Below, piece by piece: positions 1 to 64,000 of a DNA stretch of 64,000 bases. The stretch is from Sumerlaeia bacterium (lineage in GTDB: Bacteria; Sumerlaeota; Sumerlaeia; SLMS01; JAHLLQ01): assembly GCA_040219255.1 (NCBI GenBank), contig JAVJSW010000060.1:1-64000 (forward strand), in the 5' to 3' direction. Every line of letters begins with the position of its first letter. Position 1 is the first letter of the stretch. The position numbers and the translations under genes are program-made. The notes under the pieces are model-generated. The model worked only from the letters and a program-made list of their open reading frames with translations, did not search any database and was not told where the DNA came from.

Positions 1-56
1 GCCTGCCAGTGCGTTCGCTTCGCGCCGGATGTGAAGCCGGGGGTCTTGTGTTCCAT
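1..56 (-). CDS. 5' fragment of a CDS running off the window (MEHKTPGFTSGAKRTHWQ...)
   Basis: ATG at 56 preceded by a GGAGAG RBS-like sequence on the minus strand; frame open to the window edge. Confidence 0.3.
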   Translation of the reverse strand, partial: MEHKTPGFTSGAKRTHWQ

Positions 57-461
57 GACCTGCTCTCCGTGTATAAAATGAGGAGGCAGAATCGCACAGG
101 ACCCCGGCGATGGTCAAGATGGGGCTCGTAGGACGTTTACCGAAAAGCCATACAGGCTTACGAATCGATAGTCCACATACCCATTGATTTATCTCGGATG
201 GAGGATCGAGGCCAGCGGTTGAATTCGGAGGATACCCATGGAAGTTCTGATCGGGATAGCATCCCTGCTCATTTTAGGCGTCATTATTTTCTCATATATC
301 ATGTTTTTTCGCCGGCCTCGTTTGACATCCGAGACGAATCGATTCTCCACATCCAAGATAGAGGAGTTTCCACCCCGATAGACATTTTGATCCCAATCAC
401 GTCCTAACGAAAATACAATCGACATACTTGGACGATGTAACCCCTTACGGAGGAATTTTTT

Positions 462-647
462 ATGAGTACCCTGCTCAAAGTCTTCATCGCTTTTGCCGTC
501 ATCGCACTGATCGCCGCTCTTCTCGGCTTCGGTGGAATCGCCGGACTTTCCGTCGAAATCGCCCAGATCGCCCTCGTGGCCTTCGTCATCCTGGCTATCC
601 TGGCCGTCATCTTCGGCTTCATGGGCCGTGGACGCCGGACTGTCTAA
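462..647 (+). CDS. DUF1328/UPF0391 (YtjA-like) small membrane protein, copy 1
   Basis: IALIAALLGFGGIAG motif; GGAGG RBS upstream. Confidence 0.85.
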   Translation: MSTLLKVFIAFAVIALIAALLGFGGIAGLSVEIAQIALVAFVILAILAVIFGFMGRGRRTV

Positions 648-697
648 ACCCTCTCCCAACGCACAAATCGACAAGCGTCTTAATTGGCGCACACCTT

Positions 698-725
698 TGG
701 GGAACTCCGCTTCAGGAGTTCCCCA
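698..725. terminator. Hairpin between the two DUF1328 genes
   Basis: TGGGGAACTCC-gcttca-GGAGTTCCCCA inverted repeat; no clear U-tract. Confidence 0.45.
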
Positions 726-762
726 CCTTAGTTAACTCACAATCGATGGAAGGAACACCATA

Positions 763-954
763 ATGGATATGTTACTCAAAGCGTTCATTGGATTTGCCAT
801 CATCGCTCTGATCGCGGCGCTATTGGGCTTCGGCGGCATCGCCGGCTTGTCCGCCGGAATCGCGAAAATCGCCCTGATCGCGTTCGTCATTCTCGCCGCG
901 CTGGCGATCGTCTTCGGCATCTTTGGCTATCGCGGCCGCCGCCGCGTGCTCTAA
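763..954 (+). CDS. DUF1328/UPF0391 small membrane protein, copy 2
   Basis: IALIAALLGFGGIAGLSAGIAKI motif; paralog of 462-647. Confidence 0.85.
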   Translation: MDMLLKAFIGFAIIALIAALLGFGGIAGLSAGIAKIALIAFVILAALAIVFGIFGYRGRRRVL

Positions 955-957
955 CCG

Positions 958-2175
958 CTACTCCACCCCAACTCCGCGCTCGCGAGCGAGGCTCCGGAAG
1001 TAATCCACCTTCTCCGTCAGCATCCCCCGCGTCTCCTCGCTGAACGCGCTCTCGGCGATTTGCTGAGCCGCTTCCTCCAGGATGTCGCGCGTCCGCTCAT
1101 CCGAAACCCCGGTGAATTGCCCGCAGCCCTTGCAGGCCTCCAGGTACTTCGCGTTCGTGAAGGTCTTGCGCAGGCCTTGGGCCGCCGGGCCGTTCCATTG
1201 CTCCTCCAGAGGCGCCTTCGCCGTGTTGCCCAGCGATTTGTCCAGGTAACAGCACGGCTTCATGTTGCCGTCGCGTTCCACGATCAGCGCCCGCCACGCG
1301 CTCGGACATCCGTAGCGCATCCCGCGCTCCACCGGCGGCGGCGGCTCCTCGCGGAAGGGCAGCGGCTTTTGGAAGAAATAGACGCAATCGACGCCCAGCT
1401 TCGCCGCCGTGCGTTTCGCCCGCTCCAGGTTCCAGCGGAACACCTTGGTCCCCACGATGTTGGCATGGGCGTGTTCCGGGTGATCCAGAACCAGATTGCT
1501 GAACGCGATGCGGTCGGCGCCCAGGCGCTTGGTCAGGCGCACCATGGCGCTCAGTTGCCAGACGTTGTACTTGCTGATGGCGCAGGCGATATGGACCCGC
1601 GGCGTGGTCAGGCCCCGCTCGCGGCGGCGCGTCAGCAGTGCCCCCACGTTGTGGAGCACCGTCTCGAAATGGGCCCCGGCGCGCAGGAACTCGAAGGTCC
1701 GCTTGTTCGCGCCGTCCATCGACACGCACAGCTCGTCGAGCCCGCTTTCGAGCACCTTGTCGATCACTTCGTCGGTCAGGCTCATGCCGTGGCTCGACGT
1801 CATGCAGTAGGTACCCTGGGCCTTTGCGGCGGCCAGGAAATCGAAGAAGCGCTTGTTCAGGAACGGTTCGCCCAGGCCATAGAGCCCGGTCCGCAGGCTG
1901 GCCTCCAGGTGGGGAACGATGGGATCGAAGTGCTCTTCCTTCAGCAACCCGCTCTTCACCTCGGCGCCAAAGGTCTGGCGCGGGCAGAAGGGGCACTTGA
2001 TATTGCAGACCACCGAGGTCGCGATGTCGTAATGGGTCGGCCGGGCGTGGGCCTGCGGATCGAGATAGGTGGAGTCCAGGAGCGACAGCACGGCGTTGAC
2101 CTCGCGCGGGTCATCGACCGCCGGGCTGTGCGCCGGGGCTTCCAGGGGGCTTGTGGTGGCTGCGCTGTCCGCCAT
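958..2175 (-). CDS. Radical SAM protein with C-terminal SPASM/twitch domain
   Basis: CNIKCPFC motif, GLGEPFL, SMDG, C-terminal CPSAW...DGNMKPCC...CKGC; start placed at MADSAA. Confidence 0.85.
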   Translation of the reverse strand: MADSAATTSPLEAPAHSPAVDDPREVNAVLSLLDSTYLDPQAHARPTHYDIATSVVCNIKCPFCPRQTFGAEVKSGLLKEEHFDPIVPHLEASLRTGLYGLGEPFLNKRFFDFLAAAKAQGTYCMTSSHGMSLTDEVIDKVLESGLDELCVSMDGANKRTFEFLRAGAHFETVLHNVGALLTRRRERGLTTPRVHIACAISKYNVWQLSAMVRLTKRLGADRIAFSNLVLDHPEHAHANIVGTKVFRWNLERAKRTAAKLGVDCVYFFQKPLPFREEPPPPVERGMRYGCPSAWRALIVERDGNMKPCCYLDKSLGNTAKAPLEEQWNGPAAQGLRKTFTNAKYLEACKGCGQFTGVSDERTRDILEEAAQQIAESAFSEETRGMLTEKVDYFRSLARERGVGVE

Positions 2176-2332
2176 AGAGTGGATCATCCTCCGCCGCACC
2201 ACCGAAGCGGATCGGGCCGATCTCTGGCAAGGCGTTTCCGCCGCGCCGCTGACCTTTAGGTTGGCACCACCCCGGCCTTTCGCCTCAAAGAAATCACGTC
2301 CGAATTCTCCCAAAGGAGCCCCGCGCCCACCC

Positions 2333-2599
2333 ATGGAACTCAGCCTGTTCGCCTTTTTCGCCATCCTGCAGAACATCCTGTTCGTGTACGTTCTCATCCA
2401 GCTCTTCCGAGAGGAAGGTCCCCTGGCGCTGATTCTCGGCATCTGCTGCTGCAACGTGCTGGCGTACCTGTGGGGATGGTTCGGCTGGGAAGGGAAGGAA
2501 AAAATGCCCGTCATGATCGCCTGGACGGTGCTGTGGCTGATCAACGGGACGCTGGGCTGGGTCAGCCGCGACGCCATCATGGGCGTGGCGGGGTCGTGA
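2333..2599 (+). CDS. Small hypothetical membrane protein
   Basis: AAGGAG RBS; about three hydrophobic segments; CCC motif. Confidence 0.65.
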   Translation: MELSLFAFFAILQNILFVYVLIQLFREEGPLALILGICCCNVLAYLWGWFGWEGKEKMPVMIAWTVLWLINGTLGWVSRDAIMGVAGS

Positions 2600-3734
2600 C
2601 GCGGTAGGGAAAGTAGCGTTTCAGCGAGTTCAGCGGCCCTTCGAAGAAGTGCCAGGAGAGGGAAGCCGCGGCGACGGAAAACCCGAGGCAGGTCAGCGTC
2701 AGCATCGCCTCGTACAGGTGCCAGGGCCACTTGAGTTCGTCTACGAAGAAGCCGATGTAGACCGGGCCGAGAAGAAACGGTACGAGGAAGTGGTAAACGT
2801 AGATGCCGTAGGAAATCCGGCCCAGGTAGACCATGGGCCGGGCCTGGAGGAACCAGCCCGCCGGACCGCCCACGCCCTGGCTTAGGCGATGGATGAGCCA
2901 CAAGCCGGTCATGCCCCAGAAGGTGCCGCCGAGGATCAGGTAGGAGGATTCGCCGAGGAGCGCGATGTGGCCTCGCGAACCGCCCCAGAGAAGGAGAAAA
3001 AGGGCGAGGGCCCCGAGGGCTCCAAAGATCCAGCGTTTTCCCTCCAGCTCCCGGAAGAGAGGCTGGCGGACCTCCCGCCAGACCGCCAGCAGCGCTCCGA
3101 AACCCAGCGCGTCCATGTTCGTGATGGGCAGGCCGAAGAAGGACGGAAAGTAGGGGACTTCGAGCAGGACCATGGCGAGGCGGAAGGCGGCGGCACCGGC
3201 AATCAGGGCTCCGCAAAGCCAGGGCAGCAGGCGGCGCGGCGGCACCAGCACCGCCAGGGGCCAGAGCAGATAGAACTGCTCCTCGACGCTGAGCGTCCAG
3301 AAATGCCCGTAGTGGTAGCCCCAGTTGCCGGTGATCGAGCCATAGATGTTGTAGGTATAGGTGAGCAGCCAGGGCGCGAGTTCGCGCCCGTTGCCGTAGT
3401 TCGTCAGGATGCCAACCAGCAGGAAGCCGTAGTAGAGCGGAAAAATCCGCAGCGTACGGCGGGCGTAGAAGGCCTTCAGCGTGGCGCCCAGCGATTGTCC
3501 TTTCTCCATGTGGGAGCGGCACCTGAGAAGAATCCGCGTGATGAGAAAGGCGCTGAGCGTGAAGAAAACTTGGATGGCGGCGTAGTCGAGCGGCAGGCCG
3601 AGGAGGAAATCGTTTTGAATCGCCGGGCCGCAGTGCGCGAGAATCACGATCAGGACGGCGCAGGCGCGCAGCCCGTCGAGTTGCGGCATGTGACTCAGGG
3701 GCGGAGCGGCGCCCGGGGGCGATGGGGAACTCAT
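2577..3734 (-). CDS. Acyltransferase 3 (OafA/YrhL family) membrane O-acyltransferase
   Basis: QLDGLRA, FFTLSAFLIT, FYARRTLRIFPLYY, HFWTLSVEEQFYLLWP, LGRISYGIYVYH motifs. Confidence 0.9.
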   Translation of the reverse strand: MSSPSPPGAAPPLSHMPQLDGLRACAVLIVILAHCGPAIQNDFLLGLPLDYAAIQVFFTLSAFLITRILLRCRSHMEKGQSLGATLKAFYARRTLRIFPLYYGFLLVGILTNYGNGRELAPWLLTYTYNIYGSITGNWGYHYGHFWTLSVEEQFYLLWPLAVLVPPRRLLPWLCGALIAGAAAFRLAMVLLEVPYFPSFFGLPITNMDALGFGALLAVWREVRQPLFRELEGKRWIFGALGALALFLLLWGGSRGHIALLGESSYLILGGTFWGMTGLWLIHRLSQGVGGPAGWFLQARPMVYLGRISYGIYVYHFLVPFLLGPVYIGFFVDELKWPWHLYEAMLTLTCLGFSVAAASLSWHFFEGPLNSLKRYFPYRVTTPPRP

Positions 3735-3840
3735 TGCGTGTGGGAGCCGCCGGCCGGAGCGAAGTAGGCTTTGCGCGCATGCGCGGGAGCGGATTAGAAA
3801 ACGCCATCGCTCCGCTGCAAAGGAAAACTCCCTCCGCGCC

Positions 3841-5250
3841 ATGGCCAGGCCCCTCGTTTCCGCTTCCAATCAGGACACCATCGCCGCCCGGGCCACGGCT
3901 CCGGGAGAGGGCGCTATCGCCGTGGTGCGGCTCAGCGGACCGCGGGCGCGGGCCATCGGGGCGCGGCTCTTCCGGCCCGCCAGCGCCGCCCAGGGCCTGG
4001 ACCGGGTGGCGGCGCGGCAGGCGGTTTTCGGCGAGTTGATCCTGCCCGGCGAGCGCGCCGAACTGCTCGACCAGGCCGTCGCCACGGTCTGGCACGGGCC
4101 CCATTCCTACACCGGCGAGGACGTCGTGGAATTCAGCATCCATGGCGCCCGCGTGATCGTCGAGCGCCTGATCGGGGCCTGCGTGGCGGAGGGCGCGCGG
4201 CTGGCGGCTCCCGGCGAGTTCACCCGGCGGGCCTTCGAGAACGGCAAGCTGGACCTGGCCCAAGCGGAAGCGGTCTGCGACCTGATCCGGTCGCAGACCG
4301 AGGCGGCGGGGCGGGCGGCGCTGGCGCAGTTGAGTGGCGGCCTGTCGCGGCGGCTCGAGGGCGCGCGGCAGAGCCTGGTTCCCGTCGTGGCCGAGCTGGA
4401 GGCCCACGTCGATTTCCCCGACGAAGGGCTGGAAATCGCCACGCGCGAGCGCCTGTCCGCAGCGGTCGAGAAGGCGGCGGGCGAGATTGAGACTCTTCTG
4501 GAAAGCGCGGGGCGGGGGATGGCGCTGCGCGATGGGGCGCGGGTGGTTCTGGCCGGGCGGCCGAACGCTGGTAAGTCCAGTCTGTTCAATCTTTTGCTCC
4601 GGCGCGAGCGGGCCATCGTGTCGCCCCACGCGGGCACCACCCGCGACACCGTCGAGGCCCAGGTGGACCTGGGCGGCGTGGCGGTGACGCTGGTGGACAC
4701 GGCGGGGCTGCGCGAGGGCGCGGGCGAGATCGAGGCCATCGGCATCGCCCGCACGCGCGAGGAGTTGGCTTCCGCCGACCTGGTGCTGTTCCTGGCCGAT
4801 TGCACGGAAGTTCTCGGCGCGACGCGGCGTGAGTACGACCTGACCCGCGCCATCCCCCACATCGTGGTCGCGAACAAGGCCGACGCGGGCGACGCGCTCG
4901 CTCTGGAGAGTGAGCTGAAACTTCCCGCCCGGCGGGCCTTCGTCGCGCTGAGCGTCGCCACCCGCGCCGGTTTCGAGGATCTGGAGGCGGCGCTGATCCG
5001 CGAAGTCGCCCACGCCGCCAGCGGCGAGCAAGGGGCGCTGGTCACGAACCGCCGCCACGTCCGCGCGCTCGAAACGGCGCTGGAGGCGTTGCGAGGGTCG
5101 CTGGAGGGCTTGGCGTCGGACCTCTCCGCCGAGTTCGTCGTGGTCGATTTGACGGAAGCGATCGCCCAACTCGACGCCATCACAGGGCGGCAGGGGCTGG
5201 ACGAGGACGTGCTGGACCAGATTTTTTCGACGTTTTGCCTGGGGAAATGA
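3841..5250 (+). CDS. mnmE: tRNA modification GTPase MnmE (TrmE)
   Basis: DTIAARAT, SYTGEDVVE, GEFTRRAF, GRPNAGKSS, GTTRD, DTAG, NKAD, C-terminal FCLGK. Confidence 0.97.
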   Translation: MARPLVSASNQDTIAARATAPGEGAIAVVRLSGPRARAIGARLFRPASAAQGLDRVAARQAVFGELILPGERAELLDQAVATVWHGPHSYTGEDVVEFSIHGARVIVERLIGACVAEGARLAAPGEFTRRAFENGKLDLAQAEAVCDLIRSQTEAAGRAALAQLSGGLSRRLEGARQSLVPVVAELEAHVDFPDEGLEIATRERLSAAVEKAAGEIETLLESAGRGMALRDGARVVLAGRPNAGKSSLFNLLLRRERAIVSPHAGTTRDTVEAQVDLGGVAVTLVDTAGLREGAGEIEAIGIARTREELASADLVLFLADCTEVLGATRREYDLTRAIPHIVVANKADAGDALALESELKLPARRAFVALSVATRAGFEDLEAALIREVAHAASGEQGALVTNRRHVRALETALEALRGSLEGLASDLSAEFVVVDLTEAIAQLDAITGRQGLDEDVLDQIFSTFCLGK

Positions 5251-5564
5251 GGGGCGATTGCCGCAAAGGGGACAGGGCTCCCAAACCGCGATGGGCGTGC
5301 GGCTGGCGGCGGTGCTCGGGTGGGCTTTTCGGTTCGTGTTCACGGGAGGCGGCTCCTGGGAGGCGTTGACTTCGGAGAGAGGCTTTCACAGGCGATCCCG
5401 TTTGTCCCCTCATGTGGAGACTCGGGAACAAGATAGACAAAATACACTTATCAGACAAAACAGACATCGGCCCCGCCGCCCTTTGGACTTGAAGTTGCTG
5501 GCTGACCATTCGACAGTGGCGAACGGCGGAGGGGCGGGCCTTTCCGCCGGACCGGACGCCGCCC

Positions 5565-7139
5565 ATGGCAGGCCTTTTACCGATGAGCAAACCGCGCAAG
5601 AAGCCCAGTTCCAACGATTCGCGCCAGGAGGCCAGCTTCCTCCTGGGGCTCGATCTGTTCCGCCACTTCGATCTCGGCGTGGCCGTGGTGGATCAGAACC
5701 TGGTGGTGCGGGAATGGAACGCGATGCTGGAGGAATACTGGCACCCGCAGGGCGAAGCGGTGGGGCAACCGTGGCTGGAGTTGATGGAGCCGTTCCGCGC
5801 GCCGGACGCGGACTTGATGCCGGTGGTGGAGGCGCTGCAGGGCGCGCTGATGGGGCGGACGGTGCAGATTCAGAACCACCCGCTGATCGTTTACCCGGAA
5901 CCCCGGCTGCGGCGGTTCAACGCGGTGGCGGCGCCGGTGGCCAGCGGCAACGGCCGCAAGGGGCCGCTGGCGGCCCTGATCCTGATGGACGCGAGCAGCA
6001 GCCGGGAAGTGCGCGCGCATTACGAGCGCATTCTCGACAGCGCCAGCGACGGCATCATGGTGCTGGACCCGAACCGGCGGGTGCGAATTTTCAACCGCAA
6101 GTGCGGCGAATTGATCGGCCGCGATCCAAAGGACGTGATCCGCAACAACTGCGTCTGTGGCGAGGCCATCGGCTGTCACAACCACCGGGGACAATCGCTG
6201 AGCGACCACGGCCTGTGCCCCGCCGTCGATCTCTTCGAGAACAACGCCAAGCCCCGCGCCGAGGAAATGCTCTGCACCAACGAAGGCGGCGAAGACCGCT
6301 GGGTGGAAACGACTTACAGTCCGGTCAAGAATGACAAGGGGCAGGTTGAGTTCGTCATCGGCGTGATGCGCGACATCAACGAACGCAAGATCCTGGAAGA
6401 GCGCCTCAGCCAGACGGAAAAGCTGGCCGCGCTGGGTCAGTTGACCGCTGGTATCGCCCATGAAATCAAGAATCCGCTGGGGATCATGCTGGCCTCCTGC
6501 GAAATTCTGACGGACCCCAGCCGCCCCCGGGAAATGCAGATGGAGGCGGCCCAGTACATCAAGGAAGAGGTGCAGCGGCTCGACGCGCGGTTGCGTTCGT
6601 TCCTGGCCTTCGCGCGGCCCCAACCCCTCCATCCCGAGCCCTTCGTGCTGAACGGGCTGGTACGGCGGACGCTGACGACCTTCCAGGCGGCACGGCCGCA
6701 GATCGAGATTTCTCTCGAACTCGAATCGCCCGAAGTGATCGTTCACTTCGACATGGATCAGCTCCAGCAGGTGCTGACGAACCTGCTGCTGAACGCCTCG
6801 GACGCGATGGACGGCCACGGGAAAATCCGCCTGATCACGCGCAGCACCAAGGACGGTGAGGTGTTCCTGGAAGTCCACGACACCGGCCCCGGCATTCCCG
6901 AAACCCACCGCAAACGGATTTTCGATCCGTTCTTCACCACGAAAGCGCACGGCACAGGGCTTGGCCTGTCGATCAGCCACCGCATCATCACGGCCCACGG
7001 CGGCGCGTTTTCCGTGAAGCGCTCGCGGCTGGGCGGGGCGCGGTTCATCATTCAACTGCCGCTGGCGGGGGTGAAGCCGAACAATGGGAGCGGACTGCCG
7101 ATGGAGGGCCGCGAGGCGGAGCAGGCTGGTGACGCCTGA
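5565..7139 (+). CDS. Cytoplasmic PAS-domain sensor histidine kinase (NtrB-like)
   Basis: PAS domains; EKLAALGQLTAGIAHEIKNPL H-box; NLLLNA, DTGPG, FFTTK, GTGLGL boxes; start may be 5583. Confidence 0.92.
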   Translation: MAGLLPMSKPRKKPSSNDSRQEASFLLGLDLFRHFDLGVAVVDQNLVVREWNAMLEEYWHPQGEAVGQPWLELMEPFRAPDADLMPVVEALQGALMGRTVQIQNHPLIVYPEPRLRRFNAVAAPVASGNGRKGPLAALILMDASSSREVRAHYERILDSASDGIMVLDPNRRVRIFNRKCGELIGRDPKDVIRNNCVCGEAIGCHNHRGQSLSDHGLCPAVDLFENNAKPRAEEMLCTNEGGEDRWVETTYSPVKNDKGQVEFVIGVMRDINERKILEERLSQTEKLAALGQLTAGIAHEIKNPLGIMLASCEILTDPSRPREMQMEAAQYIKEEVQRLDARLRSFLAFARPQPLHPEPFVLNGLVRRTLTTFQAARPQIEISLELESPEVIVHFDMDQLQQVLTNLLLNASDAMDGHGKIRLITRSTKDGEVFLEVHDTGPGIPETHRKRIFDPFFTTKAHGTGLGLSISHRIITAHGGAFSVKRSRLGGARFIIQLPLAGVKPNNGSGLPMEGREAEQAGDA

Positions 7140-8360
7140 TCAGCGAGCCCCCACCCCGGAACCCGCCTCGATGCGATGAAGTTTGCGCCAGGCCCCCGGC
7201 GCCAGGCCGGTTTCCTGGGAAAAAATCCCCGACAGGTAAGACGCACGCCGGAAGCCGCAAGCTTCCGCCACTTCGTCCAGCGGCCATTCGGTGCGGCGCA
7301 GCAAGTCCTTGGCTTTGCGCAGGCGCTGCTTGCGGATGCTGTTGTTGATCGAATCCTTCACCGTGTGGCGGAAGCGCTGCTCCAGCGTCCGCCGCGACAC
7401 GCCGGTGGCGTGGGCGATGTCGTCCACGCTCAACGCCGTTCCCAGGTTCTCGCCAATGTAGGCCAACGCGCGCTGCACCGCTTCGTCCTCCACGGCGGTC
7501 ACTTCCGTGGACATGCGGGTGACAACGCCTTTGGGCGGGACTTTGCGGATGGCGCGGTCGGGGGTTTTGCCTTCCAGGACCTGATGCAGCAGGGCGGCGG
7601 CCTGAAAGCCGACGGCTTCCGGGTTGGGTTCGACGCTGGAGAGCGTGGGGAGTTGGGACTCGCAGATGATCGTGTTGTTGTCCACGCCGAGGATTGCCAC
7701 ATCCGTCGGCACGGCGAGGCCGAGGGTCTCGCAGGCTTCGAGCAGGTGGAGCGCCCGGCGGTCGTCCGACGCCATCAGGGCCAAGGGCTTGGGGACGGCG
7801 TCGAGCCACTCGAGCAAGCGCTCGGCGGTGACGGCGTCCTTGCCATGCCAGCCGAGGAGGCGGGGCGCGGGGTCGTAGTCGAAGGGTTCGAGGACCTGGG
7901 CTCCGGCGGCTTCGGCGGCCCGCTTCAGGCCCTCGAAGCGGCGCACGTCCCAGGCGTTGCCGAAATGGCCGGCGTAGGCCACGTAGCGGAAACCGCGCTC
8001 GAGGAAGTGCTGGGCGCCCATGCGGCCCACTTCCACATCGTCGGTGACGACGGCGTGAAATGGTTCGCCGGGGTGCAGGTCGAGGAGCTTGACGGTGGGG
8101 GTGTTGGACTCGATGGCGGCGTTGGTGATGGCCGGGTTGTCGGTGGCCAGGACAATGCCCGCCACGCCCATCTCCGACAGGTTGTCGAAGGAGAAGATGC
8201 GGCTGGAGAGGGACAGGCAATCGCCATGGAACATCAGGCGCCAGCGCGTGTGGCGGCGGGCGTAGTGAATCACGCCGTAGAAGGCGCGGCCTCGGTAGAC
8301 GTCGGCGAAGCGGTCGTTGTTGGCAATATCCAGGACAATTACAGGGGCGGCGTCGGTCAT
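7140..8360 (-). CDS. XylR-type regulator (LacI-like sensing domain plus AraC HTH)
   Basis: VPTDVAILGVDN, PTLSSVE, VVTRMST, SRRTLEQRFR, VAEACGF; divergent from the GH13 gene. Confidence 0.9.
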   Translation of the reverse strand: MTDAAPVIVLDIANNDRFADVYRGRAFYGVIHYARRHTRWRLMFHGDCLSLSSRIFSFDNLSEMGVAGIVLATDNPAITNAAIESNTPTVKLLDLHPGEPFHAVVTDDVEVGRMGAQHFLERGFRYVAYAGHFGNAWDVRRFEGLKRAAEAAGAQVLEPFDYDPAPRLLGWHGKDAVTAERLLEWLDAVPKPLALMASDDRRALHLLEACETLGLAVPTDVAILGVDNNTIICESQLPTLSSVEPNPEAVGFQAAALLHQVLEGKTPDRAIRKVPPKGVVTRMSTEVTAVEDEAVQRALAYIGENLGTALSVDDIAHATGVSRRTLEQRFRHTVKDSINNSIRKQRLRKAKDLLRRTEWPLDEVAEACGFRRASYLSGIFSQETGLAPGAWRKLHRIEAGSGVGAR

Positions 8361-8535
8361 GGATCGTCCTTTCAGGGAGTTCTTTTCTCCGGGATGATTA
8401 TGACTCTGCAATCTGAAATCGGGATATTGGACAAAAAATGCGCGATTCCATAATTGAACCGCGTCGCAATTCCGAGTTGTATGGCCGCGTCTCGCGTTTG
8501 ACGCGAGATCGATACACACTTTCTGGAGTCCCTCT

Positions 8536-10437
8536 ATGATCTCCCACCACACATCCCACCGCCGGAAAAGCCGCCGCCTGGCGCTTTCCTTCGCCGCCGC
8601 GTTCGGGTTGCTGGCCCTGGTTCCCCTTGCCGCCCAGGTTCCCAGCACTCGTGGCGGCATGGGCGTCACGCCCTACAGCAACGGCACCACCTTCCGCGTC
8701 TGGGCGCCCGGCGTGGACTCGGTCCACGTCGCCGGTTCTTGGAACAACTTCAGCAGCACGGCCCACCCGATGGCCTATGAGGGCGACGAGAAGTGGTCCG
8801 TGGACATCGACGGCGCCGTGATCGGCGACCGCTTCAAGTACGTCATCCGCAACAACGGCGGCGTCCACTGGCGCCAGGACCCCTACTCGCTGGATGTGGT
8901 CAGCGACAGCGACGACTCGATCATCGCCGACATGGGCTACAACTGGCAGAACGGTTTCAGCATGCCGAGCTGGAACGAGTTGGTCATCTACGAGATGCAC
9001 ATCGGCACCTACAACGATACGACCACATGGCAGAACGGGAATGGAACCTTCGACAGCGCCAAGGACCGACTCGATCACCTGCAGTCGTTGGGGATCAACG
9101 CGGTCAAGCTGATGCCCGTGATGGAGTTCCCGGGCCAGACCAGCTATGGCTACAACCCGCACTCGCAGTTCGCGCCGGAGAGCGACTATGGCACGCCGCG
9201 CGATCTCAAGGAATTCGTGGATGCGGCCCACGGCCGGGGCATCGCGGTCATTTTCGACGTCGTTTACAACCACTTGGGCAACTCGCCGAGCGAGTCCACC
9301 ATCCCGCTCTGGTGCTTCACCGGGGATTGCCTGGGCAATGGCGGGCATTACTTCTACACCGACTGGAAGAAGGAAACGCCGTGGGGCTGGGCGCGGCCGG
9401 ATTATGGCCGGGGCCAGGTGCGCGAATGGCTGCGCAACAGCGCCTTCGTCTGGCTCAGCGAATACCGGGGCGACGGCCTGCGCTGGGACTCGACCTCGAA
9501 CATCCGGGCCAAGACCAACGGCGGCGGCGGGTATATCCACGACGGCAAAACCCTGATGCAGTGGATCAACAACGACATCGACGCCATCAGCGGCTGGAAG
9601 ATCTCCATCGCGGAGGATTTGCAGGGCAGCGCGGCCATCACCCGCGACACCAACGATAACGACGGCTACGGCTTCGACAGCCAATGGGACGCGGGCTTCG
9701 CCCATGCGATCCGCGACGCCGCCAAGGCGCCCTCGGACAGCGGCCGCAACATGGACGCGCTGCGCGACGTGCTCTACGGGCGCTACAACGGCGATGCCTA
9801 TCAGCGCGTCATCTACACCGGCAGCCACGACGAGGATAAGGAAGGCTACGGCCACGGCCGCCTGCCCAGCCTGATCGACGGCGGCAACAGCGAGTCCTTC
9901 TTCGCCAAGAAGCGCGGCACGCTGGCCAATGCGTTCATGCTGACGGCCCCCGGCATCCCGATGATCTTCCAGGGCCAGGAATTCCTGGAAGACGGCCAGT
10001 GGGGTGACCGCCAGCCCTTGGATTGGGACAAGCGCAACCGCCTGAGCGGCATCAACAATATGACCCGCGACCTGATCCGCTTGCGCCGCAACTGGTACAA
10101 CAACACGCGCGGTCTCCGCGGCCAGAACATCAACGTCCACCACGTGAACAACAGCGGCAAGGTCATCGCCCATCATCGTTGGCAGAACGGTGGCAACGGC
10201 GACGATGTGATCGTGATCGCCAACTTCTCGAACAATCGCTATTGGAACTACGAAGTCGGCTTCCCGAGCGGCGGCGAGTGGAAGGTGCGCTTCAACAGCG
10301 ACTGGAACGGTTACGACTCGTTCTTCGACAACCACCCGACGGGCAGCGTCTGGCCGAGCTGGGGTTCGAAGGACGGCATGAGCCACCGGGGCAACGTCAG
10401 CATTGGCCGCTACAGCCTGGTGATTCTGTCCAAGTAA
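8536..10437 (+). CDS. Secreted GH13 alpha-glucan-active enzyme (CBM48 plus branching-enzyme/trehalohydrolase-like)
   Basis: Signal peptide; FRVWAP, VIYEMHIG, DVVYNH, GLRWD (nucleophile), IAED (acid/base), SHDE. Confidence 0.88.
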   Translation: MISHHTSHRRKSRRLALSFAAAFGLLALVPLAAQVPSTRGGMGVTPYSNGTTFRVWAPGVDSVHVAGSWNNFSSTAHPMAYEGDEKWSVDIDGAVIGDRFKYVIRNNGGVHWRQDPYSLDVVSDSDDSIIADMGYNWQNGFSMPSWNELVIYEMHIGTYNDTTTWQNGNGTFDSAKDRLDHLQSLGINAVKLMPVMEFPGQTSYGYNPHSQFAPESDYGTPRDLKEFVDAAHGRGIAVIFDVVYNHLGNSPSESTIPLWCFTGDCLGNGGHYFYTDWKKETPWGWARPDYGRGQVREWLRNSAFVWLSEYRGDGLRWDSTSNIRAKTNGGGGYIHDGKTLMQWINNDIDAISGWKISIAEDLQGSAAITRDTNDNDGYGFDSQWDAGFAHAIRDAAKAPSDSGRNMDALRDVLYGRYNGDAYQRVIYTGSHDEDKEGYGHGRLPSLIDGGNSESFFAKKRGTLANAFMLTAPGIPMIFQGQEFLEDGQWGDRQPLDWDKRNRLSGINNMTRDLIRLRRNWYNNTRGLRGQNINVHHVNNSGKVIAHHRWQNGGNGDDVIVIANFSNNRYWNYEVGFPSGGEWKVRFNSDWNGYDSFFDNHPTGSVWPSWGSKDGMSHRGNVSIGRYSLVILSK

Positions 10438-10474
10438 CTCCTCACCCAAGGCGGCAAGGGCCGCCAAAAAGGAA

Positions 10475-10508
10475 GCGCCCCCCGCTCTTACGAGACCGGG
10501 GGGCGCGC
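10475..10508. terminator. Hairpin between convergent genes
   Basis: GCGCCCCCCG...CGGGGGGCGC inverted repeat with A-rich and T-rich flanks. Confidence 0.6.
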
Positions 10509-10547
10509 CATTTTAAGGCTGATCGGCTTCAGGGAACCACGTTCGCC

Positions 10548-10970
10548 TTAGGCTTCGAGTTCGGCGACGTGGCTTTCGATGCGCGAGCGCTCGTCCTCGT
10601 TGTCCGATGCGCTGAGGTAAACGTTCCAGGTGGCTTTAGCTTGGGGAACGTGGCCGGTTTTCTCGTAGCAGAGGGCGAGATTGTAGTAGGCGGCGGTCAT
10701 GTCGGGGTCGATATCGACGGCGCGCTTGAAGTGAACGATGGCTTCGCTCCAGTTTTCTTCCGTGGCGGCGTGGCAGCCGAGGTTGTAGAAATCGATGGCG
10801 TCGTTGAGTTCGAAGCCAATGTCGCGAAGGGTGGCGGCACGCTCGGCGGGGTTGAGGGAATTGAGGAGGGTGAAGCCGTAGCGGTCGAGAGCGGTGGCGG
10901 CGCTGGAGCGCAGGGTTTCGCGATAGCGCTCGAGTTCGTAGTTGTAGAGGTCCTTGTCGTCCTTAGCCAT
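10548..10970 (-). CDS. TPR-repeat protein
   Basis: FYNLG...EAIVHFKRAVDIDP...AYYNLALCY TPR pattern. Confidence 0.8.
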   Translation of the reverse strand: MAKDDKDLYNYELERYRETLRSSAATALDRYGFTLLNSLNPAERAATLRDIGFELNDAIDFYNLGCHAATEENWSEAIVHFKRAVDIDPDMTAAYYNLALCYEKTGHVPQAKATWNVYLSASDNEDERSRIESHVAELEA

Positions 10971-11174
10971 AGCGAGCTGGTGGGGGTCCTTGGGGAAGAA
11001 TTCGCCTGCCTTGGAGATAGGGCAGAAACAATGGTTTCCCACCGCGGCGGGAGCATCGTCGCGGACGGTGTGTCAGAAGGGGGCCTCTGAATGCAAGGGA
11101 AGAAGAAAGGCTTGTGTTTTGAGCCAACTTTGGAGATTATGACGCTTGCTTGTGGGAAGGTGGCCCGGGGCGGG

Positions 11175-11350
11175 GTTGGAGCCGGGGACGCAGCCGTGAC
11201 CTTTCTTCGCCTTGACCCAGCCCCCGCTAGCCCATTGGCTGGAGTCGTATCCAAGGGTGGTGGGTTTCCCGCCGGCGTTACGGAGTTCCGTCCGGCGGCC
11301 GCTTTCCCACCCCATATCGGCTTGGGACCGCGTGTTCCGGCCGTGCCGAT
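11175..11350 (-). ncRNA. ssrS: Probable 6S RNA
   Basis: Minus strand has GTCCCAAGCCGATAT ... CACCCTTGGA ... GGGTCAAGG ... GGTCACGGCTGCG, resembling conserved 6S segments as recalled from E. coli; can fold as a rod with closing stem GCCGG/CCGGC; boundaries approximate. Confidence 0.55.
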
Positions 11351-11383
11351 GCACTGACTCATTGCTTTTCTGGAGAGCACCCC

Positions 11384-14338
11384 GTGATGACCGGTAAGAC
11401 GTCGAGGGTCTTCAAACCAACCATCGCCGCTTTCGCAGCCCTCGGGCTCGCTCTATCGCTGCTCGCGGCGTCTGTCATGGCCCAGGGCACGGGCGATGTC
11501 CTCTTCCGCGAGGACTTCCAGTCCTTCAGCAATGGCTCGCGCCCCTCGCAGGAGGACTGGGTCACTGTCGGGGCGACGGCGGACAATTACTGGTACATCG
11601 CCGACGGGCGGTTCGACACCGGCGACGCGGATCAATTTCCGTTCCTGGCCTGGGCCGTGATCGACGCGCCGGACTCGCGCTCCTGGTCCGAAATCTCCGC
11701 CAAGGCCGATTTCCTGATGCTGCAGCCCGCTGGCGAGGTCAACCTCGCGGTGCGCTGGCGCAGTCCCGCCAACTTCTATTACGCCAGCCTGTACGCCACC
11801 ACCACCCCGGCCTCGCCCCGCGGCGTGGAATTCATCAAGGTGGTCAATGGCATTGAGCAGACGCTGGCCCGCGCCGTCCATCCGGCCGATGTGAGCCTGC
11901 CGGCCTTTGAATCGAAATCCAATTTTTCGTCCCCGGACACGCTGGAAGTGCGCGCCGTCGGCAATCAGTTCGCCGTGCTGGTGAACGGCCGGACCGTTCT
12001 GACCGCCACGGACTCCGAGTTTTCTTCCGGCCAGGTGGCCATCGGCCAGCAGCGCAACCAGGTCCAGTTCGACAATATCGTGGTTTCCCGCACCTCCAGC
12101 ATCGGCAGCAATCTGCCGCCCGGCGGCGGTTCGGCGCCACCCACGGGCGGCAACTTCTCGCTCCTGGTGGGCTCGGGACTCAATTCTTCCAAGGCCCGCA
12201 CCCTCGAGAGCCAATTGGTCGGCATTCCCGTCCAACTGGAAGAAACCAGCCCCGGCACGTACTCCGTGTTTCTCGGCTCCTATCCGACGGCCGCCGCGGC
12301 CCAGAGCGCCATCTCCGATTACGAGCAGCAGGGGTTGTTCTTCCCCTATGGCTATGAGGTGGTGGACCGGTCGCTGACGCGGCGCAGCCCCTCGGTGGCG
12401 AGCGCGGGCAATCAGCCCGCCCCATCGGGCGCGGTGTACCGCGTGGTGGTGGGCGAGAGCGACGACAAGTCCCTGGCCGATCAGTTGGCGGGCGACTTGC
12501 GCAACACGTCCGGCCTGAGCAACGTGGACGTCGCGGAGGTCGACGGCCGGCATCTGGTTTTCGTTGGCGAGGCCTTTCCCAACGAGCAGGCGGCCCAGCC
12601 CGTGGTGGACCAGATGCAGAACGAATACGGCCTGATCGCCGTGCGGTCCCAGCGCTTTGAGACCGATCCCTTGAACCGGGGCGGGAGCGGCGCGGGAGTG
12701 CGGGTTTCGGCTCTGATGAATTCTTTCGAATCGGCACTGGCGCAGAATAATTTCGCCGTGGCCGAGAATCTGGCTTACCGCATCGGACGCGAGGACGCGG
12801 GCGCGGATGTCGGGGCTCTGATTGAACGCGTGCGGCAGCAGCGCAATAAGATCGAGCAGGGGGAAAATGAGAGGCGCGAGCGCATCAACAGCTTGAAGAA
12901 GGAAGCGGATATCGCGGAGACCGGGGGGAACTACGAGAGCGCGCAGAACTACTATCAGCAGTTGGCGCGTCTGGCGGAAGAAGGCTCCGCCGATTACCAG
13001 TTGGCGCAGGCGGGTATCGATCGCACCGCGGCATTGATTCGCGGCCGGGCGGCGCAAGGCGCCACGGAAGGCGGCGGGGGGAATTTCCTGCTGATCGCCG
13101 GAATCGGCGCCGGAGTCCTGTTGCTGCTTGGCATCGCCGGTTTCGTGCTGGTCAGCCGCAAGAAGAACGCGCCGGCGCCCGTCGCCACGCCGATGATGCA
13201 GTCCACCAAGCCCTCCACGCCCGCCAAGCCCGCGGCGCCGAAACCCGATCGCGCCGCCGCCAAGGCCGCGGCGGCAGCGGCGGGGGGCAACGCCGCCTCC
13301 TCCAGGAAGCAGGCCGCTCCTTCGGAAACCCCGGGTGGCCCCGTTCCCGCGATGTCTTCCGAGGAAAGCGGCAACCCGCTGCGGACGGTCACCGACAACG
13401 ATCGCATCCGGCCGGGGTCGATCGCTCCGGCGGCCACGCCCGCCGGCAGCGAAACGGTGGCTCTGCCGCCCATCGGCGCACCCCGCAAACCCTCGTCCCG
13501 TGCTGCCAGAGCGCCTCAGGAAGCGGCCGCTTCGGGCGAAGGCAACGAGTTGGATCTGAAACTGGACTTCCTGACGGAGGAGCCGAAGGCCGAACCGGCG
13601 AGGGCTCCGAGCGGTCCGGCGGACGAGTCGGGCGACGCGGTGTCGCAGGAATTCGAGATCCCGCCGTTGCCGGATCTGGAGCCGGAAGCGAAACCGGCCG
13701 ATCCGCGCCGCTCGAGCGAAGTGGCTTTGCCGACCGCGACGGTGCATAAGGCCAAGGCCGATCCGGATGTTTTCTACTTCCAGGATTTCGAGGACGAATC
13801 GCTCGGCCAGGCTCCCCAAAACTGGCGCGGCCAGTACGATTACGCCTCGCTGGAAGTCACCAACGGCGTGGCCGCCCAGGGGTCGTCGAAGTGCCTGCGC
13901 TTCGAGAAGAAGCAGGGAGTGGGCAGCGCCCTTTATTCCTGCAAATTCCCCGACGCGCGCGGCCGTATCGGCGTCGAATTCGACATTCGCTGCGATGACA
14001 AGAACAAGTACCTGCTCGGGGTTTACATCGAGAAGGACGGCGATTTCCGCCAGTCCATCAGCACCATCGTGCACCGCACGAACTCAAACTCGAACCCGAC
14101 CCTGCGGGTGCAGAACGAGCCGGTCGCCTACGACTTCGGAACGTGGAAGCGCATCCGCTACGAGATTGATCTGCAACGGCAAATCGTCGACGCGTTCGTC
14201 GATGAGCAATCGATCATCATCGGCGCCCGCATGCCTCCCAACGGGCCGAAGGTCGTCAACACGTTGTCGATCCGCGACAACTTGGCGACGACCGGCATCC
14301 TGATGCTGGACAACATCAAGATTTTCCGGCGGAAGTAA
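11384..14338 (+). CDS. Large single-pass membrane protein: DUF1080-like beta domain, SPOR-like domains, TPR/coiled coil, TM helix, Pro/Ala linker, C-terminal beta-sandwich
   Basis: Signal peptide; SGQVAIG...VQFDNIVV; YSVFLGSYPTAAAA and HLVFVGEAFPNEQAA SPOR-like motifs; TM LLIAGIGAGVLLLLGIAGFVLV followed by RKK. Confidence 0.75.
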   Translation: MMTGKTSRVFKPTIAAFAALGLALSLLAASVMAQGTGDVLFREDFQSFSNGSRPSQEDWVTVGATADNYWYIADGRFDTGDADQFPFLAWAVIDAPDSRSWSEISAKADFLMLQPAGEVNLAVRWRSPANFYYASLYATTTPASPRGVEFIKVVNGIEQTLARAVHPADVSLPAFESKSNFSSPDTLEVRAVGNQFAVLVNGRTVLTATDSEFSSGQVAIGQQRNQVQFDNIVVSRTSSIGSNLPPGGGSAPPTGGNFSLLVGSGLNSSKARTLESQLVGIPVQLEETSPGTYSVFLGSYPTAAAAQSAISDYEQQGLFFPYGYEVVDRSLTRRSPSVASAGNQPAPSGAVYRVVVGESDDKSLADQLAGDLRNTSGLSNVDVAEVDGRHLVFVGEAFPNEQAAQPVVDQMQNEYGLIAVRSQRFETDPLNRGGSGAGVRVSALMNSFESALAQNNFAVAENLAYRIGREDAGADVGALIERVRQQRNKIEQGENERRERINSLKKEADIAETGGNYESAQNYYQQLARLAEEGSADYQLAQAGIDRTAALIRGRAAQGATEGGGGNFLLIAGIGAGVLLLLGIAGFVLVSRKKNAPAPVATPMMQSTKPSTPAKPAAPKPDRAAAKAAAAAAGGNAASSRKQAAPSETPGGPVPAMSSEESGNPLRTVTDNDRIRPGSIAPAATPAGSETVALPPIGAPRKPSSRAARAPQEAAASGEGNELDLKLDFLTEEPKAEPARAPSGPADESGDAVSQEFEIPPLPDLEPEAKPADPRRSSEVALPTATVHKAKADPDVFYFQDFEDESLGQAPQNWRGQYDYASLEVTNGVAAQGSSKCLRFEKKQGVGSALYSCKFPDARGRIGVEFDIRCDDKNKYLLGVYIEKDGDFRQSISTIVHRTNSNSNPTLRVQNEPVAYDFGTWKRIRYEIDLQRQIVDAFVDEQSIIIGARMPPNGPKVVNTLSIRDNLATTGILMLDNIKIFRRK

Positions 14339-14368
14339 ATCCGTTTGGGGCGGTGCCCCAGGCAGCGC

Positions 14369-15637
14369 TCAATCGAGGCGCCCGGAGCTGACGGCTTCGA
14401 GCGCCTTTTCTTTGTCGTAGCCTGTCAATTCCAGGAGGCGTGCCACCACATCGCCGATGGCGCGGTTGGGGGTGCTGGCGCCGGCCGTGATGCCGACGAT
14501 CATGTCGCCACCGGTGCCGCGGGGCGGCAACCAATCGGATGTGACGATCTGATCGTGGCGGGCGCTGGGCTGGTGACGGATGGCGCGGTCGGAGTGCATC
14601 TCGGCCACATCGTCGATGTGAAAGGCGCGGGGGCAGTGGGCCTCGGCGACTTCCAGCAGATGGCGCGTGTTGGAGCTGTTGTAGCCGCCGACCACGAGGG
14701 CCAGGTCCAGGGCGTTGTCGCGCAGAAGGGCCTTCATGGCGTCCTGGCGGTCTTGCGTGGCCGAGCAGATCGTGTCGAAGCTGCGAACGTTTTCCGCGCC
14801 CCGTTCTTCGCCGTCGCGGCGCTGGATCGATTCGGCCAGTCGGCGCCCGATGGCCAGCGATTCCGTCGCCAGCATCGTTGTCTGGTTCGCGACGCCGATT
14901 TTCCGGAGGTGTTTCTCGGGGTCGAAGCCTTCCGAAAAAGCGCCAGGATCGAAATCCGCCATCAAGTCCGAGGCGGGCAGCCGCCCCTCGATAAAGTCGC
15001 ACACGCGCTCGGTCTGGGCCATATTGCGCACCACCAGGAAATGGCCACCGTTCGATGTGGCGTTGGAAACGGTGGCGATGGTTTCCTCATGATAGGCTTT
15101 GCCGTGGACGACTGAGGTGTAGCCCTCGCGGGCGTAGCGCTCGACGCGCTTCCAGACGTGGATCACGCTGCCACAGGTGGTATCGACGACGACGCAGCCG
15201 ATGTCTTTCAGGCGCTGGAACAGCGGATGGGCCGCGCCAAAGGCGGGGATCAGCACCACGTCCTCCGGGACGATGTCCTCGATGGTGAGTCCGTCGGCCT
15301 GCTGGCCCGAGAGGAAGCGGATGCCGAGTTCGCGCATGCGCCGGTTGACGCGTGGGTTGTGGATGATTTCCGTCAGCAGAACGATGCGCCGATCGGGGAA
15401 TTTGGCGAGGGTCTCGTACGCCATGTCGACGGCCTTGTCGACGCCGTAGCAGAAGCCGAAGTCCTTGGCCAGTCGGAGCTTGAGGCCGGGGAGGTCGAGG
15501 ACGCCGCCGTTGGCGCGAATGGCGTCGACGAGGGCGCTGCTGTATTCCGCCGCCACGATGGGGGCGACGTCCTTCTTGAGGCCGAGGCTGGACTTGTAGT
15601 AAGTTTTTTCGCCTTTTGGCGTGGCGCTGGTGGTCAT
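14369..15637 (-). CDS. ispH: 4-hydroxy-3-methylbut-2-enyl diphosphate reductase
   Basis: FGFCYGVDKA, EIIHNP, DTTC, HEET, DTICSATQDRQ, GGYNSSNT, GITAGASTP. Confidence 0.96.
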   Translation of the reverse strand: MTTSATPKGEKTYYKSSLGLKKDVAPIVAAEYSSALVDAIRANGGVLDLPGLKLRLAKDFGFCYGVDKAVDMAYETLAKFPDRRIVLLTEIIHNPRVNRRMRELGIRFLSGQQADGLTIEDIVPEDVVLIPAFGAAHPLFQRLKDIGCVVVDTTCGSVIHVWKRVERYAREGYTSVVHGKAYHEETIATVSNATSNGGHFLVVRNMAQTERVCDFIEGRLPASDLMADFDPGAFSEGFDPEKHLRKIGVANQTTMLATESLAIGRRLAESIQRRDGEERGAENVRSFDTICSATQDRQDAMKALLRDNALDLALVVGGYNSSNTRHLLEVAEAHCPRAFHIDDVAEMHSDRAIRHQPSARHDQIVTSDWLPPRGTGGDMIVGITAGASTPNRAIGDVVARLLELTGYDKEKALEAVSSGRLD

Positions 15638-15723
15638 CCGTGTCCCTTTGATCCGCAAAGCGTTGCGCTCTGGGTCCGGTTGCAAGGGCCGCGCCCGCCG
15701 GCGCCCCGGGTGGGGCTTTCGGT

Positions 15724-16290
15724 TTAGAAAACGCCCGAGTCTTCGTCGCTCTCGTAGGTCACGGCCACCGGCGGAGTAGCGAGGAAGAGGTTGGCCGTCA
15801 AGAGGCCGATGAGGTCGTACTGGCCCGATTCGAGGTTTTCCCGCGCGGAGGGCGGAAAGGCGATCTCGACGGTTTCGGAGATCTGCTGACCGGGATCGAG
15901 GCGCACGCGGCCAGTGGCCAGGGTGAACAGGCGTTCGTTGCTCCAGCGGTGGACCTCGACGCCGCGCACCGTCTGGACGATGACGTCGAAGCGCTGGCCG
16001 CTGTTGAAGACCAGGTCCGTGGGACCGGTGGAGACGTTGTCGAGAACGAGATCGATCTTCACGGTGTCCCCCGCATCGACGTCCGTCTGGTGAACGGTCA
16101 TGCGCAGTTCGAGGCCCTTCTCGGCGCTCTTGAAGCGTGTGGTGCGGGCGTCGGACAGTTGGCTGCCGACGTTCTTGACCTGGCAGGCGGTCAGGGAGGC
16201 CATCAGGGGAAGGGCGGCCGCCAGAAGGGCCGGAATGAGCCATCCGCGGCGCGGGCGGATGGCGGAAAAATCGGATCGAAGCGTTCTCAT
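15724..16290 (-). CDS. Lipoprotein with BsuPI (Ipi-type proteinase inhibitor) domain
   Basis: Lipobox LTAC; LVFNSGQRFDV...VHRWS...F BsuPI-like motif. Confidence 0.7.
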   Translation of the reverse strand: MRTLRSDFSAIRPRRGWLIPALLAAALPLMASLTACQVKNVGSQLSDARTTRFKSAEKGLELRMTVHQTDVDAGDTVKIDLVLDNVSTGPTDLVFNSGQRFDVIVQTVRGVEVHRWSNERLFTLATGRVRLDPGQQISETVEIAFPPSARENLESGQYDLIGLLTANLFLATPPVAVTYESDEDSGVF

Positions 16291-16558
16291 AGGGAAAGGG
16301 TCCTCCGCGTCATGGCCGGCATCGGCAGTCTTCGGATTGCCGGAGCGATGGGTGAATTGGAGCCTTTCCGGGGGCCGGGGGACAAATGGAGTTTTGGTTT
16401 CCGGTGGCGAAAAATCCCGCCGCGATAAGCCTTGTGGAAACCCAATTCGGTTCTGTATCAACTGGCAATCCTTTTCAGGCCGGTCTGAGTCGGCTTGAAG
16501 GCGCCGGGTTCGTCCTTGGACTTTCCGGCGTCAGACCCGATGCATCGGAGGCATCCGC

Positions 16559-19500
16559 ATGTCCCTCAAATCCCGGCCCCTGGCGCTTCCCGGCGCCGCG
16601 GCCTTTGTCCTGGCTTCGGCTCTGGCACTGCCCGCCTGGGCTTCCAACGAAGAAACGGCCGCCATTCCGGACAACCTGAAGGCCGCCATCGGCGCCATCA
16701 CCTCCTCGGGCGGTTCTGACAAAGGCAACGATTTCGAAAACGCCGTCAAAGACCTCGAGAAGCGCGAGGGCTTCATCAACCTGTATATCAGCGAGGAGAA
16801 GAACCAGCTCCTGGCGGAAATCCCGGGCAACCTGATCGGCAAGGACCTGCTCCTCAGTTCTTCCATTTCCCGCGGCCCGAACCAAGGGTTCCAGTGGGGC
16901 AGCCTCATGATTCGCTTCGAGAAGCTCGAGGACGAACTCATCGTCGTGGCGCCCGATCCCTTCTACACCGCGAGCGGCACGCTGAAGGACGTGGTGGAAC
17001 GGACCTATCCAGACCCGGTGGCGACGACTGTGCGGGTCCGGGCGGAGAAGGGAAAGAACGTCCTCATCGACCTGATGGATCTGTTCGGCAACAAGGCGTC
17101 GGCCCTTGCGGGAACGCGCCCCGCCGCCACGATCATGCAGCCGGGCAAGGCGAAGGCCTTCCCCAACAACGTCGTGGTGGAAATCGTTTTCCGCAATTCC
17201 CGCGGCGCCACGGGCATCACCTACAGCCTGGATCAGTTGCCCAACACGGGCTACAAGCCCCGCCAGGCGGACCAGCGCATCGGCTACTTCCTGACGGCGC
17301 AGAAGGATTTCTCGAAGGACGAGGAACAGCCCGACATCTTCGATCGCTACATCAATCGCTGGCATCTGGAGAAAGCGGACCCGAGCCTTAAGCTCTCGCC
17401 GCCCAAGGAACCGATCGTCTTCTACCTGGAGGACTCAATCCCGGTACGTTACCGGCGCTGGGTGCGCCAGGGCGTCGAGGACTGGAACAAGGCCTTCGAG
17501 AAGATCGGCATCGTGGATGCCATCGTTGTGCGTCAGCAAACCAGCTCCAACGAATTCAAGGATCTGGATCCGGAAGACGCGCGCTACAACTTCATCCGCT
17601 GGATCACCAGCGAGTCGGCCTTCGCCATGGGTCCGAGCCGCGTCGATCCCCGCACGGGCCAAATCTACGACGCCGACATCATCTTCGACGAGAGCATGGT
17701 GCGGTACTATGTGGACAGCCATGAACTGTTCATCGAGAGCGTGCCGAACAGCGCCTCGCTCTCGCCGAGGCTCCGGCACTGGTTGGCGTCCAATCCGTCG
17801 GCGCACCCGAATTGGTCGATGGTGCGGCCGGATCTGGCTTTGCGGATTCAGAACGATGCGGAGATGGCGGCGGCGGGCGTAACGCCGGAAGAACTCTTCG
17901 CGCGCGAACTGATAGGGAACCTGGATGGTTTCAAGAACCCGCACTACTGCTCGCTGGGCGAGCACGTCCGGGGCGAATTGGCGTTGGCCCGCATGGCCGC
18001 CATGGGCCGCGACTTCATCGTCTTTGAGCAGATGAAGGACGCGGCGAAGAAGGAAAAGGAAGCGGAAGAGAAAGCCGAAGCAGCCGCCGAGGACGATGCT
18101 TCCAGCAAGACCGTCGAAGTCGCGGAAGAGCTGATCGAGGAATTGGAAGAAGCCGCGGAAGCCGCGGAGGAAGAAGACGGCGAGGAAACCGCGGACGCCG
18201 AAGAGAATGGCTCGAACGGCAAGAAGCCGGAGAAGCGCAACCTGGATGAGTGGCCCGAGGAATTCATCGGCCCGCTGGTGCGCGAAATCATGGCCCACGA
18301 AGTGGGTCACACGCTCGGCCTGCGGCACAACTTCAAGGCCAGCACCTGGAAGAGCTACGAGGAAATCGTCAACACCGACGATCCGACCACGGCGACCATC
18401 GCCTCTGTGATGGACTACAATCCCTATGCGCTGAAGCCCGATGGCTCACAGCCCGCGATGTGGATCACGCCGACCATCGGGCCCTACGATTACTGGGCCA
18501 TCGAGTACGGTTACGCGATCCCCGGTTCGAACGATTATCCGCGCAACGAGGACAAACTCCTCAAGCAAATCACCGACAAGGTCGCTCAACCCGGTCATGA
18601 CTACGGCACGGATGAGGATACCTGGGGGCCGGACCCGATGACGGTGCGGTTCGACCTGGGCAGCGATCCGCTGACCTTCGCCGCGGCCCGCGTGGATCTG
18701 GCGGATAAGATCCTCAACAACCTGATCGAGGCGGTCCTTCAGGAGGACGATCCCTACAGCAAAGCCCGCGACGCCTTCGATGTGCTGTTCTACCAGCGGT
18801 TCAGCGCGGCCTACGCGGCGGCGCGGTTTGTGGGCGGGTACCACATCCGGCGCGACCAGCGCGGAGACACCGACGCCCGCCAGCCCATCGAAGTGGTGGA
18901 CGCGGAAACGCAGCGCCGCGCCTTCAACATGCTTCTGGAGAAGGTTTTCGCCAAGGACGCCATCCAGGTGAAGCCGGAACTGCAGGTCTACCTGGCCGCC
19001 GACCGCTGGAGTCACCGCGGTTCCTCTGGCTGGTACCAGCCTTTGACCTACCCGATTCAGGACCGCATCCTGATGACGCAGAACAATATCCTGTTCATGC
19101 TGACCAACCCGGAGCGCGTGCAGTGGATCTACGACTCGGAGTTCACCTCCGAGGCGGAGGACCTGTTCACGCTGCCGGAAATGATGTCGGGCCTGACGGA
19201 TTCGATCTGGAGCGAAGTGTTGCAGGCCGAAGGCGAGGGATCGCAGGAGAAGTACACGACGCGCAAGCCCTTCGTGGACAACCTGCGGCGCAACCTCCAG
19301 CGCAGCTACCTGGGCCAGCTGATCAAGATCGCCACCGGGGGCGACGACAGCATGTATCCTGCGGTGTCGCGGACGCTGTCGCACGGCGAACTGGCGAAAA
19401 TTGGCGACGCCATCGGCGGCGTGATGGAAAGCCCGCTGGCTTCTCAGCTGGACCCCTACACGGCGGCGCACCTGCGCGAGTCCAAGGCGCGGGTCGACGC

Positions 19501-19642
19501 GGCCCTCGACGCCCAGATCACCGTCGGCGGCAACCGGGGCGGCGGCTCGATCATCCTGATGCTGGGCCAGGAGGGGAACAGCGATCCCTCCGCCGGCGCG
19601 ACCTTCACCGGCGACGCCCCCATGCCCCGCATGCGGCGCTAA
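16559..19642 (+). CDS. Secreted zinc-dependent metalloprotease (DUF5117/DUF4953, EcxA-like)
   Basis: Signal peptide; RQADQRIGYF, INRWHL, WNKAFEKIG, DPRTGQI, HEVGHTLGLRHNF metzincin motif, SVMDY. Confidence 0.92.
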   Translation: MSLKSRPLALPGAAAFVLASALALPAWASNEETAAIPDNLKAAIGAITSSGGSDKGNDFENAVKDLEKREGFINLYISEEKNQLLAEIPGNLIGKDLLLSSSISRGPNQGFQWGSLMIRFEKLEDELIVVAPDPFYTASGTLKDVVERTYPDPVATTVRVRAEKGKNVLIDLMDLFGNKASALAGTRPAATIMQPGKAKAFPNNVVVEIVFRNSRGATGITYSLDQLPNTGYKPRQADQRIGYFLTAQKDFSKDEEQPDIFDRYINRWHLEKADPSLKLSPPKEPIVFYLEDSIPVRYRRWVRQGVEDWNKAFEKIGIVDAIVVRQQTSSNEFKDLDPEDARYNFIRWITSESAFAMGPSRVDPRTGQIYDADIIFDESMVRYYVDSHELFIESVPNSASLSPRLRHWLASNPSAHPNWSMVRPDLALRIQNDAEMAAAGVTPEELFARELIGNLDGFKNPHYCSLGEHVRGELALARMAAMGRDFIVFEQMKDAAKKEKEAEEKAEAAAEDDASSKTVEVAEELIEELEEAAEAAEEEDGEETADAEENGSNGKKPEKRNLDEWPEEFIGPLVREIMAHEVGHTLGLRHNFKASTWKSYEEIVNTDDPTTATIASVMDYNPYALKPDGSQPAMWITPTIGPYDYWAIEYGYAIPGSNDYPRNEDKLLKQITDKVAQPGHDYGTDEDTWGPDPMTVRFDLGSDPLTFAAARVDLADKILNNLIEAVLQEDDPYSKARDAFDVLFYQRFSAAYAAARFVGGYHIRRDQRGDTDARQPIEVVDAETQRRAFNMLLEKVFAKDAIQVKPELQVYLAADRWSHRGSSGWYQPLTYPIQDRILMTQNNILFMLTNPERVQWIYDSEFTSEAEDLFTLPEMMSGLTDSIWSEVLQAEGEGSQEKYTTRKPFVDNLRRNLQRSYLGQLIKIATGGDDSMYPAVSRTLSHGELAKIGDAIGGVMESPLASQLDPYTAAHLRESKARVDAALDAQITVGGNRGGGSIILMLGQEGNSDPSAGATFTGDAPMPRMRR

Positions 19643-19674
19643 GCCCTCCACCGTCTCCGACAGGACAGTCCCCG

Positions 19675-19723
19675 CCGGCCCCCGCCACTCCGAACCGAGT
19701 GGTGGGGGCCGGTTCTTTTTATT
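19675..19723 (+). terminator. Rho-independent terminator
   Basis: CCGGCCCCCGCCACTC...GAGTGGTGGGGGCCGG followed by TTCTTTTT. Confidence 0.7.
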
Positions 19724-21008
19724 CCGCCCCCTCCCGGCCACGCATCATCCGGATTTTCAGGGGCGAGAGCGTGTCCAGGTGCACGTCGCGTTGCGGGAAT
19801 GCGATGGTGATGTTGGCTTCCTTGAACAGTTCGTCGATGCGGAATCGGATATCGCTCTGGATTTGGCGCTGCTCCATGAAGGATTTCACCCGGGCCCAGA
19901 AGAAGCAGGTGAAGCCCAGGGCATTGTCGCCAAAGTCCTCGAACAGAACGATCGGCGTGGGAGTTTTGTCGACGCGCGGGTGTTCGTCGATGGCCTGGCG
20001 CAAGAGGCGTTCGGCGTCGCGGGTGGGGGAACCGTAGGCGATGCCGACCTTGACTTCCGTGCGGACTTGATCGTCGCGGCCGTAGGTCCAGTTGATGAGC
20101 TTGTTCTCCACCAACTGCCGGTTCGGCACCAGCATGTCCACATTACCCGGCAGGCGGATGCGGGTGCGGCGGGCGCCGATTTCTTCGACGCGGCCTTGCT
20201 CGCCATCGAACTCGATCAGGTCGTTGGGGCGGATCGGTTTCTCGAACAGCAGGATCAACCCGCCGATGAAGTTGGCGAGGATTTCCTGGGCGCCGAAGCC
20301 CACCGCCAAGGCGACCGCGCCACCGAGGAAGGCGAAAATAGAAAGCGGAATGCCTGAAAAATCGAGCGCGAAGAACGCGATGATCACCACCAACAGAACC
20401 CGCACGAGGCGTTCGAGATAGTCGGACGACGCCCTGTTGAGGCGGAACTTCTTGAAAACGCGCTTGCGGGCCCACGCCGACGTCAGCCTGGCCAGCAGCA
20501 ATCCGATGACGAAAATCAGCAGGGCGATCAGCAGCTTGAACAGCGTGATTTTCGAACCGTTCACCACCAGCCCGATGTCGAAGAAAATGTACGCCAGCCA
20601 ACCGAGGCCGAAGCGTTCGGCGAATTCCTTGACCTCCATCTCGGTTTTCAAGACCGAGCCTTCCAGAGCCTCGAGGACCGCCGGCCTGGTCGTTCCCAAA
20701 TCCACCACAAGGGCCGAAGGTGGCAGGGTGGCGGCCGGCGATGCCGTGGGCGTGGGCGACGGCGGGGCTGTGGCTGTTGGGGTCGTGGGAGCGCTGTCGG
20801 TGGCGGCGGGGGCGCCGGCTGGGGCGGCGACGGTCGGGTCCGGCTCAGCCCGGGGCGCGGGGCTGTCCGGTGGAGGCGCCGCGGCCGTCTCGCTCGATCC
20901 GCTGGAGCGGACGGTCTGTCCGGCTTCGTAGAGGGCGCTGTCGGCGAAGGCCGCGGCGGTCAGCAGGAGGTAAAGGGTGGCGGGAAAAACAAAACGTAGG
21001 AGGGGCAT
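19719..21008 (-). CDS. MscS/MscK-family mechanosensitive channel
   Basis: GAVALAVGFGAQEILANFIGGLILLFEKPIR, VPN, INWT, FEDFGDNALGF, IAFPQRDVH. Confidence 0.92.
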   Translation of the reverse strand: MPLLRFVFPATLYLLLTAAAFADSALYEAGQTVRSSGSSETAAAPPPDSPAPRAEPDPTVAAPAGAPAATDSAPTTPTATAPPSPTPTASPAATLPPSALVVDLGTTRPAVLEALEGSVLKTEMEVKEFAERFGLGWLAYIFFDIGLVVNGSKITLFKLLIALLIFVIGLLLARLTSAWARKRVFKKFRLNRASSDYLERLVRVLLVVIIAFFALDFSGIPLSIFAFLGGAVALAVGFGAQEILANFIGGLILLFEKPIRPNDLIEFDGEQGRVEEIGARRTRIRLPGNVDMLVPNRQLVENKLINWTYGRDDQVRTEVKVGIAYGSPTRDAERLLRQAIDEHPRVDKTPTPIVLFEDFGDNALGFTCFFWARVKSFMEQRQIQSDIRFRIDELFKEANITIAFPQRDVHLDTLSPLKIRMMRGREGAE

Positions 21009-21163
21009 CTTCCGTCCAGACAATCGAAGTCCCTCGAGTTACAGCAAAACCCATTCTTGGCGAAGGCGAGGCTTGACGGGACGGGCCGCCTGACGCTTGC
21101 TGCTACGCGCTTCGCGGGCGTGAATCCTTACCCAAAAAAACACCGCCGCCCGCCAGATCGATC

Positions 21164-23692
21164 ATGGATTTCTCCACGCGCGACGCCCTCGGGCTCGACG
21201 CCGTTCTCGAACAACTCGCCGATCACGCCGCCTCCACCCTCGGGAGCGACTGGGTGCTCGCGCGCGAACCCGCTTCGGATTCGGACGCCGCGCGGGAGCA
21301 ACTCGCCCTGACGGCCGAGGTCCTCGATCTTATCGATCGGGGCCAGAAACCGCCGCTGGGCGGCCTGAGCGACGTCGGCGAGAGCCTGGCCATCGCGGCC
21401 CAGGCGCACTCCTCCCTGCCGCCGGAGCGCTGGATGCCTCTCGCCCGGCACTTGCAGGCGGTCGAGGCGCTCTCGCAATTCGGCGCCAACCGGGCCGAAT
21501 CGGCGCCGCTGTTTTCCAAGATTTGCGAGCGCCTGAGTACCGAACCAGATCTCTCGAGCGCCATCGAACGCACCTTCGATCACGACGGCCGCATCCGCGA
21601 TAACGCCTCGCCGGGGCTCAGCCGGGCACGCTCGGACCTGCGCCGCGCGGAAAGCCGCGTCTTCTCGGAAATCAACGGCGCCCTCGGCCGCCTGCGCGGC
21701 GACAGCATTCTACAGGACGATTACTCGACGGTGCGCAACGGCCGCCACGTGGTTCCTGTGAAGGCCAATTTTCGTGGCCGCGTCAACGGCATCGTCCACG
21801 GCTCCTCGTCCAGCGGCGAAACGCTTTTCATCGAGCCGGCCAACGTGGTCGAGGCCGCCAACGACGTGGAAATCGCCCGCGAGCGCGAAGCCGAGGAAGT
21901 CCGCAAAATCCTGGAAGCGCTCACCGCCCAACTCCGGCCCTTCGCCCCCGTGGCCAAAGCCGATTTGCCGGCGCTGGCTCTCATCGATGGCACGACAGCC
22001 CTGGCCCGCGCGGCGGCCGAGCACGGTTGGCGCATCCCGACCCTGACCGCCGACGGCAGACCGCTGGCGCTGCTCTCGGCCCATCACCCTCTGCTCCACC
22101 TGAGCCAGCGAGATAAGAGCGTCCCCATCACGGTGGAACTCTCGCCCGACGACTATTGCGTCATCCTGAGCGGCCCCAACGCCGGCGGCAAGACGACGGC
22201 CATGCGGACCCTGGCGTTGAGCGCGGCGCTGGCCCAGTGTGGTTCGGCGATCCCCGCGGCGATGGAATCGGAACTGCCGGTCTTCCGCGGTTTCTACGCC
22301 GACATCGGCGATCAGCAAGACCTCGGCGAAGGCGTCTCCACCTTCAGCGGCCACATCCGCCGCATGCGCGAAATCCTGGAGGAAGCGGACGATCAATCGC
22401 TGGTACTGCTCGATGAACTCGGCACCGGTACGGACCCGACGGAAGGCGGCGCGCTGGCGCAGGCGATCCTGGAAGAATTGATGGCCCGCGCCCGCCTGAC
22501 CATCGCCACGAGCCATCTGCAGCCCATCAAGCAGTGGGCCGCCGACACGCCTGGCGCCCGCAACGCCAGCTTCACCCTGGACCCGCAGACGCACCGGCCC
22601 ACGTTCCGCCTGCGGCTCGACCTGCCGGGGGCCAGCGAGGCGTTCTTCATCGCCGAGAACGAAGGCTTGGACGCGGTGCTGCTCAAGCGGGCGCGGTCCC
22701 TGGTCGGCGAGCAGCAGGTCCGCATGAGCGAGTTGATCGCCCAGGTTCAGCAAATGGAGCAGGACTTGGCCCGCGAGCGCCGCGACGCGGCCGAACGCGC
22801 CGAACGGCTCCGCACGCAGCTCGAAATGGCCGAACAGCGCGCCAACGATCTGATCGAAGAGCGCAAGCGCGTGCGGCGCATGGCGCTGCAAGAGCGCGAC
22901 TCCGCCGCCCGCGAAGTGCGCGAGCAGTTCGAGCGCTTGATCGCCGAGCTGCCCAGCGAGGAAGCCCTCGAGCAGCGCAAGAAGCTGCTCTCGGAAGGCC
23001 GCCGCACCATCGCCGGCGAGCAGGAGCGCGTCCGCGGCGAGCTGCGCGCCATCGAGCAAGGCGAAGGCGACCCGGTGGAGGAGCTGGCGGAGGGCCAGAA
23101 AGTCTTCGTGCGGGCCTTTGGGCGCTGGGGCGTTGTCGTCGATGTGGCGCACGACGGCAGCAAGGCCCGGGTCGACGTCGGCGGCATCAGCGCCTTCGTC
23201 CCCGCCGAGGGATTGCTCGACGCCGAGCCGAAGAAAGTCCTGCCCTTCGAGCCGGACCCGGAACCGCAGGCCGCCGCCGCCCTGAGCAAAACAAAGAAGA
23301 AGCCGAAAAAGAGCAAGAAGCTCAAAGCCGCCCTGGAAAACGCGGAAACGCTGCCCGATCCCGAGCCGGTGCGCCGCCCCGTTTCCACCCTCTCGCAGCG
23401 CTTTCCCACGAAAGCCACCCAGCGAAAGAAAACCGGTTTCCGCCGCGAACCGGTTCCCATGTACCTGGATCTGCACGGCTTCCGCGCCATCGAAGCCATC
23501 GAAGCGATCGACCGCTACCTCGACCGCGCGCTGCTTTGCGACTACCCCTACGTCCGCATCATCCACGGCGTCGGCGAAGGCCTCCTCTACAAGACCGTCC
23601 GCGAATTCCTCAACGGCTACCCCTCGGTCAAGAGCTGGCGCCCGGGAACGCCGGAAGAAGGCGGGGGCGGGGTGACGGTGGTGGAGTTTTAG
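21164..23692 (+). CDS. mutS2: MutS2 (Smr-domain MutS family ATPase)
   Basis: IRDNASP, SSSGETLFIEP, GPNAGGKT, DIGDQQ, STFSGH, LLDELGTGTDP, Smr domain LDLHG...IIHGVG...EGGGGVTVV. Confidence 0.95.
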   Translation: MDFSTRDALGLDAVLEQLADHAASTLGSDWVLAREPASDSDAAREQLALTAEVLDLIDRGQKPPLGGLSDVGESLAIAAQAHSSLPPERWMPLARHLQAVEALSQFGANRAESAPLFSKICERLSTEPDLSSAIERTFDHDGRIRDNASPGLSRARSDLRRAESRVFSEINGALGRLRGDSILQDDYSTVRNGRHVVPVKANFRGRVNGIVHGSSSSGETLFIEPANVVEAANDVEIAREREAEEVRKILEALTAQLRPFAPVAKADLPALALIDGTTALARAAAEHGWRIPTLTADGRPLALLSAHHPLLHLSQRDKSVPITVELSPDDYCVILSGPNAGGKTTAMRTLALSAALAQCGSAIPAAMESELPVFRGFYADIGDQQDLGEGVSTFSGHIRRMREILEEADDQSLVLLDELGTGTDPTEGGALAQAILEELMARARLTIATSHLQPIKQWAADTPGARNASFTLDPQTHRPTFRLRLDLPGASEAFFIAENEGLDAVLLKRARSLVGEQQVRMSELIAQVQQMEQDLARERRDAAERAERLRTQLEMAEQRANDLIEERKRVRRMALQERDSAAREVREQFERLIAELPSEEALEQRKKLLSEGRRTIAGEQERVRGELRAIEQGEGDPVEELAEGQKVFVRAFGRWGVVVDVAHDGSKARVDVGGISAFVPAEGLLDAEPKKVLPFEPDPEPQAAAALSKTKKKPKKSKKLKAALENAETLPDPEPVRRPVSTLSQRFPTKATQRKKTGFRREPVPMYLDLHGFRAIEAIEAIDRYLDRALLCDYPYVRIIHGVGEGLLYKTVREFLNGYPSVKSWRPGTPEEGGGGVTVVEF

Positions 23693-23838
23693 GCAGATGG
23701 TTGAGTGTGGCTTTTTGGTCACAAAATCTAGCGATTTTTGGCGTCATAATGCGTTGTTTTCCATTGTCTCGCAAATCGATGTTAAATTTACTCCGTCCAG
23801 CGTTTTCAATGCCCTAACCTTTTCACCCGGAGTTCATC

Positions 23839-24327
23839 ATGAAGTTCCAGAACATTCTCTTGGCCATGGGTTTCCTGGCAGCTACTTCCATCCCTAATAT
23901 GACCACCGCTGAGTGCGATACCTGCGGCGGCAAGTGCGAAAAGTCTGTGTCGGCCAGAGATTACAAGGCTTGCACCAATTGGCTGGGAGGTGGTGGTCAG
24001 GTCTACATGACCCGTCACGCGAGCTATCGGTGCGACCGAAACAAGCAGATTGAGGGCGGATGCAGCGGCACCACCCCAAGTGGTCCAGCCTATACGATTT
24101 TTGGCTACGCCCACAATATCAACGAAAACGAATGCGTCGTGCGCTTCGAACTGAACGGCACGGTCTCGACGATCATTTCCGATTCAGCCTCGCCCTCATT
24201 GCCCGAAGGTTCCGTGGTTCTTTCGGTGACCTGCTATGACCGTGATCAATGCATCGTGATCAGTTATGAAGAGCCAACTGAAAGCGGCACTGCGAACGAA
24301 TGCGCCTACCCGTCCTGCAGCGCCTAG
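23839..24327 (+). CDS. Cys-rich secreted hypothetical protein
   Basis: GGAG RBS; signal peptide; 11 Cys; lower GC than flanks. Confidence 0.65.
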   Translation: MKFQNILLAMGFLAATSIPNMTTAECDTCGGKCEKSVSARDYKACTNWLGGGGQVYMTRHASYRCDRNKQIEGGCSGTTPSGPAYTIFGYAHNINENECVVRFELNGTVSTIISDSASPSLPEGSVVLSVTCYDRDQCIVISYEEPTESGTANECAYPSCSA

Positions 24328-24422
24328 CCGCCTGCAAGCTTCGGCAAATAAACAATGCTTCCATCTCAAACCCCTTGGCTCTCCTATGCCAAGGGGATCT
24401 TATCATCTTTAAGGACCGCTTC

Positions 24423-25781
24423 ATGTCATTCAGATACTGGGTCGTCTTATTCATCTTTTTATGTCCCCTGATCGCATTTTGTCAAGAGCCTGACATTCGT
24501 GATTTTCCCCCTTTGGAAGCCGCAATCGCATGGCCAATCATCGAGCAGGGGACGTTCGAAGGCGTCGTGGAATCTTCCGGACCTCCTCCGATGACGTCAC
24601 GCGAGGTGGAAGCAAGTCTAATGGATGTCGAAACCGACTTTCTTGCGACTTTAGCGGAGAGTGGTGAGGAGCTGTCGGCGGATTACCGGGAGATACTGGA
24701 CGAATTCCTTGAGGAGCAAAGAGGTATATTGGAAAAGCTGCTTCTGCCTACGAATTCAAAAAAGAATTTTACGGTGTCGCTTTCCGGTCACCAGATGCGG
24801 CTTGAGTCGAGGATTTACGAGGATGATAGTTCCGTTTCCGAAGAGACGATGACGGTGATTGGTCCAGAGGGGAAAAAGATCCTCACATCGAATATCCGAT
24901 ATTCCCGCCCAAGTGCCTACATATTTTTGGACGATGCCAAGAACGCTCCGGAAGACGCTATTTACGGCAACATCCTGGGTACGATCGGGACGGAGTTAGC
25001 CAAGGCGTCCACCCTGAATTTGTCGAGCAAGGATCTGGAAGGCGACAAGGTCTATTGGTTCGAGGCCACGGACATCAAGACAGACTTTTTCGACATTTAC
25101 AGGGATGGCGCGGTTTCCTTCACGCGTATTGGCGTACGCTCTCAACACGGCAACCGCCTCTCCGTCTATTTCAGCCAAGTTGGCGAAACCTTTCGACTCA
25201 TCAATCGATATGACGACTTCCGAGAGGTTCCTGGATGGGGGTGGTATCCGCATGAAATCACGCTCATAACTCAGAATGGCGTCTTTGACAAGGAGGTTCT
25301 CCAGCGTATCCGCTCCGGGGCTCTGGCCCCCAACACCGACGAAGCGATCGCCGCCTTCGCCCCTCAAGTAGAGAATGTGAAGACGATTACTTTGAGCAAA
25401 GTGGACATCGAAACACCGGTGGAAAAAGACGTTTTCGATTTCGAAATTCCAGTCGGCACCGTAGTCAAAGTCTACACCGGAGATGAGTCCAGCACCTACG
25501 TTCAGGGGGACTTTTCCGCGAGAGATGTTGTTACCGGCAGAAAGGTTGACATGGCGGCGGGTCTGGAATTGGCCGAGGGAACTTCCCAGACTAAGGAGGA
25601 GATTGCCGAAACGCCTACACGTGAAATTGTTTCCGATACGCCCGCCAAGGTGGAACAGAAGGTAGAACCGCATGTCGTCGAACCAGCGAAGTCCAAGCGA
25701 AATGGAATGATCTTCGGCCTTCTTGCCGTTTCCTTCGTTATTGGCTTGGGACTTGTATTCAAGGTCTTTCGTAAGAAGTAA
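24423..25781 (+). CDS. Hypothetical exported protein with C-terminal membrane anchor
   Basis: N-terminal signal peptide; WYPHEI...FDFEIPVGTVV segment; C-terminal TM followed by RKK; lower GC. Confidence 0.7.
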   Translation: MSFRYWVVLFIFLCPLIAFCQEPDIRDFPPLEAAIAWPIIEQGTFEGVVESSGPPPMTSREVEASLMDVETDFLATLAESGEELSADYREILDEFLEEQRGILEKLLLPTNSKKNFTVSLSGHQMRLESRIYEDDSSVSEETMTVIGPEGKKILTSNIRYSRPSAYIFLDDAKNAPEDAIYGNILGTIGTELAKASTLNLSSKDLEGDKVYWFEATDIKTDFFDIYRDGAVSFTRIGVRSQHGNRLSVYFSQVGETFRLINRYDDFREVPGWGWYPHEITLITQNGVFDKEVLQRIRSGALAPNTDEAIAAFAPQVENVKTITLSKVDIETPVEKDVFDFEIPVGTVVKVYTGDESSTYVQGDFSARDVVTGRKVDMAAGLELAEGTSQTKEEIAETPTREIVSDTPAKVEQKVEPHVVEPAKSKRNGMIFGLLAVSFVIGLGLVFKVFRKK

Positions 25782-25927
25782 TTTCCCTATCTCCACAGCG
25801 AATCTCAGTCTCCACAACGATCCAAATCTGCGCGGCCTTTCCCACGGCCCCCACCTCCCACTGCCTTTTGCAACGCATCGAAAACGTTGACACCGAAATG
25901 TGGTGCAATTAGGAATGCGTTTGGATT

Positions 25928-26233
25928 TTGCGGGCGTACAAAGGAGAAGTGGAAGGCTATTCCGATCAGCGAATCCTCGCCGACTGCGATCATTTCGGTT
26001 TCGAACTCGCCTCGCCTCCGACCCCTTGGCTGCGGGCGATGGCCTCGCGAACCGTCCGCGAATGCCAAGATGCTCTCCGCGTGGAAGCCACCGCCCAAGG
26101 CTGCTCTCCCGAAGTCGTTGAGGAGGAGATCGGCTGGGAAGTGCTCGCCCAGAAGAACCCGAATCGCTCCGTCCTTACCCAGCCTCCCGATTGGGTTGAG
26201 AATGTTTGCGGGCGGTACTTCGGGTCCCGCTGA
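25928..26233 (+). pseudogene. Possible gene fragment
   Basis: Protein-like 101-codon ORF starting at TTG shortly after an in-frame TAG (25910-25912); no recognisable family. Confidence 0.25.
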
Positions 26234-26631
26234 ACTCTGTCAGCCCCGCACCCGCCACCCCCGACCAAATTAGACCGTGATTTTCAAACGCCTTGGGTCT
26301 CGCTCGCCAGGTTACAAAAGTTTTCTTCGCTTTTTGGCGGAATAACGAGAAGCTGTCCCCGAAGCCGCGTGCCTCATTGCAAGCCCAAAGTGCCAAGATC
26401 GGACGGCTTTATCAAAATCTAACCCACGGTCCAGGCTTTCGTAAGACTCGAAAACAGAGCGTATTGCACCTGTCTCCGAACCGACCCGGGATAAAAACCC
26501 ATCGGGCCCCCGCAAGCCACCAAGCAACTTTTTGTACTCTCCAAAGCGAAGAGCTGGATATTTTCGATTTTTTTCTCAATTGTTCACCATTGATTCCTTG
26601 CCAACATCCCCCACAAGGCGCCCACCCAACC

Positions 26632-28515
26632 ATGAGATTGAATCGGACCATTACCCTCCTTCCCACCCTCTGTTTCGCGCTCGGAGCCCTGCCGGCTCTG
26701 GCGATCACCAGCGAATCGGAAAACAACGGCACCATTTCCCAGGCCGATGGCCCGGTGAATTCCGGCGTCAACGTGACCGGCTCGATGGGAAGCGGTGACT
26801 CCTATGACACCTTCTATTTCGACACGACGTCGAACGGCACGATCAGTCTCACCCTGACCGAAGCACGCAACAACGCAGACTACGACCTGTTCCTCTACAA
26901 CAGCTCGGGGAGCCTTCTGACGTCCGCCGAGACCGGCGCCAACCCGGAGACGCTGTCCTATTCCGGCGCCTCCGCCGGGCGCTACTATGTCGAACTCTAT
27001 CGCTACAGCGGCAGCGGCAACTATACCCTCCGCGCCACCTTCCCCACCGGCGGAGCCAGCCCGACCCCGACCCCGACGCCCACGGCAACCCCCACGCCGA
27101 CCCCGACCCCGACGCCTACGCCCACTCCGACTCCGACTCCGACTCCGACGCCGGTGCCGGGCATCACGCCTTTAACCTCGGGCGTTCAGGTCAGCGGCAC
27201 CGTCGCCCAGGGGGAATGGGACGATTACTCGATCCTCGTCGCCTCTGGCGCCACGCGGCTCGACATCGTTCAGGGCGGCAGCAGCGGCGACGCCGATCTT
27301 TATGTCCGCTTCGGCGCCCAGCCTTCCTCCACCGTCTACGACTATCGCCCCTACTTGAACGGCAACAACGAGTCGGTCACCGTCAACAACCCCTCGGCCG
27401 GCACGTGGTACATCAGCTCGCGGGGCTACTCGGCGGCCAGTTATACCCTCGTGGCGACAGTCACAGGCTCATCTCCAACCCCAACTCCAACCCCCACCCC
27501 CACCCCCACGCCGACGCCCACAGCGACCCCGACGCCGACCCCGACGCCGGGCGGATGCAACGAAGGCGCACGCCCGTCGAAACCCGGCGGCTTCACCAAC
27601 TACCTGACGGGCAACGCAGCGGACGTCTGCGTGTCGCCGATGTCGGGTCCGGGCGTGATGCTGATGGGCGGCAATTTCGACATCGATGAAGCCTTCACCA
27701 CCCACGTTTCGCCGATCCTGGCGGGCGGCGACGTGGTGGTTCTGCGCACCGGCGCGAGCAACGGCTATCAGGATTACCTGTTCGGCCTGCTGGCTCCCGA
27801 CTCGGTGGAAACGCTGGTGATCGACACGGTGACCAAGGCCAATTCGGCCTATGCCAGTTGGGTCATCCGCACCGCGGAATTCGTCTACATCGCCGGCGGC
27901 GATCAGGCCGAATACCTCAACGCCTGGAAGGGCACCGCCACGGAAGACGCCATCCGCTACGTTTACGATAAGGGCGGAGTCGTGGGCGGCATTTCCGCCG
28001 GCTGCGCCATCATGGGCGAAGTCATCTACGACCCGGACGGCGTATCGGGCATCCTGGCCAGCGAGGCGCTGTCGAACCCGTGCCACCCGAACATGGTGCT
28101 CAGCAACGACTTCCTGAACTTCCCGCTGACGAACAACATCATCACCGACACGCACTTTGCCCAGCGCGACCGCATGGGCCGCCTCGGCACCTTTATGGCC
28201 CGCATCGGCCAGTCCGGTTTCACACCCTTCTCGAACCCCATCGTGGGCGTCGGCGTGGACGAAGACACCTCGATGTTCATCAACAAGAACGGCGTCGGCT
28301 TCGTCCAGGGCGACGCGGCGGTGTACGTTCTGAGCGACACCGGCTCGACCGTGCGCCAGCGCGTCCAGTGCGGCCAGAGCCTGCAATACCTCAACGTTCA
28401 GCGCATCAAACTGACGGTGGGCGACACCTACAACTTCACCAACGGATCGCACACCGGGGCCTCGGCGACGCTGAGCTTCAGCAACGGCGCCATCACGCCA
28501 AGCAACCCGTACTAA
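26632..28515 (+). CDS. Secreted cyanophycinase-like peptidase S51 with two PPC domains and Pro-Thr linkers
   Basis: Signal peptide; DYDLFLY and GDADLYVRFG PPC motifs; IAGGDQ, GGISAG (Ser nucleophile), DTHFAQRDRMGRL, GVDEDT. Confidence 0.88.
   Translation: MRLNRTITLLPTLCFALGALPALAITSESENNGTISQADGPVNSGVNVTGSMGSGDSYDTFYFDTTSNGTISLTLTEARNNADYDLFLYNSSGSLLTSAETGANPETLSYSGASAGRYYVELYRYSGSGNYTLRATFPTGGASPTPTPTPTATPTPTPTPTPTPTPTPTPTPTPVPGITPLTSGVQVSGTVAQGEWDDYSILVASGATRLDIVQGGSSGDADLYVRFGAQPSSTVYDYRPYLNGNNESVTVNNPSAGTWYISSRGYSAASYTLVATVTGSSPTPTPTPTPTPTPTPTATPTPTPTPGGCNEGARPSKPGGFTNYLTGNAADVCVSPMSGPGVMLMGGNFDIDEAFTTHVSPILAGGDVVVLRTGASNGYQDYLFGLLAPDSVETLVIDTVTKANSAYASWVIRTAEFVYIAGGDQAEYLNAWKGTATEDAIRYVYDKGGVVGGISAGCAIMGEVIYDPDGVSGILASEALSNPCHPNMVLSNDFLNFPLTNNIITDTHFAQRDRMGRLGTFMARIGQSGFTPFSNPIVGVGVDEDTSMFINKNGVGFVQGDAAVYVLSDTGSTVRQRVQCGQSLQYLNVQRIKLTVGDTYNFTNGSHTGASATLSFSNGAITPSNPY
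27058..27158 (+). repeat. (Pro-Thr)n coding repeat; second copy at about 27472-27549
   Basis: CCN-ACN hexamer repeats in frame within the CDS. Confidence 0.9.
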
Positions 28516-28587
28516 AGCGCCGCCTGGAAACCCCAAGGCACCTCTCGCCCCCGGCCCGCCCCAGCGCAGGCCGGGGGCGGATTGCTT

Positions 28588-28735
28588 AAAGGTAGCACGG
28601 GCGTCCCGCCCGTGACCCGCCAGCCGCCTGCCACGCCCTATTCTGTTATCGCAAACGCACTGTTCGCAGAGGAAGCCGAGAGTCGGCTCTCGGAGAAAAA
28701 GCGCTGCTGGGCACGGGCGGGACGCGCCGTGCTAC
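28588..28735. repeat. Inverted pair of GTAG-type REP-like palindromes
   Basis: GTAGCACGGGCGTCCCGCCCGTG at 28592 and CACGGGCGGGACGCGCCGTGCTAC ending at 28735. Confidence 0.75.
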
Positions 28736-28944
28736 ACAGAAATATTAAACCATGGTATTACCGAGATAAGAAACACATCCTCCACCACATGGTTGCAACC
28801 ACCCTCATCCGCGCCATCCGCGCGATCCGCGCGATCCGCAGCAAAAAATCCCCCTCCCTCTTGCCAAGCCCCCGCCCCCTGTGCCAGCGTCCCCCGCTCG
28901 GCGCGCTTGCGCTTTACACCACAGGACTTACGCCACCGATCCTC

Positions 28945-30567
28945 ATGACCACCCTCCAAGAAGAAATCGCCCGCCGGCGCACCTTTGCCATTATCAGCCA
29001 CCCGGACGCGGGCAAGACGACCTTGACGGAAAAGTTCCTGCTCTATGGCGGGGCGATTCACCTGGCCGGTGAAGTCCGCGCCCGCCGCACGCGCCGCCAC
29101 GCCACCAGCGATTGGATGAGCGTGGAAAAGGAACGCGGCATTTCCGTGACGACGTCCGTGATGCAGTTTCCCTATGGCGGCCGGCTGTACAATCTGCTGG
29201 ATACGCCGGGGCACCAGGACTTCAGCGAGGACACCTATCGCACCCTGGCCGCCGCCGACTGCGCGATCATGTTGATCGACGCGGCCAAAGGCGTCGAGGC
29301 CCAGACGCGCAAGCTCTTCGAGGTCTGCCGCCTGCGGGCGATGCCGATTTTCACGTTCGTCAACAAGATGGACCGCGAAGGCCGCGAGCCTCTCGATCTG
29401 ATGGACGAGGTCGAGAAGCTCCTGGGCATTCATTGCGTGGCACGCAACTGGCCCATCGGCCAGGGCCCGACCTTCAAAGGCGTTTACGACCGCGACAAAG
29501 ACATCGTCCACCGCTTTGAACGCGGCACCGACCACGGCTCCACCAAGGTGATGACCAACGTGACCGGCGGTGCGAAAGACAAGCTGGCGGAGCTGATCGG
29601 CGTGGACGGCTCGGCGCGGTTCCGCGACGAACTGGAATTGCTCGACATGGCGGGCGAGCCCTTTACGCGCGAGGAATTCCTGACGGGCGAAGTGACGCCG
29701 GTGTTCTTTGGCAGCGCCCTGACCAACTTCGGCGTCGAGCCCTTCCTGGAAGCCTTTGGCGAGTTGGCCCCCACGCCCCGCAGCCGCACCACCAGCGAGG
29801 GCGAGGACCGCGAGCCGGAGAACGAAAAGTTCAGCGGCTTTATCTTCAAAATCCAAGCCAACATGGACAAAAACCACCGCGACCGCATGGCGTTCCTGCG
29901 CGTGGTCAGCGGCCATTTCGAACGCGGCATGAACGCCAAAATCGCCCGCAACGGCGATACCGTGCGGCTCAATAACGCCACGACGTTCTTCGCCCAGGAA
30001 CGCACAGTGGTGGAAGAAGGCTATCCCGGCGACATCATCGGCCTCTATGATCCGGGGATTTACGCCATCGCGGACACCCTGACGGAACCCGCCGAGCAGT
30101 TCGAGTTCGAGGGCATTCCGCGCTTCTGCCCGGAACTCTTCAGCCGCGTCCTCGCGCCGAACCCGATGAAGCGCAAGCGGCTCGACAAAGGCCTGCAGCA
30201 GCTCAGCGACGAAGGCACGATCCAGGTTTTCTACCCGGCCGACAACATGACGTCGCCCGAGCCCGTGTTGGCGGCCGTCGGCAAACTGCAACTCGAAGTG
30301 GTTCAGCAGCGCATGCTGGAAGAATACGACGTCGAGATCAAGCTGGAGCCGCTGCCCTACACGGCGGCGCGGTGGCTCGACGCGGACCGCGACGAAGTGA
30401 ACTGGCAGCAGTTCCGCCGCTCCGGCATCAGCGACGTCATCGCCGATCCGCGCGGGCGGTTGCTCGTCGTCTTCCGCGACGAGTGGACCCTGCAATACGC
30501 CATCCGCAACGCCACGGAAAACATCGTCTTCCGCACCACCGCGCCCGAGCCGAAGGCCATAAAGTAA
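28945..30567 (+). CDS. prfC: Peptide chain release factor 3
   Basis: RRTFAIISHPDAGKTTLTEK, SDWMSVEKERGISV, DTPGHQDFSEDTYR, FKIQANMD. Confidence 0.97.
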   Translation: MTTLQEEIARRRTFAIISHPDAGKTTLTEKFLLYGGAIHLAGEVRARRTRRHATSDWMSVEKERGISVTTSVMQFPYGGRLYNLLDTPGHQDFSEDTYRTLAAADCAIMLIDAAKGVEAQTRKLFEVCRLRAMPIFTFVNKMDREGREPLDLMDEVEKLLGIHCVARNWPIGQGPTFKGVYDRDKDIVHRFERGTDHGSTKVMTNVTGGAKDKLAELIGVDGSARFRDELELLDMAGEPFTREEFLTGEVTPVFFGSALTNFGVEPFLEAFGELAPTPRSRTTSEGEDREPENEKFSGFIFKIQANMDKNHRDRMAFLRVVSGHFERGMNAKIARNGDTVRLNNATTFFAQERTVVEEGYPGDIIGLYDPGIYAIADTLTEPAEQFEFEGIPRFCPELFSRVLAPNPMKRKRLDKGLQQLSDEGTIQVFYPADNMTSPEPVLAAVGKLQLEVVQQRMLEEYDVEIKLEPLPYTAARWLDADRDEVNWQQFRRSGISDVIADPRGRLLVVFRDEWTLQYAIRNATENIVFRTTAPEPKAIK

Positions 30568-30882
30568 CATGGCCGTCCCGGCCCTGCCGGCACTCTGGAC
30601 GCCCACCCGGCTTGGATAATCTAAGCCGCTCGCCCGTGGGCTGGCGGGTCTGGCCCGCACGGAAACGACTTCGCCGGAACGCCTCCGCCGGCGGGTGAGG
30701 ACTGACGAATCGATTCGTTCAACGCAAGCACGCTCATGGTTCGGGGCTCCGGTGAGGATGGGGAGAGCCTAGGCGAAGGCATGGCGAAAAGTCAAGCCTC
30801 ATTCGCAAAAAATTCGCCTTGCGCCGCCGGGGCCGGGGTGGGAAGAGTGGGTTCCTCCTAATCTTCGCGTGAGACCCCAGCC

Positions 30883-32439
30883 ATGCACTCTCGCCTGCCC
30901 ACCTTCGCCGTTCTCGGGATCGATGCTTTGCCCATCGATGTGGAGGTCGATTGCCAGGACGCGAACAGTATGGACACGGCGGTGTGGACGATCGTGGGGC
31001 TGGGCGACGCGGCGGTGAAGGAAAGCCGCGAGCGGGTGAAGGCGGCTCTTAAGAACAGCGGGTTCAGCGTTTCACAGCGGCGCGTGACGGTGAATCTGGC
31101 GCCGGCGGATGTGCGGAAAATGGGGGCGCATTACGATTTGCCGATCGCGCTGGGGGTGTTGACGTCGACGGCGCGCATCCCGCCCGAGCGCGCGGCGCGC
31201 TACGCGGCGGTGGGCGAACTGGGGCTCGATGGCGGCATCAAAGCGGTGCCGGGGGCGTTGTCGATGGCGGTGGGTGCGGCGCGGGCGAGGCTGGATGGGC
31301 TGATCGTGCCGGAGGACAACGCGCAGGAGGCGGCCTTCGTGGCGGAGACGGCGGTCATTCCGGTGCGGTCGCTGGTGGAGGCGGTGGGTTTTCTGCGGGG
31401 CGAGCTGGAGATCGCGCCGGCGCGGCCGGCCCCGGCGGCGGAGGGCAACGGCGCCCGCGATCCCTGGAACGGGGTGGACATGCGGGATGTGCGGGGCCAG
31501 GAAAACGCCAAGCGGGCGCTGGAGATTTCGGCGGCCGGCGGGCACAATCTGCTGCTGATCGGCGCGCCGGGCAGCGGCAAGACGATGCTGGCGAAGCGGC
31601 TGCCGACGATCCTGCCGGAAATGACGTTTGGCGAGAGCCTGGAGACGACGAAGATTTTTTCCATCGCGGGCCAGCTCGACCGGCGCGAGGGCCTGATCCG
31701 CCGCCGGCCGTTTCGCTCGCCGCACCACACCGCGTCCTCGGCGGCGATCATCGGCGGCACGGCGTCGCCGCGCCCGGGCGAGGTGAGCCTGGCGCACAAC
31801 GGCGTGTTGTTTCTCGACGAGTTTCCCGAGTTCGACCGGCGGGTGCTCGAGGTGCTGCGGCAACCGCTCGAGGACGGCGTGGTGCAGATCAGCCGGGCGC
31901 AATTGTCACTGTCCTTTCCGGCGAACTTCATCCTCTTCGCGGCGATGAATCCGTGCCCCTGCGGGTACTTCGGGGCGGAACGGGGCGAGCGGCGCTGCAC
32001 CTGCAATCCGATGCAGATCACGCGCTACCGGGGCAAAATCAGCGGCCCGCTGCTCGACCGCATCGACCTGCACGTGGATGTGGCGCCGGTGGCCATCGAG
32101 GATCTGCACCGGCGTGCCGAGGGCGAGCCCAGCAAGACGGTGCGCGCCCGGGTGCAATCGGCCCGCGCGCGCCAGCAGGAGCGCTTTCGCGACCGCGAGA
32201 GCCTGCACTGCAACGCGCAAATGCTGCCCGCCGATATGCGGCGGTTCTGCGAGCTGGATGGGCCGAGCGAGGCGCTGCTGGAGCAGGCGATGAAAGCGCT
32301 CGACCTCTCGGCCCGGGCCTACGACCGCATCCTGAAAGTCGCCCGCACCATCGCCGACCTGGACGGCCGCGACGCCATCGCCCCCGAACACATCAGCGAG
32401 GCGGTGGGGTACCGGACGTTGGACCGGGGGGTGGGGTGA
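30883..32439 (+). CDS. comM: YifB/ComM Mg-chelatase-like AAA+ ATPase
   Basis: VKESRERV, VNLAPAD, GAPGSGKTMLA, RPFRSPHHTAS, GEVSLAHNGVLFLDE, AMNPCPCG, SGPLLDRID. Confidence 0.95.
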   Translation: MHSRLPTFAVLGIDALPIDVEVDCQDANSMDTAVWTIVGLGDAAVKESRERVKAALKNSGFSVSQRRVTVNLAPADVRKMGAHYDLPIALGVLTSTARIPPERAARYAAVGELGLDGGIKAVPGALSMAVGAARARLDGLIVPEDNAQEAAFVAETAVIPVRSLVEAVGFLRGELEIAPARPAPAAEGNGARDPWNGVDMRDVRGQENAKRALEISAAGGHNLLLIGAPGSGKTMLAKRLPTILPEMTFGESLETTKIFSIAGQLDRREGLIRRRPFRSPHHTASSAAIIGGTASPRPGEVSLAHNGVLFLDEFPEFDRRVLEVLRQPLEDGVVQISRAQLSLSFPANFILFAAMNPCPCGYFGAERGERRCTCNPMQITRYRGKISGPLLDRIDLHVDVAPVAIEDLHRRAEGEPSKTVRARVQSARARQQERFRDRESLHCNAQMLPADMRRFCELDGPSEALLEQAMKALDLSARAYDRILKVARTIADLDGRDAIAPEHISEAVGYRTLDRGVG

Positions 32440-32466
32440 TGGGCGGTTGGTCGGACTCTGGAGCGA

Positions 32467-32976
32467 TCACCCCCGGCCCATCCAGCCTTCCACTTCGGCG
32501 CGCCACAGTTCGGCGTCGAGGCGGATGGGCAGGAAGGCTTCGAAGAGGTCGTTGATAAGCATGGCGAGGTGCTGGATGGCCTGGACGCGGAGAGCCATGT
32601 ATTCGTCGGCGTCGGCGACTTTGGGTACGGGGAGCTTCATGGACTTCATGTCGAAGGTTTCGCCGTCGAGGGTGAAGTTCCAGACGGCGTCCTGGGCTTT
32701 CATTTCGACCTTGCCGCGGATGAGGCGTTTGCCTTGGCGGAGAGCGGCTTCGACTTCCGGGGCGGCGCTGGCTTCGTCGCCGGCGAGGGTGACTTTGGTG
32801 GCTTCGCCGGTGTCGCTGGCGAAGACCATGGGACCCATGAGGGCGAGGGTGAGGCCGGGTTCGCTGGCGGGGGGATCGAGAGTGCCCTGGGATGAGCGCA
32901 CGCACAGATAGGTGAGGAAGTCGGGGCCGAGCGTGGCGTAACGCTCCATCACTTCGAGGTTGGACATTTGAGCCAT
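32467..32976 (-). CDS. RdgC-like hypothetical protein
   Basis: LGPDFLTYL and EVEAALRQGK motifs resembling short RdgC-family proteins. Confidence 0.55.
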   Translation of the reverse strand: MAQMSNLEVMERYATLGPDFLTYLCVRSSQGTLDPPASEPGLTLALMGPMVFASDTGEATKVTLAGDEASAAPEVEAALRQGKRLIRGKVEMKAQDAVWNFTLDGETFDMKSMKLPVPKVADADEYMALRVQAIQHLAMLINDLFEAFLPIRLDAELWRAEVEGWMGRG

Positions 32977-33028
32977 GGGGAGGGTTTTCGCCTTCTTGAA
33001 CTGCGGTGGGTGTGACGCCGGGGGCCGG

Positions 33029-34663
33029 CTACTGTCTCGGGTAACCGGTGACGCCGGTGTTCTTGGGGGGAGTGGGGGCTTCCGGTTCTTGATAGACGGG
33101 GAAAAGGAATTGGAGGATGGCGGGAAAGCGGTCGGCCCAGGCGTTTTCGTTGTGTTTGGCGTGATAGGCGACGTGGTGCTGGAAGCCGGGGCCGATGGCG
33201 TAGCCGTTGGCGATCAGGGCGTCGCGGGCTTCGTAGGTTTCGTCCACGCCGTCGTCCTTGATGTCGGGCGCGGGGAATTGAAATTCGCTGACGGTGCCGC
33301 TGTCCATGTAGATTCGGATGTCGCGGGGTTCGTCGTATCGCAGACGGCGGAGCGTTTCGCCGTCGCCGCGCGAGCCACCGGCCTGGGTGATCCAGTAGGC
33401 GGGTGAGACGAAGGCGTGGTGCTTGGCGAAGTCCGGGTGCTCCCAGGCGAGATAGGTGGAGAAGAGGCCGCCCATGCTGCTGCCGCAGGTGGCGACGTGT
33501 TCGCGGCCTTCGAGGAGGCGGTAGTTCTCACGCATATAGGCCATGACGGTGTCCTGATAGAAGGCGGCCATTTTGTCGGCTTCGCCCTGGCCGATCACGA
33601 GGCTGGCGTAGGGAGGCAGGTAATCCTGGAGGCGGCTGGGGCCGCTGCGCACGCCGACGATGATGCATTCGCGGATAAGGCCGTTGCGCATCAGCCAGTC
33701 GGCGGTCTTGTCCGCCTGCCAAGAGGTGCCGGAAATGCCCTCGACGAACCAGGTGAAGCTGTTCTCGCCATCGTGCATGAAGAGAACGGGATAGTGTTTG
33801 CCGGTGTTTTCTTGGTAGCCGCGGGGTGTGTAGATGTACAGGGGGCGTTGCAGACCGGGGCGGAAATCGGGGAAGTCGGCGACCTTCGCGACGTGCGACG
33901 GGGAAACACTGGCGGGGGGCTCGTAGTTGAAGATCTGGCCGTCCTGGAGCCAAAGGCTGGCCAGAGCGGTTTCATACCAGCTTTCGCCGGGGGGCGCGTC
34001 CATGTTGGCGCCGTCGTTGAGTTCGATGAAGAAGCGCCAGGTCTGACCGACGGGTGGAAGATCGCGGAGGTGGGCAGTCCAGAGGCGTTCGCCGTCGTGC
34101 CGTCCGGGGCCGGAATCGGTCATCTGGATTCGCATCACGACGGCCCCGCGGCTGTTGAGAATGGCGAGCGCGGGGGACTTGGCGCCACTGTGGTAGCGCA
34201 GAAACCCGTCGCGCTTGGCTGGCAGCGGACCCTCGACGGTCATGGCGCGGGGCCGTCCGTCGAGGAAGGTGGAGTTGCTGCCCTCATAGAGGGACTGCGG
34301 TCCTCCGTCGAGGCGCAGGTAACGGTAACTCAACTGCTGCCCGGGCTCGACCTCGAGTTCGACGAACCAGAGCGGATCGGAGGGCGTATAGCTGGTGGGG
34401 GAGAGTTTGAGGGCCTTGAGGAATTCGCCGCCGCCGAGTTCGGGGATGTTGCCCAGGACGTAGATATTCTGGCCGTAGTCGGTCAGGAAGCGGGCTTCGA
34501 GGCGGACGGGCTCGGTGGCCGGGCCGCGGGAATCGGTGGTGGACGTCTTCGGGGCCGGTGCCTCGGCGGCCGGCGTTTCAGCGGGCGCCAGGCTCGCCAG
34601 TGCCAGAAAAAAGAAAACGATCAGTGGGCTAAGGGGAAAGTGCTGCATGGGTAAGTGCGTCAT
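33029..34663 (-). CDS. Secreted CBM20-containing alpha/beta-hydrolase (esterase)
   Basis: TDYGQNIYVLGNIPELG...W CBM20 motif; YPVLFMHDGEN, GSSMGG, IYMDSG, HNENAW; start may be 34648. Confidence 0.82.
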   Translation of the reverse strand: MTHLPMQHFPLSPLIVFFFLALASLAPAETPAAEAPAPKTSTTDSRGPATEPVRLEARFLTDYGQNIYVLGNIPELGGGEFLKALKLSPTSYTPSDPLWFVELEVEPGQQLSYRYLRLDGGPQSLYEGSNSTFLDGRPRAMTVEGPLPAKRDGFLRYHSGAKSPALAILNSRGAVVMRIQMTDSGPGRHDGERLWTAHLRDLPPVGQTWRFFIELNDGANMDAPPGESWYETALASLWLQDGQIFNYEPPASVSPSHVAKVADFPDFRPGLQRPLYIYTPRGYQENTGKHYPVLFMHDGENSFTWFVEGISGTSWQADKTADWLMRNGLIRECIIVGVRSGPSRLQDYLPPYASLVIGQGEADKMAAFYQDTVMAYMRENYRLLEGREHVATCGSSMGGLFSTYLAWEHPDFAKHHAFVSPAYWITQAGGSRGDGETLRRLRYDEPRDIRIYMDSGTVSEFQFPAPDIKDDGVDETYEARDALIANGYAIGPGFQHHVAYHAKHNENAWADRFPAILQFLFPVYQEPEAPTPPKNTGVTGYPRQ

Positions 34664-34693
34664 GGGCGACCTGCCGAGAGTGTGGAGTGCCAA

Positions 34694-35629
34694 TCACTGG
34701 GACGAAAAATCGCGCAGCCGTTCGGCCCGGGCGAGGCCTTCGATGACAGCGGGATCGACGTCCGGAGCCAATTGTTTCGCCAACCGGATTTCGCGGGCCA
34801 TATCGAGATCTTCGTTGCTGGCCAGACTGTCCGTTCCCAAGTACACCGGAACGCCGGCACGAAGCAATCGGGACAATGGAAATTCTTCGCGGCCAAAATA
34901 AATGTGCGTTCCCGGGCACAGTACCACGCGGCACCGCGACCGCCTGAGCACCATGATGTCCATTTCGGAAAGGTCGTTGCAGTGGACCAGCAGGGTGCGC
35001 GCCCCGAGCAGCCCGAGCGTCGCCAGATAGCGCACCGGCGACAGCCCCGGTGGCCTCCACCCGGGAGGCAGCAGATTGCGGTCCGACAGGAATTCGTAAA
35101 GCGGCCCGGTGCCGAAGAGGAGCATTTCGGTTTCCTCGGCCGTTTCCGCGCAGTGGATGCAGATCCATTCGCGCAGCATGGAAGCGGTGGAGAGAGCGCC
35201 GAGCAGCAGGGGTTCGGTGGTGGTGTAGGGGGCGTGGGGCGAGAGGCCGAAGCGCAGACCGCGCGGCAATGGGCCGTGGGCGCGGCGCTTGACGAGCACG
35301 TCGCTGAGGTGATGATCCGCGCGGGCGGGATCGAACTGAATTAGTTCGCGGAAGATGATGCCGGGGATCGGGTCGGCGCGTCGGGCGGCTTCACTGGTGC
35401 CCATGCTCTCGATATCCAGCAGGGCCGTGGTGCCGGTTTCGCGGAGGCGTTTGAGGCCGAACGCCGCTGCGCGCTCGCTTTCGGCCGGCGGGCGTTTGCG
35501 TTTGGCGTCGACGATGCGGTCGAGCCATTCGACAAAGTCGAGCCCGGGGGGAATGGCTCCTCTCAGATGACCAAGCTCCAGGTGGCAATGGGCGTTGAGG
35601 TAACCGGTTGTGTCGTTTTCGATAGCCAT
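34694..35629 (-). CDS. Metal-dependent amidohydrolase (deaminase-like)
   Basis: NAHCHLE, SPHAPY, IHCAET, LVHCN, LGTDSLASN. Confidence 0.88.
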   Translation of the reverse strand: MAIENDTTGYLNAHCHLELGHLRGAIPPGLDFVEWLDRIVDAKRKRPPAESERAAAFGLKRLRETGTTALLDIESMGTSEAARRADPIPGIIFRELIQFDPARADHHLSDVLVKRRAHGPLPRGLRFGLSPHAPYTTTEPLLLGALSTASMLREWICIHCAETAEETEMLLFGTGPLYEFLSDRNLLPPGWRPPGLSPVRYLATLGLLGARTLLVHCNDLSEMDIMVLRRSRCRVVLCPGTHIYFGREEFPLSRLLRAGVPVYLGTDSLASNEDLDMAREIRLAKQLAPDVDPAVIEGLARAERLRDFSSQ

Positions 35630-35725
35630 TGGCGCTTGCTTTTGTCATAGGGTGGTGACGACAGTGAGTTGCAGCAACGAGTTCCGCTTGCCCCGAACTG
35701 ACACCATGCCTGAACAGAAGCCGTT

Positions 35726-37255
35726 ATGATGACTTCCCACCTGTCACTTTGTCGCGGCGGCCTTGGCCTGCTCGCAAGCCTTACTCTCATCACAGGAGTA
35801 TTTGCGACCTTGGAGCCGGAAGAAGAGATCGTTCCCGACGCGCCCGCGCCGCTGCTCGACCGGCCCACGCCGCCGGGCGCGCCATCGCTACGCGAGTGGT
35901 CCGGCAAGAGCATCTACTTTCTGATGATCGACCGATTCGCCGATGGCGATCCGACGAACAACGCGGCCCACGGATTCGGGCCTGAGCCCGACAACCCGCG
36001 AGGCTGGCGGGGGGGCGATCTGCGAGGCCTCATCGATAAGCTGGATTACATCGAGGGCATGGGCTTCGACGCGATCTGGATCACGCCCATTTACCGCCAG
36101 AACAAGCCGCAAAGCTACCATGGCTACTGGGCCTGGGACTTCTACGATGTCGATGGGCATTTTGGAACCATGCGGGACGTGGTGGAATTGCGCGAGGCGA
36201 TGCACAAGCGCGGCATGGCGCTGATGATCGATGTGGTGGCGAACCACACGGGCGATTTCCGCTACCTGCCCGGCGATTACGAGGAGGGCGCGGCGCCGCC
36301 CTTCGACAAGCGCGAGTGGTTCAATCTGAACGGACCGATCAAGGATTTCAACAATCAGGCGGATGTGGAGAGCGGCGAACTGTCCAGCCTGGACGACATC
36401 AACCAGAATCACCCGGAGGCCCGGGCCGAACTGCTCAATACGGTTCGCTGGCTGCGAGAGCAAACCGGGGCCGATGGCTTCCGCATCGATACAGTGAAGC
36501 ATGTCCCCAAAGACTTCTGGGCCGAGTACAACGCGGCCGCCGGGGTTTTCTGTCTGGGCGAAGTGCTCCATGGCGACGCCCGGTATGTGGCGCCCTATCA
36601 GGACGTTCTCGATGGGCTGCTGGATTTCGCGGTGTACTACGCCTCCGACCGGGTTTTTGGGCGGGATGCTCCGATGACGGATCTCGCGCACGAGTTGTCG
36701 AAGGACGAATTGTACCGCGAGCCGCGGCTTCTGGCGCCATTCCTGGACAACCACGACGTGCCGCGCTTTTTGTCGAAGGTGCATGCGGAGAAGTCGGAAC
36801 AGTTGAGACGATTGAAGTTGGGCCTTATGTTCACCTTCACCGTACGCGGTATGCCCGTATTGTACTATGGGACCGAGCAAGCGTTCTCTGGCGGGATGGA
36901 CCCCTATAACCGGGAAATGATGGTCTTCGATCCCACTCATCCGGTTTACGGGTTCGTGGCGCGGCTCAATGAAACCCGCCGCAAGGTGCCGGCGCTGCGC
37001 TGGGGGTCGACAAAGGTGCTGGTGGCGACGGAAACGACGATGGTGATCGAGCGCGTCACGGACCAGGGAGAGTCCGCCTATGTGGTTCTGAACAACGGCG
37101 ACACGGAGGCGAGGGTGGCCTTTCCGGTCAAAGTGGCCAATGGACAGACGCTCTACGACCACTTCGGCAACGCAACGCCGGCGCGGGTCGAGTACGGGTT
37201 CGTGCGGGTCGGCGTGGATCGGCGCTGCGGGGCCGTGTTCGCGCCGGGAAATTGA
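35726..37255 (+). CDS. GH13 alpha-amylase family protein, exported
   Basis: IYFLMIDRFADGD, GGDLRG, YHGYW, DVVANH, GFRIDTVKH, GEVL, FLDNHD. Confidence 0.92.
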   Translation: MMTSHLSLCRGGLGLLASLTLITGVFATLEPEEEIVPDAPAPLLDRPTPPGAPSLREWSGKSIYFLMIDRFADGDPTNNAAHGFGPEPDNPRGWRGGDLRGLIDKLDYIEGMGFDAIWITPIYRQNKPQSYHGYWAWDFYDVDGHFGTMRDVVELREAMHKRGMALMIDVVANHTGDFRYLPGDYEEGAAPPFDKREWFNLNGPIKDFNNQADVESGELSSLDDINQNHPEARAELLNTVRWLREQTGADGFRIDTVKHVPKDFWAEYNAAAGVFCLGEVLHGDARYVAPYQDVLDGLLDFAVYYASDRVFGRDAPMTDLAHELSKDELYREPRLLAPFLDNHDVPRFLSKVHAEKSEQLRRLKLGLMFTFTVRGMPVLYYGTEQAFSGGMDPYNREMMVFDPTHPVYGFVARLNETRRKVPALRWGSTKVLVATETTMVIERVTDQGESAYVVLNNGDTEARVAFPVKVANGQTLYDHFGNATPARVEYGFVRVGVDRRCGAVFAPGN

Positions 37256-37286
37256 GTTGGCGCGGCCCGAGGGCTTCGCAATCTTC

Positions 37287-37316
37287 TTGATTCGAACCAG
37301 CTTTGGGGCTCATAGT
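37287..37316 (+). promoter_or_regulatory. Putative sigma70 promoter of the tRNA gene
   Basis: TTGATT-N18-CATAGT ending 11 nt upstream of the tRNA. Confidence 0.45.
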
Positions 37317-37327
37317 CGTCCAACCGA

Positions 37328-37412
37328 GCGAGCGTGGCGGAATTGGCAGACGCACCAGGTTTGCGTCCTGGCGGGGAAACCCGTGGGAGTTCGAGTCTCC
37401 CCGCTCGCACCA
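37328..37412 (+). tRNA. Class II tRNA with tRNA-Leu body and UGC (Ala) anticodon
   Basis: Acceptor stem GCGAGCG/CGCTCGC, A73, encoded CCA; D-arm GCGGAATTGGCAGACGC; anticodon arm CCAGG-TTTGCGT-CCTGG; variable arm GGG-GAAA-CCC; T-arm GGGAG-TTCGAGT-CTCCC. Confidence 0.93.
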
Positions 37413-37427
37413 TGGCTTCTCGATGTC

Positions 37428-38084
37428 ATGTATTTTGAACTTCCCGGACTCTACACGCCGTCCCTCGAGTCGCTCGTTTTCAAGGCGCTGGAGTCCTGGC
37501 ATTTCGCGGCTCATTATCTCGGTCTGGGCCTGATCGTCTGGCTTTTTGTACAAGCCGTCCAGCGGGGCTATGACTGCTTGCGCTCGGACGAAGCGCTGGT
37601 CACTCCGGCCCACCCCTCGCGTTTTTTCTTTCACGGTTTTCGCCGCGGACCGCTGTGGCAACTGGGGCTGCTCTGGCTGCTGATGGTTACTGTCGCCCTC
37701 ACTCTCCACCAGACCGCCATTGAGCACCAGGACACGACCCGGACCAAGGACTTGCTGTGCGCGGCCTGGAACGTAGTCCACATGGGCTCGATGCTCCTGT
37801 GGGTTCTGGCGGCGGGCATGGTTCTGGTGCCGCGCGTGACGAACCGCTGGAAGTTGCTCCTGCCGCTGTGGACTGGCATTCCAATTCTGGATATTCTGAC
37901 GGATCTGATCTTCTGGTATGTTCGGCACCGTGCGCTGGTATTCATCGCGCCGGACGATCGCGCGGACACGTGGGCCCTCGCCTACAATCCGGCGCTGTTG
38001 CTATGGATGGCGGCGGCCGCGGTGACGCTCTTGCTGGCCGTCGCGCGCCTGAAGCGCATCCCGCCCACGCAGTGGCCACGCTAG
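37428..38084 (+). CDS. Hypothetical polytopic membrane protein
   Basis: 218-aa ORF with about five hydrophobic segments, starting 15 nt after the tRNA. Confidence 0.65.
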   Translation: MYFELPGLYTPSLESLVFKALESWHFAAHYLGLGLIVWLFVQAVQRGYDCLRSDEALVTPAHPSRFFFHGFRRGPLWQLGLLWLLMVTVALTLHQTAIEHQDTTRTKDLLCAAWNVVHMGSMLLWVLAAGMVLVPRVTNRWKLLLPLWTGIPILDILTDLIFWYVRHRALVFIAPDDRADTWALAYNPALLLWMAAAAVTLLLAVARLKRIPPTQWPR

Positions 38085-39325
38085 CTCTGGTGGGATTTCC
38101 TTAGTCTCCGCCACCACCCCCGGTTCCTCCCGAACAGGTAGCTGTGGAACAGGAAGATGCCGACGAACACGGCGGTCAGCAGGTCGACGCAGACCGTCAG
38201 CAGGATCACGATGACCTTGGTGCCGCTCTTGTGGCGGGGCATCTCGCGCAGGCGCAGCAGCGTCTTCCAGTCCATGATAGACAGTCCCACCTGGAGCAGC
38301 ACCGCCGCGAGCACCGCGTTCGGGATGCGGCTGACGATGGGTCCGAAACCGATGAGGATGACCAGCAGGATGAGGGCGTGGCTGGCCGCGGCGAGGCGTG
38401 TGCGGGCGCCGGAGGTGATGTTGACGACGGTGCAGCTTGTGGTGCCGGCGCAGGGGACGCCGCCGAAGAGTCCGGCCATCAGGTTGCCAAGGCCTTGGCC
38501 CGCGAGGACGCGATTGGGCTGCTGATGGCTGTCGGTCATTTCGTCGGCGATCAGGGAAGTGATGAGACTGTCGAGGGCTCCCATGAGGCCCAGGATGCTG
38601 GCGGAGAGGAGAACCTCGGCGAGGCGGAGGCCGGTCATGGCCTCGGGCCAGGGAAAGTGCGGCGTGGGAAGGCCGCGGGGGATGGCGCCCACGGTTTCGA
38701 CGTGGAGACCGAAGCCGATCGCCACGCCGGTTCCCACGATCACGCCGAGGAGCGGGCCCGGGATCCAATCGGTGACGCGCTTGGGGAAGAAGTAGATGGC
38801 GGCGAGGGTCACGAGTCCGAGGACGATGGCGGGAGTGAAGGGATCGGCGAGCCAGGAGGGCAGGGTGAGAAGGGCGAGGAGGGGCCTGCCCGGTGAGGCG
38901 TGGCCCAGGAGCGGGCCGATCTGAAGAAGGACGATGATAAGGCCGATGCCGGACATGAAGCCGGAGACGACTTCGTGAGGGACGAAGCGAAGGAGGTTTC
39001 CGGCCCGGCCGGCGGCCAGAAGCATTTGAATCAAACCGGCCAGCACGACGATCAGGAAGCCGATGCCGGGTTTATCCGAGTAGGGGGTGAGGACGGCGAG
39101 GAGGACGACGGTCATGGGGCCTGTGGGGCCGGTGACGAGGGTCGGGCAGCCTCCGACGATGGCGGAGAAGAATCCGGCGGCGATGGCGCCGTAGAGGCCG
39201 GCCTCGGGGCCGAGGCCGGAGGCGACGCCAAAGGCGATGGCGAGCGGCAGGGCCACGACGGCGGTGGTCAGGCCGGCGGTGAGATCGGCTCTGAGCGTTT
39301 TCCAGGAGTACGAAAAGGCCAACAT
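38081..39325 (-). CDS. SulP/BicA-family anion permease lacking a STAS domain
   Basis: DLTAGLTTAVVALPLAIAFG, GLYGAI, TGPTGPM, GQGLGN, IPNAVLA; ends just after the last TM segment. Confidence 0.88.
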   Translation of the reverse strand: MLAFSYSWKTLRADLTAGLTTAVVALPLAIAFGVASGLGPEAGLYGAIAAGFFSAIVGGCPTLVTGPTGPMTVVLLAVLTPYSDKPGIGFLIVVLAGLIQMLLAAGRAGNLLRFVPHEVVSGFMSGIGLIIVLLQIGPLLGHASPGRPLLALLTLPSWLADPFTPAIVLGLVTLAAIYFFPKRVTDWIPGPLLGVIVGTGVAIGFGLHVETVGAIPRGLPTPHFPWPEAMTGLRLAEVLLSASILGLMGALDSLITSLIADEMTDSHQQPNRVLAGQGLGNLMAGLFGGVPCAGTTSCTVVNITSGARTRLAAASHALILLVILIGFGPIVSRIPNAVLAAVLLQVGLSIMDWKTLLRLREMPRHKSGTKVIVILLTVCVDLLTAVFVGIFLFHSYLFGRNRGWWRRLRKSHQS

Positions 39326-39375
39326 GTGTCCTTTGGAAAGACGGGGTTGGCTGGCGATTTCCCGGCGGCGCGTGA

Positions 39376-41328
39376 TTACCCGTTCGACAAAGCGGCGATG
39401 CCTTGTCGTTTGTAGCGGCAGAGAGCCTGCACGAGAGAGGCGCTTGTGGGCTGAGAAGCCACCACCTGCGCTTCCACGCCGAGCGTTCCCAATGCCTGGG
39501 CGACACCGTCGCTGATCGCGGCCAGCACGACGCCCGATAGCAAGTCACGTGCGTCTTCTTCCTCTAAGACACGGGCGAAGGCGTCGACGGCGGAGATGGA
39601 GAAGAAGGTGACGGCGTCGACCTCCTCGTCGCGCAGGGCGTGGGCGAGGCGCAGGGCCTGGGAAGCGTCGGGAACGCTCTCGTAGAGGGGAAGAATGAGG
39701 ACGCTGGCGCCACGGTTTTCGAGTTCCTCGGCGAGGTCGCCGTGCTCGCCGACACTTTCCACGATGGTGACGCGGGAGACGGACAGATCGGGGCCGAAGA
39801 TGTCGCGCATGGCTTTGGGGGTGAAGGGCGGGTGGATCGCATGGGCCACCACGTTGCGTTCGCGCAACGCGTCGAGGGTCGCTCCACCGGCGGCGAGGAT
39901 GCGGGCGCGGGAGGAAAGAACGCGCAGGTCGAGGCCGACGCTCCAGAGGGCGTCGAAGAAACTCTGTACCCCACGGGGACTGTTGAAGACCAAGTGTGTC
40001 GATTGGGCCAGGTCGTCCTGGAGGGCTTCGAGTTCGGAGGAGAGGCCCGCCACGGGGCTGTGGGTGGTCAGGGGGAAGGCGCGGGCTTCAGCGCCGCCTT
40101 CGCGCAATTGGAGCAGGGTTTCCTCGGCTCGGTGGCGCGAACGGGTCACGGCCACGCGCCATCCGAAGAGGGGTTGGCGCTCGAAAAAGTTGAGTTCTTC
40201 GCGCAGGTTGACGACTTCGCCGACGACGAGGAGGGCGGGGGCTTCGACGCCTTCGCCGCGGATGCGTTCGGGAAAGTCGGCGACGGTGGCGACACAGACG
40301 CGCTGGCGGCTGGTGGTGCCCCATTGGATGCAGGCGACGGGCTGGCCCTGGGGCCGGCCGCCGGAGAGCAGGCCATCGCGGATGTCGTCGAGAGTCGCCA
40401 TGGGCATGAGAATGACGAGTGTATCGGCGGCGGCGCAGACCGCTTCCCAGTCGACCTCCGAGGTGAAAAGGGCGCCTTGGGGGGCGTCGACGCGGGCGGC
40501 GCCGAAGGGGGCGCTGGTGCCGGTGTCTTCGTTGGTGGTTAGAATGGGGGTGGGGGGTCGCTCGGTGGCTTCCTCCACTTCCACGTTTTCGTTGGAGAGA
40601 AGGCGCATGATGGCGCTTTCGCCCGATTCGTGGTCACGGGCGTGGCGGCGGCGGATTTTGATACCGGGTTTGCGGCGCTTCATCATCTCGGCGGTCCGGG
40701 CGCCCGACGCCATGGCCTCCATGATGGCGGCGTGGGAGATCTTGGAGGTCGCCCGCGAGCCGTCTTCCTCGTGCATGCGGGGCGAGGAATCGGGCGCGCC
40801 CGGGCGTTGCGGCGTCAAAGCGCCGGAGGGGGGGAAGTCTTCGCCGTGTGGCGCCTGCTGGTGGCGAGGCAATTTGTGAACGGGTTCGACGCGGCCGTGG
40901 AGGACGAGGACGCTGCCGGCGAGGCCCCGCTGAAGGACGGGGATTCCGGCGTAGGCGGGGACGGCGAGGACGCTGCTGATTCCTGGGACGACCTCGACGG
41001 GGATGCCGGCTTCGCGGCAGGCGAGGGCTTCTTCGCCGCCCCGGCCGTAGAGGTAAGGATCGCCGCCTTTGAGGCGGACGGTGCGTTTGCCGCCGCGGGC
41101 GTGCTGGATCAGAGCCTCGTTGATTTCCGTCTGGCTCATGGAGGGTTTTCCGCCGCGCTTGCCAACGTAGATGCGCTCCGCGTCAGGGGGCGCGAGATCG
41201 AGCAAGTCCTGGCCGATCAAGGCGTCGTAGAGAACGACGTCGGCACCGACGAGGATGTCGCAGGCTCGGCGTGTGAGAAGACCCGGATCGCCGGGACCTC
41301 CTCCCACAAGAAAGACTTTTCCCGCCAT
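39376..41328 (-). CDS. cobA-hemD: Uroporphyrinogen-III C-methyltransferase / uroporphyrinogen-III synthase fusion
   Basis: VFLVGGGPGDPGLLT, VLYDAL, RLKGGDP, VVPGISS, VVGEVV, PLFGWRVAVTR, C-terminal HemD domain. Confidence 0.9.
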   Translation of the reverse strand: MAGKVFLVGGGPGDPGLLTRRACDILVGADVVLYDALIGQDLLDLAPPDAERIYVGKRGGKPSMSQTEINEALIQHARGGKRTVRLKGGDPYLYGRGGEEALACREAGIPVEVVPGISSVLAVPAYAGIPVLQRGLAGSVLVLHGRVEPVHKLPRHQQAPHGEDFPPSGALTPQRPGAPDSSPRMHEEDGSRATSKISHAAIMEAMASGARTAEMMKRRKPGIKIRRRHARDHESGESAIMRLLSNENVEVEEATERPPTPILTTNEDTGTSAPFGAARVDAPQGALFTSEVDWEAVCAAADTLVILMPMATLDDIRDGLLSGGRPQGQPVACIQWGTTSRQRVCVATVADFPERIRGEGVEAPALLVVGEVVNLREELNFFERQPLFGWRVAVTRSRHRAEETLLQLREGGAEARAFPLTTHSPVAGLSSELEALQDDLAQSTHLVFNSPRGVQSFFDALWSVGLDLRVLSSRARILAAGGATLDALRERNVVAHAIHPPFTPKAMRDIFGPDLSVSRVTIVESVGEHGDLAEELENRGASVLILPLYESVPDASQALRLAHALRDEEVDAVTFFSISAVDAFARVLEEEDARDLLSGVVLAAISDGVAQALGTLGVEAQVVASQPTSASLVQALCRYKRQGIAALSNG

Positions 41329-41550
41329 GCTCCACAAACCTCGGCGTAGGGATCTCGCTCGTCCCGATGGATGACGAGGTTTGACATAGAAGAAGACGCG
41401 CATGTGCGCAAGAGGCATCCCGGGGCTTTGCGAGCCTTTCGGAAGCGGTGCGGCGCGCGCGGCGCATGGACCGCCGAAAAAGCTCGCGCGGGTCTGGCCT
41501 TTGCTGTAGGAAGACAGGCAGATGATTCTTCGAAAAGGACCCGACCCAAC

Positions 41551-41793
41551 ATGACCAGTGAGACCCCGCCCCAAGGCTATACCCTGATCCATGTGGCCGA
41601 GATGCCGGAGATGGCCCACCTGTTCCGCGATGTTCTGTCGTCCCAGGGCTTCGACGTGTACGAGACGGACAATGACAGCAACGGACTCTTCCGGACGGAA
41701 TGGGGATCGCGGATTTACGTGCGCGACGCCCAGGCCACCAAAGCCACCGCGGCTCTGGACGAGTACCGTAACGAGAATCAGCCGAGCGCCTGA
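41551..41793 (+). CDS. DUF2007-like small protein
   Basis: EMAHLFRDVLSSQG...RIYVRD..A..A pattern. Confidence 0.6.
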   Translation: MTSETPPQGYTLIHVAEMPEMAHLFRDVLSSQGFDVYETDNDSNGLFRTEWGSRIYVRDAQATKATAALDEYRNENQPSA

Positions 41794-41800
41794 GACGAAG

Positions 41801-41832
41801 AAAACCCCGCTCTGGAGAGAGCGGGGCGAAAA
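41801..41832. terminator. Hairpin terminator (likely for prs-rplY)
   Basis: AAAA-CCCCGCTCT-ggag-AGAGCGGGG; U-tract on the minus strand. Confidence 0.65.
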
Positions 41833-41865
41833 GAGGCTTAAGCGATTTGGAGGAGGGCTTGGGGT

Positions 41866-42510
41866 TTAGGCTTCGCCCTCGGTGCCCAGGCCCGCCTGGC
41901 CCGTCTCGGGAGAGGCGGCTGTGGCGGTGTCTTTGTCCTTGGGAACGACAGAGATCACGGTGGCACTGGCTTCGTTGATGTAGGTAACGCCCTCGAAGCG
42001 AGGCAAGTCGCTGACGTGGATCGCCTGATTGAGCTGGATGTCGGTCATGTCGATTTCGATGTGACCGGGAATGTCGCGGGGGAAGCCGGAGACTTCGACT
42101 TCGTGGAGGACCTGCTCGATGAGGCCGCCGGCCTTGACGCCAGCGCACTTCTGGCGGTTCTCGATGTGGATCGGAACGGACAGGTAGATGGTCTCGCCGC
42201 GGGTGATGCGGAGCAAATCGACGTGAAGGATCTTGTTCTTCACGGGTTCGCGTTGAACGTCCTTGATGTAGGCCTCGGCGGATTCGCCGCCTTCGACTTT
42301 GACGTCGATGACGGAGGTGTCGCCATGGAGCGCCTGGAGGAGGACGACCATCTCATGCTCACTGAGGGTGAGGGAGACGGGCTCGGCGTGCCCGCCATAC
42401 ATGATGGCGGGGACTTCCCCGGCGGCGCGGAGTTTCTTTGCTTTTTCTTTGCCCGTATTCTGGCGAAGCGTGGCGTTGAGAGTGAAACTTTGGGTGGCGG
42501 TTGCGGCCAT
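41866..42510 (-). CDS. rplY: 50S ribosomal protein L25/Ctc
   Basis: GKEKAKKLR..G.VPAIMYG, KDVQREPV...LHVD, GVKAGG, IHVSDL. Confidence 0.95.
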   Translation of the reverse strand: MAATATQSFTLNATLRQNTGKEKAKKLRAAGEVPAIMYGGHAEPVSLTLSEHEMVVLLQALHGDTSVIDVKVEGGESAEAYIKDVQREPVKNKILHVDLLRITRGETIYLSVPIHIENRQKCAGVKAGGLIEQVLHEVEVSGFPRDIPGHIEIDMTDIQLNQAIHVSDLPRFEGVTYINEASATVISVVPKDKDTATAASPETGQAGLGTEGEA

Positions 42511-42604
42511 ATCCTCTTGTCCTTTCCCCTGCACGGAGCCGGTTCGGTTCCGTTTGACACATGCTGGATTCAGTCAGCGGCCGTGGGCCGTTCGCGGAAA
42601 TCGC

Positions 42605-43570
42605 TTAGCCGATTTCGTCGCGGAACAGGGCGCTGACAGAAGTGTGCCGATGGATGCGGTCGATCGCCGACGCGAGGAGCGGAGCGATGTTGAGCAGTCT
42701 CACCTTCCCGGACAGGGCGCTCTTGTCTTGAGCGATGGAGTTTGTGACAATCACTTCCTTGAACGGGGCTTCCGCCAGACGCTCAAGAGCGGGGCCGGAG
42801 AACACGCCGTGGGTCGCGATGGCGTACACGTCGCGGGCACCGGCGTCCCGCAAAGCCCGGGCTGCATTACAGATTGTGCCCGCCGTGTCAATCATATCGT
42901 CGAAGATTACCACGTCGTTGTTTTCCACGTACACCTTGCCGATGATCGCCATGACCTCGCTCTCGTTGGGGCGGGGCCTGCGTTTGTCGATAATCGCCAG
43001 CGGCGTTTTGATCATGTCGGCGAAGTTGCGGCTGCTCTTCACGTTGCCCACGTCGGGGCTGACGACGCAGGCGTTCTTGAGACCGAGTTCGCGGATGCAC
43101 TTGACCAGAATCGGGTCCGCTTCCAGGTGATCGAGGGGCAAATCGAAGAAGCCCTGAATCTGGGCCGAATGCAGGTTTAGCGCCAGCACGCGGTCGGCGC
43201 CGGCGGTGGCGATCATGTTGGCGACGAGCTTGGCGGAGAGGGCGACACGGCCCTGGCTCTTGCGATCCTGACGCGCGTAGCCGTAGTACGGGATGACCGC
43301 CGTGATGCGGTCGGCGCTCGCGCGGCGGGCGGCGTCGATGGTCAGCAGCAACTCCATCAGGTTTTCGTTCACCGGGTTCGAAGTGCTCTGGACGATGAAC
43401 ACGTCGCGGCCGCGCAGGTTGTTGCCGATCTTGACGAATGTTTCGGCATCGCTGAAGCGTTCCACCATCAGATCGCCCATGGGAACCGCCAGTTCGTGGC
43501 AGATATCCATCGTCAGCGACCGGGAGGCGGAACCCGGCAGGATTACGGGGGGATCGTTGTAGGTGCTCAT
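42605..43570 (-). CDS. prs: Ribose-phosphate pyrophosphokinase
   Basis: RGRDVFIVQST, NLMELL, PYYGYARQDRK, LHSAQIQGFF, VSPDVG, DDMIDTAGT. Confidence 0.97.
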   Translation of the reverse strand: MSTYNDPPVILPGSASRSLTMDICHELAVPMGDLMVERFSDAETFVKIGNNLRGRDVFIVQSTSNPVNENLMELLLTIDAARRASADRITAVIPYYGYARQDRKSQGRVALSAKLVANMIATAGADRVLALNLHSAQIQGFFDLPLDHLEADPILVKCIRELGLKNACVVSPDVGNVKSSRNFADMIKTPLAIIDKRRPRPNESEVMAIIGKVYVENNDVVIFDDMIDTAGTICNAARALRDAGARDVYAIATHGVFSGPALERLAEAPFKEVIVTNSIAQDKSALSGKVRLLNIAPLLASAIDRIHRHTSVSALFRDEIG

Positions 43571-43676
43571 AATAACCGCTGGCGCCCATCGCCTGAAGTC
43601 GAAGTCCGGGAGGGACGCCACCACGACCGCGCGCCGGTGCGCAATGGGGCTTTTTGAGTTTTTCGTTACTTGGATG

Positions 43677-43983
43677 AACCACAGAGATGACACAGAGGAG
43701 CGAGGTTGCACAGAGGTCGGGTGCAGTCAGGATCGGAGCATTCCAGAAAACGGACACACAGCTCAAAGAATCGCGAAGGCTGAGGGTGGATAGAATCAGT
43801 GGTTCGCGGGTAAGGAACGGGATTTGACTTGTTATCCAAAAACCAAAGAAAACTCCTGGTTTGTTCCTTGTAATCTGCGTGAGCTTTCTGATTTCCGAGT
43901 TTTTTCTCTGAAAAAGCAGCCCGTAGGCTCCGAAGGTTTTCTGATTTTCTGCGAAAACTCTATCCTCTGCGTCCTCTGTGGTT
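43677..43983. repeat. Intergenic element with inverted ACCACAGAG-type ends
   Basis: AACCACAGAGATGACACAGAGG at 43677 and CCTCTGCGTCCTCTGTGGTT ending at about 43984; lower-GC interior. Confidence 0.55.
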
Positions 43984-44941
43984 ATGCCGGGCGCCGGCCC
44001 AGGAAGTCGAACTGGTGTGCGATATAGACCAGTTCGCCGCGGTCGAGCTGGGCGTGGCGCTCGGCCATCCAGCGCGCGAGCCGGTCGGGCGGAAAGACGT
44101 CCGAGCGCTTTGCCAGTTCGCTTTCGAGATAATGCAGGATGCAGCGGATGAAGTAGGCTTCCTCCGCCGGATAGGCGCCACCGGCGCCGGCATAGACAAT
44201 CCAGTCGCTGCTCTCCGCCGCCAGGATTTCCGCCCCGGCGCGGCGGGCCTGGGCGAAGAAATGGCGCCCGGCGCGGCTGTCGCCTGACAGACGTCCCGCG
44301 ATCCGGCGCTGGTCCATGGATTCGTGATAGAGGCGGATCGCGAGGGTGTCGTCCTCGGGGTCGCTGGTGGCGGGCTCGAGGGCCGTCTCGCCATCGAAGG
44401 TGATGGGGAAGTAGAAAAACCAGCCGGGCTCGAGCAGCTCGAGCCACCGGGGCAGCACCGCGTCCACATCGAAGAGGTCGAGCACGGCTTGCCCCATCAG
44501 GCCATGCACTCGGGGCGCGTTCGCGGGCCGGGCGGCGATCCAGTCGAGGATATCGACCTGGTGGAACTCGACTTCGACGCGCTTCATCTCGTGGCGATTT
44601 TCGAAGAGAACGAGCGTTTCGTCAAAGGGGCAGACACTCCAGCCCTCGCCGCGAGCCCAGGCCATGAGGCCTTCGCGCCCGGCGGCCAGGGCTTCGCCAT
44701 CGATTTCCACCACCGTATAGTGGGCGTTGATTCCGGGCAGGGCCATCACGCGGCGCAGCAGCGCCCCCGTGCCGCCGCCGATTTCGAGCAGGCGCCGCAA
44801 GCGGCCTCCGCCCTGGGGCCCGAAGATTTCGCCAACGAACCGGCCCCAGACGGCACGGCTGAGCGCGCGGTTGTCCACCGTCCGTTTGGATTCGAGGTAG
44901 CGGGGAAAAGAGAATTCGAAGGACGCGGCGGCGGCGGACAT
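43982..44941 (-). CDS. Class I SAM-dependent methyltransferase
   Basis: RYLESKRTVDNRAL, LLEIGGGTG motif I, AVLDL, FPITFDG. Confidence 0.82.
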   Translation of the reverse strand: MSAAAASFEFSFPRYLESKRTVDNRALSRAVWGRFVGEIFGPQGGGRLRRLLEIGGGTGALLRRVMALPGINAHYTVVEIDGEALAAGREGLMAWARGEGWSVCPFDETLVLFENRHEMKRVEVEFHQVDILDWIAARPANAPRVHGLMGQAVLDLFDVDAVLPRWLELLEPGWFFYFPITFDGETALEPATSDPEDDTLAIRLYHESMDQRRIAGRLSGDSRAGRHFFAQARRAGAEILAAESSDWIVYAGAGGAYPAEEAYFIRCILHYLESELAKRSDVFPPDRLARWMAERHAQLDRGELVYIAHQFDFLGRRPA

Positions 44942-45009
44942 GGGAAAGGGTTCCGAGGGAGAAATGGCGTACCCACCCTGAGCAAAATGGGCACCGGACG
45001 CCGCGGCGG

Positions 45010-45747
45010 CTAGACGACCGGTTTGGGGTGAACCAGCAGGAGGTTGGCGTCGTAAGTGACGATTCCCAGCAGAATCGCCGCGATAGCGTGTTCCGTGGCG
45101 ACCCAGTAGAAGTGGTCGTTTTCGGCGTAGGGGTTGGTATGGAGGGGATCGGCGACCAGGACGCGGCGGCGTTCGCTGTCCATGCCGCAGAGGACGACGA
45201 AATGGCCGGCGACTTCGCCGGCGACGTCGTCGAGAATCGCGACGCGGCCCTCGAAACGCTCGCGCGCCGAACGATACAGGAACGTCGCGTTCAGGCCCGT
45301 GAGCAGCGGCATGCCATCCTCGACGATGTGCTCGGCGAGGAGTTCGTGGGAGAGGTCGCGCATGCGCAAGCGGCCGCCCATGGTGAGAAACTTCAGGTAG
45401 CCGGCGGTGGCATCGAGAAGTCTCTCGTTATTGGACTTGGAATCGCGCTGCTGACGTAGTTTTTCGCCGATGTCGACCTGGGGGCGATGGTTTTCGCCGA
45501 ACCAGGTGGGGTCGAAAACGTGGACGTTGTGGGTATAGATGGTCGCGTCGTAGCCGCGTTCGAGCGCATGGCAGCCGAGAAAGACCGCCAGGGTGCCGCC
45601 CTCGGGGAATTGAGGGGCCTGCGCGATCACGTCCTTCAAACTGATTTCGTCGCCGTGATAGGCGTAAATGGCCTGGAGGCACGTCGGACCACAGGTCACG
45701 TCGTCTGGTTGGCGGTGGATTTTGAGGGGACGGGGAATAACGAGCAT
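45010..45747 (-). CDS. Peptidase C39-like protein
   Basis: QPDDVTCGPTCL (Cys), GHFVVL (His), VLVADP (Asp). Confidence 0.82.
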   Translation of the reverse strand: MLVIPRPLKIHRQPDDVTCGPTCLQAIYAYHGDEISLKDVIAQAPQFPEGGTLAVFLGCHALERGYDATIYTHNVHVFDPTWFGENHRPQVDIGEKLRQQRDSKSNNERLLDATAGYLKFLTMGGRLRMRDLSHELLAEHIVEDGMPLLTGLNATFLYRSARERFEGRVAILDDVAGEVAGHFVVLCGMDSERRRVLVADPLHTNPYAENDHFYWVATEHAIAAILLGIVTYDANLLLVHPKPVV

Positions 45748-46042
45748 CTCGGCGGTTTCTCCTTAGAAACCAACCAGAGAGGATGGCGCAGCCAGGCGCC
45801 GAAAATCAAGCACTTGTATGAGGGCTTGATAAAACCTTGGAGCGCAGAGGGGAAAAGTGGCCGGGAGGACAAAGTTGCCACGGATCGGCACGGATGGGGA
45901 TTCAGATAAACAGAACTAAATGAATATTCTCCCGCATCCGTGCCCCGTTCAGGATCGAGAGACCCAGGCGGCTCCAAGCCGCGCCGGAGCGATCCCCCTC
46001 AGTGAAGCCTCTCTCCTCTGTACCCTTCTGTGGTTATTGAGT

Positions 46043-46465
46043 TTACCCCACCAGCTCCGCGTCCGAGAACCAGAGCGCCAGTTCGCGCGCGGCGCTTTCC
46101 GGGCTGTCGCTGCCGTGGACGATGTTTTCGGTGACTTCGGTGCAGTAGTCGCCGCGGATGGTGCCGGGCAGGGCGTCGGCGGGCTTGGTGGCGCCCATCA
46201 TCTTGCGGGCCAGCGAAATCGCGTCCGGGCCCTTGACCGCCAGGGCCACCAGCGGGCTGCCGGTCATGAAGGCCTTCAGGTCGGCGAAGAACGGCTTGCC
46301 GACGTGCTCGGCGTAGTGCTTGTCGGCCAGTTCGCTGCTCATTTTCATCATCTTCAGGCCAGCGATGGTGAGGCCTTTGGCCTCGAAGCGGCCGATGACT
46401 TCGCCAATCAGGCCGCGCTTCACGCCGTCGGGCTTCACAAGAATCAGGGTGGTTTCAACTGCCAT
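46043..46465 (-). CDS. ndk: Nucleoside-diphosphate kinase
   Basis: VKPDGVKRGLIG, HYAEH, PGTIRGD, NIVHGSDS. Confidence 0.97.
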   Translation of the reverse strand: MAVETTLILVKPDGVKRGLIGEVIGRFEAKGLTIAGLKMMKMSSELADKHYAEHVGKPFFADLKAFMTGSPLVALAVKGPDAISLARKMMGATKPADALPGTIRGDYCTEVTENIVHGSDSPESAARELALWFSDAELVG

Positions 46466-46631
46466 GGGTCGGGGTCTCCCGGGTATTCGGTAAGGTGCTC
46501 AAATGCGGTGGGAGCTTGCCCGGGGCCGGGGGGCGCGGGTCAACCTTGTCTTTGGGGGCTGCGGGGGATGAGAGGCGCCTCGACAGGAGAAGGATGCGCG
46601 TGGACGAGCGCTTAGCACAAAACCATTTTAT

Positions 46632-47387
46632 CTAGTTGTAAATAAACAGTCCTGCTTGACATCTCGGATTTTGTGGGAAATCCTTCAGCCATGCTCCCCT
46701 TGCGGTAGAACCGCAGGGCTGACGTCCGCCTCTTCGGAGGCGGCGTCTTTTTTTTAGCGCCACTTTGCCGGCTTTGAAATCGAGACACCAGGAACCAGGA
46801 GCGACCTGGATAATATCGGGCATCTGCGACGCCTTCAGTGTGGATTTCCAGATATCTCTCTTAGAGTCAGCAACCTGCTCGAGGTCGAAAGATTTCCTCT
46901 TCGGTGGAAAAGCGACTCGAATCTCTTGTTCGATTTTTCGGCGCTTGATGAAACGAATTGGAGGAACCAAATCGCTATCGGCGGAGATCAAGAGTGTCAC
47001 ATCGCACTCTTCGTCGTATGCATCGGTCAGCATTTGCACTGCGATGTTAACATCCGTCATTTTCTCTTCCGCCCGAACAAAGGGGTAAGAACAGCGAAAG
47101 CACTTGCTCTTCTTGTGAAGAAAGTTGCCGTAAACCACAGTACAATCCCGCAAGGTCTCCACAGCCTCCAAGTAGGCGTTTTGCCTTCGCTCCTTTTGCG
47201 GATCAGCGGCAGAGGCGGAAACTCGCGATGTAAAATAATATGTGTGTGACAGAGCTTCGTCGGATTTGACGAAGGCGGACGCCAACTTCACAAAATCCAA
47301 CCAATAATACCTGCGAAATGAAGCACTCTTCATTCCGTAGTACAGGTTGAATCCATCGATGTATGCAATAACCCTTTTCTGTTCCAT
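46632..47387 (-). CDS. NYN-domain (PIN-like, LabA/DUF88) nuclease with frameshifted C-terminus
   Basis: YIDGFNLYY, EEKMTDVNIA, LISADSDLVP; AT-rich; ATG overlaps the nrdJ stop (TGATG). Confidence 0.85.
   Translation of the reverse strand: MEQKRVIAYIDGFNLYYGMKSASFRRYYWLDFVKLASAFVKSDEALSHTYYFTSRVSASAADPQKERRQNAYLEAVETLRDCTVVYGNFLHKKSKCFRCSYPFVRAEEKMTDVNIAVQMLTDAYDEECDVTLLISADSDLVPPIRFIKRRKIEQEIRVAFPPKRKSFDLEQVADSKRDIWKSTLKASQMPDIIQVAPGSWCLDFKAGKVALKKRRRLRRGGRQPCGSTARGAWLKDFPQNPRCQAGLFIYN
46720..46756. terminator. Hairpin right after the probable ancestral NYN stop codon
   Basis: CCGCCTC-TTCG-GAGGCGG followed by a T-run on the plus strand. Confidence 0.6.
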
Positions 47388-50300
47388 CAACTACACCCCG
47401 TCGTCCCCCCGCACGTTTCGCATTTCAGGCAGGTGCCGTTGCGCACGAGGGTGAAGCTGAAGCAGGACGGGCAGGGGTCGCCTTCGTAGCCTTTCAGGCG
47501 GGCGATGCGGATTTGTTCGTCGCGGGTCATGGAGGGCTCCTGGGTGGCGGCCGTCGAGGCGGACGGCGCGGCGGCGGCCTTGGGGCCTTGGGGCTGGCGG
47601 GCGGAGTCGCCGTGGTTCACGGAGGCAGGACTCGGCGAGCCGGGGCGGAAGTGCTCGCTGACTGGCGGGCGGGCTTCCGAAGGCCGCGGCGTGTCGATGG
47701 AGACGACCCGTTCGCTGACGAATTCTTCGCCGTCGAAGTCCGGCGCGGCCTGGGCCGCCGAGCCCATGGCGTCGTGGCGCAGGTCCTCGGGGCTGACGTG
47801 GGCCAGATCGTAGCGGCCCAGGTAGCTGATCGCCAGCTCGCGGAAAATGTAGTCGATGATCGACGTCGAGCGTTTGATGTGCGGGTTGCCGCGGACGACG
47901 CCGCTGGGCTCGAAGCGCGTGAAGACGAAGCTCTCGACAAACTTCTCCAGCGGCACGCCGTGCTGCAAACCCATGCTGACGGAAATGGCGAAGCAGTTCA
48001 TCAGGCTGCGGAAGGCGGCGCCTTCTTTGTGCATATCCACGAAGATTTCGCCCAGGCTGCCGTCCTCGTATTCGCCGGTGCGCAGGAAGACCTTGTGGCT
48101 GCCGATGACGGCGCGCTGGGTATAGCCGCTGCGGCGTTCGGGCAGCCGGCGCCGGCGGCTGATGTAGCGGTAAATCAGGCGCTCGGCGATCTGCTGGGGC
48201 GAGGCGTCGGCGGTGATGGGCGCGAGCGATTCCTCGGCCACTTCCTCCGCCTCTTCCTCGTCGAGGAAGGCGAGGTCGCTGGCGGAAATGTTGAGCGGCT
48301 GGCTGAGCTTCGAGCCGTCGCGATAGAGCGCGACGGCTTTGGTCATCAGCTTCCACGCCGACATGTAGGCGTTCTTGATGTCGTCCACGCCGACTTCGTT
48401 GGGCATGTTGATGGTCTTGCTGATGGCGCCGCTGATAAAGGGCTGGGCCGCGGCCATCATCTTGATATGGCTGGGATAGGACAGGAAGCGCTTGCCGTAC
48501 TTGCCGCATTTGTTCGCGCAATCGAACACCGGCAGGTGCTCGTCGCGCAGCTCGGGTGAGCCTTCGACGGTCATGCGGCCGCAGATGTGATCGTTGGCGG
48601 CGGCGATTTCTTCCTTCGTAAAGCCAATGCCCTCAAGGACGCTGAAGCTCCAGTCGTTGAGCTGCTCGTCGCTCAGGTGCAGGTACTTGCGGCAGTTCTC
48701 CTCGCCCAGCGTCCACTTGTTGAACACGAAGGCGATGTCGAACGCCCCGTGCAATTGGGCCTCGACGGCGTCGAGCATGGCGGGCGTGAAGCCTTTTTCC
48801 TCCAGCGTGGCGCGATTGACGAAGGGCGCGCCCTCCAGCGTCAGCGACCCCCGCGCGAAAGCGATGATGCGGTCGATCTGGCGGTCGGTATAACCCAGGT
48901 GGCGCAGCGCCGCGGGCACGCTCTGGTTGATGATTTTGAAGTACCCGCCACCGGCCAGCTTCTTGAACTTCACCAGGGCGAAGTCGGGTTCGATGCCGGT
49001 GGTGTCGCAATCCATGACGAGGCCGATGGTGTTGTGAGAAATGAACCCGTTGGCGATGTAGGTGACGTTCTCCGGCACGGAAATGTCGTAGGTCAGTTGC
49101 TCGCCGCCGTCTTCGTTTGTGGCGACGGCGTCGTAGAAGAATTGCAGCGCATGGCCGAGGCGCGGGTCGCCGCTCTCGCGGTAGAGGGTTTCCGCCGCGC
49201 GGCGCGTGATGGCGCCGCCGTGGCGCTTGCGCGCGAGGGCGATGGCGTTCTTCAGCCCGGCGCCGGCGGCCACCGGCGCCAGCTCTTCCAGGACCTCGGG
49301 GGCGACGAAAACGTAGTCTTTGCGCGCGGCTTGTTCGTTGTCGGCGGAGCGCACGGCGGCGGACTTGCGTTGGCCCATGAATCCGATCCAGCGCTGGAAC
49401 GCCGCGTTGTAGGACAGGTTGCGCAGGCGGCTGACGAACAGATCGCTCTGGCCCCAGCCGCTCGTGTCCACCTTGGTGGTCGTCGGCAGGCCGAGCGTCA
49501 GCAACAGCGTCTTCACCTCTTCGCAGAACTCGCGGTGCGACGTGCTCCAGCACGGAACGTCCTGGGTCACGGTGCCATCGGCCTCATAGAGCCCGCGCAG
49601 GAACGCGCCGTAAACCAACGGATCGTTCGCGCCCAGCACGGCATCGGGGATGCGGGGCAGGTAGCCTTTGCCGGAATGGCCGGCGCTGGGGGCGGCCTTG
49701 GTGAACCCGCAGGCTTCCCACCAGAGCGTCAGCGGCACGCTGTGCAGCGAAACGCCGGTGTAGCCCTTTTCCTGGGTCACGATGGCGTCCAGGTTGAAGA
49801 GGCTCTTGGCGAGGGCGCAGAGGCGCTCGGCGACGTCCCTGTCCCCGGGCGCGACGCACAGGCGCAGGCCCTTGGCGTGGAGCGACCCATCGCCCATGAA
49901 GTACCCGACGAATTCCGCCAGATCGGCCGACATGTGGCGCGGCACGCGCGTCGTGTAATCGCCGGTCCAGTATTCCTCGCCCAGCGGCGGCAGGTTCACC
50001 GCCACCGGATCGCCCGCCAGCGCCCCCATCATCAGAGGCACCACATCGCCCGGCTGCACGTCGGCGAACCGGCGCCAGACGTGCTCGCCGGTGGCGGCGT
50101 CCACGACTTTGATGCGGTGCTTCAGGGTGCCCTGAATCGCGTAACCGGCGTCGGTGCGCAGGCGCCGCGTGTCCTCGACGCCGTTGACGAAGAACTTCGT
50201 GGCGTCGCGCTCGCCTTCGTCGGTCATGACGCTGAAGTCCGCGTCCTGCCAGCGGTCGCCGTTCACATCGCCGAGACGATTCAGCCGCATCAGGCCGCGA

Positions 50301-53300
50301 TTGGTCGAAACCATCGATCCCGCCACCAGGCATCCTGTCGGCGCGATCACCGTGGTCTGCGCGTTCCGGTATCCGTGCCGCTCGCCCATGTCCAGGGCCT
50401 GGTCCCAGGCTTCGCGGGCGGCTTCCAGGAGGGGGGCGGGGCAGTGCTCCGCCGCGATGCCCATGGGCGTCACGGTCAGGTCCTCGTAATCCGAGGTGTG
50501 GGCGTCGTAGGCGGCGCGGCGGTGGTTGCGCATGACGCGAAGCATGGGCTCGCGGTTGGGGGCGAAGCTGGGGAAGGGGCCCTTCTCGGCGGCGATTTCG
50601 GCGCTCGTGGCGTAGGACGTGCCGGTCATCAGCGACGTGATCGCGCCGCAGACGGCGAGGCCCTGGGGGCTGTCGTAGGGAATGCCGCTGACCATCAGCA
50701 GCGTCCCCAGATTCGCGTAGCCCAGGCCCAGCGTGCGGAACTCATAGGACAGGCGGGCGATGTGCTCGCTCGGGAATTGGGCCATCATCACGCTGATTTC
50801 CAGCGTCAACGTCCACAGCCGGCAGCCGTGGCGGAAGTCCTCGATGGCGAAGGCGCCGGTTTCCGGATCGCGGAATTTCATCAGGTTGAGCGACGCGAGG
50901 TTGCAGGCGGTGTCGTCGAGGAACATGTACTCCGAGCAATTGTGAACCACGATGCCGTTGGCGACGAAGTGGCTGGAGACGGGCTCGGTGAGGTCGAAAA
51001 CGTCCTCGGTGCCGCAGGGGGTGAGGGAGGCGACGCGGTCGTAAGGCTTGTCTTCGTAGGCTCTCACGGTGGCATTCAGCTCTTTCAGGCGCGCGTTCTT
51101 TTCACTGCCTTCCAGGAAGCCGATTTGCTCCTGGAAAACGACACGCGAGGACCGCGAAATCCGCATCGAATGCATTTGCGCGACCGCGTATTCCTTCAGC
51201 CCGCCCTTACCATCGGGCAGAAGTGCGGTCTCCTGACCGAGGGCGCGGCGGTTCTCGTAGATCTTGGCCTTGATGCCAAAACCGAGCAGAATCATTTGGA
51301 CTTGGCGCAGCAACTCCAGGCTCGTGCTGTCGAGCGCCACGTACTGGCTTTTGTCGCCATAATTCGCGACAGTGCCATCGGCCGTGAAGAGGCCCCGCAG
51401 AATGGCGGCCTGGCTGATGCTGTCGAGGGCGTAAACCTGATCGGTGAAAGCCTTGGCGGCGGAGCCTTGATCGAGGTGGGCGTACTTGCGCAATTCCTTC
51501 AGCACCGCGCTCACCGACGTTCCGACGCGCAGGCCAGTCTCCGTCTTGGTGATGAGGGCCTGTCGCACTCCGCGCTGATCGCCGGTGCTCAAGGTTTCCT
51601 TTGCCTCGCTCAGCGCGGCGTTCAGGTGGGCCGCGACCCGCTCTTCCGCCTCGCCGACGGTCAGGAACAGGAACTCCTGGCCTTTCGCGCCGGTGGTGAT
51701 GCAGCCATCGCCGACCGCGGCACCGAGCACCTCGCCTAGGCAAACCGGCAGCGCCTCCCTTCCAAACCCGCTCCCCTCCAGAATCACCCGGTCATCCGCC
51801 GTCAGCTCGCACGCCGGCACATCGCCGCGGTTCGCTGTCAGGACCTTGTGGTCGGCGGTCAGGCGGAGGCGATAGCCGCTCGCCGTCTTCAATTCGTAGA
51901 TCGGCTTGTGGCCCGTGGGGAAAATCTTGTCCACCCAGACCGCGTCGCCGTTGCCGTTGATGATTTCCGCGCGCTCGCCCACCATGTCGGCGATGCGGCG
52001 CAGACCGCTCGTGGTGGCGACGAGGGTGTCGCCGGTGACGCACGGGTTACTCGCATTGATCCGCCCGCTCGCCGGGCAGGTGTGCCATTCGTTGATGGTG
52101 GTGTCGTACTGCACGCCGGGATCGGCGCAGGACCACGCGGCGTAGGCGACTTTGTCCCACAGCTCCCCAGCCGGGACGGTGCGCGCCGTTTTGCCGTTCG
52201 TGCGGTTGATCAGCGCCCAGTCCGTCTCCGCTTCCACCGCTTCCAGGAAGGCGTTCGAGAGGCGGACGCTGTTGTTGCTGTTCTGGCCCGACACCGTGAA
52301 GTACGCTTCCGAGTCCCACCCCGTGTCGTACTCCTGGAATTCGAGCTTGGTGTAGCCCTCGCGGGCCAATTGGATGACGCGCTGGATGTAATTGTCCGGC
52401 ACTCCAGCGTCGCGGGCGTCGCGCACGGCGCGGCGCAGAACCTTGTTCTCGCGGGGGTTGTAATTGTCGCCGAAGAGATCCGCGTCGGCGTCGTTGCACG
52501 CCGTCATGACGGCGTTCAGGTGGCGGTTGCACAGGCGCGAGCCGCTGACCAGGGCGGCGACCTTTTGCTCCTCGCGGACCTTCCAGTCGATGAAGGCTTC
52601 GACATCCGGATGGTCGATATCCAGGACCACCATCTTGGCGGCGCGGCGGGTCGTGCCGCCACTCTTGATGGCCCCGGCGGCGCGGTCGCCGATTTTCAGG
52701 AAACTCATCAGCCCACTGGACTTGCCGCCGCCCGAGAGCGGTTCGCCCTCGCCGCGGATGCGCGAGAAATTCGACCCCGTGCCCGACCCGTACTTGAACA
52801 CCCGCGCCTCACGCGTCCACAGGTCCATGATGCCGCCGTCGTTGACGAGGTCGTCATCCACCGATTGGATGAAGCAGTTGTGGACGAGGATGCCGTTGGC
52901 AAGGAAATAGTGGTCAGCCGTGGTCAGATCATAGACCTCGTGCTCACCATCCAACTCCAATATACCTCTAACCTGTCGAACAGTGAAGTCTTCAGAAATG
53001 TCCTCATAGCCGGAGATTTCTTGACCAAAGTATAGATTTCTGGTATTTCGCAAATACTTTGCAGCGCACAAATAGTGGCCCACTTGCAGCGACTTTGCTT
53101 GGCAATCGTGGCGTACGTTATTTTCATAGGTCTGAACCACGTGGTCGTGAGTGACTCTTACCTTGCCAAAGTTTTCTGTTGCTATAACTTCATGAGAAAA
53201 TGTTATTTCAACAAGCCGCTTCTTTGTAGGTTGCTTGACTACGTATCTAATATCTTGGAGCACCCGCTGATCACGAGAAGCTATTTTGTATTTGCCAATT

Positions 53301-54055
53301 GGCAGTTTGATGCCTCCTTTTTCATCTACATGAGTTGAATGCTCTTGAACGCAATAAGCATAAAACTGATCTATGCGAATTCCACTGTGCTCGGCGGTCG
53401 AATCATCTTCGGCTCTCAGTTGCTCCCAACGTGAAGAGTTAGTGGGCTGAACATATATCTGTACATACGTATCCCCCGCCACACACGCGTGCGGCTGCGG
53501 GTGCTCGTAGGCGTTCGCCGACTTCTCCAACTCGCCCGTGAAGGGATTGACGAAGCTGTGGCCTTGGGCCGGGCCGGTGATGCCGTAGGCCCAGTGGAGC
53601 CCCGTGTTGAACCATTGGGGCGAGTTCGGCGCCGCCTTCTGAGCCGCCAGCATGTGGCACATTTCGTCGTAGTAGGCGCGGGCGTCGGCTTCGGAGGCGA
53701 AGTAGCCGCCGCGCCAACCCCAATAGGTCCAGCAGCCCGCGAGGCGATGGAAGACGGCGCGGGCGTCGCGCTCGCCGCCCATGGCGGTGCCGGGGGCGGG
53801 CACGCGGCGTTGCAGCCATTCGGGCACGCCGTCCTCGGCCACGGGCACCGATTCGGCGGGGATGCCGGCTTTGCGGAAATACTTCTGGGCCAGGATGTCG
53901 ACGGCGATCTGGCTCCAATGATCGGGCACGGCGATGTCCTTGGCCTCGAACACCACCGAGCCGTCGGGGTTCACGATGCGGCTGGTGCGGGTGGAGAAGG
54001 GAATGGCGGCGTAGGGGTCGTTACCGGCGTGGGTGAAGCGGCGGGTGATGTTCAT
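47387..54055 (-). CDS. nrdJ: Class II (B12-dependent) ribonucleotide reductase with three inteins
   Basis: [65 protein letters not shown] domain and C-terminal Zn ribbon. Confidence 0.96.
49031..50332 (-). mobile_element. Intein 3 (434 aa) with LAGLIDADG endonuclease, inserted at APTG|TIG
   Basis: CLVAGS...ANGFISHN followed by Thr; FVGYFMGDG and [10 protein letters not shown] motifs. Confidence 0.95.
50939..52042 (-). mobile_element. Intein 2 (368 aa) with LAGLIDADG endonuclease, inserted at SNP|CSE
   Basis: CVTGDT...LTADH...ANGIVVHN followed by Cys; LGAAVGDG and LRGLFTADG motifs. Confidence 0.95.
52877..53485 (-). mobile_element. Intein 1 (203 aa) mini-intein without endonuclease, inserted at QPHA|CFIQ
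   Basis: CVAGDT...VTHDH...VYDLT...ANGILVHN followed by Cys; AT-rich. Confidence 0.92.
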
Positions 54056-54266
54056 GGTCGGGGTCCTTGCGGCGGAGTGGGAGTGGATCGGAGCGGCGTG
54101 CGGGGACGGCCATGCCTTCGCTTTTCGTTCGTCGAGGCCAATGGGCCTCCGGCGGCTGGTTTGGCGGCGGAAGTTCCCATTTGGTTTTTGGAAAAGAGGG
54201 GAGGGATACCCCGGACTTTTCCACAGCTTCCAGCAAAATCGGCACAACGCGGGGATCAGACGCGTT

Positions 54267-54313
54267 CCCCTAGATGTTGTACCGTGGTTGTGTAGAAGCG
54301 CTAGATATGGCGA
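54267..54313. promoter_or_regulatory. Tandem NrdR boxes upstream of nrdJ
   Basis: CCCCTAGATGTTGTAC and GCGCTAGATATGGCGA, with CTAGAT cores 31 bp apart. Confidence 0.78.
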
Positions 54314-54647
54314 CTGCTGCAAACAAAAAAACGCCTCGCCAGCAACCCGAGTGAACTCAGAGGGATGGCGTTTTTTCGGATTTCCGATAGAAATGGTGTG
54401 GAAAACTGGAAGCCTTGAAATCCTTCGCTTTGCCGCCCAAGCCAGCGGACCGCCCGGCTTCTGTCAAGGAGCAATAAATTTCCGATTTTTGGAACGTGAG
54501 GGACCGCGACGGGGGGCCGGCCGCCGTGGCCACGACCGGCGGCGCCATTTCTTCAAGAGCCAACCTTCCTCCCACGCCCCCGCAAGTCCGCTCAAACCGG
54601 AAACCCGGAGCCGCCGAACTCAACGGCCCCGGTCTTTCAAGAGACGC

Positions 54648-54681
54648 CGCGGGTCACGGGCGGGACGCCCGTGTTACCTTT
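54648..54681. repeat. REP-like palindrome, same family as 28588-28620
   Basis: Reverse complement AAAGGTAACACGGGCGTCCCGCCCGTGACCCGC matches the 28588 copy with one mismatch. Confidence 0.75.
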
Positions 54682-56440
54682 CGGCTTCCAAGTCGTGGGG
54701 CGCCAGTCGTCCCTCCGCCCAGGCCACCAGCCGCTCCTTGCGCCACGTGACGACGACCGCCACCGCGAACACCGCCAGCGCCGCCGCCACCATCAGCAGC
54801 GACGCCGGGACCTCGCGGACGAGGCGCCACGTTCCCCAGCCCGCCACGAGCAGTGCCTGCGCCGCGCCGGCCGTCTTCAGCGCCATCTCGTGGCGCCAGA
54901 ATCCGATGACGAGGAACCCGGCGATTTCCGCCGCCAGGAACAGGCCGCCGACCCAGCCGGGGTGCGCCGCCGCCTGCCACAACCCCAGCCCCGCCAGGAC
55001 CCAGGCCCCGCACCATCGCTCGGCGTCCGGGCGGTCTTGGAACACGAACAGGTCCATCAGCAGGTAAATCGCCAGCGCCGCCTGCATCAGCTCGGGAATG
55101 TGGGTCCGGTACGGCCCCGGCAGCCATGAGCCCGCCAGGAAAACCGTCAGCCACGCCGCGCCGGTCCAGGCCCAGAACGTCTGCCGGAACGCCGCCACCG
55201 CCAGCCACAGGACCCACACGCCCCAGACCAGGGCCAGCGGATGGCCCACGACCCACAGGAACACGCGCTCGAGGGCATCGATCACCACCGCCCACGTAAA
55301 GCCTGCCGCCCCAGTCGTGTACAAACCACCCACGACCGCTAGCCCACCCAGGACCGCGAGGCGCTTGAGGAACAGCGTCTCGCGCCAGCGCAGCCACCCC
55401 GCGATGTACGTGACGCAGACCGCCGCTCCGCACGCGATCAGCGGCAGACTGCCGGCCAGCACCGGCGGCGCGGCCAGGGCGCTGTGGCTCGACATCTTGC
55501 CTGTCACGTCATAGGGCCCGCCCGAGACGATCAATGCCCCGACCGCCAGCGCGTCCAACGCGAACACGCGCCCGGCGAGACCTTCGCGATCGCGGGCCGT
55601 GTTCACCAGGAACCAACCGAGCCCCAGCAGCGCCGGCGCCACATAGAGCGCGTAGAAGTAGATGTCGTGGATCTTCGCCGACTCGACGTGGTGGGCGATC
55701 ATCAGGGCGAAGGGCACCAGAGCGATCCAGCGCGGCAGCCACCATTGCTGGGCCCTGGTGGCGTAATCGGGGCGGCCGTCGCCGATCTTGAGAACGCCGG
55801 TCAGTGCCGGCATCGCCAGCATGTAAAGCAAAGGAATCCAACCGATGGCGTAGTAATACTCGACCCGCGGGAATTCGCGGCCGCGGTTCAGGGACTCGGG
55901 CAGCAGATAGATGAACGCCGCCGCCATCACAAAGCCGAGGAACGCCCTCGGCGACAGCCGCAACTTCACCAGCATCATCAGGATGAAAAGTTTCAGCGGC
56001 GCCGCCAGGAAGCAGAACACCGCCCAGCGCAGCGTGTCGCCCCGCTCGAAGGTCAGCAGCGCGTTGGCGAAAAAGGTGGGGTCGAGAAGGAGCAGCACCT
56101 CGATCTGAAAGAGCACGTAGGCGTCACTCAGCTTGCGGAATCGCCGCACGATGGCGATGGCTGTCGCGATGACCAGCAATTCGTACAGGTGCAGGATGCT
56201 CATGGCCTGCAACGTCGGCCCCGGGTCCTGGTTCTCGAACGTCGTGGCGGCCATGATCTTGTAGCAGCCGACGATGATCAGCAGGGCGCTGATGGGGTAG
56301 AACACGTTCTGGCGCAGGGCTTCCGCCGTGGATTTCCAGAACAGTTCGCGGACGTTCGAGGGCGGCGGGGCTTGGGGCTGGAAGACGGTGGAAGTGGGGT
56401 CTGGGGGGAATTCGGAGGCGGGAGAATTCGTTGTGCTCAT
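54674..56440 (-). CDS. Hypothetical polytopic membrane protein
   Basis: 588-aa ORF with many TM segments; GGAG RBS. Confidence 0.75.
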   Translation of the reverse strand: MSTTNSPASEFPPDPTSTVFQPQAPPPSNVRELFWKSTAEALRQNVFYPISALLIIVGCYKIMAATTFENQDPGPTLQAMSILHLYELLVIATAIAIVRRFRKLSDAYVLFQIEVLLLLDPTFFANALLTFERGDTLRWAVFCFLAAPLKLFILMMLVKLRLSPRAFLGFVMAAAFIYLLPESLNRGREFPRVEYYYAIGWIPLLYMLAMPALTGVLKIGDGRPDYATRAQQWWLPRWIALVPFALMIAHHVESAKIHDIYFYALYVAPALLGLGWFLVNTARDREGLAGRVFALDALAVGALIVSGGPYDVTGKMSSHSALAAPPVLAGSLPLIACGAAVCVTYIAGWLRWRETLFLKRLAVLGGLAVVGGLYTTGAAGFTWAVVIDALERVFLWVVGHPLALVWGVWVLWLAVAAFRQTFWAWTGAAWLTVFLAGSWLPGPYRTHIPELMQAALAIYLLMDLFVFQDRPDAERWCGAWVLAGLGLWQAAAHPGWVGGLFLAAEIAGFLVIGFWRHEMALKTAGAAQALLVAGWGTWRLVREVPASLLMVAAALAVFAVAVVVTWRKERLVAWAEGRLAPHDLEAER

Positions 56441-56557
56441 CGGGGGGAACTCCTACGGTTGGGGTCGAGGGTTCGGAGCCATTTACCGAGGTGGGTATTT
56501 TCCTGCCGCATCGGTGCAACGAAACCGGACGTGTCTGCATCGCGGAGGCGGGGTTGA

Positions 56558-57664
56558 ATGACTTCAGGGATAAATAAATCACGGATCGGGCCAGATTACG
56601 CCCCGGAGCCACCGCCCGCGTCGAATTCCGCGCCGCGCTATGTAATCTTCTTCACAGGCCTTACCGCCGCCGCTTCGGCGATCCTTGCGGCGGCCTATCT
56701 TATCGTTAGCGACCGCACCGCCTGGGGCGAGTTCCTGACGATCTGGCCGCCGGTGCTGTGGCTGTTCGGCTTGCTGCCGCTGGCGTTGCTTTCGTGCCAC
56801 CGGCGCCGCGGACGCCTCGGTGTTCTCGCTTTCGCCTGTCCGATCCTGTTCCTCGCCCTCGCCGGCGAGTGGCGGTCTTTAGTGAATCTTGTCTATTTTG
56901 CTCCCGAAGCGCCTTTTGTCTTACAAGTCGGGACATGGAACATGGGTTCGGGGTACAGTGATTCCACCAAACAGCTCCGCGAAATGGCGGCACACGAGGT
57001 GGACCTATGGCTCTTACAGGAAACTCCCGATCATTCCGATGCGTTCAGCTCGGAAACCCTGACCCAGGCTGGCTTGGCCGGCTTTCACGCGATCGACGCG
57101 GGCGATTGCGCGGTGCTCTCGCGCTGGCCGGTGCGGCGGCTCGAGAGCCAGCGCGTTGGCCCATGGGAGGCGCCGCTCGCCGTGGCGGTGGATCTGTCCG
57201 CCAGCCGGACGCTGGTGGTCGTGAACGCGCGGCTGATGCTGCCCTCGCTCGAACTCAACCCATTTTCATCGCGCGCGAGGGACCGCCTCGCCGCGGACCA
57301 TGCCCAGCGCATCGCCCAATTCCCCCGCCTGGTGGAGTTGGCGAACCGTCACGCCGAAAAGGAAAACGCCCAGGCGGCGATCGTGGGCGGCGATTTCAAC
57401 ACGCCGGGCCGCATGTGGTCCGTGCGCGCCCCCCTGCGCGGCGCGGGTTTCCGCGATGTCTGGCGCGAGGCCGGCGCGGGCTGGCCCGGCACCATGACCG
57501 CCGATTTTCCCGTGGCCCGCATCGACCAGCTCTGGGCGCGGGGTGCCCTGCGCCCCACGCTCGCCCGCGTCCACCCGGCCGATGGCCTCTCCGACCACCG
57601 CCCGCTGCTCGCCGAGCTTGCCTGGGAGGGCGAAACCTCGGCATCCCCCGCGCCCCAGCGGTGA
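56558..57664 (+). CDS. Membrane-anchored endonuclease/exonuclease/phosphatase (EEP) protein
   Basis: TWN, LQE, LSRWP, GGDFNTP, RIDQ, SDHRP motifs. Confidence 0.88.
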   Translation: MTSGINKSRIGPDYAPEPPPASNSAPRYVIFFTGLTAAASAILAAAYLIVSDRTAWGEFLTIWPPVLWLFGLLPLALLSCHRRRGRLGVLAFACPILFLALAGEWRSLVNLVYFAPEAPFVLQVGTWNMGSGYSDSTKQLREMAAHEVDLWLLQETPDHSDAFSSETLTQAGLAGFHAIDAGDCAVLSRWPVRRLESQRVGPWEAPLAVAVDLSASRTLVVVNARLMLPSLELNPFSSRARDRLAADHAQRIAQFPRLVELANRHAEKENAQAAIVGGDFNTPGRMWSVRAPLRGAGFRDVWREAGAGWPGTMTADFPVARIDQLWARGALRPTLARVHPADGLSDHRPLLAELAWEGETSASPAPQR

Positions 57665-57741
57665 TTTAATCGAGCCCCCGCCGCCCCAGTCCGAAAACCC
57701 GCTTGTTCTCGCGCGGTCGAATCAGGCAGGACTGCGGCGCT

Positions 57742-58077
57742 ATGGCGACGGAACGGTTCTCTACACTGCCGAAGGGCGACGACGTGCGATGGGTGACGCT
57801 GCCGGTGACTCTACCGGCGGAGTGCATCCAACGCGTCTGCGTTCTGATGGAAGGCTACGACAACCTGGCCGTCGTCCGCACGCCGGTTCCCGGCGTGGGC
57901 CTGCTGCACGTTTACGTGTGGAGCGGCCACGAAGCCCTTGCGCGGCGGGTCCTGGCGGACATCGGCCGCGAATTTCCCCTCCACATCGGCGAAGCCATCG
58001 CCGGCATGGTGGGCCAGGATGAAACCTGGATCGATCACGACAAGAAGCCGAACCGATCGGCTGCGGATACCCCATGA
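57742..58077 (+). CDS. DUF4911-like small protein
   Basis: LMEGYDNLAVVRT motif. Confidence 0.6.
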   Translation: MATERFSTLPKGDDVRWVTLPVTLPAECIQRVCVLMEGYDNLAVVRTPVPGVGLLHVYVWSGHEALARRVLADIGREFPLHIGEAIAGMVGQDETWIDHDKKPNRSAADTP

Positions 58078-60761
58078 GCGATCACGACCTGAGAGAAAAC
58101 GAACGCGAGCCCCAGGATGCGGAGGCAACCGCCAGCGAGGACGGCTTCTGCGAAGACCGCCTGCCGACAAGAACGGTCATGGCGTCCAGTCTGCTCCTGG
58201 GCGCGTTGGCGTTGGCGCATTTCCTGGCGCTGACGCCTTTCACGCACAATCTGGACGACGTCAAGTACCTGACGATGTGGAGCGGGGGCGCCATCGCGCT
58301 GATGGTTTATTGCGCGATGGTGGCCTTTGGCCGCGCGGCGCTTCCGCCCCGGATCATCTTCATCCCCTACGTCGGCTACGTTCTGACCCTCGTGGTCTCG
58401 ACGCTTTTCGCCTCCGAGTCCTACTCGAAATGGATCGGTTGGGAGATGGTGACATTCCACACGTCGCTGGCCGGGTGGTTCCTGCTGGGAACCGCCACCG
58501 CCGCCACGATGCGCTCCGCCCGCTGGACGGCCCGCTATTGGGTCGTGGTGGCTCTGGTCACTTGCGGCTTCGGCATCTTCCACTTCTTCGGGGGGTTGGA
58601 GTGGATTTACGACAAGCTGCCGCCGTTGACGCCGGGGCAGGAATCGCCCCCCATGCGCGCCTTGATCTTCACCTTCGCCCAATCGCGGGACATGCTCTCC
58701 ACGATCCTCAACAAGCAGTTCTTCGCCAACTTCCTGGCGGTCATGTTGCCCGTCTGCCTGGCGGCGGTGGTGCTCAATTTCCACAGCCTGAACGAGAACC
58801 TGCGCAAGGGATTGCCGATCACCAATCCGGCAGCCTGGGTCCTGGCCTCCAGCCTGGGCGTCGTCTTCTGCGCGTTCTGCATTTTCCAGACGTTCTCCAA
58901 GGCGAGCCTGTTCGGCCTGCCCCTGGTCTTCCTGGCCTTCGCGATCCTGGTGCCGCTCTGCACCAGCTATCGCATCCGCATTCCCGCCTGGCCCTTGGCG
59001 GCGAGCTTGCTGGCGATCATGATTCTGTCCACGCTGGCGGTGGCCTGGGCCGAACTGGTGGATCAGTTCCGGTCCGTTTCCACCTCCATGGAATCGCGCG
59101 AGATCATCTGGCAGGGCGCCATCAACATGTGGAAGGACAACCCGATTCTGGGCGCCGGCCCCGGCTCCTTCCGCCTCGAATTCCCCAAGTACCGCTCGCC
59201 CGACTACCACCTCTACGACATCAGCAACGTCACCCTCTACGCGCACAATCGCTTCCTCGATCTCCTCGCGGAAAACGGCATCGTGGGCTTCGGCTTCTAT
59301 GTCGCCTTCCTGGGGGCCATCGGCTGGCTCGGTTTCCGGGTCATTCTCCGCTGCCCATCCCAGAACATGCGCGTTCTGATGATCGGGTATCTTCTGGGTC
59401 TGGGGTATTTCTATCTGGGCAATCTGGCTACGCCGATGATGCGCTGGCCCGTGGGCGCCGTAACGGCGCACCTGGTGCTGGGTATCACGACGGGTCTGAT
59501 CATGACGGGTCTGCGGGGCAATCTGCCGCCGCCGCAGGAAATGCCAGGCGTCGCCGTACCCGGTCCGCAGCGCCAGAACTTCCAATGGACTCGCCTAAGC
59601 ATCGCCGCCGCCACCGCCGCGGTTCTGGCTTTCGGCTATCTGCTCTACATCCACGATCGCGGTAAGCACTACTTCGCCGCCAGCGTCGCCAACAACCAGG
59701 GCGTCCTGATCATCAGCCGCACGCCGATGAGCGAAAAGGGCCTGGGCATTTCCAAGGCGCAGTTTATCAACTACGCGGGCAACGAGATGGAAAAGGCTCG
59801 CAAGCTGTTCGATACGGCGATGGAAGAAAATCCGAATTTCATCACATCGTACTATAAGCAGGCGCACGTCTATAACCGGCTGGCAAGCCTCTACGAAGCC
59901 GCCGGCAATCGGGAAAAGAGCGAGGAGATGCAGCTCAAGGGGCTGGAGGTCTACGCCGACCTGCGGGAGCTGGCGCCCGATTATTCGGAGATTCACTACA
60001 ACCTGGCAGTCATCAACGCGGACCTGGCGGACGACTACAAGCAGCAGGCGCAAGCGATGCCGGCGGGCTCGGAGCAGCGTCAGGCCATGATGGAGAAGGC
60101 CCGAGCCACGATGGAGGAAGCCATCGTCTCCGTCGACCGCGCCGCCGAACTGAGCAACAAGATCAACGTGTACTACATCCGCGGCCTGTTCTACGAACGG
60201 CTTGCAGCGATGCACCCAGAGGGCTCGGAGAAGTATCTGACCGCCATCGCCAACGCGGCCCGGTCCTATGAAACCGCTCGCGACGCTCCCTTCGCCCGAG
60301 TGTTGCAGGACGAAAATCAGCGCGAAACGGAAGAGGCGCAGAAGCGCCTGGCCGCGGGGAAGGCCGCCGGCCTCTACAACCTGGCCAAAATGTATCCGGA
60401 AGCGGGCGAGGCGTACTGGAAAGTGTACCAGGAAAACCCGAACGACAGCCAGCCCCTCAATCGCGCCATCGTGTCCTTTGTGTTGGCCAAGGACCTGGAT
60501 CGCGCCGAGGAATTGGTGAAGGAAGGTTTGCGCCGCAACCCGCTCAACCCCGATTTCCAACTGGTGTACGCCGAGCTGTTGGCCGAGCAGGCGGCCTCGC
60601 GGGAGAATCAGGACCTGGCCTGGAAGGCGCTCGAGCAGGCCCTGTTCGTCAGCGAAGTGGCCGAGCGCGTTCCCGATTACCTCGACAAGCAGCAGCAAGA
60701 ACGCCTGACCCGTATCATTCAGCGGGGCCATGGATTGGCCCGCCAATTGAACCAATCTTGA
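58074..60761 (+). CDS. O-antigen ligase/O-oligosaccharyltransferase-like (Wzy_C) protein with C-terminal TPRs
   Basis: Multiple TM segments; SREIIWQGA..M..DNPILGAGPGSF, AHNRFLDLLAENGIVG; TPR-like C-terminal half. Confidence 0.85.
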   Translation: MSDHDLRENEREPQDAEATASEDGFCEDRLPTRTVMASSLLLGALALAHFLALTPFTHNLDDVKYLTMWSGGAIALMVYCAMVAFGRAALPPRIIFIPYVGYVLTLVVSTLFASESYSKWIGWEMVTFHTSLAGWFLLGTATAATMRSARWTARYWVVVALVTCGFGIFHFFGGLEWIYDKLPPLTPGQESPPMRALIFTFAQSRDMLSTILNKQFFANFLAVMLPVCLAAVVLNFHSLNENLRKGLPITNPAAWVLASSLGVVFCAFCIFQTFSKASLFGLPLVFLAFAILVPLCTSYRIRIPAWPLAASLLAIMILSTLAVAWAELVDQFRSVSTSMESREIIWQGAINMWKDNPILGAGPGSFRLEFPKYRSPDYHLYDISNVTLYAHNRFLDLLAENGIVGFGFYVAFLGAIGWLGFRVILRCPSQNMRVLMIGYLLGLGYFYLGNLATPMMRWPVGAVTAHLVLGITTGLIMTGLRGNLPPPQEMPGVAVPGPQRQNFQWTRLSIAAATAAVLAFGYLLYIHDRGKHYFAASVANNQGVLIISRTPMSEKGLGISKAQFINYAGNEMEKARKLFDTAMEENPNFITSYYKQAHVYNRLASLYEAAGNREKSEEMQLKGLEVYADLRELAPDYSEIHYNLAVINADLADDYKQQAQAMPAGSEQRQAMMEKARATMEEAIVSVDRAAELSNKINVYYIRGLFYERLAAMHPEGSEKYLTAIANAARSYETARDAPFARVLQDENQRETEEAQKRLAAGKAAGLYNLAKMYPEAGEAYWKVYQENPNDSQPLNRAIVSFVLAKDLDRAEELVKEGLRRNPLNPDFQLVYAELLAEQAASRENQDLAWKALEQALFVSEVAERVPDYLDKQQQERLTRIIQRGHGLARQLNQS

Positions 60762-60775
60762 CGAACGAGCCCTCC

Positions 60776-61765
60776 ATGACCTTCTCCGCCACCCAAGGCG
60801 CGCTTCACATCCGCGTCCCCGCTTCCACCTCCAACCTCGGCCCCGGCTACGATGTGCTGGGCTGCGCGTTCCAGCTTCACAACGAGTTCCTCGTGCGCCT
60901 CCTCGAGGGCGAAGGGGACTCGGAGATCGCCTTCACCGGGCCCCAGGCCAAGGGGCTGACGCCGTCGCCGGACAACGTGTTCTTCACCAGCGCGGCCCGG
61001 CTGTTCCAGTTTCTCGGCCGCCCCGTGCCCCGGCTGGAAGTCACCGCCGTCTGCCACGTGCCCAACGCGCGCGGCCTGGGCAGCAGTTCCACCGCCGTGG
61101 TGGCGGGCTTGCTAGCGGCGGATGCGATTTGCGGGGGGATGCTGGAGGACGGCGGCCAATCGTTTTTCGCCGCGGCTCCGGTCGGCGTCTCCGGCTTGCT
61201 GGACCTGGCCAGCCAGATCGAAGGCCATCCGGACAATGTGGCCCCGGCGCTGCTCGGCGGATTGACCTGCGCGATGATGGCGCCCGACGGCCATGTGGTG
61301 GCCAGCCGCTCGCGCCCCCACCCGGCGCTGGGTTTCGTCGTCTACTCGCCCGATTACGAGGTCCGCACGGAAGACGCCCGCAACGCCCTGCCCAAGACCA
61401 TCGCCCACAGCGACGCCGTGGCGAACCTGGCGCGGTTGCCTCTCCTGATCGACGCGCTGACCCGGGGCGACGCCAGCGAGTTGGCGCTGCTGACCATCGA
61501 CCGGTTGCACGAACCCTATCGCAAGCCCCTCTATCGGCAGTTCGAGGAATTGAAGGCGGTGGCGCGGGAAGCCGGCGCGGCGGCCGCGTGCCTCAGCGGC
61601 GCGGGGCCATCGATGTTGGCCATCGGCGTGGTGGAGGACCTGCCGCGGGTGGCCCAGGCATGGAAAAAAGCCGCCGAAGACTTCGGTCTCGGCGGCGAGG
61701 TGCGGGTGTTGGAGGTGGAATACGAAGGCGCTTCGGTTCAATCCTACGAAAGCGCCCCGTCCTGA
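60776..61765 (+). CDS. thrB: Homoserine kinase
   Basis: VPASTSNLGPGYDVLG, ARGLGSSS, EGHPDNVAP, DRLHEPYR, LSGAGPS. Confidence 0.95.
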   Translation: MTFSATQGALHIRVPASTSNLGPGYDVLGCAFQLHNEFLVRLLEGEGDSEIAFTGPQAKGLTPSPDNVFFTSAARLFQFLGRPVPRLEVTAVCHVPNARGLGSSSTAVVAGLLAADAICGGMLEDGGQSFFAAAPVGVSGLLDLASQIEGHPDNVAPALLGGLTCAMMAPDGHVVASRSRPHPALGFVVYSPDYEVRTEDARNALPKTIAHSDAVANLARLPLLIDALTRGDASELALLTIDRLHEPYRKPLYRQFEELKAVAREAGAAAACLSGAGPSMLAIGVVEDLPRVAQAWKKAAEDFGLGGEVRVLEVEYEGASVQSYESAPS

Positions 61766-61807
61766 CGAAAACTCAGGACCTGATCGAGAGCAGCCCCCCG
61801 GAAGTCT

Positions 61808-62503
61808 CTAGCCGGTGATGCGGCTGGCCACCTCCATGCCACAGGGAACGGGCGGAGCCTCGCCGCCGTAGCGGCCGATGTCGCCTCCGCTGATGGCGCC
61901 GTTGGTGGGATCGTAAACGCTGTTCACGCCGAGGTAGTCGGGCTGGATGGTGGCGCATCCGGCGCCGTCCCAGCCGTACATGTGGATGTAGCCGAAGAGC
62001 TGGTCGGGTCCGGCGCTTTGCAACATGAAGGCGCGGCGGTAAGGCGTCCCCGGCCCGAAGGCGTTGCGCGAGGCCCAGGTCAGGGGCTCGCCCGGGTTCG
62101 TGGACTCGGCGTAGTTATAGAAGAAAATGCTGCCTTCCCACGATCCGATCGTCGTGCCGTCTTCCGTGACGAGCTTCGTTTCCTTGCCGAGGAAAGGATC
62201 CTGCCAGGGAATGGTGCTGAGGTAAACGGTCGGTGTGGTCAACGCGTGCAGGCCGTTGCGCGCTTCCACGTCGCGATTGTCGACCGGGTACCGGTTGTGA
62301 TCGACGACGTAGGATTCCAGGGCGACGGCGATGGTGCGGAAATCCATCTTGGCGCGGCTGACCTTGGCCCGGGTCTGCGCCTGCAGGAAATTGGGAACGG
62401 CAATGGCCGCCAGAATGGCGATGATCGCCACGACGATGAGCAGTTCGATCAATGTGAATGCGGGGGCAATACGGCTGAATTTCTGAATTCTGGAAGGGCG
62501 CAT
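61808..62503 (-). CDS. Prepilin-type N-terminal cleavage/methylation domain protein (PulG-like)
   Basis: A|FTLIELLIVVAIIAILAAIAVPNFLQAQTRAKVSR, SAGPD, YDPTNG. Confidence 0.9.
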   Translation of the reverse strand: MRPSRIQKFSRIAPAFTLIELLIVVAIIAILAAIAVPNFLQAQTRAKVSRAKMDFRTIAVALESYVVDHNRYPVDNRDVEARNGLHALTTPTVYLSTIPWQDPFLGKETKLVTEDGTTIGSWEGSIFFYNYAESTNPGEPLTWASRNAFGPGTPYRRAFMLQSAGPDQLFGYIHMYGWDGAGCATIQPDYLGVNSVYDPTNGAISGGDIGRYGGEAPPVPCGMEVASRITG

Positions 62504-62726
62504 AATCGTCACCTGGAAAAATTGTTTCGCGGTGATCTTTATTGTTACCAGACCTGTGCCACTTCTTGACGCTCTTCCAAGTCGAGTCATACCAGTGCGG
62601 AACATTTCACTGGTCAGGGCGTCTTGAGTAAGGCCGTTCTCCCTCTTGTCTCGATTGGAGACTGGGTGTGAAACGGAGTTTCCCTATTATACGGGGGAAA
62701 AGACTATTCGCTTTAAAATAGAAAAT

Positions 62727-62776
62727 CCCCCGGAGTGAGGGCGCGGCGATCCGCAACCATTCTCACTTCCGGGGGA
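62727..62776 (-). terminator. Hairpin after the methyltransferase gene
   Basis: TCCCCCGGAGTGAG...CTCACTTCCGGGGGA; the A-rich flank gives a U-tract on the minus strand. Confidence 0.55.
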
Positions 62777-62791
62777 ATTCGGCTGTATTTC

Positions 62792-63865
62792 TTACTTGGT
62801 GGAAACGTACCAGTAATTCTGAATGTCGTGCTCGAGTTCGTGCACCTCGGTGCCGAGGAAGCCGGCGTCCTCGAGCATTTCCACGGCCAGTTCCTTGCCC
62901 CACGCGGCGCCCAGTCCCATGCCGCCTTGCGCCAGCGAAACGCTCATGCAGTGCAGGCAGGAAATGGCGTAGATGAACGGGGCGACGGGGTGGTCGAGGT
63001 TGTTTTCCAGGTGGCTGCTGGCGCGGATGTCCTGCATCAGGAAGGTCCCGCCGGGCTTGAGCGCGCGGCGGATGTTCGCCAGCACCAGGTCCGGCCGGGC
63101 CTGATCGTGGATCGCGTCGAAAGCCGTGATGACATCGAAGGCGTCTTCTTCGTCCCAGGCGGCGGCGTTGCGTTCCGCGAACTCGATGTTGGTCAGGCCG
63201 CGGGCTTCGGCGGTGGCGCGGGCGCGCTCGACCGCTTCCTCGCACAGGTCGTAGCCGGTGAAGTGGCTGGCGGGGAAAAGTTCGGCCAGACGGCACAGAG
63301 TCAGGCCGCTGCCGCATCCGACGTCGAGGAGGCGGACGCCGCGCTCGAGGTCGCGCACCAATCCGGGCACGAGCGGCAGGATGTGCTCGGTCAGGGCCGA
63401 GCCCACGGTCTGGCTGCTTTCCTCGGCCATGACCGGGTGAAAGCGGGCGTAGCGTTCGTAGGGAACGCCGCCGCCCTCGCGGAAACAGCGCACGATTTCG
63501 TCCTCCACGCCGCCGAGAACGGCGAAGAACTGCATCGGCGAGGCGAAGTTGTTGGGCCCGGCGGCACGGGTCAGGTAAGCGGCGTGCTCGGCGGGCAGGC
63601 GATAGGTCTTGGAAAGCGGTTCGTAATCCACGATGCCGGCGGTGACGAAGCAGCCGAGGGCTTCGCGGACGTAGCGTTCATTGAGGCGGGCGGCTTCGGC
63701 GATTTCCGCCGACGTGCTGTGCGAAAGGTTGGCCATCGTGTCGAACAGGCCGGTGCGATGGGCGACGGAGATCATGAGGGCGATGGAGCCATGGTTCAGG
63801 ACGGAAAGCATCTGGCCGGCGAAGGCTTCGGCTTTATCGGTGTTGACGGTGCATGCGGTACACAT
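62792..63865 (-). CDS. SAM-dependent methyltransferase with N-terminal HTH (Rv2258c-like)
   Basis: RTGLF, LNERYVRE, LDVGCGSG, FDAIHD, LHCMSVSLA. Confidence 0.88.
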   Translation of the reverse strand: MCTACTVNTDKAEAFAGQMLSVLNHGSIALMISVAHRTGLFDTMANLSHSTSAEIAEAARLNERYVREALGCFVTAGIVDYEPLSKTYRLPAEHAAYLTRAAGPNNFASPMQFFAVLGGVEDEIVRCFREGGGVPYERYARFHPVMAEESSQTVGSALTEHILPLVPGLVRDLERGVRLLDVGCGSGLTLCRLAELFPASHFTGYDLCEEAVERARATAEARGLTNIEFAERNAAAWDEEDAFDVITAFDAIHDQARPDLVLANIRRALKPGGTFLMQDIRASSHLENNLDHPVAPFIYAISCLHCMSVSLAQGGMGLGAAWGKELAVEMLEDAGFLGTEVHELEHDIQNYWYVSTK

Positions 63866-64000
63866 AGTGAAGGAGTCCTCTGAAGTATAAGAGAAGTAGG
63901 AGAGAAGTGAAAGGAAATGTAGGGAAACAATAGGGTCCCGGCGTCTCTGGTCTCGGGCCGGGCCGGAGCGGGGGAGAACCGGCCCCCGCGGTGAAGGGCG

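What the first reader, a model, noticed from the sequence alone, without database searches (positions are those of the whole stretch)
37328..37412. Intact tRNA with a tRNA-Leu body and an alanine (UGC) anticodon: candidate Ala-to-Leu mistranslating tRNA
Seen: an 85-nt cloverleaf with all stems paired and an encoded CCA. The loop TT-TGC-GT places anticodon UGC at 37362-37364. Everything else is Leu-like: long variable arm (GGG-GAAA-CCC), D-loop AATTGGCAG, A15:U48, A73 and G37. The acceptor stem has G3:C70. The nearest Leu loop (TT-TAG-GT) differs at two adjacent bases, so one point error cannot explain it. A plausible -35/-10 promoter lies just upstream. Established: AlaRS needs G3:U70, and bacterial LeuRS largely ignores the anticodon; tRNA-Ala is class I with A37; tRNAProA in Streptomyces and the allo-tRNAs are precedents for identity/anticodon mismatch. 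Inference: the tRNA is charged with Leu and reads GCA/GCG, giving ambiguous or conditional decoding. Alternatives are C70-to-U or anticodon editing, or a non-ribosomal Leu donor role. Full GCA reassignment looks unlikely because GCA sits at conserved Ala positions in this window.
Basis: partly seen in the sequence, partly recalled or inferred. Interest (0 to 1): 0.9.

Follow-up and report, generated by a model that had tools for sequence, protein, structure and literature searches.

The report
Leucine tRNA gene with alanine anticodon
A well-formed leucine tRNA gene in this draft genome carries the alanine anticodon UGC, which would put leucine at alanine codons if real, but it is seen only in one thinly sequenced assembly that also has a stop codon inside an essential gene.

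Summary
Window 37328-37412(+) is an 85-nt tRNA (ARAGORN; Rfam 52.6 bits). It has a complete class II tRNA-Leu body, G3:C70, A73, and anticodon TGC at 37362-37364.

It is this lineage's version of tRNA-Leu(UAG). Of the best matches in 29 relatives, 21 carry TAG. One relative has the identical anticodon arm apart from TAG. Nine of 10 genomes of the same family have the TAG gene. This assembly has no Leu(TAG) gene, no Leu(AAG/GAG) and no Pro(TGG).

Nothing suggests a maintained recoding system:
- There is one LeuRS and one AlaRS.
- GCA and GCG in rpoB sit at Ala positions.
- The anticodon loop is unchanged apart from the two bases.
- No relative shares the change.

I could not verify the two bases. 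The only public holders have about 3x depth and no contig across the tRNA. The assembly also has an in-frame TAG at the invariant catalytic Lys of rpoB, so it contains at least one wrong or non-viable base.

My odds are about 50% consensus error or rare allele, 25% real active Ala-to-Leu mistranslator, and 25% real but idle, a paralogue, or edited.

Separately, six intact Leu-type tRNAs with UGC turned up in unrelated public genomes and one viral contig.

The parts
37328..37412 (+). 85-nt class II tRNA gene with a tRNA-Leu(UAG)-type body and encoded CCA
   Evidence: ARAGORN; Rfam RF00005 at 52.6 bits; best matches in relatives are tRNA-Leu(TAG)
37360..37366 (+). Anticodon loop TTTGCGT: U32 U33, anticodon UGC (37362-37364), G37 U38
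   Evidence: Relatives read TT-TAG-GT or CT-TAG-GA at the same columns. Locus L009 has the same arm, CCAGG-TTTAGGT-CCTGG
37330..37330 (+). G3 of the acceptor stem, paired with C70 at 37406, so not the G3:U70 wobble pair
   Evidence: Sequence; stem check
37406..37406 (+). C70, the partner of G3
   Evidence: Sequence
37372..37384 (+). Long variable arm CGGGGAAACCCGT, the class II mark
   Evidence: Sequence. This stem covaries among relatives: columns 46-48/55-57 have changes on both sides in 4, 11 and 10 of 22 sequences
37409..37409 (+). Discriminator A73
37287..37316 (+). Weak promoter-like pair: TTGATT, 18 nt, CATAGT, ending 11 nt before the tRNA
   Evidence: Read. It is below the threshold of the scan tool, which reported 0 sites
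35726..37255 (+). Upstream neighbour: alpha-amylase family gene (context only)
   Evidence: Pfam PF00128, E 9.5e-63
37428..38084 (+). Downstream neighbour: hydrophobic protein with no Pfam family (context only; start codon chosen by eye)

Best explanation
This is the organism's single tRNA-Leu(UAG) gene, the minor leucine tRNA that reads CUA (and CUG). The UGC anticodon is a private two-base difference (TAG to TGC) recorded only in this one low-depth metagenome-assembled genome. It is most likely not the sequence of the working tRNA of the population. It is more likely a consensus error or a rare, non-representative allele picked up at about 3x depth. On this reading the real tRNA is charged by the single LeuRS and decodes Leu codons normally, and there is no recoding or programmed mistranslation. 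What is shown: the gene is a real tRNA, its body is Leu(UAG)-type, and the assembly contains at least one non-viable base elsewhere. What is inferred: that the two anticodon bases belong to that class of defect.
For: (1) Homology. ARAGORN on the best-match loci of 29 relatives gives 21 TAG, 5 GAG, 1 AAG and 2 CAA. The four closest full-length matches (84-80% identity) are all TAG. Locus L009 has the identical anticodon stem and loop except TAG.
(2) The TAG gene is kept in 9 of 10 genomes of the same family (G003-G006, G008, G010; G002, G007; G001). The one without, G009, is 83% complete. G001 (97% complete) has the full set CAG, TAG, AAG, CAA, TAA.
(3) The assembly has no other Leu(TAG) gene, yet CTA occurs 1315 times in 2506 long ORFs.
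(4) There is no sign of adaptation. Loop positions 32, 33, 37 and 38 are unchanged, and G3:C70 is kept. There is one LeuRS and one AlaRS. In rpoB, the 4 GCA and 46 GCG codons align with Ala in 88% and 65% of relatives' residues, and Leu is not among the five commonest residues. GCG makes up 36.9% of Ala codons genome-wide.
(5) Assembly quality. The genome is 92% complete in 83 contigs. Leu(AAG/GAG) and Pro(TGG) are missing, although CTC is 32% of Leu codons. The only public holders have depth 2.6-3.3 and no contig across 36927-37450. rpoB has TAG where 13 of 14 relatives have AAG and 1 has AAA, at the Lys of PLGGKAQFGG. tRNA-Val(UAC) has a T-stem A.C mismatch where the other 19 tRNA-Val(UAC) genes found are paired.
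(6) In yeast, a tRNA-Leu with the UGC anticodon cut growth to 67% (PMC11028032, passage seen), so such an allele should be selected against.
Against: Two adjacent wrong bases landing exactly on anticodon positions 35-36, while the other 82 bases keep a flawless cloverleaf, is very improbable for independent errors. With the rough error rate the rpoB stop suggests (about 1e-4 to 1e-3 per base, my estimate from one event), the chance per genome is about 1e-5 to 1e-4. Assemblers usually discard words seen only once. Chimeric assembly between species cannot create TGC in a Leu body unless such a molecule exists in the sample. Most of the odd residues in this genome's RpoB are multi-base codon changes, which look like real divergence and not noise. 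rpoC, leuS and alaS are intact. tRNA-Thr(UGU) is 100% identical to three relatives. So the assembly is not generally poor. Intact Leu-type tRNAs with UGC exist in other genomes, including a complete chromosome, so such genes do occur in nature.
Confidence: 0.5

Rival explanations
1. The anticodon is real and fixed, and the tRNA is expressed. The single LeuRS, which does not read the anticodon, charges it with Leu. AlaRS ignores it for lack of G3:U70. It then competes with tRNA-Ala(UGC) and tRNA-Ala(CGC) at GCA/GCG (perhaps also GCU), giving low-level proteome-wide Ala-to-Leu substitution. Loss of the UAG reader would be bearable if the family's tRNA-Leu(AAG) is deaminated to IAG and so reads CUU, CUC and CUA.
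For: The gene as assembled has an intact cloverleaf, A73, a Leu-type D loop and variable arm, and an encoded CCA. The body has been kept by compensatory change: 15 of 24 pairs have changes on both sides among 22 sequences. LeuRS is described as anticodon-blind (PMC11028032, passage). Relatives carry tRNA-Leu(AAG) in 8 of 10 family genomes, and tRNA-Leu(IAG) is reported in Lactobacillales (PMC13249217, abstract start only). Six other intact Leu-type/UGC tRNAs lacking G3:U70 exist in unrelated lineages. A double error in the anticodon is improbable.
Against: The change is unique to this genome among 41 genomes searched, and the exact body was not found in JGI metagenome contigs. The loop is not adapted: G37 is kept, whereas the other six examples have A37. 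GCG and GCA use is not lowered, and both sit at conserved Ala. The UAG gene is retained in 9 of 10 family members even though AAG is present, so its loss should cost fitness. Leu at Ala codons is harmful in yeast. No read-level or expression evidence exists. The AAG tRNA is itself absent from this assembly.
Confidence: 0.25
2. The DNA change is real but the gene is idle. It could be a very recent mutation in a dispensable minor tRNA gene on its way to loss, poorly transcribed or poorly used by the ribosome. Position 36 is now C, so the G36-G37 signal for m1G37 is gone.
For: CUA is only 1.0% of Leu codons. The Leu(UAG) gene is the fastest-evolving of the tRNAs compared: 69-99% identity between genera, against 100% for Thr(UGU) and 94-95% for Val(UAC). 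The promoter is weak. There is no adaptation of loop or codon usage.
Against: All stems are perfect and no other defect is visible, so there is no sign of decay. Two hits in three anticodon bases and none elsewhere is not what neutral decay predicts. The UAG gene is conserved in the family. The TrmD requirement is recalled from memory, not tested.
Confidence: 0.15
3. The UGC gene is an extra paralogue. The ordinary tRNA-Leu(UAG) gene lies in the roughly 8% of the genome that was not assembled, as in three Terriglobia genomes that have a Leu-type/UGC gene besides other Leu tRNAs.
For: The assembly demonstrably lacks at least one needed tRNA: Leu(AAG/GAG) is missing with CTC at 32% of Leu codons, and Pro(TGG) is missing too. 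G041 and G045 have CAG, GAG, TAG, CAA and TAA plus the UGC gene. G043 has CAG, TAG, CAA and TAA plus UGC. The position of the Leu(UAG) gene is not conserved in the family: the neighbour of the gene in G005/G010 maps to C39:23259-24599 of this genome, where no tRNA lies.
Against: Relatives have a single Leu(TAG) gene each in the searches made. This gene groups with those TAG genes at ordinary divergence, 72-84%. It needs both a duplication and an assembly gap.
Confidence: 0.08
4. The transcript is edited back (anticodon G35C36 to A35G36, or C70 to U), or it serves as a Leu donor outside the ribosome.
For: None from the calls.
Against: No editing of that kind is known to me in bacteria (recalled). 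The neighbours are an amylase, a membrane protein, a SulP transporter and a CysG/HemD fusion. None is a tRNA-dependent transferase.
Confidence: 0.02

Closest known systems
tRNA-Leu(UAG) of related genomes (loci L002-L028)
   Same: Same length class (84-87 nt), same D loop, A73, short class II variable arm and 7/5 acceptor/T stems. Identity is 72-84% within the family, and the anticodon arm is identical to L009 except for two bases.
   Different: Anticodon is TGC instead of TAG, in 1 of 22 aligned genes.
tRNAProX (tRNAProA/N/T) of Streptomyces and Kitasatospora
   Same: Bacterial tRNAs whose body identity and anticodon disagree and that mistranslate when expressed (PMC11415595, passages).
   Different: Those have a Pro body, A33, an A15-A48 pair, anticodons AGC/AUU/AGU and a dedicated ProRSx, and they form a conserved family. 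Here the body is Leu, position 33 is U, there is one LeuRS and there is no conservation.
allo-tRNAs (Mukai et al., PMC5389517)
   Same: Long-variable-arm tRNAs with anticodons for other amino acids, which insert their own amino acid at sense codons in E. coli (passages).
   Different: allo-tRNAs have 8/4 or 9/3 acceptor/T stems and mostly Ser identity. This gene is a canonical 7/5 tRNA with a Leu-type body.
Engineered and human tRNA-Leu anticodon variants (PMC11028032)
   Same: The same principle applies: LeuRS ignores the anticodon, so an anticodon change gives Leu misincorporation. A yeast tRNA-Leu with UGC was made and reduced growth to 67% (passage).
   Different: Those are eukaryotic, single-base or engineered variants. 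This is a bacterial chromosomal gene with a two-base change.
Classical missense-suppressor tRNAs arising by anticodon mutation (recalled from textbooks, not from a call)
   Same: An ordinary tRNA gene with a changed anticodon that inserts its own amino acid at another codon.
   Different: Those are laboratory-selected alleles that usually coexist with a wild-type copy. Here no wild-type copy is seen.

Membership tests
Bacterial tRNA-Leu (class II) | Long variable arm with its own stem | tested here: met
   CGGGGAAACCCGT at 37372-37384. The stem covaries among 22 homologues.
Bacterial tRNA-Leu (class II) | Discriminator A73 and a Leu-type D arm (3-bp stem, A14 A15, GG in the loop) | tested here: met
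   The D arm is identical or nearly so to 21 tRNA-Leu(TAG) genes. That these are the LeuRS identity elements is recalled, partly backed by the PMC11028032 passage.
Bacterial tRNA-Leu (class II) | Closest homologues are tRNA-Leu genes | tested here: met
   All 29 best-match loci in relatives are tRNA-Leu, 21 of them TAG.
Bacterial tRNA-Leu (class II) | Leucine anticodon (NAG or YAA) | tested here: not met
   TGC at 37362-37364.
Bacterial tRNA-Leu (class II) | Charged by LeuRS with leucine | not testable with these tools
   One leuS is present at C27. Charging needs an assay.
tRNA-Ala | G3:U70 wobble pair (AlaRS identity; recalled) | tested here: not met
   G3:C70 (37330/37406). The genome's three ordinary tRNA-Ala genes all have G3:T70 (acceptors GGGGCGG/TCGCTCC and GGGGCAT/ATGCTCC).
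tRNA-Ala | Class I body with a short variable loop | tested here: not met
   85 nt with a 13-nt variable arm, against 76 nt for the genome's tRNA-Ala genes.
tRNA-Ala | Anticodon NGC | tested here: met
   TGC.
allo-tRNA | 8/4 or 9/3 acceptor/T-stem arrangement | tested here: not met
   7-bp acceptor and 5-bp T stem. The definition comes from PMC5389517.
tRNAProX-like dedicated mistranslation system | Unusual position 33 (A33/G33) and a dedicated second synthetase | tested here: not met
   U33. A single LeuRS and a single AlaRS. The features come from PMC11415595.
Maintained (selected) mistranslating tRNA | The same body and anticodon conserved in related genomes | tested here: not met
   0 of 40 relatives. 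No hit for the exact body in metagenome contigs. None of the 58 genome-contig hits is a near relative of this gene.
Maintained (selected) mistranslating tRNA | The anticodon bases are real in the source DNA, and the RNA is made | tested here: inconclusive
   Only Logan contigs at 2.6-3.3x depth, with a hole at 36927-37450. No RNA holder is listed.

The most novel reading that the evidence does not exclude
The UGC anticodon is real and fixed. A lineage whose tRNA-Leu(AAG, presumably IAG) can cover CUA has let its redundant tRNA-Leu(UAG) drift to UGC. The cell now makes a Leu-charged reader of GCA/GCG, giving standing low-level Ala-to-Leu mistranslation. Together with the six intact Leu-type/UGC tRNAs found in unrelated bacteria and on one viral contig, it would mark a recurrent, undescribed class of natural leucine mistranslator tRNAs.
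Probability: 0.2. Interest if true: 0.75.

Novelty: new member of a known kind. Interest (0 to 1): 0.35.

Why it matters
If real and active, this would be a natural bacterial tRNA that puts a bulky hydrophobic residue at one of the commonest codon families of a GC-rich genome. GCG plus GCA is about 45 per 1000 codons. It would do so without any dedicated synthetase. That would extend natural mistranslation beyond the Pro-type and Ser-type cases, and it would show an anticodon shift in an essential single-copy bacterial tRNA caught in progress. If it is an artefact, it is a useful caution. In thin metagenome assemblies a tRNA with a disagreeing body and anticodon needs read-level proof, and an in-frame stop in rpoB is a cheap internal warning sign.

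Tried and rejected
Read-level check. The look-up of sequencing runs listed 3 DNA runs of one study and no RNA holder. Read laying showed only short contigs at depth 2.6-3.3 and none across 36927-37450. The two pieces over the tRNA in X2 and X3 differ at 6 and 4 letters and run on into unlike sequence, so they come from other organisms. The anticodon could not be checked, and I count this neither for nor against.

Independent copies of the species. An exact-body pattern with the anticodon left open found 0 stretches in metagenome contigs. A protein-guided scan with the upstream amylase returned 80 loci, the best at 37% identity, so no close relative. The genome holds the only species of its genus among the 41 genomes searched.

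Synteny. The window's flanking proteins hit none of the 29 relatives' tRNA loci. The relatives' flanking genes map elsewhere in this genome (C39, C72 and others), with no tRNA remnant at C39:21001-30000. Positional orthology therefore cannot be shown.

Codon reassignment was rejected.

A genome-wide count of in-frame stops by composition failed twice. The first version was swamped by antisense frames (546 candidates). The stricter one gave 38 candidates, mostly real gene ends, and missed the rpoB stop itself. A tblastn of 199 relatives' ORFs against the genome found only the rpoB stop as an internal one, but most of the aligned residues were rpoB copies, so the sample is small.

A stop-codon reassignment as the explanation of the rpoB TAG was rejected, because rpoC, leuS and alaS have no internal stops.

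My guess that 15 of the 58 pattern hits are intron-bearing tRNA-Leu genes got no Rfam group I intron hit at gathering threshold in the 4 such loci tested. Reading L035 shows an insertion of about 230 nt between U34 and A35 of a tRNA-Leu(UAA), with the 3' half downstream.

Literature. Five spellings of tRNA-Leu(UGC) or Leu-tRNA-Ala found 0 papers.

I did not use the protein-structure, complex or large protein-search tools, because they do not bear on a tRNA.

Full report
WHAT IS THERE. The window holds one tRNA gene, at 37328-37412 on the + strand (ARAGORN). Rfam's tRNA model matches it at 52.6 bits, E 3.3e-10. From the sequence and my stem check, it has:
- a 7-bp acceptor stem, GCGAGCG/CGCTCGC, with G3:C70;
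- U8 and a D arm GCGG-AATTGGCAG-ACGC;
- an anticodon arm CCAGG-TTTGCGT-CCTGG;
- a 13-nt variable arm;
- a T arm GGGAG-TTCGAGT-CTCCC;
- A73 and an encoded CCA.
The anticodon is TGC at 37362-37364, flanked by U33 and G37. The exception is the promoter, which is weak: 8 of 12 consensus positions, and 0 sites by the scan.

WHAT IT IS RELATED TO. I searched 40 relatives (family to class level) with the 85 bases, and 32 had a match. ARAGORN on the 29 best-match loci tRNA-Leu(TAG), 5 GAG, 1 AAG and 2 CAA. The closest full-length matches (84, 82, 81 and 80% identity) are all TAG. The alignment shows the same D arm, variable arm type, A73 and loop context. Relatives read TT-TAG-GT or CT-TAG-GA where the window reads TT-TGC-GT. 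Locus L009 has exactly the window's anticodon arm apart from the two bases.

Among 22 aligned genes, 15 of 24 base pairs show changes on both sides that keep the pair. The body is therefore a working tRNA shape kept by selection. The window's copy is 72-84% identical to the family's copies, which are 69-99% identical to each other. It is the lineage's counterpart of tRNA-Leu(UAG) at ordinary divergence.

Positional orthology cannot be shown, because the gene's neighbourhood is not conserved between genera.

THE GENOME'S tRNA SET. The genome is a 5.35-Mb, 83-contig, 63.6% GC assembly, rated 92% complete with 3.3% contamination.
- Ordinary tRNA-Ala genes: TGC (next to tRNA-Ile, 76 nt, G3:T70), CGC and GGC.
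- tRNA-Leu genes: CAA, CAG and TAA.
- Missing: Leu(TAG), Leu(GAG or AAG) and Pro(TGG). This comes from ARAGORN, from Infernal with 47 matches over the cut-off, and from the pattern search.

The family's normal Leu set is CAG, TAG, AAG, CAA and TAA, all five present in the 97%-complete G001. TAG is present in 9 of 10 family genomes.

CTC and CTT make up 32% and 7.3% of Leu codons in 2506 long ORFs. A reader for them must exist and was simply not assembled, so the assembly's tRNA set is incomplete. CTA is rare (1.0% of Leu, 1315 codons) but is used.

NO SIGN OF A RECODING SYSTEM.
- There is one leuS and one alaS; the other hits are weak partial matches well below each family's cut-off.
- In rpoB, this genome's 4 GCA and 46 GCG codons align with Ala in 88% and 65% of the residues of 14 relatives. 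Leu is never among the five commonest residues.
- GCG is 36.9% and GCA 3.2% of Ala codons, so there is no avoidance.
- The loop has no second change that would fit a GC-rich anticodon.
- The neighbours (amylase, membrane protein, SulP, CysG/HemD) have nothing to do with tRNA use.

CAN THE TWO BASES BE TRUSTED? This is the crux, and I could not settle it. The only public runs that hold the region are kept as contigs at depth 2.6-3.3, and none crosses 36927-37450. No independent assembly of the species exists in the collections I could scan.

Internal controls cut both ways.

Against the assembly:
- rpoB carries an in-frame TAG at the Lys of the universally conserved PLGGKAQFGGQRFGEME motif. Thirteen of 14 relatives have AAG and one has AAA. 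That cannot be the sequence of a living population.
- tRNA-Val(UAC) has a T-stem A.C mismatch where the other 19 tRNA-Val(UAC) genes found are paired.

For the assembly:
- rpoC, leuS and alaS are intact.
- tRNA-Thr(UGU) is identical to three relatives, so its stem mismatch is natural.
- Most of this genome's private RpoB residues are multi-base codon changes typical of real divergence.
- The tRNA in question is flawless outside the anticodon.

Two independent errors side by side in an anticodon are very unlikely. But a real, fixed, harmful allele of a conserved single-copy tRNA is also a rare event. The finding was also selected from a very large scan precisely because it is odd, so both explanations start from small priors.

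MECHANISM IF TAKEN AT FACE VALUE (inferred). LeuRS does not read the anticodon (PMC11028032, passage; details for E. coli recalled). AlaRS needs G3:U70 (recalled), which is absent. The RNA would therefore carry Leu and read GCA/GCG. G37 would probably lose its methylation, because position 36 is no longer G (recalled). In yeast the same anticodon on tRNA-Leu cut growth to 67%. The loss of the CUA reader might be covered if the family's tRNA-Leu(AAG) is converted to IAG. That conversion is reported for Lactobacillales (PMC13249217, listing and abstract start only) and is untested here. Even so, 9 of 10 family members keep the UAG gene alongside AAG.

OTHER EXAMPLES. A scan of one genome for each of 185,579 species, for a Leu-type D arm followed at the right distance by YTTGCR, gave 58 stretches.
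- ARAGORN calls a tRNA over the match in 11 of the 58.
- Of 15 loci I passed to Rfam, 11 have a tRNA hit over the site. I chose those 15 by eye as tRNA-like. The other 43 were not tested with Rfam.
- By my reading, fifteen of the 58 appear to be tRNA-Leu genes interrupted after U34. I read one of them through.
- The rest look like chance matches.

Five have an intact acceptor stem and A73 and no G3:U70:
- L076: Rhodospirillales, a complete chromosome, 61.9 bits.
- L088: Clostridia.
- L074: Terriglobia.
- L047: Parvibaculum.
- L036: Dehalococcoidia, with an irregular T arm.
A sixth lies at the end of an IMG/VR contig (L242). All six have A37, unlike the window's G37.

Of the two of these genomes checked that carry an intact example with an Rfam hit, one (G045, Terriglobia) has CAG, CAA, GAG, TAG and TAA besides the UGC gene. 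The Dehalococcoidia genome G042 shows no TAG.

Two Acidobacteria genes with odd T loops (L031, L045) fall below Rfam's cut-off. Their genomes also have other Leu tRNAs besides the UGC gene: CAG, GAG, TAG, CAA and TAA in G041, and CAG, TAG, CAA and TAA in G043.

So Leu-type tRNAs with UGC occur rarely but repeatedly. I found no paper that names them. Whether they work is unknown.

COMPARISON WITH KNOWN SYSTEMS. The gene would work like a missense-suppressor or mistranslating tRNA of an anticodon-blind synthetase. It is not an allo-tRNA, because it has 7/5 stems and not 8/4 or 9/3. It is not a tRNAProX-type system, because it has U33 and no second synthetase. It fails the test for a maintained mistranslator on conservation, and its reality could not be tested.

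VERDICT. My odds:
- 0.50: the working tRNA is an ordinary tRNA-Leu(UAG), and TGC is an assembly error or an unrepresentative allele.
- 0.25: a real, active Ala-to-Leu mistranslator.
- 0.15: real but idle.
- 0.08: an extra paralogue, with the true copy unassembled.
- 0.02: editing or a non-ribosomal role.
Interest is moderate (0.35). The decisive step is simple: look at the raw reads over the seven loop bases.

Noticed in passing
Own genome G000, contig C46:201974-201976 (outside the window): rpoB has an in-frame TAG at the invariant Lys of PLGGKAQFGGQRFGEME. Relatives have AAG in 13 of 14 and AAA in 1 of 14. rpoC next to it is intact. Most likely a base error in the assembly. I used it here as a quality warning.
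   Followed up: partly
Relatives G001, G003-G008, G010, G011, G013, G015, G016, G018, G021, G030, G033, G039: These genomes of the same family, order and class carry tRNA-Leu with anticodon AAG (A34), in 17 genomes by my count, where most bacteria have GAG. This suggests inosine-34 in tRNA-Leu in this lineage, which is so far reported for Lactobacillales. The deaminase was not examined.
   Followed up: no
Own genome G000, contig C68:282572-282648 and 283041-283118 (locus L240 8573-8649 and 9042-9119): Two odd tRNA genes lie 400 bp apart. One is a 77-nt class I tRNA with the Leu anticodon CAG and a Leu-like D loop but no long variable arm (Rfam 40.5 bits). The other is an Asn-like tRNA (G73, Asn-type D arm, Rfam 54.5 bits) whose anticodon loop has 9 bases, CTGTTATAA; ARAGORN called it a TTA 'stop' tRNA. 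Both are flanked by similar hairpins.
   Followed up: partly
Own genome G000, whole assembly: No gene for tRNA-Leu(AAG/GAG) or tRNA-Pro(TGG) is found, although CTC is 32% of Leu codons. The tRNA set of this assembly is incomplete.
   Followed up: yes
Loci L076, L088, L074, L047, L036 (genome contigs) and L242:173-258 (IMG/VR contig end): Six intact Leu-type tRNAs with anticodon UGC, A37, A73 and no G3:U70, in unrelated lineages. One is on a complete Rhodospirillales chromosome. I found no paper naming such tRNAs with the terms.
   Followed up: partly
Loci L031 (1946-2035) and L045 (3259-3346), Acidobacteriota MAGs: Two similar 88-90-nt Leu-like genes with anticodon UGC, a C1-G72 acceptor (CCCCG...) and T loops TCCAAGC / TCCGACT (C at position 55). 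They fall below Rfam's tRNA cut-off. In both genomes they come in addition to other Leu tRNA genes (five in G041, four found in G043).
   Followed up: partly
Locus L035 4451-4765 and, by my reading, 14 similar loci (L039, L040, L042, L046, L048, L052, L055, L057, L060, L064, L067, L075, L080, L081): tRNA-Leu(UAA) genes interrupted by about 230 nt between U34 and A35, the classical group I intron site. Most are in Alphaproteobacteria MAGs, with some in candidate phyla. There was no Rfam group I intron hit at gathering threshold in the 4 loci tested.
   Followed up: partly
Own genome G000, contig C1:113127-113203: tRNA-Val(UAC) has an A51.C63 mismatch in the T stem, where the other 19 tRNA-Val(UAC) genes found in relatives are paired. 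The neighbouring pair 49-65 changed on both sides.
   Followed up: yes
Locus L244 9006-9609 (IMG/VR contig): A ROOL RNA (Rfam RF03087, 279.5 bits) lies inside a phage tRNA cluster.
   Followed up: no
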